DNA from: Candidatus Marinacidobacterales bacterium
Lineage (GTDB): Bacteria; Acidobacteriota; Vicinamibacteria; Marinacidobacterales; DATDRI01
DNA: 64,000 nucleotides
Reading direction: 5' to 3'
Assembly: GCA_965226495.1 (NCBI GenBank)
Contig: OZ245365.1
Location: forward strand, 2,880,001-2,944,000
The position numbers and the translations under genes were made by a program. Shown one piece after another: positions 1-64,000 of this stretch (its first letter is position 1; each line of letters starts with the position of its first letter). The notes beneath the pieces were generated by a model. The model worked only from the letters and a program-made list of their open reading frames with translations. It was not told where the DNA came from and searched no databases.

Positions 1-1473
1 GTTGCCGACGACTTCTGTAAACGAGACGGTCTCGTCGATGGGGATTCGATGCCGATGGTACTGTTCCATGAGAAGCACGGTCCAGACGGGAAAAAAAGCT
101 AACAGCGCCGCTGCCGCCCACGCCGGCCGGCGAGACACGAAAGCCCGCAGATAGTCGAACGCCGCCGCGATGCCGAAGGCGAAGATTGGCAGCGCGCCAT
201 CGAATCGTCGGTTGGAGAACGAGCCTCCGGCCCACCAATCCATGATGCACATGTTGACGTATGTCATAAGGATGAGACAGAACGTCATCATCCACACGGT
301 TGTCCATCGCTTCCTGAGCAGCGGAATCAAGCCGAGAAAACCCAGCCACAGTAACGGCGTCCAGCTCAGAAGCCCGTGCCGCGAAGAAAAGAGCGTCTCG
401 AAGACAAAGGGGCTCAAGTATCCGACGAAGCCAGCGCCGTGAGGGGGCCGCGCCAATAGATAATCACCGTAGATCGCCTTCCACGCGAGAAGCTGCGGCG
501 AAAGCCCGACGAGAAAGCCCGCGAACAGAATTGGTCCCGCCAACAACACCGCACGATCCCGGCGCCACCCGGCCCACAGCCAGTCGAATAGCGGCAGAAA
601 CAGCAGCAGGCCATTCTGCCATCGAACGCAAACCATCAACCCGCCGACGAGTCCCAATGCCAGAGCGTCCCTCCATCCCCGTTGGAGACGGCTTCGATCC
701 CAAAACCAGATAAAAAGGACAGCGGTAAACGTTCCCAAGGCATGGCTCATCCACGGCTGATACACGATGTACCAATGCAGCTGCGTGCCGAACCAGACGA
801 GCAACGTCGCCGCGAAGGCTGTGACGGGGTCGAAGTAACGGCGAAGCAAAGACTGTAGGAGGAAAACCGCCATGAACCCGTACAGCATCGAGCCCACCGC
901 AACCGCATTCCAGTGGAACGGACCGTTACCCTTCAGATTCACCTCCTGTCCGGTCCACGCAGCTAAGCGGCCATTGAGCTCACCGAGAAGGAAGAAGGGT
1001 GACCAAAAAACCGCGGGACCGGCGGAGAAGATACTGCGACGGTGCCCGGTTCGTGTCGGAACCTCGAAGCCGTGCCGATCGGCAATACCGAGCAAGCGAT
1101 AGTCGTTCTCGAAGTTAACGTCGAAGTCTTTCCAGAAGGATCGGACGTAGGCAAAGTAGTTGAAACCATCCGACACCATTCGCTTCTCGAGGGAGTGAAA
1201 TTGAAAGACGCTCAAGAGCATCAACAGCAAGAGCACCAACGAGTAGCCATCTCTCCAACCCGAGAGTCGGTACAGGGCCGCTCCTAGCGTTGCGATGAGC
1301 AGCAAACGAACCGCCACACCGAAATCGCTGACGAGAATCCCGGACAAACACCAGTCACGACTGATCAAAACGGCAAACAAGTCCAGGGCTACCAAACCGC
1401 CAACGAAAACGAGTAACGGCGTTGTCCAACTGGGTCTACCCCCGAACAACTTCTGTTGGAAGCCACTCCACAT
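1..1473 (-). CDS. GT-C-fold (GT39/PMT/ArnT-like) multi-pass membrane glycosyltransferase, 3' end runs off the window
   Basis: Absent from the ORF track; translated by hand, open from ATG 1473 to position 1. Motifs SDGFNYFAYVRS, GPAVFWSPF, YQPWMSHA, VRWQN, LFSSRHGLLSWTP and DWWAGGSFSNRRFD are paralogous to the divergent gene at 1573-3492. Confidence 0.8.
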   Translation of the reverse strand, partial: MWSGFQQKLFGGRPSWTTPLLVFVGGLVALDLFAVLISRDWCLSGILVSDFGVAVRLLLIATLGAALYRLSGWRDGYSLVLLLLMLLSVFQFHSLEKRMVSDGFNYFAYVRSFWKDFDVNFENDYRLLGIADRHGFEVPTRTGHRRSIFSAGPAVFWSPFFLLGELNGRLAAWTGQEVNLKGNGPFHWNAVAVGSMLYGFMAVFLLQSLLRRYFDPVTAFAATLLVWFGTQLHWYIVYQPWMSHALGTFTAVLFIWFWDRSRLQRGWRDALALGLVGGLMVCVRWQNGLLLFLPLFDWLWAGWRRDRAVLLAGPILFAGFLVGLSPQLLAWKAIYGDYLLARPPHGAGFVGYLSPFVFETLFSSRHGLLSWTPLLWLGFLGLIPLLRKRWTTVWMMTFCLILMTYVNMCIMDWWAGGSFSNRRFDGALPIFAFGIAAAFDYLRAFVSRRPAWAAAALLAFFPVWTVLLMEQYHRHRIPIDETVSFTEVVGN

Positions 1474-1572
1474 GACAAGCGGAAACTAGCACACCGACAC
1501 TCGAGAGGGGAAGTTGCCAGAGACGGAGTGAACTTGTGTCGATCTCGCTGCGGCACTAACATCGCCGGCGGC

Positions 1573-3492
1573 ATGTGGACGACGCTACTCGTTGGCGGGG
1601 GTTTGGTGCTGGCGGCCCAATCACTCATTGATCCGCTACGCCCAGCCGGCAGCATTTTGGGCCCTCTTTTGGCAGGGCTCGGCCTCGCCATCGCGGCGTG
1701 GCAGCAAGGCCCTTGGAAGCGTCTCCTCCTCCCTACTGTTCTCGCCGCGACCCTCGGGATTTCGGCGCACATCCCTATCGAGTTCCGCGCCGACTCGGCA
1801 CCTTATTTCGTCTACGTTCGCTCCGTCGTTTTCGACGGAGATCTCGACTTCGGGAATGAATGGGACAAGTGGGAATACGACAAAGGGCGCCCGACGCGGA
1901 CCGGATTGGTGAGAAACGCCCAATCGGTGGGCCCCGCGGTTATTTGGAGCCCCGCTTACTTGGGGACTCACACTTATTTGCTCATCGACCGCTGGCTGAC
2001 GGGAAAGGAGCGCTATCGGCTCGACGGCTACGGTCGGCCTTATCGCCGGGCGGTGGCTCTGACCACGTTGACCATGGTGGTCTTGGGAGCGGCCCTCCTC
2101 ATACAAGTATTGCTCCCGATGTTTGGTGCGCGGATCGCGGCGGTAGCAGTCATCGGCTCGGTCTTTGCCTCTCCGGTCCTTTATTACGCGTTTGTCGTTC
2201 CAACGATGGCGCACGGGGTCACGTTCGGCGCCGCCGCGATATTCATTTGGGCTTGGGATCGGGTCCGCCGCGTTCCCTCTTTGAAAACGTGGACGATTTT
2301 GGGTATGGCGCTCGGCTTGGTAACCCTCTCGCGCTGGCAGGGTGCCTTGTACGGTCTGATGGTACTCCCACTCGTGGCGCAGGGCTTAACGACGAAGACC
2401 CTACGTCCCGTTTGGCTGGCCGCTTCCGCGGGCGCAGGCTTACTCGTCTTCTCTCCTCAACTTATCGCCTGGAAGATCCTATTCGGTCGATGGCTCACCA
2501 TCCCCCAAGGGCGGGGATTCCTCAGCTTCTCGTCCCCACACCTGCTGGAGCCGCTCGTCTCCGCGAACCACGGCTTCTTCAACTGGACGCCGGCCATGTT
2601 TCTCGGATTCGTCGGCCTTGTCTTCGGTTTCAGCGGTTTCAGCGGTTTCAGCGGCCTCCACCGATCGCGCCTACTCTATGGCGGGAGTCTCCTCGTCTTC
2701 GTCGCCACCGCCTGGGTCAATGGCAGTGTCCCGGAATACGATTGGGCGGCGGGTGACGCCTTCGGTGCCCGGCGGTTTTCACTCGTTGTTCCCCTAATGG
2801 CACTCGGCTTGGGCGCGCTCTTGGAAGCCACGGTAGGGGTCTTGGCGCGGAAACCCTTGTTGGTACCGGCCGCCGTGTTACTCCTGCTCTCCCTTTGGAA
2901 CGTCGGCCTGATCTCTCACTTCCGTGCCCGAAAATACCGGGGGTCGGCACCACTCGAGCAAGTCGCCGCAGACCAGGCGCGAGGTCTACGACTCGCCAGT
3001 CAAGAGATTCTCGGTTGGGTTGCAGGTGAGCGAGGCCGTGCCTGGGCCTACGAAATTTTTTCCGCCGAGTATTTCTATACTCGGTTCAATCGTAGCGGAA
3101 CGATCAATCTCCGCTCCGCGGGTCAACAATACCTGTTGGACGGGTGGGGCACCGGCAGCCGCAGAAAAGCTGATCGCACCTTTCGTCGTGCCCTCCACCC
3201 TCAAGCCTGCGTGCGAGTCCCGCTCCAAGAACCCATTGACTTGAGGACGGTCGTCACTGCCAGGGCACCGGAGGGTCTCGCTTCTCAAGCACTAACCGTA
3301 GCACTCAACGGTGAGGCTCTGACGACCGTGCCGCTCTCCAATCAGTGGGAAGACATCAAGTTCACGATGCCGGCTCGACTCTTGGTACCAGGGGAAAACT
3401 CGCTCTGCCTTCGATTCTCTGATGCTCTCCCCCCCAACGAACAAGGCGGGGAGCGAGTCGCCGCTTTCGTGGAACGGATCCAACTTCCCTAG
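1573..3492 (+). CDS. GT-C-fold membrane glycosyltransferase with C-terminal extracytoplasmic beta-sandwich-like domain
   Basis: ORF 1456-3492; ATG 1573 preferred because the longer start overlaps the divergent gene. Motifs ADSAPYFVYVRS, GPAVIWSP, SRWQ, SANHGFFNWTP, DWAAGDAFGARRF; many hydrophobic helices. Confidence 0.75.
   Translation: MWTTLLVGGGLVLAAQSLIDPLRPAGSILGPLLAGLGLAIAAWQQGPWKRLLLPTVLAATLGISAHIPIEFRADSAPYFVYVRSVVFDGDLDFGNEWDKWEYDKGRPTRTGLVRNAQSVGPAVIWSPAYLGTHTYLLIDRWLTGKERYRLDGYGRPYRRAVALTTLTMVVLGAALLIQVLLPMFGARIAAVAVIGSVFASPVLYYAFVVPTMAHGVTFGAAAIFIWAWDRVRRVPSLKTWTILGMALGLVTLSRWQGALYGLMVLPLVAQGLTTKTLRPVWLAASAGAGLLVFSPQLIAWKILFGRWLTIPQGRGFLSFSSPHLLEPLVSANHGFFNWTPAMFLGFVGLVFGFSGFSGFSGLHRSRLLYGGSLLVFVATAWVNGSVPEYDWAAGDAFGARRFSLVVPLMALGLGALLEATVGVLARKPLLVPAAVLLLLSLWNVGLISHFRARKYRGSAPLEQVAADQARGLRLASQEILGWVAGERGRAWAYEIFSAEYFYTRFNRSGTINLRSAGQQYLLDGWGTGSRRKADRTFRRALHPQACVRVPLQEPIDLRTVVTARAPEGLASQALTVALNGEALTTVPLSNQWEDIKFTMPARLLVPGENSLCLRFSDALPPNEQGGERVAAFVERIQLP
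2625..2654 (+). repeat. In-frame 9-bp tandem repeat (GGTTTCAGC x3) encoding GFSGFSGFS
   Basis: Read directly from the sequence. Confidence 0.9.
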
Positions 3493-3578
3493 CGCTATCG
3501 GTCGAGCACCCGATGCTTAGACACGTCTTGCCGAACTGAACCGAACTCAGTATGCTGGATACAACAGGAGTGAGAAAC

Positions 3579-4268
3579 ATGCGTTTCCATATGGCGATTT
3601 GGGCTTTACTTTTTCTGGCGACGACGACCCTCGCGGCGCCTCTCCCCCCTCCCCTGCAAAACCCCATGCGAGTCGGGGTCGTAGTCTTTGACGGGTTTCT
3701 CACCAGCGAGGTAACAGCACCCCTCGAAGTCTTTGCCAAAGCCTCATCCAAGGGTCCGCTCAAGTTCGAGGTCCTGACGGTGGCAGCGGAGAACCAGATC
3801 GTCACCAGTGAGGAAGGACTTCGACTCCAGCCCGATGTGGATTTTGCTAGCAGCCCTGCCCTCGACATCCTCATAGTACCCAGTTCGCTCGACGTCGAAG
3901 GACTCATGGCCGACCAAGCGGCGGTGGGATTCATTAGGGACCAAGGCGCCAAGGCCACTTACCTTGCAAGCAACTGCGCGGGAGCGTTCTTGCTAGGCAA
4001 GGCCGGTCTACTGGATGGTCGGCGCGTCACGACCTACATCGGTGGAAATGCCGACCTCCAGAAGAAATTCCCCAAGGCAAAGGTCATCGACGGCAAGCAC
4101 ATCGTGGTAGACGGGAATCTCGTTACTTCGATCGGTGGGGTGACAACCTACGACGCCACGCTCACTATGCTCGAGCGCATCACAAGTCCAGAGCTCGCCG
4201 ACAAGGTGGCAGACGCGCTCTACTATTTTTCTTGGCTCAAGAGAACCAGCTCGGGAGAAACTCCCTAG
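3579..4268 (+). CDS. DJ-1/PfpI (ThiJ/InhA-like) family protein with signal peptide
   Basis: AGGAG RBS before ATG 3579; VGVVVFDGFLTSEV, DILIVP, SNCAGAFLL (nucleophile Cys), GLLDGRRVTT, VVDGNLVTS. Confidence 0.85.
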   Translation: MRFHMAIWALLFLATTTLAAPLPPPLQNPMRVGVVVFDGFLTSEVTAPLEVFAKASSKGPLKFEVLTVAAENQIVTSEEGLRLQPDVDFASSPALDILIVPSSLDVEGLMADQAAVGFIRDQGAKATYLASNCAGAFLLGKAGLLDGRRVTTYIGGNADLQKKFPKAKVIDGKHIVVDGNLVTSIGGVTTYDATLTMLERITSPELADKVADALYYFSWLKRTSSGETP

Positions 4269-7200
4269 GGCGTAGTGGCGCTGATTATCGAAAAGGAATG
4301 ATTGTCAGCCTCGTCGCTGGTCTTGATGGCGAAGTAATACAGGGTCCCCGGAAGTAAGCCGCCGATTTCGAAGCTCTCCTGCGACCCCAGCGACTTGGGT
4401 GCGAGGCCGCTGGCCGCGAGCATCGCGCCATCGAAATTCGTGTCCGTGATCTCGACCGTGTCGTAGCGGATCTCGTAAGAGCTCGCTTGGCCCGTGTTGC
4501 CATCGTCGCCCGGCGCCCCCCATGTGAGCGTGGCATCGATATCCGAACCTCCGGTCTCCGACACTTCGACCCCTGCCAAGGCGGCGTAGAACTTTCCGTT
4601 CGAATATCGGTTCATCTCCGTAACCAACACCCTCACGTAGCGCCCAGATGTAGGAGGAAGATTGAAGGTGTACCACGTGGAGGGGTTTGCCACAAAGCCT
4701 GCTACGGTTACGGCGTCGGTGAAGTTGTTATTAGGGTCGTTGCCGACTTGAAGCTTGAACGACCTAGGAAAGAGGGCCACATTTTGATTGCTCGAGAGGA
4801 GACGCACCTGGCCCACTGAAACTTCCACACCCAGATCGAGTGTGATCCACTCCTGGCGGTGTTGCTTCACCCCCGGCGAAATCCAAAGAGTGGACGGATC
4901 GGCATCCAGCACGTTTGCCTCCGGCGATAGGGCACCCGAAGAGTTTTTCACGGCGAGAGACACAGGCGGGGACGCGAAGCCTACACTGAAGTTGGACACT
5001 TGAGCCGGGGCCTCTTCATCGAGCGTGCTTCCCAACACCACGGCGGATAGATCCGACATCAGGCCACCCGGGTCCACCGCCCTCACCGCACAGTTATAGT
5101 TGGTCTGATTAGCAAGGTTGGTGACTTCGAACGCGAGCGTGTTCCCCGGGCTCACAGGGGAGGGACCGGGGCCGAAGGGAGCGAGGGCCTCGAAATCGCC
5201 GACACCGCTAATGGCGGAAGTCGAGCAACCGATTTCGTAGTGGTCGACTGGCCCCGAGCCGTTGTCGCCTGCGTCGTTGGGAGGTTCGACGAATTCAATG
5301 GTGATGGAGCTTCCGGTGGCGAGGCCGTTCAGCACCTGGAGCCCGGTGATGGGGCCCGGCGGCGATCCCGGAGTGGAGACCTGTATCACGTTCGACAGCT
5401 CGGAGACATTGGAGCTGTCGTCTTCCGTCGTGATGGCGAACCAAAGCAGCTGCTCGGGAGGCAAACCGGTGAGGGCCAGAGTCTCGGGAGAACCCGCCGC
5501 CTGGGGCGCAGGAACCTCCTGGTCGGGCACGGGCGTCGCGTTGTCGAAGTCGTCATCATCCACTATCTCGGTTGTCGCGTAGTGGACGAGGTACTTGCTC
5601 GCCGTCCCCACGTCTAAATCGCCTCCCGGTGACGGTCCACGACAGCATCACGCCGTTCGTCGCGGGAACGTGGCGGAATACTTCGATCTCCGCCAGCTGT
5701 GCGTAGTACTTTTTGTTCGAGTACTGGTTCATGGCGGTAATTCGTATCCGCACGTAGCGTCCGGAGATGGGACTGGGTAGATCGAACGTGTACCAAGTGG
5801 ACGACGCGGCCACGAAGTTGGTGACCGTCAACCCGGTAGCAAAGTTGACTTGAGGGTCGTTACCCACTTGAATTTCGAACGACTTGGCGAAAAGCAGTGG
5901 ACTTTGATTGCTAGAGAGAAGCCGTACGCGCCCGACATCGACTACCGACCCAATATCGACCGTGATGTACTCGACCCGCGTCGGCTTGACACCCGGCGAC
6001 AACCAATAGGTGCTCTCGTCGTCGTCTACCGTGTTGTCTTCGTCGAAGCCTGACAACACTCCCGAGCTGTTGGCCGCGGTCAGGGGCGTCATCTCGCTGA
6101 ACGCTCCACCGCCGGAAGTTCCTTGCAAATCTACGATCGCCGCCGGCGGGATCCCATCGAGCGTCTCCATCTGCGCGTTGTTGGATGGTGGCGACACGTT
6201 GCCAACATCATCTCTGCTTGTGATGGCGAAGTAATAGTGAGTGCCCGGGTCCAGGTTGTTCACCGTCATCGCCTGGGTCGTCCCAGGATCCTGTGGGGTG
6301 GGCGGCACTTCGTCCGTCACCAACATCGTGGATGCGAAATTGCCGGCGCCGATGGGAAATTCCGAGTAGCGCACTTCATACGAAGTGACCTTCCCGCCGG
6401 AGGGTCCATCTTCTGTCGGGGCGTCCCAATCCAACTCCATGCTCGTTTTGGTGGGACCGAATGCGCGTAGGCTCGTAATCACGGCAGGAGGAACCCCTGG
6501 GGTCGCGATAGTCACGATGTTGGACAGGAGCGATCGGTTGCCCGCGTCATCGACGCTCGTCATAGCCGCATTGATTGTGATTTCGTCCGGCAAACCGGTG
6601 ACGGTTAGCGATTGCGTTCCGCCGAGCACCGGGGTGGGCTCGTTGGCAGCCTGGACCGCCGAGTTGTAGTCAAAGGGGATGCCGGCGGACGATCCGCGGA
6701 GATCGTACGTGGCGACGGGCTCCGTGCCGCCACCCTCGTCGTCCGCGGGAGCATCCCAGCTAAACACAAGGGTCCCGAAAACCGGGTTGTCTTTGAGTAC
6801 CTCCACTTCACCGATCAGGGCATTGTAGGGAAACTTGTTGGTGTAGAAGTTCGTGTCGGTGATCCAGATCCTCACATATTGGCCCGAGACGACCGGGGAC
6901 GCATCGAAGTCGTACCAGATGCCCGGTTGTGCAACGAAGTTTGCTTCGGTACGCACCGTTATGTAGTTCGCGTCGGGTTGGTCGCTGACCTGGAACTGGA
7001 AACCCTTCGGGAAGAGCAGCGCGCTGTCGTTGGTTGACGCCAGCAGGCGAATTCGGGCCACCGGCAACGTGGCCCCGAGATCAATGGTCACGAACTCAGT
7101 GGTGACGCTACTCTTGGAAGTACTTTGCCACTTGGTAGCTGGGTCACCGTCAGCGATGTTCTGTTTGGCGCCTGCGTTGCTCGTCCATTCGCTAGAGGCG

Positions 7201-9210
7201 TCGATCGCGGTAAGACCAGATACATCGGTCAGCCCCGATGGAAGCTGCGCGGTGAGCGTCACGGCAGGCGGGGGTTGCGTGTCGATCTCGAGGATCATCG
7301 GCGGGGAGAAGGCACCGGGGATTGCCGCAGCGTCCCGCGCCTGAACTCTCCACTGATAGATGCTGCCAGCGGGCAGTGCCGACGCAGGTGTGAACGACGT
7401 GATCGCGGTGATGACGTCGATCGCGGTCCCCCCACTCGTAACGTTATCCACCACCAACCGGTAGCTGGCGGCGTCCGTCACAGCACTCCACTGGAAAGTC
7501 GGCGTCGTGTCGTTGGTCGCGTCGACGAGGGGGCTTAGCAGATTCGGCGCGGCGAGCACTCCCACGCAACCATCGAGAGAGACATCGTCCACGAAAAAGT
7601 TGGACAAAAACGGAAGACCGGTGGTCGTCGACTCGAAGCGTAGCGTGTGGCTTCCGCCGTCGGCGAAGGCGTCCACGTCGAGGGTAACTTGGGTGTAGCC
7701 GCCGGTGTAAGTGGCATCCCCCTCAAGAGCCGAGAAGATCTCTTGCCCATCGATGAGGACCCGCATATCGTCCACGCCGTTTCCGCTGGAGACATTGATC
7801 CAAAGGTAGAACGAGAGGGATGCCGCCCCGAGCGGAATGTTGACGGCCTGCTCGACGGAACCCTGTTCCACCGATTCATTCTTACCGCCAAACCAGATCC
7901 ACCAATCGCCGGTTCGGGCCGCGGTCACTCCGCAAATGTTGGGGTCGCAAAGCGGCGTCCCAAAGTTGGTCGAAACCTGCGCCCACGCAGGGCTGGCGGT
8001 GCCTCCTTCGAAGCTGCCGTCCGCGACTCTCTCGCTGCACTGACCGGCGGTGGTGAAAGACCAGACCGGTCCGGACACCTCGGTGCCCAAGGAATCCCGA
8101 CTGACGACTCTCCAATAGTACGTGGTGGTGAATTCGAGGAATCCGGGCACGAAGCTGCTTTCAGTTTGGTCGCTCGATAGGAGCGGTGGAGCGGGCGAGG
8201 TCCCGAAGTAGACGTCATAGGTCGAAGCTCCGGCGATCCAGGACAGCGTTGGGGTGTGATCCACTTCGACCGCTCCATCGACCGGCGATGGGGCACGGGG
8301 AGCAATGTCGCCCTGAAGCAAATCGACCCGAAAAGCCCCCCGGCCATGTGTGAAGGCGAAGAGTCTGGTTTGTGAAGCATCGAGCGCAAGCGTTTCCGTC
8401 ACCACGTTGGCAAAGCCGGTGTTCTCGACGGCCCAAGTGGCGCCCGCGTCAATCGAAGTGAAAACACCGAGATCGGTTCCCACATAAAGGCGGCTTCCCA
8501 CCGGAGCCGCCACCGGATCGACCACGATGGAATGGCTCGGTACGTCGGGGATGCCGGTGCTTCCTGAGCCATCTAAATCGACCCAGCTCGCACCGCCGTT
8601 GGTGCTCCTCCACACGTGCACGCCGCCGAACGTCGAATAGGTGGCGTACGCCGTCATTTCGTCCTCGGGATGAAACGCGAGAGACGACACGAATCCGCTC
8701 CTGGGCCGGGTGGACGGCCAGTCGGTCGTGGATGACGCGCCGAGGCCGACGTCGGTGCGATGTATACGCCCGTTGCTCAGCCCCACCAAAACGCGGTTGG
8801 GGTTCGTCGGAGCCACCGCCAGCGCACTCACGGTGCTCCCGAGCTGGGTGCTTGCTTGGAACCAGTTAGAGGCTCCATTTAGAGTGCGCCAGACAAACCG
8901 ACCTCCCGTCCACAACCGCTGAGAGTTACTCGGATCCATGATGAAGGGAGTAATGAAGAGACCGGAATCACTAATGCCGGTGGTGGCGCTCGAAAAGCTC
9001 GCCCCACCGTTGGTGGATTTCCGAATCGCCCAGTTCTGAAACTCCGCATACAGCACGTTGGTGTTGGTGGGGTCGACCGCCACATAGCCACCATCGCCCC
9101 CCATGATCGCCTGCCAGTTCTGCGCGCCGCCGGTGTCGTTACCTCGGATGGTGCCGTTGTCCTGAGTACCACCGAAGTAAGTTTGCCCATCCGGGTAAGG
9201 GGCACCATGG

Positions 9211-9237
9211 CCTTGGTGGTAGCCAGGTACGTGCCGT
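9211..9237. other. 27-nt insertion matching IS256 transposase sequence at 48078-48105 (one-base gap)
   Basis: ccttggtggtagc-caggtacgtgccgt versus ccttggtggtagcgcaggtacgtgccgt. Confidence 0.9.
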
Positions 9238-9354
9238 ACTGCGTCACCCCGTAGTTATTGTTCAAATTGGACCAGACCACGTCGGAGCTCGAGCCCGAGC
9301 ATATGTTGAGGTCGGTCCCCGCTCTGGAATTAAGAGTCCGGTAAATGCCGCCGT

Positions 9355-9527
9355 CGTTTCCCGCGTAGAGTGTGGTGTTGGTCACTCCGTCGTAGTCGGG
9401 CGGAAACACTAAGGCGTGTTGATCGACGTGGGCGCTCCAGGACCGTTTCCCGCGTAGAGTGTGGTGTTGGTCACTCCGTCGTAGTCGGGCGGAAACACTA
9501 AGGCGTGTTGATCGACGTGGGCGCTCC
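9355..9527. repeat. Exact 84-bp direct duplication (9355-9438 and 9444-9527) with 5-nt filler AGGAC
   Basis: Base-by-base identity; the 89-nt period explains the frameshift. Confidence 0.95.
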
Positions 9528-11390
9528 GACCGGCAAAGCCCCAGTTCTGCCCGCCGTCATCGGAACGGAAGAGGTCGACCCCACCGCTCCAGACGATATC
9601 CGAATCCAGCGGATCTACCGCAATGACATTGTCGTACCAACCCTGATTGAAAAAGGAACTGGAGCACAAGGCAAACCAGCTGTTTGTCAGAAGCATCCTG
9701 TTCATAGGGGTCGGATCGTTGTTACGTACGCGAGCCGTCCAGGAACCTCCACCATCCGTGGAACGAAAGACCGCATGAAGACCGTAGAAGAACTGACCGG
9801 ACACACGGCTCGCCGAAAGCGCGTAGATCACATCCTCGTCGGAGGGTGCGATCGCCAACTCAGTCCGCCCCAACCCCGTTTCGGTCAACGATGCGGACCA
9901 CGCACCGCCGCCACCCGCATCCGAATTACGGTACACCGTCGCGTCATTGAACGTACCCCCGCAGGAAGCGAACACCACGTCGTTCGCCGAGTCGGTACGA
10001 GTCGCGAGATCCAGGCACCCGTTCGAGGTCTCGGGGTTTAGCACTTGGGACCAGCTGGTTCCACCATTCAGTGAACGCCAGACCCCGCTCCTCGTTGCCG
10101 CGTAGACTCGCTGCGAGCTGTTCGGGCTCACCACGACGGCGTTCACGTAATGAAAGCTCGAGTTGTTGGTGGAAGCGAGGTGGCTCCAACTCACCCCTCC
10201 GTCGGTCGTCTTGAAGATCCCCGCGCCACGGACCGCGTCGAAATTGAAAATGCCTTCACCCGTCCCGACATAGAGCACGCTGGAGTCATTTGGATCCATC
10301 GCCATCGACGCCACCGCCAAATTGGCCATCAGGTCATCGAGAGCCGACCAAGATGAGCCTCCGTTGATCGTCTTCCACACTCCCCCGGCCACGCCTCCGG
10401 CATACATCACGTCGGCATTTCCGGGGTCGATGACCAGGGCGCGAGTGCGCCCTCCGACGTTTCCGGGACCGAGCTCCTCCCAGGTGGAGAGCGCTTGCAT
10501 CGCGGAGGCGGTCATCCCTATTGGAGCCATGAGGTCGGACGCCGTGGAGTAAACCGACATGTTCCTCATTTGCCTCTGAGCACCCAAGTAGCGCTCCACT
10601 GGAACCGCCGTCTCCCCTACCGGAGCCCGCTTCGCCCGATAGTACTCTTGCGCCTCCGCCGGTTTATCGAATCGAGCCTTTCCCTTGACGAGCTTGCGTT
10701 CGAGGCTCGCCGGCTTGGAAACAGGCAGCACCGACGAAACCCTGATGACGCCGCCGCGACCCGGCACGTGAGGCGGATGGGTCATGGCAAGAGCGCAAAG
10801 GCTTCCATACACGAGAACGATGAAGCCCGGTCGGTTGCCTTTTTTCATCTAGGCCTAGCGGTCGCGCGCGAGGGCGTTTTGTTACTTTGCTCCGCGGTAA
10901 CGCGGGAGGCAAAGCCACTCGGTTTCCACGTCATTCCATTTCGTCCTTCCGCGGGGTCGGGTATCTAGACTGCAGATCCCGTGCCACGGACCCCAACCAC
11001 CCTGTGCGTCTTGTCGGGCAAAGATGGTGTTTAGGTACCTCGCTAAGTCTATAGAATTGGGGAGCTTGTTGACAGAGCCACTAAGTCGACTTTTCTCATT
11101 CGGCCGGGCGTTTGCCCTCACTGAGGCGATCCCTATACCGGTTACAAATTTCGTCGGGTTCGCAGTGCTAACTTATTGCAAACAAGTGATTTCGATCACA
11201 CGGTGGAACGAATATGTGCTTGTAGCGATACCGACGGCGGCGGCCACCGGCCCCCTCCTCTACGGCTCCGTTGCTCCGCCGAGCGTTCAGACTGGATTGG
11301 CGGCGCTCTTTGTGGCAGGATACCCCCCGCAGTTCGTCTCTGGAATCACGGCGCGCTACGAAAGCGCCCGGTAGTAGAAACACGGGAGGG

Positions 11391-11999
11391 ATGACCTTGA
11401 AAATTCAACCATTCTTATTATTGCTTGGGTTCCTGATTGTTCCATTCGCCGTTCATGGGCAAGAGGAGGGCGAAGCCGCGGCCGAGGCCGAAGCCGAGGC
11501 CGAAGCCGCGCCCGCTGTGGAACCGCTGGTCGAAGCCGTCACGGGCGGCCAGCTTCGCGAAGTCCGTCGTCTCTTGAAAGAGGGTGCCGACCCTAACGTC
11601 ACAACCCAGGGTGGGACGCCGTTGCTCACATACGCGTCACTTCACGGTCTCGAAAACGTCGCGAAAGAACTCATCGGTGCCCAGGTCGATCTGAACGCTC
11701 AGAACCGAGCCGGCGCTACCGCTCTGATGTACGCCGCGCAGTTTAAGCACAACGGTGTCGTGGAAGCTCTCATTAAAGGCGGAACCGATGTGAACGCGAC
11801 CGATAGTGTGGGCTGGACACCGCTCATATACGCCGTCGTGGGAGGAAACGTCGCGGCCGTCACGGCCCTCCTCGAGGCAGGAGCAGACGTCAATACGACT
11901 GGCTTGTTTGGTCGCACCGCGGAACAAATCGCCGAGACTCGAGGGAACGCCGACGTCATCGAAGCTCTCAACCCGCCGCCGACGCCGTCCGGTTCGTGA
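11391..11999 (+). CDS. Secreted ankyrin-repeat protein
   Basis: GGAGG RBS, signal peptide, Glu/Ala linker; repeats GTPLLTYAS, GATALMYAA, GWTPLIYAV, LLEAGADVN. Confidence 0.9.
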   Translation: MTLKIQPFLLLLGFLIVPFAVHGQEEGEAAAEAEAEAEAAPAVEPLVEAVTGGQLREVRRLLKEGADPNVTTQGGTPLLTYASLHGLENVAKELIGAQVDLNAQNRAGATALMYAAQFKHNGVVEALIKGGTDVNATDSVGWTPLIYAVVGGNVAAVTALLEAGADVNTTGLFGRTAEQIAETRGNADVIEALNPPPTPSGS

Positions 12000-12029
12000 A
12001 AACCGGCGGCGGCTCGGTTGGCAGTCGTC

Positions 12030-12370
12030 TCAGAAGAATACGCTGACCGAGAAATAAACGGTCGTTGCCGCGAGATCGTACTCGGACGGTAGACCGCCGC
12101 TCGGCGTGAGCTCATCGTCACCAACCCCCACGAAAACACCGCCCATCACCGTGGCTTCATCGCTCGCCGAATAAACAACACTCGGCGACAGTAGTGAGCT
12201 CGGATCGTTGAGATTCAAGAGCCACAAGAACGACAAGCTCCACAAGGGGTGAAGCTGGTACTGGGCCTGGCTCGCGATCTCATCCCGACCCAACACCTGA
12301 AGCTCTCCCCTCTGAAACGCGAGGGGCATAAAAACGTCGGCGTATTCTTCCGGACTCGCGGCACCGTTTG
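12030..12370 (-). pseudogene. Orphan C-terminal fragment of a probable outer-membrane beta-barrel protein
   Basis: Amphipathic strand pattern ending VYFSVSVFF with terminal Phe; no N-terminal part or signal peptide upstream. The 5' boundary is approximate. Confidence 0.55.
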
Positions 12371-12553
12371 GGGTGTAAACGGGGCGGCTGAACAGATATC
12401 ATGGAACTCTTCGGGATGCAGTTGGAATAATGGAACAGGAGACTAAAATCGCCTCACCCGGCGTAAAACTCCCTTGATAACGGCGCGACATGTCATGACG
12501 CCAAGCAGTTTCCGCGGCGGGAGAGAGTTTAAAGGACGAGGAGACTATCAATA

Positions 12554-13570
12554 GTGGGACCAACTGTACTGGTATGGCTTCAGTTCGCCTTCTGCGTCCT
12601 TCTGATCGGGGTGGCGGGAAGCAGGCTTTGCCGCTACGGAGACGTCATCGCCGAGAAGACCGGGCTCAGCGGCACTTGGATCGGGGTAGTCATGTTGGCC
12701 ACCGTAACCTCCCTACCGGAGCTCGCCACCGGGATCAGCGCCGTCTCCTTCGCCAACACGCCGGATCTTGCGGTAGGAGACGTATTGGGAAGTTGCGTCT
12801 TCAATCTCTTCATCATCTTTCTCTTGGATTTCCTGCATCGCAAGGAATCCGTCTACACCCGCGCCAGTCAAGGACACATACTCTCGGCCGGCTTCGGCAT
12901 CATGATGCTCGGTTTCGCGGGTTTCAGTCTTCTGGTCTCCGCGCAGGGCCAGGTGGTACGCATCGGCCACGTGGGTCTCTACTCTCCGCTCATCTTGGTC
13001 CTCTACGTTCTAGCCATGCGAACCGTATTCCGCTACGAGCACGCCCACAGAAAAGAATCCACCGAGCAGGTCGCGGAAATCTATGGTCACCTTTCCTTAC
13101 AGCACGCGGTCATCGGCTATTCTGTGGCGGCGGCGGTCGTCGTAGGAGCGGGAATCTGGCTTCCCTTCATTGGAAAAGGGCTCGCCGATCTGATGGGTTG
13201 GGAGACGACGTTCGTTGGCACTTTGTTCGTGGCCTTCGCGACATCGGTGCCAGAAATGGTCGTTACCCTGGCCGCGTTGCGACTCGGTGCCCTCGACATG
13301 GCCTTGGGCAACATCCTCGGTAGCAACTTGTTCAACGTTGCCATCCTGGCCGTGGACGATATCCTCTACCTTCCCGGTCCACTCCTCGATCACGTTTCGT
13401 CCATTCACAGTGCCTCTGCAATGTCAGCCATCATGATGTCTGGGATTGCGATCGTTGGCTTGCTGTACAGGCCTAAGACGAACTTGTTCCGAAGGGTGGG
13501 ATGGATCAGCCTCTCCTTGTTGTTCGTCTACCTGCTGAACTCCTACGTTATCTACCTATTCGAGAGTTGA
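12554..13570 (+). CDS. CaCA family sodium:calcium / cation:H+ antiporter
   Basis: Two alpha repeats ATVTSLPEL...GDVLGSCVFN and ATSVPEM...GNILGSNLFN. Confidence 0.9.
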   Translation: MGPTVLVWLQFAFCVLLIGVAGSRLCRYGDVIAEKTGLSGTWIGVVMLATVTSLPELATGISAVSFANTPDLAVGDVLGSCVFNLFIIFLLDFLHRKESVYTRASQGHILSAGFGIMMLGFAGFSLLVSAQGQVVRIGHVGLYSPLILVLYVLAMRTVFRYEHAHRKESTEQVAEIYGHLSLQHAVIGYSVAAAVVVGAGIWLPFIGKGLADLMGWETTFVGTLFVAFATSVPEMVVTLAALRLGALDMALGNILGSNLFNVAILAVDDILYLPGPLLDHVSSIHSASAMSAIMMSGIAIVGLLYRPKTNLFRRVGWISLSLLFVYLLNSYVIYLFES

Positions 13571-13591
13571 GTATCGTGAAGGGGTGGGTTT

Positions 13592-14728
13592 ATGACCAAT
13601 GAGAAGGAAACAGCCGAGGACTCCCGTCGACCTAAGGTTGTGTTTTACTCGTTCCTGATCCTCCTCTTTTTTGTCTTCTTCCTCGCGTTCATCGTTTTCC
13701 GACACTTCTTGGTAACCGTCGCGGTTTCCGCGTCGGTAGCCGCGCTACTCGGCCCTGTCTACGACCGGCTAACCCACGCTCTGCGCGGCCGGAGATCTCT
13801 ATCTGCGGCGCTCATGGTCGCTCTCACCACCGTTGTCATACTCGTGCCCCTTCTGACCTATGTCATCTTGCTGAGTAATCAGGCAATCGATTTCTACGAA
13901 TGGGTTCGGCCCAAGCTGGAAGCCGACGCGCTCCGGCAACTTTGGAGCCAGGGTCTACCAGCTCGTTACCCGTGGGTCCTCAGAGTGCAGGAAGCGTTCC
14001 AGCTGACCGAGCTCGACCAAAACCGTATTATGGAGCTCGTCTCACCCGCGCTCAGCCAGCTTGCTTCGGGGGCGAATCGCATCATACAAGGGGCGGTCGC
14101 TGGTGTTACTTCGGCACTACTCTATCTAATACTGTTTCTCATTACGCTTTTTTTCATCCTGCGCGACGGAGAAGCCCTGGCCGGAGAGCTCAAAGGAGTT
14201 TCCCCCGTGTCGACGGCGCAATCCCACGAAATATATGAGCGCCTGACGAAAACTGTCAAGGCGGTGCTATATGCGATGGTCGTGGTTCCAGTGGCGCAAG
14301 GACTACTCGCGATGCTCGGCTTCAAGATTTTCGGCCTCCCTTCGCCGCTGTTCTGGGGAACGATGTTGATCTTCGCCGCGGTCATTCCTGGGATCGGCTC
14401 ACCGTTGGTATGGATTCCCGCTACAATATACCTCTTGGTCGCCGGGCCTCTGTGGCAAGGGATCGGGATGCTTCTCTACGGCACGTTCGTCATCAGTACG
14501 TCCGACAACATCATCAAACCAATCCTTCTTCACGAGACGGCCCAGATTCACCCGCTCCTCGCCTTCTTCTCGATTCTGGGCGGCATCCTTTCTTTTGGAC
14601 TCATCGGCTTTCTCGTGGGGCCCGTGATTTTGTCTCTAATGCTCTCCGCGATACGGATTTATCGGATGGATATTCTGCGAGCCCCCTCGGGGACGATGAC
14701 TCCCCCTGCCCAGGCACCTGCCAAATAG
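13592..14728 (+). CDS. AI-2E family transporter
   Basis: FFILRDG, IPGIGSPLVWIP, DNIIKP, IHPLLAFFSILGG..FG..GFLVGP. Confidence 0.9.
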   Translation: MTNEKETAEDSRRPKVVFYSFLILLFFVFFLAFIVFRHFLVTVAVSASVAALLGPVYDRLTHALRGRRSLSAALMVALTTVVILVPLLTYVILLSNQAIDFYEWVRPKLEADALRQLWSQGLPARYPWVLRVQEAFQLTELDQNRIMELVSPALSQLASGANRIIQGAVAGVTSALLYLILFLITLFFILRDGEALAGELKGVSPVSTAQSHEIYERLTKTVKAVLYAMVVVPVAQGLLAMLGFKIFGLPSPLFWGTMLIFAAVIPGIGSPLVWIPATIYLLVAGPLWQGIGMLLYGTFVISTSDNIIKPILLHETAQIHPLLAFFSILGGILSFGLIGFLVGPVILSLMLSAIRIYRMDILRAPSGTMTPPAQAPAK

Positions 14729-14878
14729 CGTGAAGCGTGGCTAGCCGTGTAACCAGAGCTCAGCGGTCGTCCCATCTCCTTGGCAGCTGCAAACTCCCCA
14801 AATGTTGCGCCATCGCAAGACGCTCTTGCGACGATACGGCCCCGATCATAGAATGCGCCGCGAGACCAAAAACTAGCT

Positions 14879-15529
14879 ATGCTGCATGACGTCATCGAAA
14901 AGCTCTCCAATCATCCCGGCCTTTTCCTCTTTTGTCGGGGACTGCTGGAGGGAAACTTTCGGACCATTCGGCGTACCATCCATGAGCAGCTACCCGACCA
15001 GGAAGGCCGCAAGGTGCTGGATGTGGCGTGTGGACCGGGGGCCTTTTCCGAGCTCTTCCCTGCGGAAAAGTACGTAGGGGTGGACATGAATCAACGCTAC
15101 ATCGACTACGCTCGGCTTCATTACAAGGGGACGTTCCACGTAATGGATGCGCGGAGACTCGAGTTCGAAGCGGACACCTTCGATGATGTGTTGGTCTACG
15201 GCCTGCTTCACCACTTGAACGACGAGGATGCTCGAGCGGTTCTGGGCGGCATCGCCCGTGCTCTGAAACCGGCCGGCCGAGCCCTGATCATCGAGGACGT
15301 TCCTACCGAATCACGTCTCAACTTGATCGGACACCTGCTGCATCGCATAGAGAACGGCCACTTCATCCGTACCGCCGAGGAGTACCGCATCTTGTTGAGT
15401 GATCATCTCGAAAAGCAAGGCGAGCGGTTCTTCCGCAGTGGCTTCTGTGACTACTATATGGCGAGCCTCACCCGCGAAGGAGTGCCGTCCACAGCTGCGG
15501 CCCCCGTCCGAGCCACACCCTCCCCATGA
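14879..15529 (+). CDS. Class I SAM-dependent methyltransferase
   Basis: VLDVACGPG, GVDMN, DARRL, LLHHL, LKPAG. Confidence 0.9.
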   Translation: MLHDVIEKLSNHPGLFLFCRGLLEGNFRTIRRTIHEQLPDQEGRKVLDVACGPGAFSELFPAEKYVGVDMNQRYIDYARLHYKGTFHVMDARRLEFEADTFDDVLVYGLLHHLNDEDARAVLGGIARALKPAGRALIIEDVPTESRLNLIGHLLHRIENGHFIRTAEEYRILLSDHLEKQGERFFRSGFCDYYMASLTREGVPSTAAAPVRATPSP

Positions 15530-17505
15530 AGGCTGAGGTCCGACGCGCGGGCCTTTTGCTGGTTGCAGCATCGATACTCTTCCTTCTCGCCTATCAGGCC
15601 CCGACCGATCTCTTCTTCGACTTCGGACCCAACGACCGGGACTACGTCACCGGCTTTCGCGAAGACTTCGAGGTCGATGAGCCGACTCTGATCCATTGGA
15701 CCCTCCGACGCGGACGGGTGCGACTTCCCGTCGTCCTGCCGAACGGTCCCTTCGAGATCTCCTTTCGCTATAAGCGCCACATCGCTCTGCCCGCCGAAAC
15801 CACTCTTTTCGTCGCTAACGAGCAGGTCGCTCGCTTCCCAGTGCCGCAACAAGATTTCCTCGTTCGGAAGGTGACGGTCTCAGAAAACCCGCGACCCTGG
15901 GCACCGCTCGACATCGTATTTCTCTCCCAATCTTCAGATCCCAGACCGCTCGGCCTGGCCCTCGACTGGCTACGGATCCTACCTTCCGGTCCGGTGCTAC
16001 CGGCGCCGGCCGGCTTCCTTTATTTGCTGGGAACGGTTCTCGGCTTGTACGTATTTCCTCGTCTCATTGGATTCTCGTCGAAGGCGTCGCTGAGCATCGC
16101 GGCGGGTGGAGCCGTCGCCCTTGCCATAGGAACCGCCTATCACAAGCTGGCCTGGGTTCAAGCTTCCACGCAGTTAGGACTCCGTCCACACGTCATTTCG
16201 TTCATCGTGGTTGCATTCTTCTTAGTGCGCCGGCGAAATCAGAATTCTGCCTTCTCACATCCGCTGGCCCGGTGGGCAATGCTGGCGTTCTACTTGGGGA
16301 CGACGCTTCGCTTGCTCGCCTTGTTTCACCCGGATTTCTACTACCCCGACGTGCGGACCCACTCCAAGTTTGTCTCCATTATTTGGACCGAGGGCCTCAC
16401 CGGCTTCTTCGTGGATCACATTCCAAATCAGCACCGTCATCTACTTGGGCTTCAGCGGGTAGGGGAAGAGTGGAAGGCGTTCCCCTATCCTCCGCTGCTG
16501 TATCTCTCCATCTATCCTCTCAGTCTTCTTCGGCTCCCGGTCGAGGATTGGATGAAGATCGTCCCCACCGTGCTTGCCGGCATCGAGGGACTCATCGTCT
16601 ACGTGATGGCGCTCCGACTCGGCGCATCGTCCCGCGCCGCGGTAGCAGCAAGTTGGATTCACGCAACCGCACCGCTTCTTGCGTTTCGCCTCACCGTGGC
16701 ATCCTACGCCGCACTCTTCGGTCACTTTTGGGACATGCTGGTCGCTCTCTATTTGCTCCTCCTATTCGGACGGATGGAGCGAGCCAAGATTGGAATAGGC
16801 CTGGCGTTACTCGTCGCGCTGTCGATCCTTTCGTATGCCGGCAGCGTCCTCGTCCTTGGCCTCTTCGTACCGGCCTTCGCTGTCTCGGTGGCTTTCCGAC
16901 ACCGGGAAAAGATCGACATCCGGCGCGCGATCCGCGTCGGCCTCTGGGCTTTGGCGGGCGCTTTGTCGGCGATCGTCCTCTTTTACAGCCAGTACATCCC
17001 GGAGCTACTGCCTCAAGGTTTGAGTCAAGTTGCCCAAACCTCATCCGGGGGAGCCTTGATCGAGCTCCGCGTCACACCGATAGCTGCACTTCAGATGACC
17101 GTTCACCGATTGTTTCTGTTCTACGGACCGTTGTTCGGTATTCTGGTCTTCGCCGGATGGTACGTGGCACGCGGGCACCTTACGCACCGCCTGGCCTTCC
17201 CCCTCGCACTCGGGACGGTCTTCACTTTCCTTGGGCTCAACTTCTTGCGATCGGGACTCGGCGGGACCCACATCTTTCAGTTCACGAAGGACGATTTGGT
17301 GCTGTTGCCGATGGCGGCGATCGTGCTCAGCAACCTCATGGACGTCGCAGCCAACCGATCTCGAGCCGGAAAGGTTGTTGCCGCGGGCCTACTTGCCGGG
17401 TGGATAGGATGGGGCACTTTCGCACTCGCACGCGACGTTCAATCACGTTTCATCAGGCCCGATTATCCGCCTTCCGCGTCGGCCACCACTTTTCCCCCAA
17501 AGTGA
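15526..17505 (+). CDS. Multi-pass membrane protein, probable GT-C-like glycosyltransferase with N-terminal periplasmic domain
   Basis: ATGA overlap with the methyltransferase; DPRPLGLALD beta-domain motif, YPDVRTH, FPYPPLLY, many TM segments. Confidence 0.6.
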   Translation: MKAEVRRAGLLLVAASILFLLAYQAPTDLFFDFGPNDRDYVTGFREDFEVDEPTLIHWTLRRGRVRLPVVLPNGPFEISFRYKRHIALPAETTLFVANEQVARFPVPQQDFLVRKVTVSENPRPWAPLDIVFLSQSSDPRPLGLALDWLRILPSGPVLPAPAGFLYLLGTVLGLYVFPRLIGFSSKASLSIAAGGAVALAIGTAYHKLAWVQASTQLGLRPHVISFIVVAFFLVRRRNQNSAFSHPLARWAMLAFYLGTTLRLLALFHPDFYYPDVRTHSKFVSIIWTEGLTGFFVDHIPNQHRHLLGLQRVGEEWKAFPYPPLLYLSIYPLSLLRLPVEDWMKIVPTVLAGIEGLIVYVMALRLGASSRAAVAASWIHATAPLLAFRLTVASYAALFGHFWDMLVALYLLLLFGRMERAKIGIGLALLVALSILSYAGSVLVLGLFVPAFAVSVAFRHREKIDIRRAIRVGLWALAGALSAIVLFYSQYIPELLPQGLSQVAQTSSGGALIELRVTPIAALQMTVHRLFLFYGPLFGILVFAGWYVARGHLTHRLAFPLALGTVFTFLGLNFLRSGLGGTHIFQFTKDDLVLLPMAAIVLSNLMDVAANRSRAGKVVAAGLLAGWIGWGTFALARDVQSRFIRPDYPPSASATTFPPK

Positions 17506-19226
17506 AGGAGCAAGGGGACGCAGGTCACCACCACGACACCTCCCACTACGGCGCCCGCAACGTTTCCGAACAAGAGTGCGCCACTGCCCAACATCACTGC
17601 GTAAATCATGCCACTTGCAACAGGCCAAGCGATGAGCGCGGCGCCGATAGACTTGGGACGGGTCGGAATCTTTTCGTAGACTCTCGCCCAACCTCGATGT
17701 GGCGGCCTTACCCTCTGGCAGAACGCGACGAGAGTATCTTCCCCGGTGGGGCCCGTGAGCAAGGTTGCGGTGACCCAACAAGTCGTCGTCACCGCAACTC
17801 CAATGAGTAACGAAAGGTGGGGCCCTGCATCGAGCCCCAACCGTCTCGCGAGTGCAAGCGCCACGGCAACACTAAAGGAAGCCGCCATCGCCACGATCTC
17901 ACTCCAGGCGTTCACTCGCCACCATAGCCAGCGGACGATGAACAGGAGTCCGGTCCCTGCTCCTATCTGGACTATCAGATCAAAAGTAGCTTTGGCAGTG
18001 TCGAGCACCATCGTCAGCAGCGCGGCGACACCCATGAGGGCTACTGTGACCCATCGCGCCATCCGCACGTAATGGTGCTCGTCGGCATCGACCTTCAAGA
18101 AGCGGCGGTAGACGTCATGAACTACATACGAAGCACCCCAGTTCAAGTGTGTATCGACCGTTGACATATAGGCTCCGACGAGTGAGGCCACCATCAGGCC
18201 GAGAATTCCTGCCGGTAGCAACCGCAGCATGAGGGGGTACGCGAGATCGTGCCCGACGAGGGATGGATCGACGCCCGGCAAGGCGGCCTGGATCGCAGCA
18301 AGGTCCGGGTAAAGGACTACCGAGGCGAGGCCGACGAGAATCCATGGCCAAGGGCGTAGTCCGTAATGCGCAACGTTGAACCAGAGCGTGCCAAGAAGAG
18401 CGTGCCGTTCGTTTTTTGCGGCCAGCATCCTCTGGGCGACGTACCCGCCGCCGCCCGGCTCCGAGCCGGGATACCAAACACTCCACCACTGCAGAGCGAG
18501 CGGAACGACCAGTAGGCCGACAAAAAGATCGCCGCTCGAAGGTCACGGCACCATCGCCAGCTTGTCCGACAACCGGCTCGTCAGACCGGAGAGCCCTCCG
18601 ACCTCGGGTTGAGATAAAGCCCAGACCGCAGCCAGAACCGACCCGATCAAGGACAGAAAAAACTGCAGCAAGTCCGTCGCCACCACTCCCCAAAACCCAG
18701 CCACCACTGCGTAGAAGACCGCGATGAACGCGCACGCTCCCACCGAGACGACTTTACTCACTCCAAACAAGGCTCCCCCGATTTTGGCAGCCGCGAGCGT
18801 CACGGAAGCGATGACGATGACATTGAATAGGACACCGAGGTAGACCGCGCGGAATCCTCGCAGGAAAGCCGCAGGCCGCCCCGAGTATCGGATCTCGTAA
18901 AACTCGAGGTCGGTCAGTAGACCACTGCGTCGCCAAAGTGGGGCAAAGACAAAAACCGTCAGCATCCCCGACAACAGAAACGCCCACCACACCCAGTTCC
19001 CCGCAACGCCATTCGTTCGCACGAGCTCGGTGACCCAATTGGGGGTGTCGGTGGAAAAGGTCGTCGCCACCATGGAGGTGCCCAAGAGCCACCAAGGTAG
19101 CGACCGCCCGGCAAGAAAGAACTCCTCCGTCCCCTTCCCGGCCCGCCGGGCGAAAACGACCCCCACGCCTATCGCGAAGAAAAAGTAGGCGGCGACGATG
19201 CCCCAATCCAACCAAGAAAGCGCCAT
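17463..19226 (-). pseudogene. Sodium:solute symporter (SSS) interrupted by one in-frame TGA at 18543-18545
   Basis: ORFs 18543-19226 and 17463-18428 share a frame, and the sequence after the TGA reads PSSGDLF...GSEPGGGGYVAQRMLAAK. Motifs EFFLAGR, SMVATTFSTDTP, MSTVDTHLNWGASY. Confidence 0.85.
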
Positions 19227-19354
19227 GGTTGCTGGATTCTATAACGAGTCTCGACCAAGCGTCGGGATTCGCGCTTGGCAACGCACCGTGAATAGTGTAC
19301 TAGAGGGCCGAACGCCTTTGACTCTCTTCACGTCTTCACGAAAGGAAACGCAGC

Positions 19355-20340
19355 ATGTTCAAACGCGGTCCGGCGACCATCGTGTGCGTTATTTCCACCT
19401 TACTTGTCTCCTGGGCGGTGCACGGCACCGCGACAGCCAGCTGAATACGACGACTTGGTCGCTCTGTTCAACGAATTCCGTGAATTCCAGGAACCGCTCA
19501 TCACCGACGGCGTCCCCGAGTACACCATCGCCGCCATGAGAGAAAAGTACACCGGCTTGAACGAGTTCCAAGACCGCCTGGCCGCGATGACCATAGATGA
19601 TTGGCCGACCTGGCAAAAGGTCGATTATCACTTGGTTCGCGCCGAGATGAACGCTGTGGAATTCCATCACCGAGTACTCAAACCCTGGGCACGCGACCCT
19701 GGTTTCTACTCGATGAGGCAGGGAGACGCCGGGCCGTCGATGAACCTCGAGAAGTTTCTGTCTCCCCTCTCCGACATGCAGTTTCCCTTGTCCAAAGAGG
19801 ACGAAGCTAGAGCTGAGGCCATATTGAACGCGTTCCCGAGAGTCTACGAGCAGGCCAGAAGCAATCTGACCGAAGCCAGCGGTGACCTGGCGGAGCTCGC
19901 GATTCGGGACAACATTAGAGAGACCCGTTTCTTCGATAGGATTGCCGAGCAGTCCGCGGCGCATCATCCGGCCCTCGCGTCTAGTGCCAAGCGTGCGGCG
20001 GACGCGTTACGCGACTACGTTGAGTGGCTGAGACAGAACAAACATAAGATGACCGCACCGGCCGGGATCGGCAAGGAAAACTATAGTTGGTGGATGAGAA
20101 ACGTGCAGCTCTCCCCCTGGGGCTGGGAAGAAAAGAACGCGATTATCCAAAGAGAGTACGATCGCATCATTGTTTTCTTGAAGCTGGAGGAGCATAGGAA
20201 TCGTAAGCTACCTCCGCTAGAGGTAGCTATGTCGGAGAGGGAATGGGAGAAGCGCCTGCGCCAAGCCCTCCGTTACGTGGTCGAGTTCCTGCGCGACGAG
20301 GAGATCATGACGGTTCCCGATTGGGTGAATCCGAGTGATC
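19355..20340 (+). pseudogene. Secreted DUF885-like protein, frameshifted near 19438 and truncated at the C-terminus
   Basis: ATG 19355 with a signal peptide is out of frame with the body, consistent with a CAGC 4-bp duplication. Body motifs VDYHLVRAEMN, PWARDPGFY, GIGKENY. Similarity ends near 20340. Confidence 0.7.
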
Positions 20341-20342
20341 GG

Positions 20343-21095
20343 ACAGCGACGACCAACCGCGGCATGGCCAAAAATATCCGTTCCCGGAAACGCCGTTCAC
20401 CCTAAATAACATGACCTTAATCAACACACTCGAGAACCTCGGCATGTCCTACTCCCACATGCCGCTGGCGAGGAACGGCGACAAGTGCATGACAACGGGA
20501 ACATGTGATCGGCATGGTTTCGCTAATAAGCCGGCATTTTGATTCGCCGGACTACCAGCGGGAAGGCAAAATGCTGTTTACCATGAGTGACGGTACTACA
20601 ACCCCCCTGGAACGACACATTCTTGCCAATGTGTCGCGGTCCGATATTGACGCGAAAATGACCTCGGAGATGCCCCTCTCCCTAGGTGGCGCGATGGAAC
20701 AGTTTGAAAGCCCCGAAAACCGGGTGAGCCTGGGTACGGGCACGACGAGGCGCGGCCTCGCCACGACAGAAATAGAGTTCGGTGTCAATGAAACCACCCA
20801 AAAGTCCCATCGAGCGCATACGCAGACCCTGGCCGGCGTTCTGAAAGCTGCTGGTTCTAAAGAAGACAGCATTCGAATCCGCCTCGGGAATCCGGATGGC
20901 GCCCATGCAACCTCGACCTGTCGCATGAGCGGCTCCGACTTCGATGGGGTCGTCGATCGCAACTTGCAGGTTCACGGGACGGACAATCTCTACGTGTGCT
21001 CCAACGCAGTTTTTCCCAACGTGGCCGCAGCCAATCCCACCCTAACCGTGGCAGCACTTGCTGCGCGGTTATCCCAAAATATTGACGCTGCATGA
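20343..21095 (+). pseudogene. GMC oxidoreductase remnant in two non-contiguous pieces
   Basis: Piece 1 reads YPFP...YSHMPLARNGDKCMTTGTC. Piece 2 has HATSTCRMS...GVVDRNLQVHGTDNLYVCSNAVFP...NPTLTVAALAAR. No N-terminal GxGxxG FAD motif. Confidence 0.8.
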
Positions 21096-21133
21096 TTCCT
21101 AGGCCCCATGGTTAGCGAGAGCGAGGATCCTTC

Positions 21134-21706
21134 ATGCCGTTGACACGGGACGAAGCTTGGCAACACCTTTGTGAATGGACCAAAACGGATTCGCTGCGCA
21201 AGCACGCGCGGGCGGTGGAAATCGTCATGCGGCAAGCCGCGCACCGCTATGGACAAGGTGTGGCCGAAGAAGAGAAGTGGGGCATCGCCGGCATGCTGCA
21301 CGATGGGGACTACGAGCAGTGGCCCGAGGATCATCCCAACCGCATCGTCGCCTGGCTTCGTGATCGCGGTGAAGAGGAGCTCGCTTACGCCATCTCCGCT
21401 CATTACACGAAGTGGAACGTTCCGTACAAGAGTCAGCTCGATCGCAGTCTTCTAGCCTGCGATGAGCTCACCGGTTTCATCGTTGCAAGCTGTCTAGTCC
21501 GCCCGGAGGGCGTCCACACGATTGCGCCCAAAAGCGTGCGGAAGAAACTCAAAGACAAGGCGTTCGCCGCCAAGGTCGAGCGCGCGGAGGTTCACGCTGG
21601 CGTGGAACTGCTCGGTGTGGAGATCTCCGAGCACATTCAGTTCATCCTCGATTCCCTGAAACCGCACGCCGATGAGCTTGGAATTGGTGGAAAGGGTCCA
21701 GCCTAG
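21134..21706 (+). CDS. HD-superfamily (HDIG-type) hydrolase
   Basis: LRKH, GMLHDGDYE, AISAH, ACDELTGF, KKLKDKAFAA. Confidence 0.85.
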   Translation: MPLTRDEAWQHLCEWTKTDSLRKHARAVEIVMRQAAHRYGQGVAEEEKWGIAGMLHDGDYEQWPEDHPNRIVAWLRDRGEEELAYAISAHYTKWNVPYKSQLDRSLLACDELTGFIVASCLVRPEGVHTIAPKSVRKKLKDKAFAAKVERAEVHAGVELLGVEISEHIQFILDSLKPHADELGIGGKGPA

Positions 21707-23751
21707 TCTGCTAGTTTCTTTCGCCTCCGCTCGAGCGAATGCCCGAGCCACACTGCAGCCAGAACTAAGAAAAAGTAGGCTGGCATGACGAATCGCGGTG
21801 CGCGGCCGGAGGCAAAGTTCTGGATGTAGGCGAAGGGAATGAGGTGTCCGAGATAGGCAACCAAGAGAAACCGGAGCGGTGTCGCGACGCTTAGCAGTAG
21901 TCCGGCAACGCCGGCGGCGAGAACAGCGGCGGCGACCAGTGGAAATTCACTCAAACCGCTCCAGAATTTGGTGACAGGCAGTACGGTCAGGCCGCGCAAA
22001 TTCCCCATCAGAAGTTCGCCAATTCCATGGAATTCGGTGACATAGCGGTAGAGGCCTACCTGTCCCAAGCTCGCCGGATTCTCCGTACCCTCCGCCCTCA
22101 ACCAGAATTGCGTGTGAAAGCTAATCGAGTAAAAGGGGTCGCCATGAGCCCGGTAACAATTCACCAAGTAGGGCGCCACCAAAACCGTCATCGTAAGAGC
22201 GGCGACTCCCAACATGGGCCAACCGCCTTGCTTCCGCCTTTCCCAGGTTCCCAATAGAAGGATGGGGAGAACGAGACTCAGCCCGCTGAGTCGAATCAAG
22301 CACACCATCGCCGCGAGAACTCCCGAGATCGCTGCACGCAAAACGGAGGGGCCTCTATACTGGCCGAACACCGACGCCGTAAACAGGATGAGAAAGAATG
22401 CATAAGCGCTCACCCGGTAACCGCTGGGCGCCTCGAAGATTAGCCACTCGTTGACCACCAAAGGCAAGAGCATCGCCGACGCCCACCAACGTCCCACTAC
22501 CGGGACGGCGAGCACGAACGCAAGGGGAAGAACAGCGATCGAAAAAAAGAAGCTCTGGATGAGAATCCCGATCTCCCGTCCACCGGCGAGCGCAACGAAA
22601 AACCTGACGAGCCCAACGTAGAAGGGCTCTCGAAAAGACGCGTCGTAGAAGCCACCGAGGCTCATTGCACCGGCACCGTCCAGATAGCTGCGGACGTCGG
22701 CGCGATACGGATCTTCTGCGAAGTTCGCACGATAGAAGGCGTGGTAGTCCGGCAGGAAAGGCCGCAGCCCCTCGTGCACGGTATTCGCCCATGGGGCGGT
22801 GTCCACGAGTTGAGAGCGAACGAGGAGCGCATCCAATCGTAGCACCGCACCGAGACCGACGAGCAACACGGCAACGCCGACCGGGACCCAACGATCCGTT
22901 CCGCCGGTGGCGAGCCTTTCTTTCCAGAACTGGCGGGACTCCCCGGCAGCAATGACGGAGGCGAAAAACGCTATCCACCATATCTGAAGGAAGACCAAAG
23001 AAACGGCGGCCGCAGTCTCTTTGCTTCTCAACTTGCTGGCCGTCAGCTCGCCTACATCGCCAGCAAGGTAGTGATCGAGCGGAAGGAGTGCCACCAAGGA
23101 GGGTCGGGTCCAACCCACCTGCAACCGCGCCGGCCCGTCGACCTGTTCGAACCTTAGCAAAAAAGGGTGCGCCCCCTCTTCGAGGAAAGCCTCCTCACGC
23201 GAAGACCCGGTCGCACGAGCCAGCCTCTTTCCATCCAAACGAAGCGCGCAGCGATTGTCGCAGTCCAATTCGAACCGATAGACGCCAGCCCGAGGCGCAA
23301 AGAGCGAGCCCGCGATCTCGAGTCGCACATCGCCGCGACGTCCCGCGATCCGGTTGAGGTACTGCCGATTCTCAATAGTTACGGAATCAATACGCCGGTT
23401 GGCCTCGATTTCCGTCCTCTCCTTCGTGACCCGAGAGACGGCAACGGGGAGCGACGCAGCGGGCTCGATGATGCTCGCGCGCCACGAGGTTAAGGACCAG
23501 GCGGTGACGATGAGCCCGGTCGCGACGATGGCGAAATGCAGAGGGCGAGGTTCGCGACCGGAGCGCGGCACCAAGAAGAAGGCCACGAGACTCAAACCAA
23601 GTAATGGCCTGAGATCGACCGATGGAAACGAAAAGGAACCCAGGCTGGCCCCTTGCTCACCGAGAAGCCGGATCCCGGCAATGCCGGCAAGAACAGAAAC
23701 CAAGACTAAACCGCGCTTGCTTCGGGGAAGGAGGAGGACCGATCGAAACAA
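21703..23751 (-). CDS. Membrane protein with PA14-like domain and GT-C-like transmembrane region
   Basis: GSLFAPRAGVYRFELDCDNRCALRLDG...LQVGW (PA14-like); ADVRSY, REPFY, CLIR; many TM helices. Start uncertain. Confidence 0.65.
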   Translation of the reverse strand: MFRSVLLLPRSKRGLVLVSVLAGIAGIRLLGEQGASLGSFSFPSVDLRPLLGLSLVAFFLVPRSGREPRPLHFAIVATGLIVTAWSLTSWRASIIEPAASLPVAVSRVTKERTEIEANRRIDSVTIENRQYLNRIAGRRGDVRLEIAGSLFAPRAGVYRFELDCDNRCALRLDGKRLARATGSSREEAFLEEGAHPFLLRFEQVDGPARLQVGWTRPSLVALLPLDHYLAGDVGELTASKLRSKETAAAVSLVFLQIWWIAFFASVIAAGESRQFWKERLATGGTDRWVPVGVAVLLVGLGAVLRLDALLVRSQLVDTAPWANTVHEGLRPFLPDYHAFYRANFAEDPYRADVRSYLDGAGAMSLGGFYDASFREPFYVGLVRFFVALAGGREIGILIQSFFFSIAVLPLAFVLAVPVVGRWWASAMLLPLVVNEWLIFEAPSGYRVSAYAFFLILFTASVFGQYRGPSVLRAAISGVLAAMVCLIRLSGLSLVLPILLLGTWERRKQGGWPMLGVAALTMTVLVAPYLVNCYRAHGDPFYSISFHTQFWLRAEGTENPASLGQVGLYRYVTEFHGIGELLMGNLRGLTVLPVTKFWSGLSEFPLVAAAVLAAGVAGLLLSVATPLRFLLVAYLGHLIPFAYIQNFASGRAPRFVMPAYFFLVLAAVWLGHSLERRRKKLAD

Positions 23752-23912
23752 GCCAGCATATTGTCACAGTCCGAAAAGGGATTCAAAGCGCCAACGACAC
23801 TAGACGAAGCGGCCCCTCGACAAAATGTCCTATCTATCCTGTCTAATGCCTTTTCTTGCCTATTCTGGGAACTTGCGAAGCGAGAAGCGCTCTGCTTATC
23901 ATGCTCCCCGAC

Positions 23913-24773
23913 ATGGGATTCTTCGCCTCTGCCGTACTCATTGCCACCCTGGCGTTCGCCTCGGCCCCCCAACGTCCCGATGCGCAGCGGCTCATCGAAA
24001 AAGTCATCGTCAACCAAGAAGCTAAACAACAACTACAACGCCAGTACGCCTACCGAGAGACCGTCACCACCGAGTTCTTGCACAAGGACGGGTCGGTCGC
24101 CGAGGTCAAGAGCGAGGCTTTTCAGGTCACCCCGTCCCCCGATGGCGAGTACCGACGCTTGATCGCGAAAGATGGCCAACCCCTTCCGCCCGAAAAAGAG
24201 AAGAAGGAAGAGGATAAATTCCAAAAGTACCTCAAAAAACAACTCAAGCTTTCGTCCGCCGAGCGTGAGCGAAATACAAAGGAGAAATTGGTAGGCCGCC
24301 TCAGTCGCTTTCAGACTCGCCTGCGCGAAGCCTTGGAGGTCTACGAATTCACCGAGCTTCCGCTCGAGAGGGTGCAGGGCAACCGAATCCGTTGCTTCGA
24401 ATTTTCTCCACAGCCCGGCTACAAGGCGCACTCCAAAGGCACAAAAATTCTCAATCGGCTCGAGGGCACGGTTTGGATCGATCCGAAGCAAGCGCAACTC
24501 GTCAGGCTCCACATCATCTTTCGAGAGGACATGAAATTCTTCTTCGGCCTGTTCGGAAGAATAACCAAAGGCTCGGAAGCGGTCGCGGACCGACACCAAG
24601 CGGAGGATGGTCTCTGGCTGCTCGAGAACATTACCGCCTCTCTAGAAGCGCGGCTTTACTTCTTCAAGAAGTACCGGCGAAGGATCACGTACTCCTACTC
24701 CGACTACCAGAAGTACACCGTCGAGACGGATGAAGACGACTTCCGAAAAGTGCCTAGCTCGCCCTCCCCTTAG
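23913..24773 (+). CDS. Secreted hypothetical protein (possibly LolA/RseB-like beta fold)
   Basis: Signal peptide; YAYRE, FEFSPQPGY, LEGTVWID, YSDYQKY. Start chosen among 23856/23901/23913. Confidence 0.65.
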   Translation: MGFFASAVLIATLAFASAPQRPDAQRLIEKVIVNQEAKQQLQRQYAYRETVTTEFLHKDGSVAEVKSEAFQVTPSPDGEYRRLIAKDGQPLPPEKEKKEEDKFQKYLKKQLKLSSAERERNTKEKLVGRLSRFQTRLREALEVYEFTELPLERVQGNRIRCFEFSPQPGYKAHSKGTKILNRLEGTVWIDPKQAQLVRLHIIFREDMKFFFGLFGRITKGSEAVADRHQAEDGLWLLENITASLEARLYFFKKYRRRITYSYSDYQKYTVETDEDDFRKVPSSPSP

Positions 24774-24776
24774 TCG

Positions 24777-26318
24777 TCAGCGTTCGTAAAGGACGTGCCG
24801 TTGCGCCTTCTTGCCAACCGCAACCAAGAACATGACACTCTTCCCACTGGCGTGGGGGGAGAAGAACCGTGTCACGTCGTCGTCGAAGAAAGTTAGTCCG
24901 GTGGCACCGAGCCCCTGCGCGTACGCTGCGAGATAGACTTTTCCCCCGAGGACACCACCCTCGAACTGGGCGGCTCGATAGCCACGGTTTCCGAACCTCT
25001 CTAAGACAGGTTCCAAATCGCACATCGCGTATATGTTCACGCTCGCATCCGCAGCCAGCTCTTGGCCAAGGTCGAGCTGCCCGGCTTCCCGACGGAAGTC
25101 TCCCACCGCGAGCTCGACGAGCGCTCTTTGTCCCCGGTCGTAGAAATAGGCTCCCGACGGCAAACCATCGACCGCATTCACGATGAGGTAGAGATCGTTA
25201 ATGAATGTCCCGAGGGGCTCCAGATAATCGGCGGGAACTCCTTGGGTCGTGCGATCGAGGATCGTGGAAAGTTGATCGAAGGTAATGGGAACGCGGGCGA
25301 ACCGTCGGCTCGAGCCGCGGCGGAGGATCACTTCTTCCAACCGGTCTTTCGACAGGTCCTTCGACGCCAGAGGAATGATGGTCTCCGCACGCTCCGCCTC
25401 CTGCCGCTCCGGTGGAGCTCCTCTCCAGATCGCCACGTCCTTCGCGTTCTCGAGAAACGACGCCCGATGCATCTCTCGAATCTCCGGGTAGTCGACTTCC
25501 GCCGGCGAAAGAGGCACGGTCTCGTACCCCAAGGCCTCCGTTGGGCCGGGCGCAGATGGTGGCGCGAAAGATGTCTTCCCTAGGGCTACCATCCCCAAAG
25601 TCGCTTCCCGGTCGGGGTTCACGTCCAGAAGCCTGTTGATAGGCTCGTCTTCGAAACCCAAGACGACCCGAGACGGAAGCCCCACCCCCGCCGCCTCAGC
25701 CAGGAGGTTTGCCATCAGAGTTCCGCTGTCCCAAAACGAGTGCCGATAGGCCCGCTCCCGGTACTTCCAGGAGTTCCGCCAGAAAGTACTCGTAAAGAGA
25801 ACCACCGCGGGCGCGGACGCTATCGACCGCTCGTTGGCGCTCGCCTCCACCAGGACCGATCGCCAATCACCGGCGCGCAGTTCTCTGAGGCCGAAGTCCG
25901 AAGGACCGAAATGGTACACACCGGCCCCGAGGCCCGGAAGGTGTCCGCAAACCAGATAGAGCTCGATATGATAAAGCGCCCCGGTGCAGGCGGCGGCCCG
26001 AAAGAGAATCTGTCCTCCCGCATGCGTTCTAACCCTGGTAATCCCGGCGGAGTAGTAGAAAATGCGAGCCAGTTCTGCTACATCGGGCAGTCTTTCGGCT
26101 TCGACCTCAACCTCTCCCGCCGCCAAGGCGTCGAGGGCCGGAGCCGATGACATCTCTCGATCACTCGGGAGAGGCAAGGGCTCGAGATCGCGGTAGAGCT
26201 TGAAAGGTAGGGGTTGGTTCGGCCAGTCGAGAAAGTGGGGGGTGGAGTGAAGGCTGGCGTGAGAGTGTTTCGTATCGTCGTGGTAGGTTCTGGCCGCACT
26301 TGTATCGCCATTAACCAT
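24777..26318 (-). CDS. SagB/ThcOx-type tandem nitroreductase-domain dehydrogenase
   Basis: YHDDTKHS, LDWPNQP, FRAAACTGALYHIELY, WKYRERAYR; second domain RRGSSRRF, RGYRAAQFEGG, GATGLTFFDDDV. ATG 26318 avoids overlap with cofE. Confidence 0.85.
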   Translation of the reverse strand: MVNGDTSAARTYHDDTKHSHASLHSTPHFLDWPNQPLPFKLYRDLEPLPLPSDREMSSAPALDALAAGEVEVEAERLPDVAELARIFYYSAGITRVRTHAGGQILFRAAACTGALYHIELYLVCGHLPGLGAGVYHFGPSDFGLRELRAGDWRSVLVEASANERSIASAPAVVLFTSTFWRNSWKYRERAYRHSFWDSGTLMANLLAEAAGVGLPSRVVLGFEDEPINRLLDVNPDREATLGMVALGKTSFAPPSAPGPTEALGYETVPLSPAEVDYPEIREMHRASFLENAKDVAIWRGAPPERQEAERAETIIPLASKDLSKDRLEEVILRRGSSRRFARVPITFDQLSTILDRTTQGVPADYLEPLGTFINDLYLIVNAVDGLPSGAYFYDRGQRALVELAVGDFRREAGQLDLGQELAADASVNIYAMCDLEPVLERFGNRGYRAAQFEGGVLGGKVYLAAYAQGLGATGLTFFDDDVTRFFSPHASGKSVMFLVAVGKKAQRHVLYER

Positions 26319-26358
26319 GACCGCGATGGTAGCACGGCTGTGAGATAATACCGCGCTC

Positions 26359-27120
26359 ATGGCCAAGGTACCCGAGCTTCGCGTCATAGCGATCACCGGC
26401 CTGCCCGAGGTGACGCCCACGAGCGACCTCGTGGGGCTCGTCATCGAAGCCGCCGAACGCCAGGACCTCCGTATCTTGGATGGCGACATCCTCGTGTTCA
26501 CGCAGAAAGTCGTCTCGAAAGCGGAAGGGCGACTGGTTCGGCTTTCCGAAGTGAGGCCGTCCAATTTGGCCGAGGCTTTCGCGCGGGATGGAAACAAGGA
26601 TCCCCGTTCGGTAGAGGTCGTGTTGGGCGAGGCGCGACGGGTAGTCAAAATGGATCGCGGCATACTCATCACTGAAACGCGCCACGGACTGGTCTGTGCC
26701 CACGCCGGCGTGGATGCCTCGAACGTGCCCGACCTCGACACGGTCGTTCTTCTGCCCGAAGATCCCGACCGATCGGCGGCGGGGTTGAGGTCAGCGATCC
26801 GAGAGCGGGCCAACGCCGACGTTGCGGTCATCATCTCGGATACTTTTGGTAGACCCTGGCGAGAAGGTTTGACCAACGTCGCCATCGGTATAGACGGGAT
26901 ATCCCCCTTAGTCGACTACCGAGGCCAACATGACCCGCAAGGTAGATCGCTCAACGCAACCGTTATTGCGGTCGCCGATGAACTGGCGTCGGCGACGGAG
27001 CTGGTAATGGGTAAACTGGATCGCATCCCGGTCGCGCTCATCCGTGGCTATTCGTACCAAACAGATGGCGGCAAGGGCACGGATCTCGTGAGATCAGCGG
27101 ACAAAGATCTTTTTAGATAA
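26359..27120 (+). CDS. cofE: Coenzyme F420-0:L-glutamate ligase
   Basis: GDILVFTQKVVSKAEGR, AGVDASN, LPEDPDRSA, SDTFGRPWREG, AVADELAS, DLFR. Confidence 0.92.
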   Translation: MAKVPELRVIAITGLPEVTPTSDLVGLVIEAAERQDLRILDGDILVFTQKVVSKAEGRLVRLSEVRPSNLAEAFARDGNKDPRSVEVVLGEARRVVKMDRGILITETRHGLVCAHAGVDASNVPDLDTVVLLPEDPDRSAAGLRSAIRERANADVAVIISDTFGRPWREGLTNVAIGIDGISPLVDYRGQHDPQGRSLNATVIAVADELASATELVMGKLDRIPVALIRGYSYQTDGGKGTDLVRSADKDLFR

Positions 27121-27133
27121 CTCGGAGGCTTCA

Positions 27134-27763
27134 TTGAAGATTGCAATACTCGGCGGCACTGGTAAAGAGGGAAAGGGTTTGGCACTCCGCTGGGCGCAAG
27201 GCGGCGAGGAAGTCTTGATCGGTTCGCGGGAGCAGAGTAAGGCGGAGCGGATCGCCGGAGAACTGAACGAGCGGTACGGCAAAGAGGTTTTCCGAGGTTT
27301 CGACAACCGCACCGCCGCTGCCGAAGCCGAGGTCGTGGTGTCCACGCTTCCCCATCAAGGACATCGAGATATTTTGGAGAACATCCGGCCAGAGCTCGAA
27401 AATAAACTCCTTATGGTGGCAACGGTAATCTGGCCCCCCGGCCCTATGGATCGCCCATCGGCCGCCGAGGAGGCACAGACTGCCGTCGGGGTCCAGGTTC
27501 GCGTGGTAGCGGCCTTTCAAACCGTCTCCGCGCTCGCATTGCAAGCGATCGACGAGGAGATGGAAGAGGACGTGTTGGTGTGCGGCGAGGGCGAGGCCTG
27601 CGCAGAAGCCATCCAGTTCATGAGCAAGGCCGGCCTGCGCGGGATCAAGGCCGGCCCTCTCAAACACGCCCGTATCGTAGAGGCGATCACCGCCCTGATG
27701 TTGAAGATCAATAAAGGCTACGGTGTGAAGTCGGCAGGAATCAAAATCACGGGCCTACCGTGA
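27134..27763 (+). CDS. npdG: NADPH-dependent F420 reductase (F420H2:NADP+ oxidoreductase)
   Basis: IAILGGTGKEGKGLALRWA, IGSR, SAAE, VVAAFQTVSA, VEAITALM, AGIKITG. Confidence 0.9.
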   Translation: MKIAILGGTGKEGKGLALRWAQGGEEVLIGSREQSKAERIAGELNERYGKEVFRGFDNRTAAAEAEVVVSTLPHQGHRDILENIRPELENKLLMVATVIWPPGPMDRPSAAEEAQTAVGVQVRVVAAFQTVSALALQAIDEEMEEDVLVCGEGEACAEAIQFMSKAGLRGIKAGPLKHARIVEAITALMLKINKGYGVKSAGIKITGLP

Positions 27764-27918
27764 TCCGGCCCGTCAGGGCCGTCGGCCGGAGAGCCTTCAG
27801 CCGTCGCGCAGGCGCGCAGCCGCCGAAGCGACGAGCCTGGGGGTGGGGCCCCAGGCAATTGATGAATGACGAAAAAAATTCCAGGCCGCGCGTGGGGGTG
27901 GGGCCCCGCGCGCACTAA
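27764..27918. repeat. REP-like intergenic element with two GGGGGTGGGGCCCC hairpin cores (27839-27852, 27894-27907)
   Basis: The same core occurs in reverse orientation near 33050 and 41780. Confidence 0.75.
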
Positions 27919-27921
27919 GCT

Positions 27922-28893
27922 ATGCCGTCTCTAAACTTCGAACTCATCCAAAGCGTGCGGCCTGACGTCGAGACGCGGGCTCGGCGCACACCCCTGGATT
28001 CGTCTCCGGCTTTTTCGCGCGCCTCGGGCCGCGAGATCTACTTGAAGTGCGAGAATCTCCAGCGCACGAACTCCTTCAAGATTCGGGGCGCCACTGCGAA
28101 GATGTCCTCTCTCACCGACGAGGAAAAGCAACGCGGTGTGATGGCCGCGTCGGCCGGCAACCATGGGCAAGGAGTCGCTTTGATCGCCCAGGAGATGGAG
28201 ATCGAAGCGACCATCTATGTTCCCTCCGCCATTCCCGACATCAAACGCGAAGCCATCGAGAGCTACGGGGCCAAAGTAATCCTGAGCGCGGGCGCCGGCT
28301 ATGACGCCGCCGAAGTGGAAGCCTTGGAGGCATGTAAGCGGGAAGGAAAAACTTGGGTCTCTCCCTATGACGACCCTATCGTGCTTGCCGGCGCCGGCAC
28401 TACTGGCTGCGAGATCTTCGAACAGGTCGACGCCTTGGATGCGCTGCTCATCCCAGTAGGCGGCGGCGGGCTTGCGGTAGGTGTCGCGGTCGCGGCCCGC
28501 AAAATGTCACCCTCGACGCGCATCATCGGAGTCAACACTTCGGCCTCTCCGGGCCTCTTCCTCTCGCGCAAGGAGGGAAAGCCCCGACTCACTCTCGATT
28601 CGGAGCCGACGATCGCAGAAGGCCTCGAGGGCGGTATTTCCCAGGGAGCATTCGATCTCACCACTGAGTACATCGACGACATCCTCGTGGCGGAGGAATC
28701 CTCTCTTCCCCGCGCCATCGCGGAAACGCTCAAGGCACACCACTTCGCGATTGAGGGGTCCGCGGCGGTGGTGGTAGCCGCACTACTCGATGGCCTATTG
28801 GAATCGAAGTACCGACGCGTCGCACTCTTGCTGAGCGGCGGCAACATCGAATATGCGAGGCTCAGAAAAATCGTTCAAGAACACGCGTTGTGA
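27922..28893 (+). CDS. PLP-dependent threonine/serine dehydratase family protein without ACT domain
   Basis: LKCENLQRTNSFKIRG, ASAGNHGQGVA, PVGGGGL, LSGGNI. Confidence 0.9.
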   Translation: MPSLNFELIQSVRPDVETRARRTPLDSSPAFSRASGREIYLKCENLQRTNSFKIRGATAKMSSLTDEEKQRGVMAASAGNHGQGVALIAQEMEIEATIYVPSAIPDIKREAIESYGAKVILSAGAGYDAAEVEALEACKREGKTWVSPYDDPIVLAGAGTTGCEIFEQVDALDALLIPVGGGGLAVGVAVAARKMSPSTRIIGVNTSASPGLFLSRKEGKPRLTLDSEPTIAEGLEGGISQGAFDLTTEYIDDILVAEESSLPRAIAETLKAHHFAIEGSAAVVVAALLDGLLESKYRRVALLLSGGNIEYARLRKIVQEHAL

Positions 28894-29032
28894 TGGGGAA
28901 GAGGCCGGCCGCGCTCGATCCCGGAGCGTTCCTCAACGGGGGTGCTAAACCTGAGCGTGGTCAGACGCGGACCGCGTTCGATTTCCGGCGTCACCCGGCG
29001 TGGGTGCCAATCTGAACTTGGCCAGACGCCCG

Positions 29033-29485
29033 TCAGGAAGAGAATGTGTGGTGAGGTCCGGGCTTGTACGCTGGCTCTTCGACGTTGCGCGTATCGGCGG
29101 GCCCTGGCAATTGGTTCTTGCGCGCGCCGTACCCCAATAGATCAACGGCCAGAGTCATCATCACGATCTTTTGGATGAGCTCCTTTTCTGATTGATCTTG
29201 CCCGACGAAAACCAATCCCAGACCGGCGGGGATCACTTTGTGATGACCCTTGATCTCACCACTGCAGCGCGCAACAACCGCCTGTAGCGGTTGGGTCGTG
29301 GCGTCACCGGGGATGTCAAGCTCGAGGTGAACCTTCTCGCCCTTCGGCAATACCAGATCGGTGGCCACGAAGGCACCCGCATTGTTTAGGTCGACCAAGT
29401 GACCATCCACGAGCTGCCCACTCGTGAGGATGCGGACTGTGATCTCCCCTTCTGTACGAACCCTAGGTTGATGGCGTCGATCCAT
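29033..29485 (-). CDS. PilZ-domain protein (c-di-GMP receptor)
   Basis: RRHQPR (RxxxR) and DLNNAGAF (D/NxSxxG-like), GLGLVF. Confidence 0.8.
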   Translation of the reverse strand: MDRRHQPRVRTEGEITVRILTSGQLVDGHLVDLNNAGAFVATDLVLPKGEKVHLELDIPGDATTQPLQAVVARCSGEIKGHHKVIPAGLGLVFVGQDQSEKELIQKIVMMTLAVDLLGYGARKNQLPGPADTRNVEEPAYKPGPHHTFSS

Positions 29486-29514
29486 CCGAGACTCCTTTGA
29501 CCGGTGTTCTAATG

Positions 29515-29530
29515 TGCAAGAGCCGTTCCT
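29515..29530 (-). promoter_or_regulatory. Putative sigma-54 promoter for the PilZ gene
   Basis: Minus strand AGGAACG-gctc-TTGCA has GG-N10-GC spacing and lies about 30 nt upstream of the start codon. Confidence 0.65.
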
Positions 29531-29657
29531 ACCCTCGGCTCGGCGGTCAAATCTCCTATCTCGCTGTTAAATAGCTAGTTACACGCAGCGCCTAGGTTCG
29601 CCGGTGTGGGATTCACACCGCACAGGGAGTTGAAAAGCACACAGCCCGCCGCCCAAC

Positions 29658-29825
29658 TCCGGATGCGGCACGACCTTTCTTGCGTGCACTAGCCGCTGAC
29701 CAAGTCCGGTTCTGGCAAACCGTATTTTGCGTGCCCTAAGATAGCAGGGGAATGCCCAGCCGCTGACTAGGTCCGGCTTTGGCAACCCCTATTTTGCGTG
29801 CCCTAAGATAGTGGGGGCATGCTCA
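29658..29825. repeat. Three imperfect 34-bp repeats (29658, 29705, 29772); the last two lie within a 67-bp tandem duplication
   Basis: Consensus TCCGG-N4-GGCA-N9-TTGCGTGCNCTA, read directly. Confidence 0.85.
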
Positions 29826-29835
29826 GGCGTGACAA

Positions 29836-31422
29836 CTATCGCTGGATCTCGCGGAGACGCTCGTGGACGTCGGGCGCGTCCGCCGATTGGGGAGCCAACT
29901 CCAAGTACTTCTCGAAGAGCTCGGCGGCTCGCCGAAAGTCCCCTTGCCGGTAATAAAGGAGTCCAAGCTCACGGTAGGGATCCGTGAATCCAGGCACGGC
30001 GCTAAGTGCAGCGTCGTATTCTTCGATAGCCCTCTCCACTCCGAGGGGATCGCGCTGATCGCCATAAATGTTTCCAAGATAGAAATGAGAGACCGCGTCG
30101 TTCGGATCTTCTTCGATGAGACGGATCAAGGCTTCCTGCGCGTTAATCGTCTCCTTCCGTTCGTAGTCTGCGATGGCGTTGTGCCGGCGAGCCCCTCGGA
30201 CCTCTCGGGAGTACCTCTCGCGGTTACGACTCAGGGAAGACGGGTCAAACTCTCCACGGTACTTCAAGTTTATCTCACGCGTGAGATTGCTGATGCGAGC
30301 TCGGTGCGTCGAATGATCACTGAAGAGCCAATTCGTGACCGTTTGCTGATCCCGCACATGTTCGCTCAACAGGTGCCAGACCTCCGGGGCTTGAAACGCG
30401 TCGTAGGCGCTACGGAACGCGTAGTGAAGGCCGATGCGATCCGCAGCGTCCTCCTGGTTTCGCCCATGTCCGTTGATGGACGCGTCGAGCGCAAGGGTCG
30501 CCCCGACCTCGAGCAGGACTCGTCCTAGTGAAGCGTCTTCCGCCGAATCCCGTCCCTGGCTATGCTCCATTCCCGCGCCGGCAACTGCCGCACTGAGCGC
30601 CACCCATTGCAACCTCTGAGCCCGCCGGTACCCGCGGTAGCTGTGCTTGTGAGTGATGTGTGCGATCTCGTGACCGAGTACGGTCGCGAGCTGCGCCTCG
30701 TTCTCGAGAGCGGCGAGTAGCCCGGTGTGCACCACGACCGTTCCATCTGGCATGGCGAAAGCATTGATATCGGGGTCGTCCACGATGGCGAAGTTGAATC
30801 TCGCTTGCTCGGCTTCTGCCCAGTCCGGAACCAGACTCTGTCCCACCCGATTGACGTACTCCTGGAGGGACGGATCACTGTAGAACACCAGCTTCTCCTT
30901 GAGCTCCTCGATTTCGTGGGATGCTAAGGTCAGAAAGTCGCGCTCTCCGACCTCGAGGCCAGACGGCTTCACCTCGACGTCCTCGAGCTGGATGGAGCCG
31001 TCGTCCAGGAGTTTCCCGTTGCCCCGAACATGCGCCCCAGGAGCCGTCGCGTTCTTGAACCCTTCTGGCCAACGCACCGTGCGACCGCTGACTTCCGCGC
31101 TCCCTTCTCCGATCGCTTCGATCAAACCGTCCACGCGGAGCTCCTTGAAACGCTCGGTCAGGACTTCGAGCCGGCTAGCCCAGAGCGCTTCTCCTTTGGA
31201 TTCGCCCTCGACGGTAACCTCCCAGCCGATGCGAAGATCGGTTGGCAGAATGTCCGGATGGTTGAGACGCTCGATGCGGGTGGTCGGAAGGAGATGGACA
31301 TCGACTCCCTCCACCACAATCGTCGGGCCTTGAACGTCCCAGATGTAGCCATGGAGCGTCGCGGCCACCGCCGGGGTGGTAAGGAACGGGAACAAAACCA
31401 GCAGCCGAACGGCCTTGAGCAA
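29836..31422 (-). CDS. M48 family metalloprotease with N-terminal DUF5666-like domains and C-terminal TPRs
   Basis: INAFAMPDG, LGHEIAH (HExxH), QEDAADRIG, SDH; TPR-like tail. Confidence 0.88.
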   Translation of the reverse strand: MLKAVRLLVLFPFLTTPAVAATLHGYIWDVQGPTIVVEGVDVHLLPTTRIERLNHPDILPTDLRIGWEVTVEGESKGEALWASRLEVLTERFKELRVDGLIEAIGEGSAEVSGRTVRWPEGFKNATAPGAHVRGNGKLLDDGSIQLEDVEVKPSGLEVGERDFLTLASHEIEELKEKLVFYSDPSLQEYVNRVGQSLVPDWAEAEQARFNFAIVDDPDINAFAMPDGTVVVHTGLLAALENEAQLATVLGHEIAHITHKHSYRGYRRAQRLQWVALSAAVAGAGMEHSQGRDSAEDASLGRVLLEVGATLALDASINGHGRNQEDAADRIGLHYAFRSAYDAFQAPEVWHLLSEHVRDQQTVTNWLFSDHSTHRARISNLTREINLKYRGEFDPSSLSRNRERYSREVRGARRHNAIADYERKETINAQEALIRLIEEDPNDAVSHFYLGNIYGDQRDPLGVERAIEEYDAALSAVPGFTDPYRELGLLYYRQGDFRRAAELFEKYLELAPQSADAPDVHERLREIQR

Positions 31423-31520
31423 GAGTTACGCCCTCACATGGAAGAAATCGTGGTCGATGGTAGCACTCACGGGAACCTTCGCCAACACATCAGGAGGGAG
31501 TTGCAAAAGAGGGGCGAGAC

Positions 31521-31553
31521 AAAAAAAGAGGGAGCTGGTTGCTCCCTCTTTTT
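31521..31553. terminator. Intrinsic terminator, bidirectional type
   Basis: AAAAAGAGGGAGC-tggtt-GCTCCCTCTTTTT. Confidence 0.85.
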
Positions 31554-31591
31554 CCATAATCGTTTGAGACGACTTCGCAGAATGGCCGCTG

Positions 31592-31942
31592 TTAGTTCGA
31601 CTCGTCGTCGGGTGTAGTGACCGACACGACCTTGATCGTGTTAGTCTTTTCGTCGAGCTCCCCGGCTATGACGACTTCTCGGCCAAGGTTCTTGCTAGCG
31701 TCGGCCGCCTCGACATCTAAAATGAAGTAAGCGTTCTTAGTCGCTAACGCCCACTTGCCGCCGCGCTTGACGCAGCTCTCCGCACATCCTTTATGTTCAG
31801 CTTTCGCAACTTTCGCATAATCTTTGCCGCAATGTTCGTCTGCGATCCAACCGTTCCAAGTGCCCTTCTCCTCGGAAGCGTTGCCAAAAGCCACGAAACC
31901 GGAAAGCAATAGAATAGCTACCGCCACGCTTGTCCACTTCAT
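31592..31942 (-). CDS. Small secreted hypothetical protein with His/Cys motif
   Basis: GGAGG RBS, signal peptide, GWIADEHCG...HKGCAESCVKRG. Confidence 0.8.
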   Translation of the reverse strand: MKWTSVAVAILLLSGFVAFGNASEEKGTWNGWIADEHCGKDYAKVAKAEHKGCAESCVKRGGKWALATKNAYFILDVEAADASKNLGREVVIAGELDEKTNTIKVVSVTTPDDESN

Positions 31943-32014
31943 TGGTTGTTACCTCCAGGAACCGAGCCCTAGCATACTCACGCGCTATCACGGTGTCAAC
32001 AGAGCCGGCTCGTT

Positions 32015-32055
32015 GAATAGAGGGGAATAGAGGGGAATAAAGGGGATATAGGGAA
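32015..32055. repeat. Degenerating 10-bp purine-rich tandem repeat (GAATAGAGGG, about 4 copies)
   Basis: gaatagaggg gaatagaggg gaataaaggg gatataggg. Confidence 0.8.
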
Positions 32056-33012
32056 CTAGACGGAGAAGTCGTTCGCCTCTGGGTCGGCGGTGATCGGGGC
32101 CATCGCCCAGGCGCGTCCCAATCGTACGCAAATGTCACGCATGGGAAGTCTCGAAAAGAGCGGCAGCTGCCCTGCACCAGACGCGAGCCCGGTAAACGTG
32201 AGGGAGACCCCAACGACCGGCTCCTCCCTGCTCTTAAAGGATCCGAGAAGGCTCCGCGCGGGAACCTCGAGCTCGATAGGGCCCGACATTGGATGGGGCA
32301 ACAAACTGTAACGCTCCAAAGACACTCCATCGCGATAGACGATGGCTAGTTCCAGACCTCGCGCACCGATTCTCAACTGCTGGAGTTTCTTCGCGGCGCG
32401 CCGGCACAGAAGGCTAACCGCCCTCTCTAGCCGATTACTCCGAGACCAGTCGGGCCGATCCTCTCTACCTCGCACCAGTTTCATCAACCTTGCCACCTCA
32501 GGCCCGAGGAGGGCGCGGGCCTCGTCATCGCTAAGCGCCGCCATCTGGCCCAGAGTCGTGATGCCGCGGCGGCGAAGCGCCGCCGCCTGGGCCGGCCTGA
32601 GCTCATCCAGCTCTTCCAACGGAACTTTCGACGTGAACTGGGGTTCATACCCAGGCAGAAGCACGAGGAGACCGCGCGGCCTCGCCATCCGGGACGAGAT
32701 TCTCGCCGCGAGCCGAGTCGAGGCGATACCGACAGACGAGTCGAGGGATATGGAATGGCAGATGTCATCCCGAAGCCGTTCCGCCCAATCCATGTTCAAC
32801 ATGTTCATGCCGCCAGGAGTACTAGGGTCGATGGACGACAGAAGCACGGCCTCGTCAGCAGAAGGTCGTTCCCAACCATGGCCGTGTCGTTCCAGACACT
32901 GCTCGAAGCACTCCGTTCTGGCCAGGAGGGCTTCGAGCGTCTGCCCACCTCCTGACTCCTCGAAGAAGTTATCGAGGGCGACGTGCGCGACCTGTTGTTT
33001 ATCGCGTTTCAT
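32056..33012 (-). CDS. Degenerate Y-family (DinB/ImuB-like) polymerase homologue
   Basis: HVALDNFF (cf. HVDMDAFF), SADEA (cf. SIDEA), SVGIASTRLAARISSRMARPRG (cf. SxGxAxNKxLAKxAS..KPxG), GITTLGQM, little-finger-like region, QLPLF. Confidence 0.85.
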   Translation of the reverse strand: MKRDKQQVAHVALDNFFEESGGGQTLEALLARTECFEQCLERHGHGWERPSADEAVLLSSIDPSTPGGMNMLNMDWAERLRDDICHSISLDSSVGIASTRLAARISSRMARPRGLLVLLPGYEPQFTSKVPLEELDELRPAQAAALRRRGITTLGQMAALSDDEARALLGPEVARLMKLVRGREDRPDWSRSNRLERAVSLLCRRAAKKLQQLRIGARGLELAIVYRDGVSLERYSLLPHPMSGPIELEVPARSLLGSFKSREEPVVGVSLTFTGLASGAGQLPLFSRLPMRDICVRLGRAWAMAPITADPEANDFSV

Positions 33013-33019
33013 CCTACTG

Positions 33020-33135
33020 GCTCAGTGCGGGCTCGCTCCTTCAGCAGTGCGGCGGGGCCCCACCACCCCCACCGCCGCCCCTTCGCCGGCAAGCGGCTTC
33101 GGGCCAGCTGATGGCTCCCCGCGCAGGGGGCAGTG
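33020..33135. repeat. Dispersed REP/MITE-like repeat, shorter copy
   Basis: About 100 bp closely similar to 41753-41855, plus a shared 5' GCTCAGTGCG. Confidence 0.85.
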
Positions 33136-33184
33136 ACTTCGTGCGCACTCTGTGAGCAATTGGTGTCAAATACGGTCGAACCGA

Positions 33185-33505
33185 TTAGTGAACGGGCTTT
33201 TTGCCCCAACCGACGTTCGAATACGAGTCTTGATAGATCCGCATATTTTCCTGCAGGGCCGCGGTGAGGGCGGGAATGAACTGAACGGGGACGACGATCT
33301 TGGCTCGTATCGGGGCCTCGACGACATGAGTCGACCCATCCGGCGCCTTCTTGAACTCACGCTCTTCGATAGGAAGCATTTCGCAAAAGGTCAGCGTGAA
33401 ATCGAAGGGAGTGTGGGTGATCGCGCAGAAATTGGCGTATGTCCGCCCGGTCGGTTCGGTTTCTTTTGGAATCACCGTGAAGTTGATTTGTTTCTTTTGT
33501 TCCAT
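33185..33505 (-). CDS. DUF3467 family protein
   Basis: GGAGG RBS; YANFCAITHTPFDFTLTF...ALQENMRIY pattern. Confidence 0.8.
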   Translation of the reverse strand: MEQKKQINFTVIPKETEPTGRTYANFCAITHTPFDFTLTFCEMLPIEEREFKKAPDGSTHVVEAPIRAKIVVPVQFIPALTAALQENMRIYQDSYSNVGWGKKPVH

Positions 33506-33551
33506 CTAAACCTCCTTTTAGCGTGGCTTTGACCGGCTTTGGTCGGGCCGC

Positions 33552-34154
33552 TCAGTATTTCCTCATTAGGCCGATCACGACACCCTGGATCTTCACTTCC
33601 TCTTCCTTTGCGATAATGGGCTTCATCGTGGGGTGGGCTGGCTGCAACCGAATTTGCGCTTTCTCCCGATAAAATTTCTTGAGAGTAGCGTTCTCCCCTT
33701 CTAAGAGGGCCACCACCATTTCTCCATTCCGAGCCGAGTTGCGGTTCTCGACGATGACGTAATCCCCGTCGCGAACCTGGTCATCGACCATCGATTCGCC
33801 TTTCACCTTCAGCACGAAGACATCTCGCCGGCCGATCATGTCTTCCGGCACCGCCACGACTTCACTCGTGCGGATGGCCTCGATGGGCTGCCCGGCGGAA
33901 ATCAAGCCCACCAGGGGTACGTCTCGAGCTTCTGGCTTGGGCTGGGAAGGCACGACCTCGATGGCTCGGGCTCGGTTCCAATGACGACGAATCAACCCCT
34001 TCTCTTCAAGATGAACGAGGTGCTTGTGAATCGTCGAGATCGAGTTCAGCTTGAAATGTTCGCTGATCTCAACCAGGCTGGGGGCATAGCCGTTCTTGCG
34101 AATGGACTCCTCGAGATAATCCAGGATCTGTTTCTGGCGTTTGGTCAGAATCAT
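33552..34154 (-). CDS. lexA: SOS repressor LexA
   Basis: LTKRQKQILDYL, HL..LEEKGLI, Ala-Gly cleavage site ISAGQP, catalytic Ser (GESM) and Lys (ATLKK). ATG 34154 follows an RBS. Confidence 0.95.
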   Translation of the reverse strand: MILTKRQKQILDYLEESIRKNGYAPSLVEISEHFKLNSISTIHKHLVHLEEKGLIRRHWNRARAIEVVPSQPKPEARDVPLVGLISAGQPIEAIRTSEVVAVPEDMIGRRDVFVLKVKGESMVDDQVRDGDYVIVENRNSARNGEMVVALLEGENATLKKFYREKAQIRLQPAHPTMKPIIAKEEEVKIQGVVIGLMRKY

Positions 34155-34186
34155 GGACCTTTCTCCCGTCTTCAGACCATATTTAA

Positions 34187-34202
34187 CGAAAGAAAAGCGA
34201 AA
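34187..34202 (-). promoter_or_regulatory. Candidate LexA operator: TTTCG direct repeat with 11-nt period
   Basis: Minus strand TTTC-gcttttc-TTTC lies directly after a TTGCTT -35-like hexamer and resembles the GTTC-N7-GTTC LexA box. Confidence 0.5.
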
Positions 34203-34278
34203 AAGCAAGGGAAATTTATAGTAGATTTACGTGTTATAAATAGGACTTGAAGCATTTTCGAACTTTGGAGGCTTACCA

Positions 34279-34620
34279 TTGGCAAACGACCTAGCGAAAA
34301 TGGAGTGTGTCCCGTGCCGCGGCGGTGTGCCCCCCGTCCGAGGCGATGAATTAAAAGCACTCGAGCGAAGGCTCGGTGGCGCCTGGCGGACGGTCGACCA
34401 ACATCATCTAGAGAAAGAGTTCTCATTCAAGGATTTCCGGGAGGCACTCGCCTTCACGAACCAAGTGGGAGAGCTCGCAGAGGCCCAGGGGCACCACCCC
34501 GACGTCTATCTGGCCTGGGGTAAGGTCAGGCTCACCATATGGACCCACAAGATCGATGGCCTGACGGAAAGCGACTTCATCTTGGCTGCCAAAATAGATG
34601 AGCTTTCGGCCGCTGGCTAA
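34279..34620 (+). CDS. phhB: Pterin-4-alpha-carbinolamine dehydratase
   Basis: CVPCRGG, FKDF, AEAQGHHPD, WTHKIDGLTESDFILAAKID. Confidence 0.92.
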   Translation: MANDLAKMECVPCRGGVPPVRGDELKALERRLGGAWRTVDQHHLEKEFSFKDFREALAFTNQVGELAEAQGHHPDVYLAWGKVRLTIWTHKIDGLTESDFILAAKIDELSAAG

Positions 34621-34632
34621 GGGAGGAGGTTT

Positions 34633-35469
34633 CTAGAGAGTCGGTACCCCCGATCGCCGCCGCCCGACCGAAAATGCCTTCTCGAGTTGCTCGAGCTCAG
34701 CTTCGGAAAGTTCGATCTCCGAAGCTTGGTGATTCTCCGCCACGTGATCGGAGTTCGAGCTCTTCGGAATCGTGAACAGGCTTTCACGTCGAGTCAAGAA
34801 CGCGAGCGCGACCTGTCGCGCGCTGGTGCCTCGCGAGCTCGCGACCTCCCCGAGCACCTTGGCTCTCTCGCCACGCAAAACGAAACGGCCAGAGTAAAAG
34901 GGGCTGTAGCCAACCACGGTCACACCATGTTCTTCACACCACGGCAAGACCTGCCGCTCGATGGTTCGTTCCTGGAGGTGATAGAGCACCTGGTTGCACG
35001 CGATCTTGTTTAGGCCGGCTATGCGCTCGGCCTCTTCGAGTCCGGAAACGTCGAAGTTGCTCAAGCCGTATGATCGAATCTTCCCCTCCGCGACTAACTC
35101 TTCGAAGGCCTTGATGGTCTCCTCGAGAGGATGAGTTCCCGGCCAATGGAGTAAGTAGAGATCGAGATAGTCGGTGCCGAGCCGTTTCAGGCTGGCTTCA
35201 CAGGCTCGCAGTGTCCCACGATAGGAGGCGTTGCTCGGCATGACCTTGGAGGCCAAAAAGGCATCGCCACGACGACCGTCGATCGCTTTCGCCACCAAGC
35301 GCTCGACCTTTCCATCTCCATACATCTCCGCGGTATCGATGTGATTCATCCCCAAGTCGAGACCGCGTCTTAGCGCCCGAACCGCCTGGGTCGCCTCGTC
35401 TCGCTCCATGTTCCAAGTACCCTGCCCAACGATGGACACCGAGGCGTTCCCGAGCGTACGTAATTTCAC
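34633..35469 (-). CDS. Aldo/keto reductase
   Basis: GQGTW, IDTAEMY, DYLDLYLLHWP, GLSNF, NQVLY, IPKS. Confidence 0.93.
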   Translation of the reverse strand: MKLRTLGNASVSIVGQGTWNMERDEATQAVRALRRGLDLGMNHIDTAEMYGDGKVERLVAKAIDGRRGDAFLASKVMPSNASYRGTLRACEASLKRLGTDYLDLYLLHWPGTHPLEETIKAFEELVAEGKIRSYGLSNFDVSGLEEAERIAGLNKIACNQVLYHLQERTIERQVLPWCEEHGVTVVGYSPFYSGRFVLRGERAKVLGEVASSRGTSARQVALAFLTRRESLFTIPKSSNSDHVAENHQASEIELSEAELEQLEKAFSVGRRRSGVPTL

Positions 35470-35581
35470 GACCGTGAGTTTACATGAAGCCGCGTCAGGT
35501 CATCCTTGCGGCGGGCATCATCCAACCATGGCGTCAACTGAGAGGTGGCCGGACACCAGCGCCACTACGTGTGGCCAGGGT

Positions 35582-36373
35582 CTAAGCTTCGACGACGGTG
35601 AGGAGAACGCTGCGCATCAAGCGCAGGCGGGCATTCTCGATCGCGACCGAAGCGTGCTGGGCGAAGATGGTCACCATTCGCATATGGTAATCGGTGAACC
35701 TCTGGTCTGGGTCGTCGGTAACAATCCCCACATTGATGACGCCCATGACGGTGTCTCGAAGATGGAGAGGTGCAGAGATTGAGTAGCGGGCAGGCGTCTT
35801 GTGGTCGACGAGAGATTGGAATCGGTCGTCCTGCGCCGCTGACCCACTCAAGAGCACCGGCTTGCGATGCTCGATCACCCACCCTGCGACGCCATCGCCG
35901 ATTCGTTGCTTGGTCTCGGTGACGATGTCCTCGTTGATTCCCTCTGCGGCCGCGATCACTAGGTGCTCTTCGTCCTCGTCGAGCAACATCAGTGAGCCCC
36001 GATTCCCACCGACTAGCTGCAACCCAGCACTCAGCACCGCGGCGAACGTCCGTTCAGGGCTGGCGCTGGCGTTGACGGTGGCGATGGCCCGATAGAGTCC
36101 CGAAAGCTCTTTGAGTCGTGCCTCGAGGTCGGCCGATTTGTCCTGCTGGTCGGAAAGCTCGTTGCTAAGCTCCACCTGCTGTTTCCTCAGACGCCTTTCC
36201 TTACCGACTGCATAAAGACAAGAGAGAAGGGCGAGGACCGTCAACACGGAAATCGTGTCCGCCGGATACTGGTGGTAGGACATATAGGTGATGGCGGCCA
36301 GCAGGACCAAGAGGATCCAGAGGACGAAGTGGAAGAGCATGCTTCTCGCGTTGTCGAGCCGCTTGGATTCCAT
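35582..36373 (-). CDS. Membrane-anchored GAF-domain protein with no output domain
   Basis: Two TM helices, coiled coil, GSLMLLD, GDGVAGWV, ISAPL, GVINV, ASVAIENARL. Confidence 0.85.
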   Translation of the reverse strand: MESKRLDNARSMLFHFVLWILLVLLAAITYMSYHQYPADTISVLTVLALLSCLYAVGKERRLRKQQVELSNELSDQQDKSADLEARLKELSGLYRAIATVNASASPERTFAAVLSAGLQLVGGNRGSLMLLDEDEEHLVIAAAEGINEDIVTETKQRIGDGVAGWVIEHRKPVLLSGSAAQDDRFQSLVDHKTPARYSISAPLHLRDTVMGVINVGIVTDDPDQRFTDYHMRMVTIFAQHASVAIENARLRLMRSVLLTVVEA

Positions 36374-36641
36374 GGACGAACCCCTTCGCCTGAGTTTTAT
36401 CGCTGCTCGTCACACCGACGCGGCGCAAGTTAGCAGAGATCTTGTACTTTTCTCGTTTGTGAAGCTGTAACTATAGAGTACAGGAAGGGATGACTTCCGA
36501 CAAGTGGTCTTGGCAAAGCCTGCGCACGGGACCCCGGGCCGCTTCGTGAAAAAGAAGAGCTCTTTTTTTTCAGACGAGCGAGACAAAAACTCGTTGTGGG
36601 GTACGGGTTTAGACCGTTAGGCCTGTAACTCTGGGAAAGAA

Positions 36642-37112
36642 TCAGCCGCGGCGGATGCCGACCACGCGCCCGGCTTCCTCGGGCCTGGGTAGCTCTTTCT
36701 GCCCTTCGTAGATCGCCTCGAGCTTGGCCCGGGCCGAAGCAGGCATTGCCGCCGATCGTCGACTCTTGAAATCGACGTAGGTCGAAAGATGCTCATCGGT
36801 CGCCGCCAGATAATTCTCCTCCTCATGAAACATCTTCATGAAGTAATGCGCACGTTTTTCGTCGTGGTCCAAGACTTGAACCGTGACCAACAACGGATCG
36901 TCGACTTTGAGCTCCCTCTGGTAGGTGATGTGATCTTCGAGGGCAAACATGGAACCGCCTCCCTTCCTCGCTGAGGCTTCTCCGAGGCCTATTCGATGGA
37001 GGAACTCGTCGGTGCCCCTATCGAAAACCAGGTGGTAGTAGGCGACGTTCAGATGGCCGTTGTAGTCGATCCAACTCGGCTCGACCCGGGTCCTTAAGAG
37101 TTCGATCGGCAC
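36642..37112 (-). CDS. Hotdog-fold thioesterase family protein
   Basis: WIDYNGHLNVAYY, YQREL, DHDEKRAH. Confidence 0.9.
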   Translation of the reverse strand: MPIELLRTRVEPSWIDYNGHLNVAYYHLVFDRGTDEFLHRIGLGEASARKGGGSMFALEDHITYQRELKVDDPLLVTVQVLDHDEKRAHYFMKMFHEEENYLAATDEHLSTYVDFKSRRSAAMPASARAKLEAIYEGQKELPRPEEAGRVVGIRRG

Positions 37113-37324
37113 TGCCCCTCCTCCTGAAGGAGTACATCACAGCAGACCGCGAATCAAACGCGACGGAGCGCATTCATAATGAAAATCACCCTCGTTTCGC
37201 ATGGGTCGATTGCCTGCCAAACCTGCTCTTGTGTGGGTAACGGTTTTGAAGTATCCTCCCTCCTTCCTAAAGACAGTAGGGGTTCCTGAGGCAAGAACGA
37301 AACAAGTAACTGAGGAGGTAATGT

Positions 37325-37999
37325 ATGACTAAGGAATCCGACTATTTCGGTCGGCTCGCGGTTTGGGTCGGCTTGGCCGTCGCACTCGTCGTGGGTCTCA
37401 TGACGGCGCCCGTCGATGGTGTTCGGGCACAAGGCCCTGGTGTCAAACAAACGGAGAAACTGGCCGACAAAGCGAACGACACCGTCGGGTCGATCCGGGC
37501 CGCCAAACTGCAGATCAAGGATACGTTGGTGGCCTACAACTTGCTGGTTGGCAACAAGGTCGAGGACCCGAAGAAAACCTACAAGGACCTACAGAAGGGC
37601 ATCGAGGACACCGACAAGAAGGTCGCCGAGGTCGACAAGAAGGTCGCGGCGATGCAAAAGGAAGCAGACATTCTGTTCGCCGATTGGTCGTCCAACCTCG
37701 CCAACATCAGCAGCGAAGATTTACGAAAACGGAGCGAGGAGCGGATGAATGACACGCGGGATCGCTATAACGGGATTCTCGCCGCCGGGGACAAAGCAGG
37801 AGCGGTGTTCAACCCTTTCATCGCCAGCCTCAAGGACCAGGTAGTCTATCTAGGCCATGATCTGAATCCCTCCGCCTTGGCCAGCCTCCAACCGGACGCC
37901 GACAAGCTGAACAAAGAGGCAGAGGTCTTGTTCAAGAAGATCGACGAGACGGTGGATGAAGCCAGCGGCTACATCACGTCCCTGACGCCTCAATCTTAA
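37325..37999 (+). CDS. DUF2959-like secreted helical protein
   Basis: GAGGAGG RBS, signal peptide, LFADW, DLRKRS, LKDQVVYLGHDLNPSALASL. Confidence 0.75.
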   Translation: MTKESDYFGRLAVWVGLAVALVVGLMTAPVDGVRAQGPGVKQTEKLADKANDTVGSIRAAKLQIKDTLVAYNLLVGNKVEDPKKTYKDLQKGIEDTDKKVAEVDKKVAAMQKEADILFADWSSNLANISSEDLRKRSEERMNDTRDRYNGILAAGDKAGAVFNPFIASLKDQVVYLGHDLNPSALASLQPDADKLNKEAEVLFKKIDETVDEASGYITSLTPQS

Positions 38000-38022
38000 C
38001 TTCGGCCTAACTTCAGTATGAC

Positions 38023-38055
38023 GGGGATGGGTGCGTGGCACCCGTCCCCTTTTTT
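38023..38055 (+). terminator. Intrinsic terminator
   Basis: GGGGATGGGTGC-gtg-GCACCCGTCCCC-TTTTTT. Confidence 0.9.
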
Positions 38056-38976
38056 CTACGGACTTCCTACATCGTCCATGGCACCCGTCGCCCAGGTCTC
38101 ATCCGCAGTGAAGATCGTATCGATGATCAGGTTGGGGCGAAGCCCCTTCATCTTTTTCGCGATATGCGTGCGAACCTCATCGAGCGCCTGCACACCGAGA
38201 TCCGGGGGAGTCAAAATATGAATCATCAAATAGAAGTAGCGTCCGACCCTAACCATGCGTAGAAAAGTCTTGTCGAACGAATAATCCTTCATCGCTTCAT
38301 CGAAACGCTCCTGCACTTCGCTCTGCTCGAATGCTTCCGGCGCGACCTGAAGTAGCTCCCCCACGCTGTCCTGAATCGTCTTGACCGGGACCCGGATCAT
38401 CACTACAACAATGGCGATGACCAGCACCGGATCTACGTAGGGAACCAGGTACGACCAATTAGTCCCCTGGATAAACCAGGCGATCAAGAACGACACCGCT
38501 ACACCGGAGCTAATCCCGCCATCGATGAGCCAATTCTTCGCATCCACCTCCAACAATGGAGATGCGGTACGCTTTGCGGCCCGCATCTGGAGAGCCGCGA
38601 CGAGGAAGCAACCCGCGCTAGCGAGCACGCTGTATAGGAGAGCGTAGCCAAGGCTCAGCTGTCGTCCGCCGTGCAAAACCGCGCTCACTGCCGAAGCAGC
38701 AGCGAAAGCGCAAAGGACGAGGATAATGAGGCCCTTGATGGTGTTCAGAAGCGGCTCGAAAGAGGCGTAGCCGAAATGGAACCTCTCGTCGTCCCGCCGA
38801 CGGACCAAGCGAGCGACTTTGAGTGTTATCAGCCCGAGGACGAATGCGATCGCCGAAAAGAAGCCGTCGAGCAGAATCGCTTCCGATTGGGCCAGCCAGT
38901 AAAATCCGATTCCCAAAACCGCAAAGAAGACGCTCATCACCACCGAGACCTTCAGAGCGGCGCGTTCCTTGTCCAT
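38056..38976 (-). CDS. Cation diffusion facilitator (CDF) family transporter
   Basis: SEAILLDGFFS, FHFGYASFEP, WLID, YVDP. Confidence 0.88.
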   Translation of the reverse strand: MDKERAALKVSVVMSVFFAVLGIGFYWLAQSEAILLDGFFSAIAFVLGLITLKVARLVRRRDDERFHFGYASFEPLLNTIKGLIILVLCAFAAASAVSAVLHGGRQLSLGYALLYSVLASAGCFLVAALQMRAAKRTASPLLEVDAKNWLIDGGISSGVAVSFLIAWFIQGTNWSYLVPYVDPVLVIAIVVVMIRVPVKTIQDSVGELLQVAPEAFEQSEVQERFDEAMKDYSFDKTFLRMVRVGRYFYLMIHILTPPDLGVQALDEVRTHIAKKMKGLRPNLIIDTIFTADETWATGAMDDVGSP

Positions 38977-39004
38977 CTCAAGTCTCCTGTCGCCCGAAAC
39001 GAGC

Positions 39005-39409
39005 CTATATTACATGTATCAGGACATGTCGGCTGCTGCCCCGCCGCCGGTGCTCCCAAAGGAAGACGCCTTGCCAGGTGCCGAGTCCGAGCCGACCGCC
39101 TAGCACGGGGATCGAAATGCTCGTCGCGGTGAGTGCCGCCTTGATATGAGAAGGCATATCATCGGGGCCCTCCGCGGTATGCGTAAAGAGGGTGTCGTCT
39201 TCCTTCACGAGCCGATTGAGCCAGTTCTCCAAGTCGCGGCCGGCGGCCGGGTCTGCATTCTCCTGAATGACCAGACTCGCCGAGGTGTGCTGCACCATTA
39301 CGGTGCAGAGCCCGTCGGCGACGCCGGTCTCACGTACAAGCGCTTGGACCTGGTCGGTGATCTCGTAGAGACCTTGGCGTGTCGTCGAAACGGTGAGGCG
39401 CTTGACCAT
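39005..39409 (-). CDS. yjbQ: YjbQ/UPF0047 family protein
   Basis: HTSASLVIQENADP, HTAEGPDDMPSHIK, LGTWQGVFLWEHR. Confidence 0.92.
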   Translation of the reverse strand: MVKRLTVSTTRQGLYEITDQVQALVRETGVADGLCTVMVQHTSASLVIQENADPAAGRDLENWLNRLVKEDDTLFTHTAEGPDDMPSHIKAALTATSISIPVLGGRLGLGTWQGVFLWEHRRRGSSRHVLIHVI

Positions 39410-39425
39410 GGGTGAAGCCGGTGGG

Positions 39426-40304
39426 CTAGTCGAGAAGATCGTCAATAAAAAGCAGGACCGAGCTCAGCATATCCTCTCCGGCGCTGCGCGTAGTCTGGAG
39501 CTCGACGTTGGCGTAAGGGGCGCGATTCACGGGCTCCATGGGAATCCTTCGGGTCTCCTCCTCCTCGCGCTTCACTATCCGTCGACTGCGTTCCAGGCCG
39601 CCGCTGGAGATGTAGTCCCCTATCTTGCCCAGTTCGTCGCAGTCGAGCCAAACTCCATCTTTGCGACACTCGTCGATGATGACGCCACTCGCGCGCATGA
39701 AGTTGCGCCGATGCATGTGAGCGCCGCAGACCGGGCACTTCATGTACATCACTTGGGTTTGACTCTTGTCCAACTGAGACAAGATGGGGCTCGTCCCCTT
39801 CCCTCGCCGATACTCTTCTTTGCTGCGCTGCACTTGTTGACGAACGATGCTGTCGAAGGAGTTGCCTTCGACCCACATCCCGGAGCACGAAGGGCATTCG
39901 TCCACGGTGAAATTGCCAACTTTGCGGTTAACGAGCTTCGGCTTACCGCAGCGCGGACAAGTCAACTTCCCCGTCTTCACGTCCAACGCTGCAGGAGTGA
40001 GCGGCTTGCCACAACTCGCGCAGAATTTGCTCTTCTTCGGCGTCCGGCGTAGGCAGAGAGGGCAGACCAGGCTCAGCTTCGCCGAGTCCATCGTGGGAAC
40101 GGCGCCGCAGTATCGGCAAGGAGTTTGGTTGGCGCTGCGTGAGGCGCCGCAGTTCTGGCAATGCGCGACCTCCGGCGTATAGGAGCGCAGTCGTGGGACT
40201 TCCATGACGAAGTTGCAGGCACAGCGCAACTTTTGCCCGACGCGGTAACGGCTCACGTCCCACTGACGCTTGCACTCCTGGCATGCAATGAGCTTGGTCG
40301 CCAT
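39426..40304 (-). CDS. Multi-zinc-ribbon protein with two zf-TFIIB-like domains
   Basis: Many CxxC pairs; VDECPSCSGMW and IDECRKDGVWLDCDEL. Confidence 0.85.
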   Translation of the reverse strand: MATKLIACQECKRQWDVSRYRVGQKLRCACNFVMEVPRLRSYTPEVAHCQNCGASRSANQTPCRYCGAVPTMDSAKLSLVCPLCLRRTPKKSKFCASCGKPLTPAALDVKTGKLTCPRCGKPKLVNRKVGNFTVDECPSCSGMWVEGNSFDSIVRQQVQRSKEEYRRGKGTSPILSQLDKSQTQVMYMKCPVCGAHMHRRNFMRASGVIIDECRKDGVWLDCDELGKIGDYISSGGLERSRRIVKREEEETRRIPMEPVNRAPYANVELQTTRSAGEDMLSSVLLFIDDLLD

Positions 40305-40367
40305 TTTTTCTAGAGAAGGGATTAGACCAGTCAATGATATCAAACGACTCGGAGAACTGGAAAGTCG

Positions 40368-40934
40368 TCAGTCTCGTCCCGTGCCGGAATTTTGTCGGGA
40401 CGAGATTTTTTCCCGGTGGCCTCGCCCCTCCGGAGCCTCAGGAGCACGACGCTCGAGGCGCCCTGAATGGAGCCATCGCCTCAAGCAACGGACGTGGTGG
40501 AGACGGTAGTGGATGACGAGCCACAAGACCAAGGTGAAACCAATCGCTTCAGTGGTGAGGTTATAGGGGTTCAGCACGCTATAGACCCAATCATCTAAGG
40601 GAAGGTCGCGATAGCCGAACGTTCCGCTGAACGGCCACATGGCTGTCCAAGGACGCATCCACATTCGATCGCAGAGCTGGTGGATCCAGAGAGCAAGCGG
40701 GTAAATGAGTGGCTTCTTGAGGGCAACGAGAACTAACGTCAGGAGCAGATTGACGAGAAGCGAGTGGAAGTACACCCGGCCGTTGTTGATGGTCTCGCGA
40801 AAGATGACGAGGCCGACGGGCTTGTCGATCAAATCCGCCAGAAGAGCAAAGAAGATCACCCAACGAAGATCCGCCTTCGGTGTTGCCCAACGCGCCGGCA
40901 GAGCGGCGGATGCAATGTGTCCGAATACCAGCAT
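40368..40934 (-). CDS. YdjM-like membrane metal-dependent hydrolase
   Basis: FGH, LADLIDKP, RVYFHSL, HQLCD, MWPF. Confidence 0.8.
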   Translation of the reverse strand: MLVFGHIASAALPARWATPKADLRWVIFFALLADLIDKPVGLVIFRETINNGRVYFHSLLVNLLLTLVLVALKKPLIYPLALWIHQLCDRMWMRPWTAMWPFSGTFGYRDLPLDDWVYSVLNPYNLTTEAIGFTLVLWLVIHYRLHHVRCLRRWLHSGRLERRAPEAPEGRGHREKISSRQNSGTGRD

Positions 40935-41032
40935 GAATCGCGCGTCATTCTATGGCTTCGCGGGCGTTTGTCAATCGACTGCGCACGTCGCTGCCCATCA
41001 CTTCTGAGATAAGATAGAATAGAGAGAGAGCT

Positions 41033-41668
41033 ATGAAAGGAATGGTCGTTATCGCTCTAGCGCTCGCCTCTCTCCAAGCCATCCAACCCACCTATCTGCC
41101 CGCGAGTTACCGCAGTGGCGAGATACCCGTGCAGCCTCCTCAAGTACCGGGGGGTGGCCAGGTACTCCTGGAGCTGACGGTAGGAAACGATGGCAAAGTA
41201 CTCAAAGGACACACGCTCAGATCGACGCCGCCGTTCACAGAGCTCCTGGTAGACGCGGTTCGGCTCTGGAAATTCCAACCCGCCGAAGACCGAGGCGACG
41301 AGGTCGAATCCGGGGTATTGGTAGCTGCCTTGTTCCGTCCTCCAACGTTAGTGAGCCCTGCCGCGGGGGAGCCAACCAAGGACGTCACACCACCATCCAA
41401 CTCGATTCCGATGCCCTACACGATGGTGCAACCCGACTATCCGCCGGGAGCAGTCGCAGACGGTGTGGTGCTCGTTGAAACCATCGTGGAGCGCGATGGT
41501 ACCGTCGAAGCGGCTCGTGTCTTGCGGTCGGCGGCGGCCTTCGACCAGGCAGCTACCGACGCTGTGCTCCAGTGGAAATTCCGCCCCGCCCGTCGGGACG
41601 GGCAACCCGTGCCCTCGTTCGCCTATATCATCTTCGGATTTCGGCAACCGGTGACACCGTCGAAATAA
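41033..41668 (+). CDS. TonB-family protein with two TonB C-terminal domains
   Basis: DAVRLWKFQPA and PDYP...FDQAATDAVLQWKFRPARRDGQPV. Confidence 0.85.
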   Translation: MKGMVVIALALASLQAIQPTYLPASYRSGEIPVQPPQVPGGGQVLLELTVGNDGKVLKGHTLRSTPPFTELLVDAVRLWKFQPAEDRGDEVESGVLVAALFRPPTLVSPAAGEPTKDVTPPSNSIPMPYTMVQPDYPPGAVADGVVLVETIVERDGTVEAARVLRSAAAFDQAATDAVLQWKFRPARRDGQPVPSFAYIIFGFRQPVTPSK

Positions 41669-41671
41669 TCT

Positions 41672-41862
41672 GCTCAGTGCGCGCTCACTCTTCGTTCGCG
41701 CGCTCGGCGCCTCGCTCCTCGCTCGGCTACCCGTCGTCGGCCCACTCGGGCCGGGCTCGCTCCTTCGTGAGTGCGGCGGGGCCCCACCCCCACCGCCGTC
41801 CCTTCGCCGGCAAGCGGCTTCGGGACAGCTGATGGCTCCGCGCGCTGGGTGCCGTGAACTCA
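41672..41862. repeat. Dispersed REP/MITE-like repeat, longer copy between convergent genes
   Basis: Shares about 100 bp with 33029-33135; multiple GC-rich hairpins. Confidence 0.85.
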
Positions 41863-41872
41863 CTAGCACCTG

Positions 41873-43009
41873 CTAGAGCGTTTCGATAAGACGCGCGAGC
41901 AACGCCGTGCGGCGGGGCAACTCGTCGATCAAGAGGTGCTCGTTACGGGCATGGGCTCCGTCGCCGACTGCCCCCAACCCATCTAGAGTGGGGACCCCTA
42001 GTCCGGCAGTGATATTCCCGTCCGAGCCGCCCCCCGCCGAGCCCTCTTCGAGCTCGAAACCGATCTCTTCCGCCAGCGAGCGGGCTTTTTGATAAAGAGC
42101 GACGACGGCCGGCGACCGCTCAAGGGGAAGCCGGTCTATTCGCCCCTTCACATCGAGCTCCGCTCCCTCCAGAAACGGACGCACGTTCAAAACCCTTTCT
42201 TCCATCTCCCGAGCATCCGCCACCGTCGATACCCGCACATCAATCTCGGCATCGGCGTCGCCGGCGATGACGTTGCTACGCGTTCCGCCTCGGACCAATC
42301 CGACGTTGACGGAGATTCCCCGGTCGAGGTCGGTCAGCTCGTGGAGAGAACGAATCTGGCGAGCCAACTCCTCGATAGCACTCAGCCCCTTCTCTGGATC
42401 CAGTCCGGCGTGAGCTTCACGCCCTTTCACGTGGAGCCGAAAGATGCCGCCACCTTTGCGAAACGTCTTGAGCTTACCGTTAGGAGGAAGCGATGGCTCG
42501 AGCACGAGTGCAACACGGCTGCGGCGGGCTTCCTCTTCTATATAGGGGCGCGAGCTCAGGCTTCCGACCTCTTCGTCCGAGTTCACCAGGGCGGTGACTC
42601 CGGTAGCGGCTCGCCCCGCCTCGGAGAGAGCCCGTAAAGCAAAGACCAATTGAACCAGCCCGCCCTTCATGTCGAACGTTCCCGGTCCGTGGGCAATACC
42701 GTCCTCGATACGAAACGGGAGCTCCCGAAGAGTACCCAACTCCCAAACCGTGTCCAGGTGGCCGAGGAGCAAAATCTGTCCCTCGGGTGCCGAATCACCT
42801 AGAGTGGCTCGCAGATGGTTTCCGAAACGCTCGTCCGGAAGTTCCGACACCTTTGCCCCGGAGGCCTCGAGCTCCTCCGCAAACACCTTCCCCACCGCGT
42901 CGACCGATTGCTTGTCGGTGCTGGGAGATTCCATTTCTACCAACCGCTTCAACAGCGCTAGCATGGAATCGCGCTGACTCTCTAACCACGGCAGAAGTTC
43001 GCTCGACAT
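41873..43009 (-). CDS. M20 family metallopeptidase (glutamate carboxypeptidase-like)
   Basis: LLGHLDTVW, GPGTFDMKGG, SDEEVGS, GREAHAG, GGGSDGN, LDGLG..GDGAH. Confidence 0.92.
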   Translation of the reverse strand: MSSELLPWLESQRDSMLALLKRLVEMESPSTDKQSVDAVGKVFAEELEASGAKVSELPDERFGNHLRATLGDSAPEGQILLLGHLDTVWELGTLRELPFRIEDGIAHGPGTFDMKGGLVQLVFALRALSEAGRAATGVTALVNSDEEVGSLSSRPYIEEEARRSRVALVLEPSLPPNGKLKTFRKGGGIFRLHVKGREAHAGLDPEKGLSAIEELARQIRSLHELTDLDRGISVNVGLVRGGTRSNVIAGDADAEIDVRVSTVADAREMEERVLNVRPFLEGAELDVKGRIDRLPLERSPAVVALYQKARSLAEEIGFELEEGSAGGGSDGNITAGLGVPTLDGLGAVGDGAHARNEHLLIDELPRRTALLARLIETL

Positions 43010-43082
43010 AGTTTTTACTCGGGAGGCAATGCTAGCAGAGAGAAGGCTGGTGGAAAAGCGCTTGGCCGGGAGGACTCGCCCA

Positions 43083-43790
43083 CTAGAGACGGATGGTGAA
43101 ACGGTTTCCCTGGAACTCGAGCTCGACGGCCCGGTCGAGAATCTTGATGACTCGCGCCCCTTCGATGATATCTCCCTCGAAGACCCGCTGGTAATTGACG
43201 ACGGCAACCGGCTTGCCGTCGATCACGGAAGTTCCCTGTAGAGCGAGCGGCCGGAGGTCGACAGGTGGTTTCTCCTGCTCGGCTTCAGGGTTGGGTGGGC
43301 TAGATCGTTCTGTGGCGCCGCGGCCGACGAGCTTTACAGGAGGAACCAGCTCGGCAAGCACGTCGGCCTCCACCAGCCCCGCCTCGGGGAGTGTCCCGGG
43401 TTCTATCACTCCGGTCGAACTGGCCTCGACAGTCAAAACCTCACGCGAGGACTTCTTCGGAGCGAGTCTCCGTTTATCGGCCTTATCGGGGCTGCCAGCG
43501 TCATCCGTGCCATTACTGATGGACGCGGGAGTTTCCCCGGGAGAAGACTCCACGGGTTGCGGCTCGCTGGCACCGGCGGCCGCCTCGCGCGTTTCCAGCT
43601 GGAACGATCGGAAAAGCGCAACCGAGGCTAGACCGAAGGTCACGATCGCGAGAACCAGAATGGCTCCCCACCCCCAACTGCCCGCCCATCGCGACTCGCC
43701 CCAGACTCGACCACCTTGCATGACGATACCTTCTTCGGCGACGTCGCTCTTTCGATCGACCTTTTTGAGGGCATCTAGTATGAAGCTCAT
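43083..43790 (-). CDS. exeB: GspB/ExeB-like type II secretion accessory protein
   Basis: MSFILDALKK N-terminus, one TM helix, C-terminal domain AVVN..VFEGD.IEG; directly downstream of exeA. Confidence 0.8.
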   Translation of the reverse strand: MSFILDALKKVDRKSDVAEEGIVMQGGRVWGESRWAGSWGWGAILVLAIVTFGLASVALFRSFQLETREAAAGASEPQPVESSPGETPASISNGTDDAGSPDKADKRRLAPKKSSREVLTVEASSTGVIEPGTLPEAGLVEADVLAELVPPVKLVGRGATERSSPPNPEAEQEKPPVDLRPLALQGTSVIDGKPVAVVNYQRVFEGDIIEGARVIKILDRAVELEFQGNRFTIRL

Positions 43791-43794
43791 AACT

Positions 43795-45390
43795 CTAGAA
43801 TAGACGCGGCACCGGGTATCGACCCGAGCGGCTATAAAGAGCCATACGGGTCTTGGGACCCACGATTCGATCGGGAACGAGGTAGTTGGAACTTTGGAAA
43901 CGCCCCACTGCCGCCCGGAGCGTGGGCGGCAGATCTGATTCCACAGTCAGGTAACCAAGCTTTTGGAGACTCTCGTTGACCCACGCGGTATCGGTGAACG
44001 ACGCCCCTTCGAACTCTTTCCAAAAAACGAAGGCCTTCCGCACCCAGAAGCGGTTCAGGAGCGACACCGGGATACGCACCGAGTCGTCGGGAGCGAAGGA
44101 AAGGACCGCGGTATCTCCCTCCAAGGCGGTCAGAGCGGCGTAGACCGTATCTTCGCGAGAGGTATGAAAAAGCTCCACCACCACCGGCAAGTTGAGCCGT
44201 CGTATCTGTTCGAAGTGGGTGGTGAGCTCGGTGCCTTGGAGTCCACCTCGGCTCGCAATAGCCGGAAGATCTTCGTCTGGCGACAAGGCGTCGGCTCCGT
44301 CGACTGGGGCATCCCACAAATCGAGCAACACTGCCGCGGCTCCCCTTCGAGTGAGAGGGCGCGAAAGCGTGCCGATGCGCCGATCGAAATCCCTCTCCGA
44401 GAGTCCTCCCGCCGTGGGGCCGGCCTCACTTTCGCTCATGTCGGCGGCTTCGACCAACTCCTTAGCCCCAGGAAGAAACGCCACGTCCCCTCGCAAAAGA
44501 TTCAACCCGACCGCCCCCAACACAATGGCCACCAAAGCGGCCCCTCGAAGGCTCCATGAGTGATACCAGCGCCTCCCCGCCAAATGTACGAGGTCGAGCT
44601 CGCCGATCGCCCGTTTCACAAGGGCAGCGTCTATTTCCCTTCGGCTAAGGACGAAACATGCCAGAAGCACTCGATCGCATAGCAGGTTGATTAATCGAGG
44701 AAGCCCTTTGGAAAACCGATGAATGCTGCGAAGCGCTCCCGGCGTAAAGGAAACTTTTCCCACGCCTCCCGCCACATAGAGACGATGACGGATGTACTCG
44801 ATGGTCTCGTCTCTATTCATCGGGTTGAGGTGATAGCGAGCGGTCACGCGCTGCGCGAGCTGTCGGAGGTTCTTTCGCGAGAGCAGGGTGTTGAGCTCGG
44901 ACTGCCCGATCAAAACGATCTGAATAAGCTTTTCCGTCGTCGTCTCCAGATTGGAGATCAGACGGATCTGTTCCAGCACCTCAGGCGAAAGATTTTGGGC
45001 CTCGTCGATGACCAAAACGATGTTCTTGTCGGCCTCCCTCGCCTCCAAAAGGAACCGGTGGAGCGCGTCGACCAGATCCTTGGCCTCCTCTCCGTTGGGT
45101 GTAATTCCCAAGTCGTCATTGATGGAGCGCAAAAGCTCGAGGGCACCTAGCGCCGGGTAGAGAATGAAAGCGCTTAACGTGTTCTCGTCGAGCCCATCCA
45201 GGAAGTAGCGACAGAGAGTGGTCTTGCCAGTCCCGACCTCGCCGGTGACCACAACGAACCCGCCCCGCTGTTTGAGCCCAAAGTCTAGATGGGCGAACGC
45301 TTCGCTGTGTTTTGCCGAAAGGTAGAGAAAACGAGGGTCAGGAGTCAGGTTGAAGGGTTTTTCTCGAAACCCGAAGAAGCCTTCGTACAT
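43795..45390 (-). CDS. exeA: ExeA/GspA AAA ATPase with C-terminal peptidoglycan-binding domain
   Basis: MYEGFFGFREKPF, TGEVGTGKTT, IDEAQNL, LRQLAQR, GLPRLIN, AVGRFQ...DRIVGPKT. Confidence 0.92.
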   Translation of the reverse strand: MYEGFFGFREKPFNLTPDPRFLYLSAKHSEAFAHLDFGLKQRGGFVVVTGEVGTGKTTLCRYFLDGLDENTLSAFILYPALGALELLRSINDDLGITPNGEEAKDLVDALHRFLLEAREADKNIVLVIDEAQNLSPEVLEQIRLISNLETTTEKLIQIVLIGQSELNTLLSRKNLRQLAQRVTARYHLNPMNRDETIEYIRHRLYVAGGVGKVSFTPGALRSIHRFSKGLPRLINLLCDRVLLACFVLSRREIDAALVKRAIGELDLVHLAGRRWYHSWSLRGAALVAIVLGAVGLNLLRGDVAFLPGAKELVEAADMSESEAGPTAGGLSERDFDRRIGTLSRPLTRRGAAAVLLDLWDAPVDGADALSPDEDLPAIASRGGLQGTELTTHFEQIRRLNLPVVVELFHTSREDTVYAALTALEGDTAVLSFAPDDSVRIPVSLLNRFWVRKAFVFWKEFEGASFTDTAWVNESLQKLGYLTVESDLPPTLRAAVGRFQSSNYLVPDRIVGPKTRMALYSRSGRYPVPRLF

Positions 45391-45428
45391 TGTAGTTGAC
45401 TCAGCAATATATCATGGGAGTCTAGGCA

Positions 45429-46202
45429 TTAGCACGAGGCCCTTACCAGCATCGCCCGCAGCCCGCAGCCGACCGCTGCCTCGAGGATCTCCACGTCCGG
45501 AAATCGATGGCTAGATATGACTGCGACCCGCGGGACTCCCGCCACTGGTCCTTTTGGCCCATCCTGCTCATCTGGGTCCGCTGCGGCATGAAAATGGAGC
45601 GCGAAACGGTAACAGGGAAAGGCGATGGGAACGGATGGTGACGGCGTCCCGCCCAGCAACAGTTGCGTTTCGGGCAGAGGCGTGAGGCCACCGCACACAG
45701 TGCAATAGTAGCGGGGATCGGGATGGGCAGGAGGTGAGCTCTCAAGAGGGTGCTCCTCCCCGCAGGGAGGACACACTTGGCGCGCGCCCTCCAAACCGTT
45801 CAGTCCGACCATCCTGAGCCTCTTGTAGCCTCGTACCTCTATTCTTTGTGTTTTGGCTGTCTTTGTGTTTTTGGCGGTCCCGACCCCAATGTCAGCCAGA
45901 GGCTCTCGCCCCGGCCGGCCGAGGTTGACATGGATCGCCTCCAACCCGTTGAGTTTTTCCGCACGCTCGCAAAACTCATCGAAGCTATCGGCCTCGAACG
46001 CTTGGCCTTCGCCGGGCGGCGGGTCGCCTGGTTTATCGGGCTCAGGTGGGTTCTCGCGCAGCGAGCCCCAGAAGGTTCCTCCCGTTTTGAGACCAAGCTC
46101 CAGGGTCCGATCCATTGCGTCGAGCAGTTGCGTCACTCGACCCGCCGAGGGCACGTAGTAGGCCTCTCTAGGGAACAGATAGAACAGAATCGGTTTCCTC
46201 AC
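45429..46202 (-). CDS. Hypothetical protein with CxxC...CxxC zinc ribbon
   Basis: Fills the gap between the serine hydrolase and exeA; CPPC and CTVC. GTG start is tentative. Confidence 0.6.
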   Translation of the reverse strand: MRKPILFYLFPREAYYVPSAGRVTQLLDAMDRTLELGLKTGGTFWGSLRENPPEPDKPGDPPPGEGQAFEADSFDEFCERAEKLNGLEAIHVNLGRPGREPLADIGVGTAKNTKTAKTQRIEVRGYKRLRMVGLNGLEGARQVCPPCGEEHPLESSPPAHPDPRYYCTVCGGLTPLPETQLLLGGTPSPSVPIAFPCYRFALHFHAAADPDEQDGPKGPVAGVPRVAVISSHRFPDVEILEAAVGCGLRAMLVRASC

Positions 46203-47232
46203 GGGCGGTTTCCGCCGCGTTGGGGGCTGTAAAAAGAAAATAATCGTAGGCATAGCGAGCGATGTTCGCGATAGCATTCTCCGCTTTGTCACGATCCTCG
46301 CAGCTCCGGCTGAGCACGGAGAGAATGACATGCCCTCGTCCTTGGGGGAGATAAATGATACCGACGTCGTCGACCGTGCCCCCGATAGTTCCCGTCTTGT
46401 GAGCCACCTCGACGGATTGGGGCAATAGGCCTCGGATTCGATTGACGCCCGTGTCGCACTTGAGCATGATGTCGACCATCCTTCTGCAAGACTCCGGGCT
46501 CGCGGCTTGGCCGAGGAAGATCTTTTCCAGCAAGAGATTCATTGCCGCCGGCGTGGCTGTATCTTGGATATCCGTCTCGAAGCGGGTGGCCGCCATCTCC
46601 AGCTCCCCGGGTTCCACCTGATAGTCATTGAGCTTCTTTTCGAGCTCTTCGTAGGTCAGACTATCCACATCCCACGCTTGGAACCCCATGTGATCCATAA
46701 TCAGCCGTTGGGTGCTCCGGCTTACGACTAATTCAGAGACCCCCAGTGAAGCGAGGCGCTGATTCACATTCTCGATCCCGACTCGCGCCAAGACGAGATC
46801 GGTGGCGCTGTTGTCGCTGATACGCATCATCAGGAACGCCAAGTTCTCCATCGAGAGAGAGACTCCCGGGACGATGAAGCGCTTGAGCTGGCCACTTCCC
46901 AGATGAAGGTCGAACCGGTCGAGCGACATCATTTCGTCCAGGCGAATCTTTCCCTCGTCCACCTGGTTGAAGAGCTCCACCAGAATCGCCACCTTGTAGG
47001 TGCTGGCCATCGGGTAGGACCGGTATCCGTTGACAACGAGCCATTCACCGGACTCGACGTGCTTGATGGCAACTCCCATGTCCCCCGACGAGCCGGCGAT
47101 GGCCTCTTCGACCGCCAGCCGCAGCCGATCGGTCCCGCCCTCACCGGCCACCGAGGTTTTGGCCAATAACAAGCAGAGGAAAAACGGCAATGCCCTCGTC
47201 AGCGTCTTCAAATGTACCCCCGGCGGAACCAA
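46168..47232 (-). CDS. Class A beta-lactamase-like serine hydrolase
   Basis: ASTYK (SxxK), SDN, HKTG, DTATP; signal peptide; omega-loop region atypical. Confidence 0.88.
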   Translation of the reverse strand: MVPPGVHLKTLTRALPFFLCLLLAKTSVAGEGGTDRLRLAVEEAIAGSSGDMGVAIKHVESGEWLVVNGYRSYPMASTYKVAILVELFNQVDEGKIRLDEMMSLDRFDLHLGSGQLKRFIVPGVSLSMENLAFLMMRISDNSATDLVLARVGIENVNQRLASLGVSELVVSRSTQRLIMDHMGFQAWDVDSLTYEELEKKLNDYQVEPGELEMAATRFETDIQDTATPAAMNLLLEKIFLGQAASPESCRRMVDIMLKCDTGVNRIRGLLPQSVEVAHKTGTIGGTVDDVGIIYLPQGRGHVILSVLSRSCEDRDKAENAIANIARYAYDYFLFTAPNAAETAREETDSVLSVP

Positions 47233-47329
47233 TGGGCTATGAATGGATAAACCATAGTAGGTCAGACCAATGGGCTAGCACAAGCCCCCGTGAGTCACGT
47301 CGCTGTGGAAAGACTCATAGGTGTAGAGC

Positions 47330-48729
47330 GGTCAAGTCTTAATTTTCCTGTCAAATCTCCGTACGGTTCCCCGCGCTCGGTTAAGCTGCTGATTCCTTCG
47401 ACGTGCCTTGCGGGAGAAGCTCGTTGCGAAGCTCCTCGACTTTCCTAGCGGCGAAGACATCCATCCTCACGCCGCGCCATTTGTTTGCGACGGCCAAGAG
47501 CACAGCGAACGAGAGTTTCATCGCGGCCTCCTCGGTGAAGAAGTGAGGAATGACCTTTGTGCGACGTTTGTGCTCTCCGAACGTGCGCTCAAGTAGATTC
47601 GACGTGCGAAGCCTTTTGTGATGCGCCGCAGGAAGGCGTAGCGCCTGAAGACACGCTTCGAGGGTCTCTTCCATGCACTTCATCGCGCTCGGGAATCGTT
47701 GACGGTACCGAGCGATCACCTCCCGACCCTTCTTCAGCCCTTGCTCGTAGCTGTTCGCATGGAACGACTCAAGGATGGCCGCCTTGAGTTCGTCGCGCAC
47801 TTCCTTCGGAGCCTTGCCCAGGATGTTCTCGAGGCGGTGCTTCTGGCAACGTTGCTTGAGGCTTCGAGGGAAGACCTCTGCGATCGCTTTGAGCACTCCA
47901 GGATTCCCGTCCGTCACGATGAGCAACGGCTCCCTCATTCCTCGGGCCACCATCTCCTGCAAGAACCCCTTCCAGTTCTCGTAGGATTCTCGGTTGCCGA
48001 CACCGATATGAAGAAGAACTCGCGTCCCATCAGCGCGATAGCCGGTCGCAACGAGGATGGGCTCTTTCCTCTCCGCTCCTTGGTGGTAGCGCAGGTACGT
48101 GCCGTCGAGCTCGAGATACAACAGCTTCTCGTTCGAGAGATCCCGTTTTCGAAACGCCTCGAAATCCTCCGACAGACACCGTGTGACCCGGCTCACCACC
48201 GACTTCGAGACACCCGTGCCGCTCAGCACGTCCGCGAACGTCGCCTCAATGTCACGCGTCGACATCCCGTGGACGTACATCCGCGCGATCAGTTCATCGA
48301 GTTTCTCGGTCCGGCTCACGTAGGCGTCGAGAATCTTTGACTGAAACACCTTCTCTGTTTCTCGTACCTGCGGCACTTGCACCGTTACCGCTCCCTCGCC
48401 CGTGAGGACCCGATGCGACTCATACCCGTTGCGTCGTCCCTTCTCCTTCGTCGTTGCCGGAGCGTTCTCATAGTAGTTTCGACCCAACGCCTCCGTCACC
48501 TCGCGCTCCAACGCATATTGAAGCATCATCTGAGCTCCCGACCGGACGATCTCCGAGAGATTCATCTCCCCAAATACCAGTTGTTCCTCGAACTGCTTGA
48601 GCAATCGCTGACTCGGTAGTACCTTTCCCATGATGTATGGTTCTCCTTTTCTGTCCCCATGACGGGGACGGGTTTGAGCTTGGGGAACCATACATCGTTT
48701 TTCTTTGACAGGAATCTTAAGACATCACC
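47330..48729 (-). mobile_element. IS256-family insertion sequence (1400 bp)
   Basis: 26-bp imperfect TIRs GGTCAAGTCTTAATTTTCCTGTCAAA (47330-47355) and the reverse complement of 48704-48729 match at 22/26; they enclose the transposase. No TSD visible. Confidence 0.92.
47381..48631 (-). CDS. IS256 (mutator) family transposase
   Basis: RNGY, MYVHGMSTRD, LELDG, IVTDG, QRCQKH, TSNLLER; AAGGAG RBS before ATG 48631. Confidence 0.95.
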   Translation of the reverse strand: MGKVLPSQRLLKQFEEQLVFGEMNLSEIVRSGAQMMLQYALEREVTEALGRNYYENAPATTKEKGRRNGYESHRVLTGEGAVTVQVPQVRETEKVFQSKILDAYVSRTEKLDELIARMYVHGMSTRDIEATFADVLSGTGVSKSVVSRVTRCLSEDFEAFRKRDLSNEKLLYLELDGTYLRYHQGAERKEPILVATGYRADGTRVLLHIGVGNRESYENWKGFLQEMVARGMREPLLIVTDGNPGVLKAIAEVFPRSLKQRCQKHRLENILGKAPKEVRDELKAAILESFHANSYEQGLKKGREVIARYRQRFPSAMKCMEETLEACLQALRLPAAHHKRLRTSNLLERTFGEHKRRTKVIPHFFTEEAAMKLSFAVLLAVANKWRGVRMDVFAARKVEELRNELLPQGTSKESAA

Positions 48730-48780
48730 TAAGATCCGAGGTAGCGTGCACCGTCACAAGAGGACTGATAAGGTGGTCGA

Positions 48781-49662
48781 ATGAAAGGACGCGGCGTGTG
48801 TCCAAAGCGACGATCGCGGCCAATATTCAAAGTCGGGGTCTGGGCCGCGTATTTCGTGACAACGTTCTTTGTGAGCTGCCAGGCCCCAGAAGCGGAACCG
48901 GTCCTGGGTGACCTCGAGAGCTCCCTCCAGCAAGGATTTGCAGAGGGAAAGCAAACATTCGACCATAGCGGCTGGAACGAGATACTCGGCCAGTACGCTA
49001 AAGAAGACGGTCGAAAATTCGACTACCAGGGCCTGAAAGCCGATGAGGTTAGACTAGACGAATACCTCACCGCCTTGGCCGAGGCGGAACTTCCCGCTTT
49101 TTCCAAACAAGAACTGCTTGCTCTCTTCATCAATGCGTACAATGCTTATACGGTCAAGACAATCCTCGACAATGTGTCAGCACAAGGCGAATACGAGGTC
49201 GAAAGCATCCGTGATATCCGCAACGTCTTCGACCGAGAGGAGCACGTAGTCGGTGGTTTCCGCCTGAGCCTCAACAACATCGAACACAACGTACTCCGGC
49301 CCTATTTCAGAGATCCCAGAGTCCATTTTGTCGTCAACTGCGCGTCCACTTCATGCCCCCCGCTTCCCGTAGTGGCGTTCACCGGCGAGGCGGTCGAAGA
49401 ACAGCTCGAAACGGAAACCCGAAGAGTCTTGTCTTCCCCAGACTTTATTCGCGTCGAAGAGGACCGGCTGCTCGTCACGAAGATCATGGATTGGTATGGC
49501 TCGGACTTCGTAAAGGAGGGCTACCTGGGCGCGGAGAGACATCTCTCCGACTACATCAAGAAGTACACTCGGGAGGATGTACGAGCATGGGTCACCTCTC
49601 AGGCATCGCCTCCCAAGCCGAAATTCATGAAGTACGATTGGTCGCTCAATCGAACCTCCTAA
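48781..49662 (+). CDS. DUF547-domain putative lipoprotein
   Basis: LALFINAYNA, LNNIEH, DPRVHFVVNCASTSCP, IMDWYGSDF, YDWSLN; lipobox-like FVSC. Confidence 0.88.
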   Translation: MKGRGVCPKRRSRPIFKVGVWAAYFVTTFFVSCQAPEAEPVLGDLESSLQQGFAEGKQTFDHSGWNEILGQYAKEDGRKFDYQGLKADEVRLDEYLTALAEAELPAFSKQELLALFINAYNAYTVKTILDNVSAQGEYEVESIRDIRNVFDREEHVVGGFRLSLNNIEHNVLRPYFRDPRVHFVVNCASTSCPPLPVVAFTGEAVEEQLETETRRVLSSPDFIRVEEDRLLVTKIMDWYGSDFVKEGYLGAERHLSDYIKKYTREDVRAWVTSQASPPKPKFMKYDWSLNRTS

Positions 49663-49744
49663 TCTGGCTTTCTTCCCCAGGCGGTCCTGCTGACCCCGAC
49701 GCTTGCCCCGCTCCGCCTCGCCGGACTAATATCACGCCCTTAAA

Positions 49745-50488
49745 ATGAAGAAGCCGTTCCGGGATGCCCTCGGTCGCATAGAACAAGAGCACTGGTGGTA
49801 CCGAGGCCGACAAGTCATCCTCGAACGCGCCATGGACCGGTTCGTCGGGAATCCAGAGCGCTCCCTTGCCATCGGAGTCGGCGCGAGCCGCGAAGCAGAA
49901 ATGCTCTCCAAGAGAACGCACCTGGTAGCGGTGGATCGTGAGGAAATCAATCGGCGGTCCGCCGAGGTGGCGATGGGCGTCCAGACCGACGCCGCGCTTC
50001 TCCCCTTTTCGGATGCCTCTTTCGATGCCGTGTTCATCTTCGATGTACTCGAGCATATCGATGGAGATGATGTCGTCGTCGAGGAAATTCGACGAGTGCT
50101 CCGGCCCGGCGGTGCGCTACTGATCACCGTCCCCGCGTTCATGTTCTTGTTCGGCCGCCAAGATCGAATGAGCGATCATAAACGCCGCTATCGCCGCCGG
50201 ACACTAGTGAAACTCGTGAGTGAACACGGCTTGGAGGTTCAGTACTGCACGTACTTCAATGCGTTGCTATTTCCTCCCATTGCGGCCGCCCGCGTGGCAC
50301 GCCGCTGGCTGCGGCTTCCCGATCGAAACGAGAAGACCGACTTCGACATGCGGCTCCCCGGTGTGGTCGAGCGCCTCTTGGAGCGCTTGCTGGCCCTCGA
50401 AAGCCACGCGATCGATCGCGTGTCGCTCCCTTTCGGAGTGTCGTTACTTTGCTCGGCCCGACGCTCGCCCGATCGGGCGCCGACGTAA
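49745..50488 (+). CDS. Class I SAM-dependent methyltransferase
   Basis: EQEHWWYRGR, LPFSDASFD, DVLEHI, LRPGG, TVPA, HKRRY; motif I degenerate (LAIGVGA). Confidence 0.85.
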   Translation: MKKPFRDALGRIEQEHWWYRGRQVILERAMDRFVGNPERSLAIGVGASREAEMLSKRTHLVAVDREEINRRSAEVAMGVQTDAALLPFSDASFDAVFIFDVLEHIDGDDVVVEEIRRVLRPGGALLITVPAFMFLFGRQDRMSDHKRRYRRRTLVKLVSEHGLEVQYCTYFNALLFPPIAAARVARRWLRLPDRNEKTDFDMRLPGVVERLLERLLALESHAIDRVSLPFGVSLLCSARRSPDRAPT

Positions 50489-50519
50489 CCCTAGTTCTCA
50501 GACGCTAAGCGTCGGAGTG

Positions 50520-52457
50520 TTACCAACCACCGCCGCCACCTCCCCCTCCCCCACCGCCCGAGCTTCCACCGCCACCTGACGAGCTGGATGAACTGGAACT
50601 GGCCGAAGTAGCGATGGCGCTCGACACGCTCTGGCCGAGACTGAAAGCGCCGCCTCCCGAGCTCCACGTTTCGTGGCCGTGGTAGGAGTGCAGGCGACTC
50701 GGAGTGCCCTCGTCGGGTTGGAGAACGGATGAGAGCTCCTTGGCCCAATCATTCTCGAGACCCATAGCGATCCCCCAAGGTAGGTGCTGATCGAATAGCG
50801 TCCACATTTGGTCGGTGCTCGGTGCCTGCAGGACACGGCTTGGCAGCGTGCCGCGCAACCACGCCTCGTAACCGTCCAGCTCGTCCAAGAGCGCCCTCCC
50901 CGCGGCGGTGGGAGCCTGAAGTAACTTCCAAAACACCACCGCGAGAACGAGATGGGCAACCAATGCCCCAGCGACCCAGAGGCCAGAGTTAGCGGCGAGA
51001 AGCCAAAACCCGAACGCCTCACCTACGAGAAAAGGAACAGAAAAAATACTGATAAAGACAGCGGCGAAGATCTTGAGTGGCCGGTAGGGCCCTCCGGAGC
51101 GCGCGCCTTTCCAAGCTCGCCAGGCCTCCCGAACGAGCATGATGACTCCGAGGCTCCATCCCGATAACCAAACCACCAAAAACGCCGATACTTCCATGTG
51201 TTGCCCGAGAAAAAGCGCCACCACCACACTCAGCAAAGAGATGATGAGTCCCGGAAGTACCCAAGCGCGATTGTTGAGGAACAGCTTACCGACCATTCGC
51301 TCTTTCAAATGAGCCCGGAACGACTGAGCGGATTTACGAATCCTCGAACGGTTGCTGCGACTCAGCGTCACAGACTCCCTGCTCTGGAGAAGAGAGGCTA
51401 CCAGCGTGCGCTCGTCTTCCTCGAGAACTCTTCCAGCATCGACGCTACCCCGCGAAACGGTAAACTCGCCGTTCGTTCGGTCCAGCTTAACGGCGTCCTT
51501 GTTCGCCGATGACACCAAGGCCGCGGCAAGGCAATTGTGATCGTAGCCCATGCGGCGAAGATAGCGCGCCGCGGCGGGAGAAAGATCCGGAGGGGAGGTG
51601 CGCGGAACCACCATACCGGGCTCGGGATCTTTTCCAACCTTGGCCCACGCCGCAAGATAGACGACCAGGCTCCCTAACAACCCCAAAAGCGCAACAACCG
51701 ACGGGAAGTTATCGCGCAGTAGCGCATCGCGTGTCTCTTGAGCGGAGGGACGTTGCACCGCGTCCGCGGGCCACAGGATGCCGATGGTGAAGCCTTCCCT
51801 GCGAGCCAGGGGCGTCGTGGTCTCCAGGTGAATCTCGTGTCTACTAGTAATGTTGCCAAGCTTCCAGTTTCGTGCCTTCGAGCCTTTGCGGCCCGTCCAG
51901 CCGCCGATCTCCAGCGCATCCCGTGAATAGCCTGCAGGCAGAACGACTCGGACACTCACCTGGTCAATCGGAAACTCCCAATCGTTCCCCGTCACGTTCC
52001 AATAAAGCTCGTCACGGAGGTCGTGGTGCAACAACCAGCCCGAGGTCTCGTAGGCAAGGGTGTACGTATAGCGTCCCTCGTCCAGTTGCTGGTTCGCCTG
52101 CCCGATATAGATCCGTTTGACGTCCCGCGAAAGGTCTCCGCTTGAATCCAAATGGTAGGGCTCCGAGTGACCGTCCCTAGCGACCCGGAGCACCGAAAAT
52201 CCATGAACCTTACGCATGCCGAATGTCGGGGATGAAACGACGGGGATGTCTCGATAGATGCCTCGCTTCATCTTCTTTCGGAGCGCGGTCACCTCAATGG
52301 TCTCCGTCACGAGAAGAACGCCATCTTGTCGGATCTCTATGTTGGCATCGAAGCGGTGAATGCGTTCCTCGGCAGCGTTCACTGGCGGCCCAACCAAGAG
52401 GGCCAGAGCGGCAAGCGCCCAGACGTATGCGCTTGGTTTTTCACGTGTCATCGACAA
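50520..52457 (-). CDS. DUF2207 domain membrane protein
   Basis: VTETI, RGIYRDIP, ELYWNVTG.DWEFPI, LPWGIAMG..W, terminal SGGGGGGGGGGGW. Confidence 0.9.
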   Translation of the reverse strand: MSMTREKPSAYVWALAALALLVGPPVNAAEERIHRFDANIEIRQDGVLLVTETIEVTALRKKMKRGIYRDIPVVSSPTFGMRKVHGFSVLRVARDGHSEPYHLDSSGDLSRDVKRIYIGQANQQLDEGRYTYTLAYETSGWLLHHDLRDELYWNVTGNDWEFPIDQVSVRVVLPAGYSRDALEIGGWTGRKGSKARNWKLGNITSRHEIHLETTTPLARREGFTIGILWPADAVQRPSAQETRDALLRDNFPSVVALLGLLGSLVVYLAAWAKVGKDPEPGMVVPRTSPPDLSPAAARYLRRMGYDHNCLAAALVSSANKDAVKLDRTNGEFTVSRGSVDAGRVLEEDERTLVASLLQSRESVTLSRSNRSRIRKSAQSFRAHLKERMVGKLFLNNRAWVLPGLIISLLSVVVALFLGQHMEVSAFLVVWLSGWSLGVIMLVREAWRAWKGARSGGPYRPLKIFAAVFISIFSVPFLVGEAFGFWLLAANSGLWVAGALVAHLVLAVVFWKLLQAPTAAGRALLDELDGYEAWLRGTLPSRVLQAPSTDQMWTLFDQHLPWGIAMGLENDWAKELSSVLQPDEGTPSRLHSYHGHETWSSGGGAFSLGQSVSSAIATSASSSSSSSSGGGGSSGGGGGGGGGGGW

Positions 52458-52501
52458 ACAACTCCTAGGTGCGGAAAACGAGCACTCTGCTGCTTGGATT
52501 G

Positions 52502-52873
52502 CTTTGTTAACATTTTAAGCTCTATCGCCTCAGGGGCAAAGCCCCTTCCCGTTGACTTCCCTACGTGGATGCGACATTCTCCCGCTCGTGCCAGCGGACA
52601 ATTCGATCTACGACACGCTGGACGATTGGTGGGACCCGACCGGCTCGGTGGCGGGCATTCACGCCATGAACCCGGCCCGTGCCGGCTATTTCCGTGGCGT
52701 GCTGCAGGCACGGCTCGGGCGCGATTTGTCGGGGGTGAGAGTCTTGGACGTCGGTTGTGGGGGAGGACTCCTCACCGAAGAATTGCTTCGGCTCGGAGCG
52801 ATCGCAATCGGCGTCGACCAGGCTGAAGCGGCGGTCCGGTGCGCGACTTTGTTAACATTTTAAGCTCTATCGC
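52502..52873 (+). repeat. 27-bp exact direct repeat: 52502-52528 (intergenic) and 52847-52873 (inside ubiG)
   Basis: CTTTGTTAACATTTTAAGCTCTATCGC at both positions. Confidence 0.95.
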
Positions 52874-53407
52874 GCCCACGCGCACTCGGGTAGCTTGTGT
52901 CCCAGGTATGTACGAGCTAGAGGCGAGCAGTTACCGTTCGAGGATGGCTCCTTCCCTGCCGTGATGACCAGCGACTTTCTCGAGCATGTCGACGACTTGA
53001 CCTCGGTCATCCAGGAATCCGCGCGCGTTCTAGCACCGGGCGGCTTGTTTCTGTACGACACGATCAACCGGACATGGCTGACGCGCATCTTTCACATCGG
53101 TGTGCTCCAAGAGTGGAGAAGGCTGGTTCCAGAAGGCACGCATGATTGGCGGCAATTCATCAGGCCGTGCGAGCTCGAAGCGGCGATGAAGAAAGCAGAT
53201 CTTCGTCCCGTGGAAACGCTCGGCCTCTTCCCGGTCTCCCCCGTTCGCTTCGCGTTGCATCTCCTCAGGCACAAAAGGGATCGAGACACCATGCCCGCCT
53301 TTCGTATCGGCTCTTGGACCGCCGGCAGTTACGTTGGCTACGGCGTCAAAGAGGTTGGAGAGATTAGCTATAATGACTCTTCGCCCCCCGGAGGAAGACA
53401 TGGCTGA
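52588..53407 (+). pseudogene. ubiG: UbiG-like O-methyltransferase disrupted by a 25-nt insertion (52846-52870)
   Basis: WWDPTG..HAMNPAR, VLDVGCGGGLL, LEHV, TINRT, GTHDWRQFI. Removing 25 nt restores AVRCARAHAH in one frame. Confidence 0.85.
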
Positions 53408-54048
53408 AAAGTTCAAGTCTGATATCCCTGAAAGCGAAGTCACCCCACGGGAGTTCTTTTTTAATTGAAGGAACTTCCTCAGCGCGCTGGGGCTCGGCGT
53501 CTTCGCGGCTCCCTGGGCGTGTCGCTCCGCGAACGGCGGAGAGGAAGAAACCGGGAAGGTGACCCCACCCTTTCAGCGACCGGAAATGTTTCCGGCTGAA
53601 GCCAATCGAACCATCGAACTTCCCTCTAGCCTCGAACGCACCGAGCTCACACCACGAGATGTGGCGGCCTCCTTCAACAATTTCTACGAGTTCATTCCGG
53701 GCGGCGGCGGACCGGTTTGGGAGTTCGTCGAAAAATTCCGGGTCGATCCCTGGAAGGTCGTATCGCAGCCAAATGCCTGGAGCAAAAGACTCACCATGGA
53801 TCGAGCTGGTAAAGAAGCAGCCCAAGACGTTTTGGCAAATCCAACCCCACGAGTACGGGTTCCTCTCCAATATCAATCCCAACATCCCGCACCCTCGTTG
53901 GAGCCAGATGGAGTCGCATTGGCTGGATACCCGCGACCGTTTCCCGACTGCGATCTTCAACGGCTATGAGAAATATGTTACCGCTCTCTACCCCGATGAA
54001 CCCAGAACTCCGCAGGCGCCATTGAGAGAGGGCCAAACCGCCCGCTAA
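53400..54048 (+). pseudogene. msrP: MsrP (YedY) methionine-sulfoxide reductase remnant
   Basis: SEVTPREFFFN*RNFL (Tat RR motif hit by TGA), FNNFYEF, DPWKV, then a jump to QPKTFW...EYGFLSNINPNIPHPRWSQ...FNGY. The Mo-ligating Cys core is absent and no msrQ follows. Confidence 0.88.
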
Positions 54049-54079
54049 CAGGCAGGCGCCTACAGCAGAGCCCTCGGTA

Positions 54080-54123
54080 AGAAAAGGAAAGGGCTCGGAG
54101 CCTTAGACGTTGACGCCGAGCCC
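54080..54123 (-). terminator. Probable terminator for the TPR gene
   Basis: GGGCTCGG...CCGAGCCC stem followed by a T-rich run on the minus strand. Confidence 0.6.
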
Positions 54124-54143
54124 GATGAAGCGGGAGGTCGTTG

Positions 54144-55802
54144 CTAATTGACCTTTTCGCCCTTGGCCAACGCCTCGACCCGCGGTTGAAGGTTGGGGTC
54201 GCTCACGCCCAACTCGACCGCCTTGTTGTAATTCTCCTGGACGGCGGCCACGATGGCTTCATCCCCGTCACACGGACAGCCCGGCTTGATCATTCCGAAG
54301 TTGGCCCATGCGAGCGCGACGTACGGAGCCCCCCAGTTCGATGGGGCCGCTTCGGCGCAGCGCTTGAGCGTCTCCTGCGCTCCTGTATAGTCTTGTTTGG
54401 CGAGCTGTACGCGCCCGAGGTTATACAGGCCCACCGGGTTCTTGTAATCGGGAGAGCTGGCGGCCTTCGTCAGTGCGGCCAGCGCCTCATCCACTCGTTG
54501 GCTAGCGAAGAGCGCGGCACCATAGTCGGTCAGGAAATCCGCGTTGTCCGGCTCCAGTTCCACCGCTTTTTGTAGGGAGGGCATGGCGCCGGCGGCGTCT
54601 TGTTTCTTGTTGAGCAGGGCCTTACCGCGTTCAAAGTGCGCGGTTCCCATGCTCGCGTCGATCGCCAAGGCAGCATCGAACTCCGCGATGCCCGGATCGA
54701 TTTGATCCTGCGCCACGAGAGCCAACCCCAGGAGGTAGTGAAGGTCCGCGGAGCTCGAATTCGCCTCGAGCGCCGCCTTGAGGAACTCCGCCGCCCCATA
54801 AGCGTCGCCCTTGTCGATCGAGAGCTTGGCCGCCTTGACGGCGGCATCGGTCGCGCCCGGATTCAACTCCACCGCCTTCTTGTAGTAATTGACGGCCATG
54901 TCGAGATTACCCTGCTTTTCGTACACTTCGGCAAAGGCGAGTTGCGAAGCAAAATCATTCGGGTCGACGGTGACGGCCATCGCCAGGTCGGAGTACGCTG
55001 AGTCGGTCTCACCGCGAGCGTTGTTTGCAATACCTCGAACGGCGTAGGCTCGCGTGAGTTTGCTGTTGAGCTCGATGGCCTTCGTCGCCGCCGCCACCGC
55101 CCCGTCGTAGTCTTTCTTGGACAACATGATGTCCGCCATACCGACGTGCGCCTCGGCGAGAGACGCGTCGATCGCCAAAGCCTTGTTGAAGGCACCTTCT
55201 GCTCCCGCTGCATCGCCAGTTCCTAGCAGCGCCACACCCAAGGAGGCCTGCGCGATGGCATTGTCCGGCGCCAAACCGATGGCCTTTTCCGCAGCCCCCA
55301 CCGCCTCTGCATATTGACCGGTCTTGGCTAAGCTCATAGCGAGGTACACGTGGGCGTCGGTGTTGGAAGGATCGGCGGCGATGGCTTTGGGTGCCGACAT
55401 GGCCGCTTCCTGGTACTTCCCGAGCGTAACGTAGGCCTCCGTCAACCCAGCATACGCCTCCGCCTGGTCCTTGCCTTCTGTGTGCTCCGCCGCCAGTGCA
55501 AAGGCACTTGCCGAGTTCTCTATCTCGCCGAGCTCTTTGTATAAGCGCCCCAGCTTCAGCTGCGCCTCACCGTTGTCAGGATAGTCGACGGCGATGGTGT
55601 AGTAGTATCTCCCGCCTTCGGCAAGCTTGCCGTCTTTGACCAGCTTGTCGCCCTTGCGCATGTATTCCCCGACTTGCTTACTGGTGAGGGGTTTACGTTC
55701 CTCTTTTTTTTGTTCTTCCTGCGACTGCGCGGTTGGTGATACGAAAATGAGGGCCAAGGCAGCAACGAACGCGGCCGGTATCCACGTCGGACGAAATCTC
55801 AT
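54144..55802 (-). CDS. Secreted tetratricopeptide-repeat protein
   Basis: Signal peptide; numerous A..YKKAVELNP-type TPR units; GGAGG RBS. Confidence 0.92.
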   Translation of the reverse strand: MRFRPTWIPAAFVAALALIFVSPTAQSQEEQKKEERKPLTSKQVGEYMRKGDKLVKDGKLAEGGRYYYTIAVDYPDNGEAQLKLGRLYKELGEIENSASAFALAAEHTEGKDQAEAYAGLTEAYVTLGKYQEAAMSAPKAIAADPSNTDAHVYLAMSLAKTGQYAEAVGAAEKAIGLAPDNAIAQASLGVALLGTGDAAGAEGAFNKALAIDASLAEAHVGMADIMLSKKDYDGAVAAATKAIELNSKLTRAYAVRGIANNARGETDSAYSDLAMAVTVDPNDFASQLAFAEVYEKQGNLDMAVNYYKKAVELNPGATDAAVKAAKLSIDKGDAYGAAEFLKAALEANSSSADLHYLLGLALVAQDQIDPGIAEFDAALAIDASMGTAHFERGKALLNKKQDAAGAMPSLQKAVELEPDNADFLTDYGAALFASQRVDEALAALTKAASSPDYKNPVGLYNLGRVQLAKQDYTGAQETLKRCAEAAPSNWGAPYVALAWANFGMIKPGCPCDGDEAIVAAVQENYNKAVELGVSDPNLQPRVEALAKGEKVN

Positions 55803-55954
55803 GACTTCCTCCCTTTCGGGTTGTATATGGCGTCCCCAGGGGCGTCTGGGTCCAGGAATCCTACTGGGTGCGGATTCTAATCCACACGAGGCGAGGGTTC
55901 AAGCGTCCAACTCGACACGAGGGGGCTCCCAAGGCGAACCCGCTCCGAGACAGC

Positions 55955-56689
55955 TTAACCGGAGGCAAGCAAAGCCATAATCAAGATGGCGGCGATGCCG
56001 GCCAGAAAAAGAGCGAGCCCCAGGGTCGCCTGCCATTTGCCGAGGTTGATGGCGTAGCCAAGACCCAACCGATTCTCCACGAATATCGAAGGGTCGTCTC
56101 GATTAATGTAGAACAGCCCGTATTTCCAGTGCCGGCTGTCCGTTGTTGCCTGCCTAGGCGCCCCAGAATACTTGACCAGGATCACGACCACTCCCACCAA
56201 GACGTAGACCCCCATGGCAACGGCGAAAAAGAGGAAGGCGGTGGGTAAGCGATCGGCTTGACCGAGTCCAACCTGGATCGCTCCGTACGAGAGCAAGGAG
56301 AGCATCCCGGTGACGAGGATCGACACGCCCGACAGGAAGGTAGTCACAACGGATCGAAAGCGCTCCTGGGCGATGACCGACGCGCCGCCATCGTCGATCC
56401 GAATGGCCTGCTTGGCGTTCGCGATCAGGTAGGCGATGAGCGCCATCGCCGGGCCAAGGAAGAGAGTCGTAATCGGCAAGAGCATCACAGATGCGAAAGA
56501 ACGCGGAGCCCACCCGTCCGGCTGACCACTACCACCAAAGTGAATGGGCACCTGTTCCGGGAGAAGATCGTAATGGGTCGCAGCATAGGAGAAGACGAGA
56601 GCTCCCGCGCCAAGGGTAGCCACGAACGCGAATAGGGGAAATGCGGTGGGAGCCATCACCGCCGTCGGCGGCTGGCCTGGTGGGTCCAT
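55955..56689 (-). CDS. DUF1648/DUF5808 membrane protein
   Basis: LPEQVPIHFGGSGQPDGW; HWKYGLFYINRDDPSIFVENRLGLGYAINLG. Confidence 0.88.
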   Translation of the reverse strand: MDPPGQPPTAVMAPTAFPLFAFVATLGAGALVFSYAATHYDLLPEQVPIHFGGSGQPDGWAPRSFASVMLLPITTLFLGPAMALIAYLIANAKQAIRIDDGGASVIAQERFRSVVTTFLSGVSILVTGMLSLLSYGAIQVGLGQADRLPTAFLFFAVAMGVYVLVGVVVILVKYSGAPRQATTDSRHWKYGLFYINRDDPSIFVENRLGLGYAINLGKWQATLGLALFLAGIAAILIMALLASG

Positions 56690-56703
56690 AGCCGTGTTCT
56701 CGA

Positions 56704-57471
56704 CTACTTTTTTTTCTCGGTGAAGTTGACCATCATCTTCACTTCACCCGCTTCAACGGAGCCGGTAATAGAGACGGTGCGCCCATCATCGGTTGACCTC
56801 GCGATGAGAATTGCGCCGCTGGGCATCGTCGTCCGCTGCGCCATCTCCAGCCCGGCCCCCTCGAGCTCCGCGGCGTAGTAGTCCAGCACGGTTTCTAGGT
56901 CGTCCCCGGTTTGCACGACATAGGCCCCCATCTCACCGTCTGGAGTCTCGGTAAAGAAAGTGCCTTCCGCTGTAGTGCCCGGATAGACTGGCAACCAGTT
57001 TGGAAACTTTTCGAGACCCACGCCGCTTCCCATGATCGCGGTGCCGTCATCACCGGTCACGGTGAGCCTCCCCTCCTCGCCGCTCGCGTCCACATCGTAA
57101 GTACCCTCATCCGACGTGAAACTGAATTTACCTTCCTCGATATCCTTATAGTTGAAGGTGAACTCTTCACCGGTCTTGCTATTCAAGAAGATGACGGTCT
57201 GCGCCTCCTCGTCGGCGGCAACGAGCTCCACATCAGGATTCGTTGCAGCGATGAGCCTCGCTGTCGCCAGCACGGGATTGTCTTCCATTTCTTGGACGAC
57301 GTTCTTGGCCTTCTTGAAAATGAAGACACCTCCCACGAACGTCGCGATTCCCGCCAGCACTAGAATGCCCGCGCAACCAATGGCGATCCAGGCCACCGGG
57401 CTCAATCCTTTTCGATCCGATTGCGCCCCCCTTCGGGGATCCCTAGGACGTCCAGCCTGTCCGTTCGTCAT
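56704..57471 (-). CDS. Single-pass membrane hypothetical protein
   Basis: AAGGAG RBS; WIAIGCAG TM helix; FPNWLPVYPG, VLDYY..LE..G. Confidence 0.8.
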   Translation of the reverse strand: MTNGQAGRPRDPRRGAQSDRKGLSPVAWIAIGCAGILVLAGIATFVGGVFIFKKAKNVVQEMEDNPVLATARLIAATNPDVELVAADEEAQTVIFLNSKTGEEFTFNYKDIEEGKFSFTSDEGTYDVDASGEEGRLTVTGDDGTAIMGSGVGLEKFPNWLPVYPGTTAEGTFFTETPDGEMGAYVVQTGDDLETVLDYYAAELEGAGLEMAQRTTMPSGAILIARSTDDGRTVSITGSVEAGEVKMMVNFTEKKK

Positions 57472-57541
57472 GGTGTTGCTCTCCTTTCGGAAGACTCGAG
57501 CGAAGTAGCTCATCATAACAATCACTACCAAGCAACGGGTA

Positions 57542-57602
57542 AATAATCAGGTTCATCCGGGGATTCCATCTCGCGGGACAGGCCAGGATGAACCAATAAT
57601 CA
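57542..57602. mobile_element. 45-bp miniature inverted-repeat element (57550-57594) with 8-bp TSD
   Basis: AATAATCA | GGTTCATCC...GGATGAACC | AATAATCA. Confidence 0.75.
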
Positions 57603-57645
57603 TCGATGCGATTCGGACCAACCGCTGATACCATCTACGCATCGA

Positions 57646-60600
57646 ATGCCAGAAGGACAGATCTTCCAGTCCCCTTCTGCCGCTCGTCGTGTCACCGAAG
57701 TCACCGATTGGCTCGATCGGCACGCCCGAGGGGGAGAGGTACTCATTCTCTGCTCTCAACTCGAGGCAGGTGACCACCTAGTCCGGGCCCTCGCTTCCCA
57801 ACGTGGTTCCCTCAACGGGCTCCGCCGACTCACTGTAAATGCGTTCGCCTATCAGTTAGCGCTGCCACAGCTAGTAGAAGCAGGGCTTGCCACACACAGC
57901 CGCCTAGGTCAGCAAGCTCTCGCGGCAAGAGTCGCGCACGAGGCGAGGGCGGAAGGTGACCTCGGAGTATTCTCTGTAGTCGCCCACGGACCCGGGTTCG
58001 CTCGTGCCCTCGCGACCACTTTGAACGAGCTTCGTCTGCACGAAGTCGAACCAGCCCAGTTGTCGGCTGCCGGCGAGACGGGGCCGAGCCTTGCCGAGCT
58101 CCTCAAACGCTATGAGAAAGGGGCATTGTCGGCCGGAGTCGCCGATCGCACCGACGTACTGCGTGCCGCCACCCGCGCCGCGGAGTCAACGACGCGATCT
58201 CCCTTAGGGCTGCCTACGGTGTTATTCGACGTACCGATCACGACTCCGGTGGAGGCACATTTCATCGCATCCGTCGCGCGCGGGGCTTCACGGGTGTTGG
58301 CCACCGTGCCCGCAGGCGATGAAACAACACTCCAAGCGCTGGAAAAGGCGCTCACTGTGGCACCGGAGGTTGCCTACGCCGGTGACGACTCGTCCGATGC
58401 GGTCAAACAACTTCAGCGTTATGTCTTCAGTGGCTCCGCTCCTCCGGCCGCCCCGGACGAACAGAACGTGGTGGTTCTGTCGGCTCCCGGTGAGGCCCAA
58501 GAAGCGGTGGAACTGGCGCGATGTATCCAGTCCGAAGCCGCGAGCGGCGTCCGCTTCGACTCGATGGCGATTCTTTTGCGGTCACCGGAGATCTACACAC
58601 CACTCATAGAAGACGCTCTGGCTCGCGCCGGAGTTCCCGCCTACTTCGAGACCGGTAGCCAGAGACCCGCGCCTGCGGGTCGAGCCTTCCTCGCTCTGCT
58701 CGACTGCGCGGCGGAAGAGCTAAGTGCCTCCCGCTTTGCCGAATATCTGTCGCTCGGACAGCTTCCCGATCTAAACGAAGAGGGCGGGCCAGCGGCGCTT
58801 CCGGAAGTGCCTTGGAGCCCCCCACAACACGAACTGGCTCCTCCGCCACCCGAGGGCTATAGCGAGCCCCTGCAGCTCGACCTATTCGCGGCACCGGAGC
58901 GAGTCGCCGAACCCGAGGGACTCCCGGCCATCGAAGGGACTCTCCGCGCACCGTGGCGATGGGAGAGACTACTGGTCGACGCTGCCGTCATCGGGGGACG
59001 GGATCGCTGGGAACGAAGGCTTTCCGGACTAGCTCGAGAGATTCAAGCGCGGATCGGAGAAGTCGACGATCCGGGTGGCAGTGATGCGGCGACGCTCGAG
59101 CGCCAGATTGAGGATCTCGAGCATCTGAAAGCCTTCGCGCTTCCCGTGATCGGCCTGCTTGCGGATTTCCCCGAGAAAGCCAGCTGGGGAAGGTGGCTCG
59201 ACGTTCTCGAGCACCTAGCTTCGCGCGTCTTGGGCTCGCCGGAAGGCGTGTTGTCTCTTCTCAAAGAGATTCGACCGATGGCATCGGTGGGGCCGGTCGA
59301 CCTTTTCGAAGTGCGCGAAGTCTTGAACGAGAGGCTCACCCTTCTGTCCCAAGACCCTCCTCACTATCGTTATGGACGAGTCTGGGTCGCTCCCATCGAA
59401 GCAGTCCGGGGACTGAGTTTCGATGTCGTGCTCGTGCCGGGTCTCGCCGAAAGGATGTTCCCGCGGAAGATCGTCGAAGACCCACTGCTCTTGGATGTGG
59501 ACCGACGAAAGCTCGATGCGAGCCTCCCGCTTCAAGAAGACCGTGTTTCCCAGGAACGGCTGGCACTGCGTTTGGCGGCGGGGGCAGCCAAGCGAAAGAT
59601 CGTGTTTAGCTACCCCTCGATCGATCTCCAAAAGGGTCGCTCCAAAGTGCCGTCCTTTTACTTGCTGGAGGTGTTGAGAGCCAGCGAGGGAACCCTCCCG
59701 GACTTCGAGTCCCTAGAACGCGACGCTGCCGATTCCTCTGGGGCGCGCTTGGGGTGGCCGGCACCGAGAGAGTCATCGCACGCTATCGACGAAACAGAAC
59801 ACGACCTCGCCTTCCTTTCCGATGCCTTGCGGCAAGACACACCAAAAGAGCTCGCGCAAGGCACGGGAAGATACCTCATGAACGTCAACGATGCGCTCAC
59901 GCGATCGCTTCGCACTCGCTATCAGCGCGGTCGACCGCGTTTCACGTCGGTCGACGGTTTTCTCGAGCCTTCGACTGATTCCAAGAAGTTCCTGGCAAAC
60001 CATCGCTTCGGCACGCGCGCGTTCTCGGTGACCGCCTTGGAGCGCTTCGCGGCCTGTCCCTATCGGTTTTTTCTGAACGCCATCTTGAGACTCCGGCCGC
60101 GAGAAACGGTCGAGCAAATCACTCACCTCGATCCGATGACCTACGGCCGAATCTTCCATGTTGCCCAATACGAGATCCTGACGACACTCGGGAAGGAAGG
60201 GCTCTCGCCCGTTCGCCCCGACAACCTGGCCGCGGTGCTCGAATCGAGCGAGAGAGTGTTCAACCAGGTAGCCGCAAAGTTCAACGATGAGCTAGCCCCC
60301 GCAATCGAGCGTATCTGGCGAGACGAGCTGACCCGCATTCGTACCGACCTACGGGGTTGGCTCCGCAAGGAGTCCGAGGCCCCCGGTGGTTGGGTACCGC
60401 ATCGATTCGAGTTTACGTTCGGAATGAAGCCGCAAGGGCCCGCCGATCCGGCGAGCGTCCTGGAGGAAGCGGTGCTAGCGAGCGGGCTTCGACTCCGGGG
60501 TGCCATCGACCTCGTCGAGAAGCGAGAAGATGGCAAGGTGAGGGTCACGGATTACAAGAGTGGCCGCGTGCGGGTGCCGGAAGGCGCGGTCTTGTACGGA

Positions 60601-60933
60601 GGAGAGAGCCTCCAGCCCATCCTTTACTCGCTTGCCTACGAGGCTTTGACCGGAGACCAGGTCCGCGGCGCACGTCTTTATTACTGCACGGAGAAATCGG
60701 GGTACACGGAGCGCGCCGTCGAGCCCGACGAGGAAGCGCTAGAAGTGGTTGACGAGTTTCAACGTCGCCTCGACAAAGCGATCGAAGAGGGCTTCTTTCC
60801 GGCGTCGCCGAGGCTGGGGTGCAAGTATTGCGACTACTTACCGGTATGTGGCCCGGGCGCCGAGATCAACGCCAAGCGCAAGGAGGGCGACTCGAAGCTC
60901 TCCTTGCTGAACTGGCTTCGAAACTTGAGATGA
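57646..60933 (+). CDS. addB: AddB-like subunit: degenerate helicase domain plus PD-(D/E)XK nuclease with Fe-S cysteines
   Basis: RGLSFDVVLVPGLAE..FP, SVTALERFAACPYRFF, GRIFH, LRGAIDLVE, VTDYKSG, LQPILY, CKYCDYLPVC. Confidence 0.85.
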   Translation: MPEGQIFQSPSAARRVTEVTDWLDRHARGGEVLILCSQLEAGDHLVRALASQRGSLNGLRRLTVNAFAYQLALPQLVEAGLATHSRLGQQALAARVAHEARAEGDLGVFSVVAHGPGFARALATTLNELRLHEVEPAQLSAAGETGPSLAELLKRYEKGALSAGVADRTDVLRAATRAAESTTRSPLGLPTVLFDVPITTPVEAHFIASVARGASRVLATVPAGDETTLQALEKALTVAPEVAYAGDDSSDAVKQLQRYVFSGSAPPAAPDEQNVVVLSAPGEAQEAVELARCIQSEAASGVRFDSMAILLRSPEIYTPLIEDALARAGVPAYFETGSQRPAPAGRAFLALLDCAAEELSASRFAEYLSLGQLPDLNEEGGPAALPEVPWSPPQHELAPPPPEGYSEPLQLDLFAAPERVAEPEGLPAIEGTLRAPWRWERLLVDAAVIGGRDRWERRLSGLAREIQARIGEVDDPGGSDAATLERQIEDLEHLKAFALPVIGLLADFPEKASWGRWLDVLEHLASRVLGSPEGVLSLLKEIRPMASVGPVDLFEVREVLNERLTLLSQDPPHYRYGRVWVAPIEAVRGLSFDVVLVPGLAERMFPRKIVEDPLLLDVDRRKLDASLPLQEDRVSQERLALRLAAGAAKRKIVFSYPSIDLQKGRSKVPSFYLLEVLRASEGTLPDFESLERDAADSSGARLGWPAPRESSHAIDETEHDLAFLSDALRQDTPKELAQGTGRYLMNVNDALTRSLRTRYQRGRPRFTSVDGFLEPSTDSKKFLANHRFGTRAFSVTALERFAACPYRFFLNAILRLRPRETVEQITHLDPMTYGRIFHVAQYEILTTLGKEGLSPVRPDNLAAVLESSERVFNQVAAKFNDELAPAIERIWRDELTRIRTDLRGWLRKESEAPGGWVPHRFEFTFGMKPQGPADPASVLEEAVLASGLRLRGAIDLVEKREDGKVRVTDYKSGRVRVPEGAVLYGGESLQPILYSLAYEALTGDQVRGARLYYCTEKSGYTERAVEPDEEALEVVDEFQRRLDKAIEEGFFPASPRLGCKYCDYLPVCGPGAEINAKRKEGDSKLSLLNWLRNLR

Positions 60934-60996
60934 CTCGATACTACGGCGGAACCCCGCCATGGTCCGAAGGGCGAAGGTGGGAGCGCGCATTAAGTC

Positions 60997-63900
60997 ATGC
61001 CTGAACGCACTCTGGCCGATCAAGAAGCTCGGGACCGCATACGCACCAGTCTCGACGAAACGCTACTTGTCGAGGCCGCGGCGGGGACCGGGAAGACCAC
61101 CGAGCTCGTCGAACGCATTATCGAAGTCATTCGGCGTGGCCGAGGCAAGCTTTCCACCTTGGTCGCAGTCACGTTTACCGAAAAGGCAGCGGGAGAGCTC
61201 AAGCTGCGGCTTAGAACCCAGCTGGAGACCGCTCGTCGCGATGCGGCCGACCAGCCCGAAGTGCTAGCGCACTTGGAGGAAGGCCTCGCCCAACTCGAAG
61301 AGGCGCATATCGGTACGATCCACGGTTTCTGTGCCGATCTACTTAAGGAGAGACCGCTCCAAGCGGGTGTCGATCCGTTCTTCGAGGTAGCCACCGAGGA
61401 TGAGGCACAGAGACTCTACCGCCGCGTCTTCCTGCGGTGGCTACAGGAGAAGCTCGACGACCCCCCTCCCGGGATCCGAAGGCTACTGCGTCAACCCGTC
61501 GAGAACGAGTTCGGCCCGGTGGATCGACTCTACCAGGCCGGGTGGGCTCTCATTGATCGTAGGGACTTCCCTGCCCCATGGGAGATACGCCCGTTTCCTC
61601 GCGAAAAGGATATCGATTGGCTCGTCGAGAGATTCCTCCACGTGGCAAAACAGAGCGAGGATTGCGCGAGTACTAGTGACCGACTCTACCGAGACTTAGC
61701 GGGGTTGCGATCTTTCGCGCTCGAGCTCGAGCGTCAGGAGACAGCCAGCGGAAAACGCGATTACGACTCTCTGGAACATCGACTACTCAAGCTCGACCTA
61801 GGCAAGAGCAAGGGACGGGGGTCTTACTCAGATCGCGTCTCGCGGCAAGATCTCCTCGACGAGCGCGAATCTCTCCAAGAGTCGCTGAAGGAGTTCCGGA
61901 AGAGGGCCGGTGCCGACCGGGCCGCCCACCTTCAGAACGAGCTCCCCGAGTTGGTCGAGCGCTATCAGGAAATCAAAGCCAAAGCGGGCCGCCTAGACTT
62001 CCTGGATCTCTTGGCTAGGGCCCGGGACTTGATTCGAGAAAACCGTGCTCTACGGGAAGAACTTCAAAACCGCTTCACCCATATTTTCGTCGACGAGTTT
62101 CAAGACACCGACCCACTGCAAGCCGAGATTCTCGTCTTGCTCTCGTCCGATGACTCGTCAGTGGACGATTGGCGGCGCGTGAAACCCCGCCGGGGCAAGC
62201 TCTTCGTGGTCGCCGATCCGAAGCAGTCGATCTACCGGTTTCGTCGCGCCGATGTCTCCCTCTATCAGCAAATCAAACGCCAACTCATGGAAGCCGGCGC
62301 CGAGCGCATCTTCTTGAGCGTGAGCTTTCGTAGTTCGCCCGAAATCCAAGAGATGGTCAACGCGGCGATGTCGGAGATCATGGACGGTTCGCAGGAGGCA
62401 CATCAAGCATCGTACGTAGGGCTAGACCCTTACCGCGAGCCAATCATCGGTCAGCCCTCGGTGATCGCCTTGTCCATTCCGCGGCCCTACAGCAAGTACG
62501 GCAACCTAGCTAACTACGCGATCGATAAATCCGAGCCCGGCGCCGTAACCGCATGGATCAAATGGTTACTCGAAGAAAGCGATTGGAAGGTGACCTCGCG
62601 GGGCAGTACCGAGCCGCGTCCGATCCGCCCGTCCGATATCTGCCTTCTTTTTCGCCGTTTCGTCTCGGGCCGGCGGGATATCACACGACCCTACGTCGAC
62701 GGACTGCAGGCACGGGACGTCCCTCATGTGCTCGTCGGGGGTCGAGGCTTTCATCAGCGGGAAGAGATCGACGCGATGCGAAACGCTCTCGCGGCGATCG
62801 AAAGGCCCGACGACGAGCTCTCGGTCTTCGCCACGCTCCGGGGTCCTCTTTTTAGCCTCGCCGACGATGCTCTTTTTCCTTTTCGTACCCAGCACGGCCC
62901 TCTTCATCCGTTTCGCGAACCGAGCGGAGACCTATCGGATTCGGATCAAGAAGTCGTGGCCGCTCTCGAGGTCCTCGCGCGGCTGCACAAAGGGAGGAAT
63001 CACCGACCGATCGCTCTAACGATCCGCCAACTACTGGACGAGACCCGGTCGCAGGCCGGCTTCGCCCTTTGGCAAGCTGGGGATCAGGTGCTCGCGAATG
63101 TGTTGCGACTGCTGCAGCTCGCGCGGAATTTCGAGAGTACCGGCGGTCTCTCCTTCCGCGGATTCGTCGGGCATCTCGAGGACTTGGCCGAGAAGGGCGA
63201 GGTCACCGAGCAACCACTTATCGAGGAGGGCGTGCAAGGGGTCCGACTCATGACCGTGCATCGAGCCAAGGGCCTGGAGTTCCCCATCGTCATCCTATGC
63301 GACATCACGTGCCCACTCGGAGAAAGCGCTTCCCGCCACATCGACCCCGACCGCAACCTGTTCGCAGTGCGATTAGCGGGGGGTGCCCCGTGGGAACTTC
63401 TCGACCACGAAGCCGTGGAGGGGCGTCGCGAGGCCGCCGAGAGTCAGAGACTTCTCTACGTTGCGGCAACGCGCGCCAGAGACATCCTCGTGGTCCCGGC
63501 GGTGGCGGACGCCATCAGACCCCGCAGCTGGGTTACGGCGCTTGCTCCGGCGCTGTATCCGGTCAGCAAGACCTACCGCCTTCCGGTCGTTGCGCCGGGA
63601 TGCCCTCGGTTCGGTCAGGAGGCGGTACTGGATCCACCCATGAACGCTCCCCCGCCGGGTGAGGGGATCAAACCGGGCCTCCATAAACCACGCAAGGGAG
63701 GTCACCGCGTCGTTTGGTGGGATCCCGCGTTGCTGGAAGAGGCGTACGAGCTGAAGCCAAGCATTCGGCGGCACTGGATCCTGCAGGCCGACGAGGGGAA
63801 CGCGACCGATACGGGAACCGAGCGACACGACGCTTGGCGGGGGCGGCGAGACGCGCTTCTCGAAGAAGGAGGCCGCCCTTCGCTTGATGTTAGGACGGCG

Positions 63901-64000
63901 ACTCGAGTTGCCGAGGAAACCACCGAGACGCCCGAAGACGTGCGTGTCGAGGTCGTCGAGCGCGTGCCGAGACGCCCGGCCGGAAAGGGATTCGGAATCC
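60997..64000 (+). CDS. addA: AddA-like UvrD/SF1 helicase(-nuclease), 3' end runs off the window
   Basis: Absent from the ORF track; motifs read by hand from ATG 60997: VEAAAGTGKT, VTFTEKAAGELK, GTIHGFC, VDEFQDTD, DPKQSIYRFR, MTVHRAKGLEF, RLLYVAATRA. Confidence 0.9.
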   Translation, partial: MPERTLADQEARDRIRTSLDETLLVEAAAGTGKTTELVERIIEVIRRGRGKLSTLVAVTFTEKAAGELKLRLRTQLETARRDAADQPEVLAHLEEGLAQLEEAHIGTIHGFCADLLKERPLQAGVDPFFEVATEDEAQRLYRRVFLRWLQEKLDDPPPGIRRLLRQPVENEFGPVDRLYQAGWALIDRRDFPAPWEIRPFPREKDIDWLVERFLHVAKQSEDCASTSDRLYRDLAGLRSFALELERQETASGKRDYDSLEHRLLKLDLGKSKGRGSYSDRVSRQDLLDERESLQESLKEFRKRAGADRAAHLQNELPELVERYQEIKAKAGRLDFLDLLARARDLIRENRALREELQNRFTHIFVDEFQDTDPLQAEILVLLSSDDSSVDDWRRVKPRRGKLFVVADPKQSIYRFRRADVSLYQQIKRQLMEAGAERIFLSVSFRSSPEIQEMVNAAMSEIMDGSQEAHQASYVGLDPYREPIIGQPSVIALSIPRPYSKYGNLANYAIDKSEPGAVTAWIKWLLEESDWKVTSRGSTEPRPIRPSDICLLFRRFVSGRRDITRPYVDGLQARDVPHVLVGGRGFHQREEIDAMRNALAAIERPDDELSVFATLRGPLFSLADDALFPFRTQHGPLHPFREPSGDLSDSDQEVVAALEVLARLHKGRNHRPIALTIRQLLDETRSQAGFALWQAGDQVLANVLRLLQLARNFESTGGLSFRGFVGHLEDLAEKGEVTEQPLIEEGVQGVRLMTVHRAKGLEFPIVILCDITCPLGESASRHIDPDRNLFAVRLAGGAPWELLDHEAVEGRREAAESQRLLYVAATRARDILVVPAVADAIRPRSWVTALAPALYPVSKTYRLPVVAPGCPRFGQEAVLDPPMNAPPPGEGIKPGLHKPRKGGHRVVWWDPALLEEAYELKPSIRRHWILQADEGNATDTGTERHDAWRGRRDALLEEGGRPSLDVRTATRVAEETTETPEDVRVEVVERVPRRPAGKGFGI

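What the first reader, a model, noticed from the sequence alone, without database searches (positions are those of the whole stretch)
9211..9237. A 27-nt piece of the IS256 transposase gene is captured inside an unrelated gene 39 kb away
Seen: 9211-9237 equals 48078-48105 as exact 13-nt and 14-nt blocks separated by a one-base gap. The donor is internal to the transposase (DGTYLRYHQG, at the first catalytic Asp), not an IS end, so this is not a transposition footprint. The frame shift fits 27 nt replacing 4 nt if the ancestor read VTQ-FY-HGAP (inferred). Donor and target flanks are imperfectly similar (ccaaggagc vs ccatggtgc, minus strand). Known: short-patch double illegitimate recombination (SPDIR, described in Acinetobacter baylyi) and templated end-joining leave such scars. 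Inference: a short fragment of this IS or a sibling copy was written into the chromosome.
Basis: partly seen in the sequence, partly recalled or inferred. Interest (0 to 1): 0.85.

Follow-up and report, generated by a model that had tools for sequence, protein, structure and literature searches.

The report
Transposon-derived filler scar breaks a gene
Twenty-seven bases copied from the middle of a jumping gene have replaced four bases in a large surface-protein gene of a marine Acidobacteriota strain and broken it; sister strains still carry the intact gene, so this is a fresh DNA-repair scar, one of about a dozen like it in this genome.

Summary
Window 9211-9237 equals 48078-48105 minus one G. 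The 28-mer lies in 11 copies of an IS256-family element. The 27-mer occurs once in this genome and in 0 of 40 relatives.

Contigs in 4 of 4 public runs omit 23 letters and retain TAGA. A 1726-aa sister protein reads VTQ-FY-HGAP and shows no other amino-acid difference. So 27 nt replaced TCTA. An 89-nt tandem duplication 117 nt away is equally private.

The scar is not isolated. At least eight other loci hold internal pieces of this IS or an IS5-like one. Four of them were resolved against an ancestral allele. The genome also carries 51 small two-copy tandem duplications.

The joints share no microhomology, which fails SPDIR's defining feature. Ku and LigD are present. I favour end-joining repair with IS-derived filler (0.45) over SPDIR (0.2), replication template switching (0.15) and artefact (0.12). 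No read carrying the patch was seen.

The scan noted a similar 29-nt IS1380 scar in another genome (e1-2203896).

The parts
9211..9237 (-). 27-nt patch derived from the IS. It replaces TCTA (codons TTC TAC, Phe-Tyr) of the host gene, a net +23 nt, and shifts the reading frame.
   Evidence: sequence match; 23 letters are left out in contigs of 4 of 4 runs, and the retained letters are TAGA on the + strand; intact sister protein.
9355..9527 (-). Private tandem duplication with period 89. Two 84-nt identical copies lie at 9355-9438 and 9444-9527. The 5 nt at the joint (9439-9443) read as an 87-nt duplication plus 2 extra nt. It shifts the frame.
   Evidence: a joint 9354->9444 skipping 89 nt in contigs of 3 of 3 runs that cover it. 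Absent from the G002 orthologue.
5556..10848 (-). Host gene: a secreted Sortilin-Vps10/BNR beta-propeller protein with fn3 and two F5/8 type C domains. It is intact at 1726 aa in sister strains. Here it is split over three frames: 10848..9409, 9409..8879 and 9104..5556.
   Evidence: 468 + 39 + FY + 1217 aa = 1726 with 0 differences.
48078..48105 (-). Donor 28-mer inside the transposase gene (encodes GTYLRYHQG). It is identical in all 11 places of the genome that hold it, so the donor copy cannot be named.
47330..48729 (-). Nearest IS256-family copy, about 1400 bp, with imperfect terminal inverted repeats. Six of the 7 other full copies examined have clear 8-bp (one 7-8 bp) target duplications. 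This copy has none.

Best explanation
The patch is a recent repair scar private to this lineage. The chromosome broke inside the Phe-Tyr codons of a dispensable surface-protein gene and four bases were lost. The ends were sealed around a short filler stretch derived from one of the IS256-family copies. Because neither joint uses microhomology, the sealing looks like Ku/LigD-type non-homologous end joining with filler DNA. The filler was made by an error-prone, skipping copy process or taken from a degraded transposition intermediate. The 89-nt tandem duplication 117 nt away is a second scar of the same repair class, possibly from the same event. Shown: donor, ancestor, exact boundaries, privacy of both lesions, the sister scars elsewhere, and the presence of Ku and LigD. 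Inferred: that a double-strand break started it, that Ku/LigD did the joining, and why IS DNA is the preferred filler.
For: Ancestor and boundaries are fixed.

The joints carry 0 and 0 nt of microhomology, and the flanks match 1 of 12 and 3 of 12.

Ku (164 bits, 346-aa open frame) and the LigD polymerase domain (238 bits, 729-aa open frame) are present.

Four further patches were resolved against an ancestral allele:
- Genome 2477095-2477214: IS 365-455 + C + IS 497-524 replace CC in an IS3-family copy whose three other copies are intact.
- 4209614-4209754: 5 + 136 nt replace CG relative to G002.
- 1872477-1872536: 60 nt of an IS5-like element replace C.
- 4733106-4733171: 66 nt, plus a local 10-nt duplication and fillers.
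Their junction microhomology is 0-4 nt.

Sites 5527706 and 4733106 are private by protein length: 412 vs 414 aa and 196+80 vs 249 aa, each against 6 sister contigs.

The genome holds 51 two-copy tandem duplications of 20 nt or more. Twenty-nine have 0-5 nt of junction microhomology and 22 have short filler or mismatch. This is an end-joining-like signature.

Two of the 8 duplications looked up also occur in independent sister contigs. G002 has a similar density, 4 in 800 kb. So this class of lesion arises in vivo.

NHEJ capture of DNA fragments into chromosomal breaks is shown experimentally in Sinorhizobium (PMC6379672; abstract and passages read).
Against: The patch lacks one base relative to all 11 donors, which simple ligation of a fragment does not explain.

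Multi-piece patches are always collinear and in one orientation: 7 of 7 loci, counting K's 13+14 blocks as two pieces. That points to copying with template jumps, not ligation of loose fragments. Long templated filler is not an established property of bacterial Ku/LigD.

No read carrying the patch was seen. All 4 runs laid show the intact allele.

Of the lesions looked up, 6 of 8 duplications and the 2 other patch loci checked (G and N), as well as K, are private to this one assembly. A technical artefact of this assembly would give the same pattern.

The in-frame excess among duplications inside ORFs is not significant (9 of 18, p = 0.11).
Confidence: 0.45

Rival explanations
1. It is an SPDIR microindel. 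A single-stranded remnant of IS DNA annealed at a replication fork and was built into the nascent strand like an Okazaki primer.
For: The size (27 nt for 4 nt) lies within the 3 to about 100 bp range, and the donor is intragenomic (bioRxiv 10.1101/2023.11.22.568220, introduction read).

Elements that make ssDNA are over-used as donors 85- to 214-fold per kb (10.1101/2024.07.02.601687, section 13). The authors expect other mobile elements to contribute as well. Here IS donors are over-used about 100-fold or more per kb (my estimate).

Gaps inside 'extended microhomologies' could account for the skipped bases. An 8-of-10 similarity exists near the right joint.

RecJ, a suppressor of SPDIR, was not found with TIGR00644 in 0 of 26 genomes of the order, against 13 of 14 controls.
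Against: The defining microhomology at the joints is absent at this site: 0 and 0 nt, with flanks at chance level. The 8-of-10 similarity is out of register, and the product carries both versions in tandem, which annealing and integration would not give. The co-occurring tandem duplications and junction fillers are not SPDIR products. RecA and DprA are intact.
Confidence: 0.2
2. It is one complex replication-based template-switching event of the MMBIR/FoSTeS type. A collapsed fork re-primed first backwards, which gave the 89-nt duplication, then briefly on an IS copy, which gave the patch, and then returned.
For: Two private lesions lie 117 nt apart in a gene with no other amino-acid change. 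By chance a given patch would have a duplication within 300 nt about 0.5% of the time (my estimate). Site 4733106 shows a local duplication, fillers and an IS patch in one contiguous lesion. Collinear skipping inside patches fits a low-processivity polymerase.
Against: Template switches normally use 2-5 nt of terminal microhomology, and here there is none at either patch joint. The 117 nt between the two lesions is unaltered. No run separates the two lesions, so linkage in a single event is untested. Once the gene is dead a second lesion is neutral, which raises the chance of coincidence.
Confidence: 0.15
3. It is an artefact of this assembly or its library (a chimeric molecule or amplification product), not a mutation in the organism.
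For: Four of 4 runs laid, and 4 sister contigs, carry only the intact allele. Most lesions of both classes that I could check are private to this assembly. The genome also differs from its sisters by a C6-vs-C5 homopolymer frameshift.
Against: Fillers come overwhelmingly from the genome's own IS elements and not from random DNA. Direct duplications outnumber local inverted repeats 51 to 5, the opposite of displacement-amplification chimeras. Two duplications recur in independent sister contigs, and G002 has a similar density. One private 21-nt duplication protein is listed with a Logan source; this is only a hint. A closed 6.3-Mb contig implies good coverage.
Confidence: 0.12
4. It is the remnant of a full IS insertion that was later whittled down by deletions.
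For: Pieces in mosaic patches are collinear with the IS. True IS remnants with internal deletions exist in this genome: 3996514-3997816, 4638742-4638835 and 5759730-5759875, which keep an IS end.
Against: There is no IS end and no 8-bp target duplication. The host flanks are intact to within 1-11 nt at 5 of 5 resolved sites. The gene shows zero other changes, which leaves no time for an insertion plus two precisely placed deletions.
Confidence: 0.04

Closest known systems
SPDIR microindels of Acinetobacter baylyi (Harms et al. 2016, recalled; bioRxiv 10.1101/2023.11.22.568220 and 10.1101/2024.07.02.601687, sections read)
   Same: A short ectopic stretch from elsewhere in the genome replaces a few bases. 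The product is a microindel traceable to its donor. Donors that are mobile or produce ssDNA are over-used.
   Different: There is no microhomology at either joint. The scar is accompanied by tandem duplications and junction fillers. It is seen in a wild genome, not in a selection assay. The supplements listing the 114 experimental events could not be opened (bioRxiv supplements are closed), so I could not compare joint statistics.
Ku/LigD NHEJ capture of heterologous DNA in Sinorhizobium meliloti (Dupuy, Sauviac and Bruand, NAR 2019, PMC6379672; abstract and passages read)
   Same: A DNA fragment is inserted into a chromosomal break without homology, with small losses at the ends. Ku and LigD are present here.
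   Different: The experiments used an electroporated cassette and an I-SceI cut. Here the filler is 27 nt of the cell's own IS, differs from the donor by a skipped base, and sister scars are multi-piece and collinear.
Polymerase-theta-mediated end joining with templated insertions and small tandem duplications in eukaryotes (own knowledge; PMC2895639 and PMC2943611 seen only in a search listing)
   Same: It combines templated filler from cis or trans templates, repeated template jumps, short tandem duplications and little junction microhomology.
   Different: Bacteria have no Pol theta. The bacterial enzyme that would do this is unidentified.
Earlier finding of this scan, e1-2203896: a 29-nt piece of an IS1380 transposase gene inside the neighbouring DUF1552 gene (another genome)
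   Same: It is an internal IS fragment of nearly the same size, it causes a frameshift, and it was read as a filler scar.
   Different: It involves a different IS family and genome and an adjacent donor. I did not re-examine it.

Membership tests
SPDIR microindel | A short patch (3 to about 100 bp) of ectopic DNA substitutes for a short stretch of the target | tested here: met
   27 nt replace TCTA.
SPDIR microindel | The donor sequence is identifiable elsewhere (intra- or extragenomic) | tested here: met
   27 of 28 bases match all 11 IS places that hold the 28-mer. No copy with the exact 27-mer was found in 41 genomes.
SPDIR microindel | Both illegitimate joints lie at microhomologies or extended microhomologies between donor and target | tested here: not met
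   The joints carry 0 and 0 nt. Flanks match 1 of 12 and 3 of 12. The 8-of-10 similarity is 7 nt out of register. No hybridisation-energy calculation was done.
SPDIR microindel | A single-stranded donor is integrated at a replication fork; the process is suppressed by RecA, RecJ/ExoX and DprA | not testable with these tools
   RecA and DprA are intact. recJ was not found with TIGR00644 in 0 of 26 genomes of the order, so this is not specific to this strain.
Ku/LigD end joining with captured or filler DNA | Ku and LigD are encoded in the genome | tested here: met
   PF02735 at 164 bits and TIGR02778 at 238 bits, both over their cut-offs and with no stops.
Ku/LigD end joining with captured or filler DNA | Joints have no or minimal microhomology, with small loss at the break | tested here: met
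   0 and 0 nt of microhomology with 4 nt lost here. 0-4 nt of microhomology at the four sister sites, where 1-2 nt are lost at three and about 11 nt at the fourth, site N.
Ku/LigD end joining with captured or filler DNA | The event depends on Ku and LigD | not testable with these tools
   This needs genetics.
IS256-family transposition product or excision footprint | IS termini or inverted repeats are present, or an 8-bp target duplication is left behind | tested here: not met
   The patch is IS positions 753-780 of about 1400. The target lost 4 nt and shows no duplication. Real copies show 8-bp duplications.
Ectopic Cas1-Cas2 spacer integration | A spacer-sized insert is flanked by a duplicated, repeat-length stretch of the target | tested here: not met
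   There is no flanking duplication. Patch sizes elsewhere range from 18 to 136 nt. cas genes were not searched.

The most novel reading that the evidence does not exclude
This Vicinamibacteria-like lineage records a burst of break repair that leaves a bacterial counterpart of the eukaryotic theta-mediated end-joining signature. That signature consists of dozens of small tandem duplications plus templated, multi-jump fillers. The fillers are drawn about 100-fold or more preferentially from IS elements, because transposition intermediates, or abortive strand transfers, supply the template. Structural scars accumulated while point substitutions did not, as would be expected if repair happened in non-growing (dormant or desiccated) cells.
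Probability: 0.25. Interest if true: 0.75.

Novelty: new member of a known kind. Interest (0 to 1): 0.5.

Why it matters
Filler or patch insertions are known mainly from selection assays (SPDIR) or engineered breaks (NHEJ capture). Documented examples in wild bacteria with both donor and ancestral allele in hand are rare. This genome offers five such scars with known ancestors, plus a matched set of intact sister alleles. That lets the joint rules (microhomology, skipped bases, donor choice) be read directly. The strong preference for IS DNA as filler extends the recent finding that ssDNA-producing plasmids are over-used donors to a second class of mobile element. It also means IS elements can inactivate genes without transposing into them. 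The scar itself has no function: it kills a 1726-aa glycan-binding surface protein.

Tried and rejected
- Chance match: rejected because the match boundaries equal the insertion boundaries.
- A variant IS copy carrying the exact 27-mer: none in this genome, and none in 40 relatives, including G001 (about 30 copies) and G002 (about 9).
- Close relatives in metagenome contigs: the scan returned 80 loci, the best only 67% identical. They served only to show the conserved QFYHG motif.
- Ancestral alleles for sites 2498891 and 5527706 in G002: flanks were not contiguous or not found. Sites 1926245 and 1928283 lie in an IS-rich stretch and were left unresolved.
- Strain-specific loss of recJ as a cause: rejected, because recJ was not found anywhere in the order.
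- Selection test on duplication length: not significant. Overall 23 of 51 periods are multiples of 3.
- Displacement-amplification chimeras: disfavoured.
- Read laying: bins 9365-9426 without cover in X1 and X13 reflect the collapsed repeat. X2 does not cover the duplication. Neither is used as evidence.
- 'Independent knock-outs' of this gene in two sister assemblies (P0005-P0008): both involve 1-nt losses at one CCGG site and may be base-calling errors, so I do not count them.
- Literature: five searches found no paper in the held library describing IS-derived filler in bacterial chromosomes. Chayot et al. 2010 is not held.
- No structure, complex or RNA tools were needed.

Full report
**1. 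The observation.** Window 9211-9237 and 48078-48105 share a 13-nt and a 14-nt exact block. They differ only by one extra G (48091) in the second place. The gapped pattern matches these two places and nothing else in the window, with 0.00 matches expected in 100 shuffles. The window is G000:C1:2880001-2944000 of a 6,337,479-bp single-contig genome. In that genome the 28-mer occurs 11 times and the 27-mer once.

**2. The donor.** The 28-mer lies inside a 436-aa ORF (48691..47381, minus strand). This ORF is a Mutator/IS256-type transposase (PF00872, E 4e-77).
- The element is about 1400 bp and has nine full-length copies plus truncated ones.
- It has imperfect terminal inverted repeats. Six of the 7 other full copies examined have clear target duplications of 8 bp (one of 7-8 bp). 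The window's own copy has none.
- The same IS occurs at about 100% identity in two other species-level genomes of the genus, with about 30 matches in G001 and about 9 full copies in G002.
- None of 40 relatives holds the exact 27-mer. No donor copy with the one-base deletion was found.

**3. The recipient.** On the minus strand a large gene is split over three frames: 10848..9409 (479 aa), 9409..8879 (176 aa) and 9104..5556 (1182 aa). It carries Sortilin-Vps10/BNR, fn3 and F5/8 type C domains. A perfect 84-nt direct repeat with period 89 lies at 9355-9438 and 9444-9527. On the gene strand the joint reads as an 87-nt tandem duplication with 2 extra bases.

**4. The ancestral allele.** Three independent lines agree.
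- *Same-genus orthologue.* The G002 orthologue (about 83% nt identity) has six bases (TTCGAC, Phe-Asp) where the window has 29. It also lacks the duplication.
- *Public runs.* Contigs of 4 of 4 runs laid on 8900-9800 (X1, X11, X13, X2) are letter-identical or near-identical to the window. The difference is that 23 letters are left out within 9211-9237. In the three runs that cover the site, a joint 9354->9444 skips 89 nt. The retained letters spell TAGA on the + strand, which is TTC TAC (Phe-Tyr) on the gene strand.
- *Sister protein.* The exact-sequence look-up puts the window's two large ORFs in a cluster with a 1726-aa protein found on 4 other contigs, the longest 5.4 Mb. The window's three frames give 468 + 39 + [FY] + 1217 = 1726 residues with no amino-acid difference.

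In addition, 55 of 79 distant homologues from metagenome contigs read QFYHG at this place, and I saw none with extra residues among those printed. Both lesions are very recent and private to this assembly.

**5. The scar is one of a series.** BLAST of the IS against the genome shows short, 100%-identical internal pieces at other loci, beyond the full and truncated copies:
- 1926245-1926410 (40+20+63 nt)
- 1928283-1928370 (43+30 nt)
- 2477095-2477214 (91+28 nt)
- 2498891-2498927 (37 nt)
- 4209619-4209754 (136 nt)
- 5527706-5527773 (18+50 nt)

A second element, IS5-like (DUF772 + DDE_Tnp_1), has isolated pieces at 1872477 (60 nt) and 4733106 (66 nt), among others.

Four of these sites could be compared with an ancestral allele.
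- At 2477095, 120 nt (two IS pieces with a 41-nt skip and one extra C) replace CC in an IS3-family copy whose three other copies are intact.
- At 4209614, 5 + 136 nt with a 6-nt skip replace CG after codon 6 of a signal peptide, relative to G002.
- At 1872477, 60 nt replace a C.
- At 4733106, the IS piece sits beside a local 10-nt duplication and fillers and replaces about 11 nt.

Junction microhomology is 0-4 nt at these sites. Outside the patches, donor and recipient flanks match at 0-5 of 12 positions, which is chance level. Sites 5527706 and 4733106 are private to this genome by protein length, each against 6 sister contigs.

Loci 4638742 and 5759730 keep an IS end and are flanked by 38-nt and about 130-nt direct repeats. 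I class them as IS-end remnants, not patches.

**6. Donor bias.** A census of isolated two-copy exact repeats of 26 nt or more with dissimilar flanks gave 43 hits, or 35 pairs. Most are tRNA 3' ends or GC-rich palindromes, and at most about ten could be patches from unique donors. The IS256-like element makes up about 0.24% of the genome yet supplies six such loci besides the one under study. The per-kb excess is therefore about 100-fold or more. This is my estimate, and detection thresholds are similar but not identical for the two classes.

**7. Tandem duplications.** TRF finds 51 two-copy duplications of 20-435 nt at 98% identity or better.
- Twenty-nine are exact with 0-5 nt of junction microhomology, mostly 1-3 nt. 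Twenty-two have a short filler or mismatch at the joint.
- Several break genes, including a Pyr_redox_2 oxidoreductase, a Na/Pi cotransporter, a TPR protein and a giant C25-peptidase protein.
- Eight of 10 in-frame cases were found in the protein collection. Five are longer than their sister proteins by exactly the duplicated length (467 vs 460, 383 vs 361, 693 vs 684, 570 vs 547 and 491 vs 462 aa). One is a singleton. Two duplications (45 nt and 27 nt) recur in independent sister contigs.
- An 800-kb sample of G002 holds 4 such duplications against 6.4 expected at this genome's density. The class is therefore a trait of the genus and not of one assembly.
- Local inverted repeats with arms of 25 nt or more number only 5.
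- In-frame enrichment is weak: 23 of 51 overall, and 9 of 18 inside ORFs (p = 0.11).

**8. Mechanism.**
- *End joining with filler (favoured, 0.45).* The joints of the 27-nt patch share no base with either the lost TCTA or the donor's neighbours. That fits blunt end joining better than annealing-based models. Ku and a LigD with a polymerase domain are encoded. NHEJ capture of DNA into chromosomal breaks is established experimentally (PMC6379672; abstract and passages).
- *What simple ligation leaves unexplained.* It does not account for the skipped base, nor for the strictly collinear, same-orientation pieces at 7 of 7 multi-piece loci. Both imply a copying step that jumps along one template.
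- *SPDIR (0.2).* It shares the outcome and the donor bias but fails its defining microhomology test here.
- *Single template-switching event (0.15).* One replication event that made both lesions is possible but untested.
- *Artefact (0.12).* This stays open because no read with the patch was seen and most lesions checked are private to this assembly. The IS-biased donors, the direct-over-inverted asymmetry and the shared duplications argue for an origin in vivo.

**9. Context from the scan.** Earlier notes call this a marine Acidobacteriota genome with real gene decay (e1-780488) and sister populations carrying different knock-outs (e1-780472). Names say Vicinamibacteria. Another genome yielded a 29-nt IS1380 filler scar (e1-2203896).

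**10. Verdict.** The observation and the core of the interpretation stand. The thing is a non-functional repair scar of a known general kind. It is unusually well documented and is part of a lineage-wide pattern that deserves read-level confirmation.

Noticed in passing
genome-wide (G000), e.g. 387538-387710, 889624-889850, 1929860-1929990, 4024335-4024682: The genome holds 51 near-perfect two-copy tandem duplications of 20-435 nt, with 0-5 nt of junction microhomology or short fillers. Several break genes. Most of those checked are private to this genome, and two are shared with sister contigs.
   Followed up: partly
L002 (G002 orthologue), about 45 nt upstream of the patch site: The same-genus orthologue has its own 1-nt indel that creates a stop (open frame 487 aa). 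The gene may be broken, or mis-called, there too.
   Followed up: partly
window about 8040-8050 (codons TTA-GQC of the host gene); proteins P0005-P0008: Two sister assemblies show different 1-nt losses at one CCGG site of this gene, plus other breaks. These are either a hotspot or base-calling errors at a methylation-type motif.
   Followed up: partly
order-level, 26 genomes including G000: recJ (TIGR00644) was not found in any of the 26 genomes, although the same search rings in 13 of 14 control genomes. RecA and DprA are present in G000.
   Followed up: partly
window 47330-48729 and G001, G002: The IS256-family element is about 100% identical across three species-level genomes whose housekeeping DNA differs by about 15%. 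This implies recent horizontal spread. The window's copy lacks the 8-bp target duplication that the other copies have.
   Followed up: partly
G000 4638704-4638975: A 38-nt direct repeat containing a ribosome-binding site and a gene start flanks a 196-nt insert. The insert begins exactly at an IS end, skips within the IS and ends in 102 nt of unique sequence. It looks like an aberrant one-ended insertion.
   Followed up: partly
G000 about 5642613: A C6 run, against C5 in sister proteins, frameshifts the C-terminus of a 1066-aa Vps10-like paralogue that also carries the shared 45-nt duplication.
   Followed up: partly
window 46168-47232 (minus strand): A 354-aa ORF beside the IS reads like a serine beta-lactamase-fold protein (an S-T-Y-K motif in the translation). 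The label is from my recollection of the motif and no family search was run.
   Followed up: no
G000 1926245-1928370: Two multi-piece IS-fragment mosaics lie 2 kb apart in an IS-rich stretch, about 15 kb from the dnaE2 end-copy locus noted earlier in the scan (e1-1438033).
   Followed up: no
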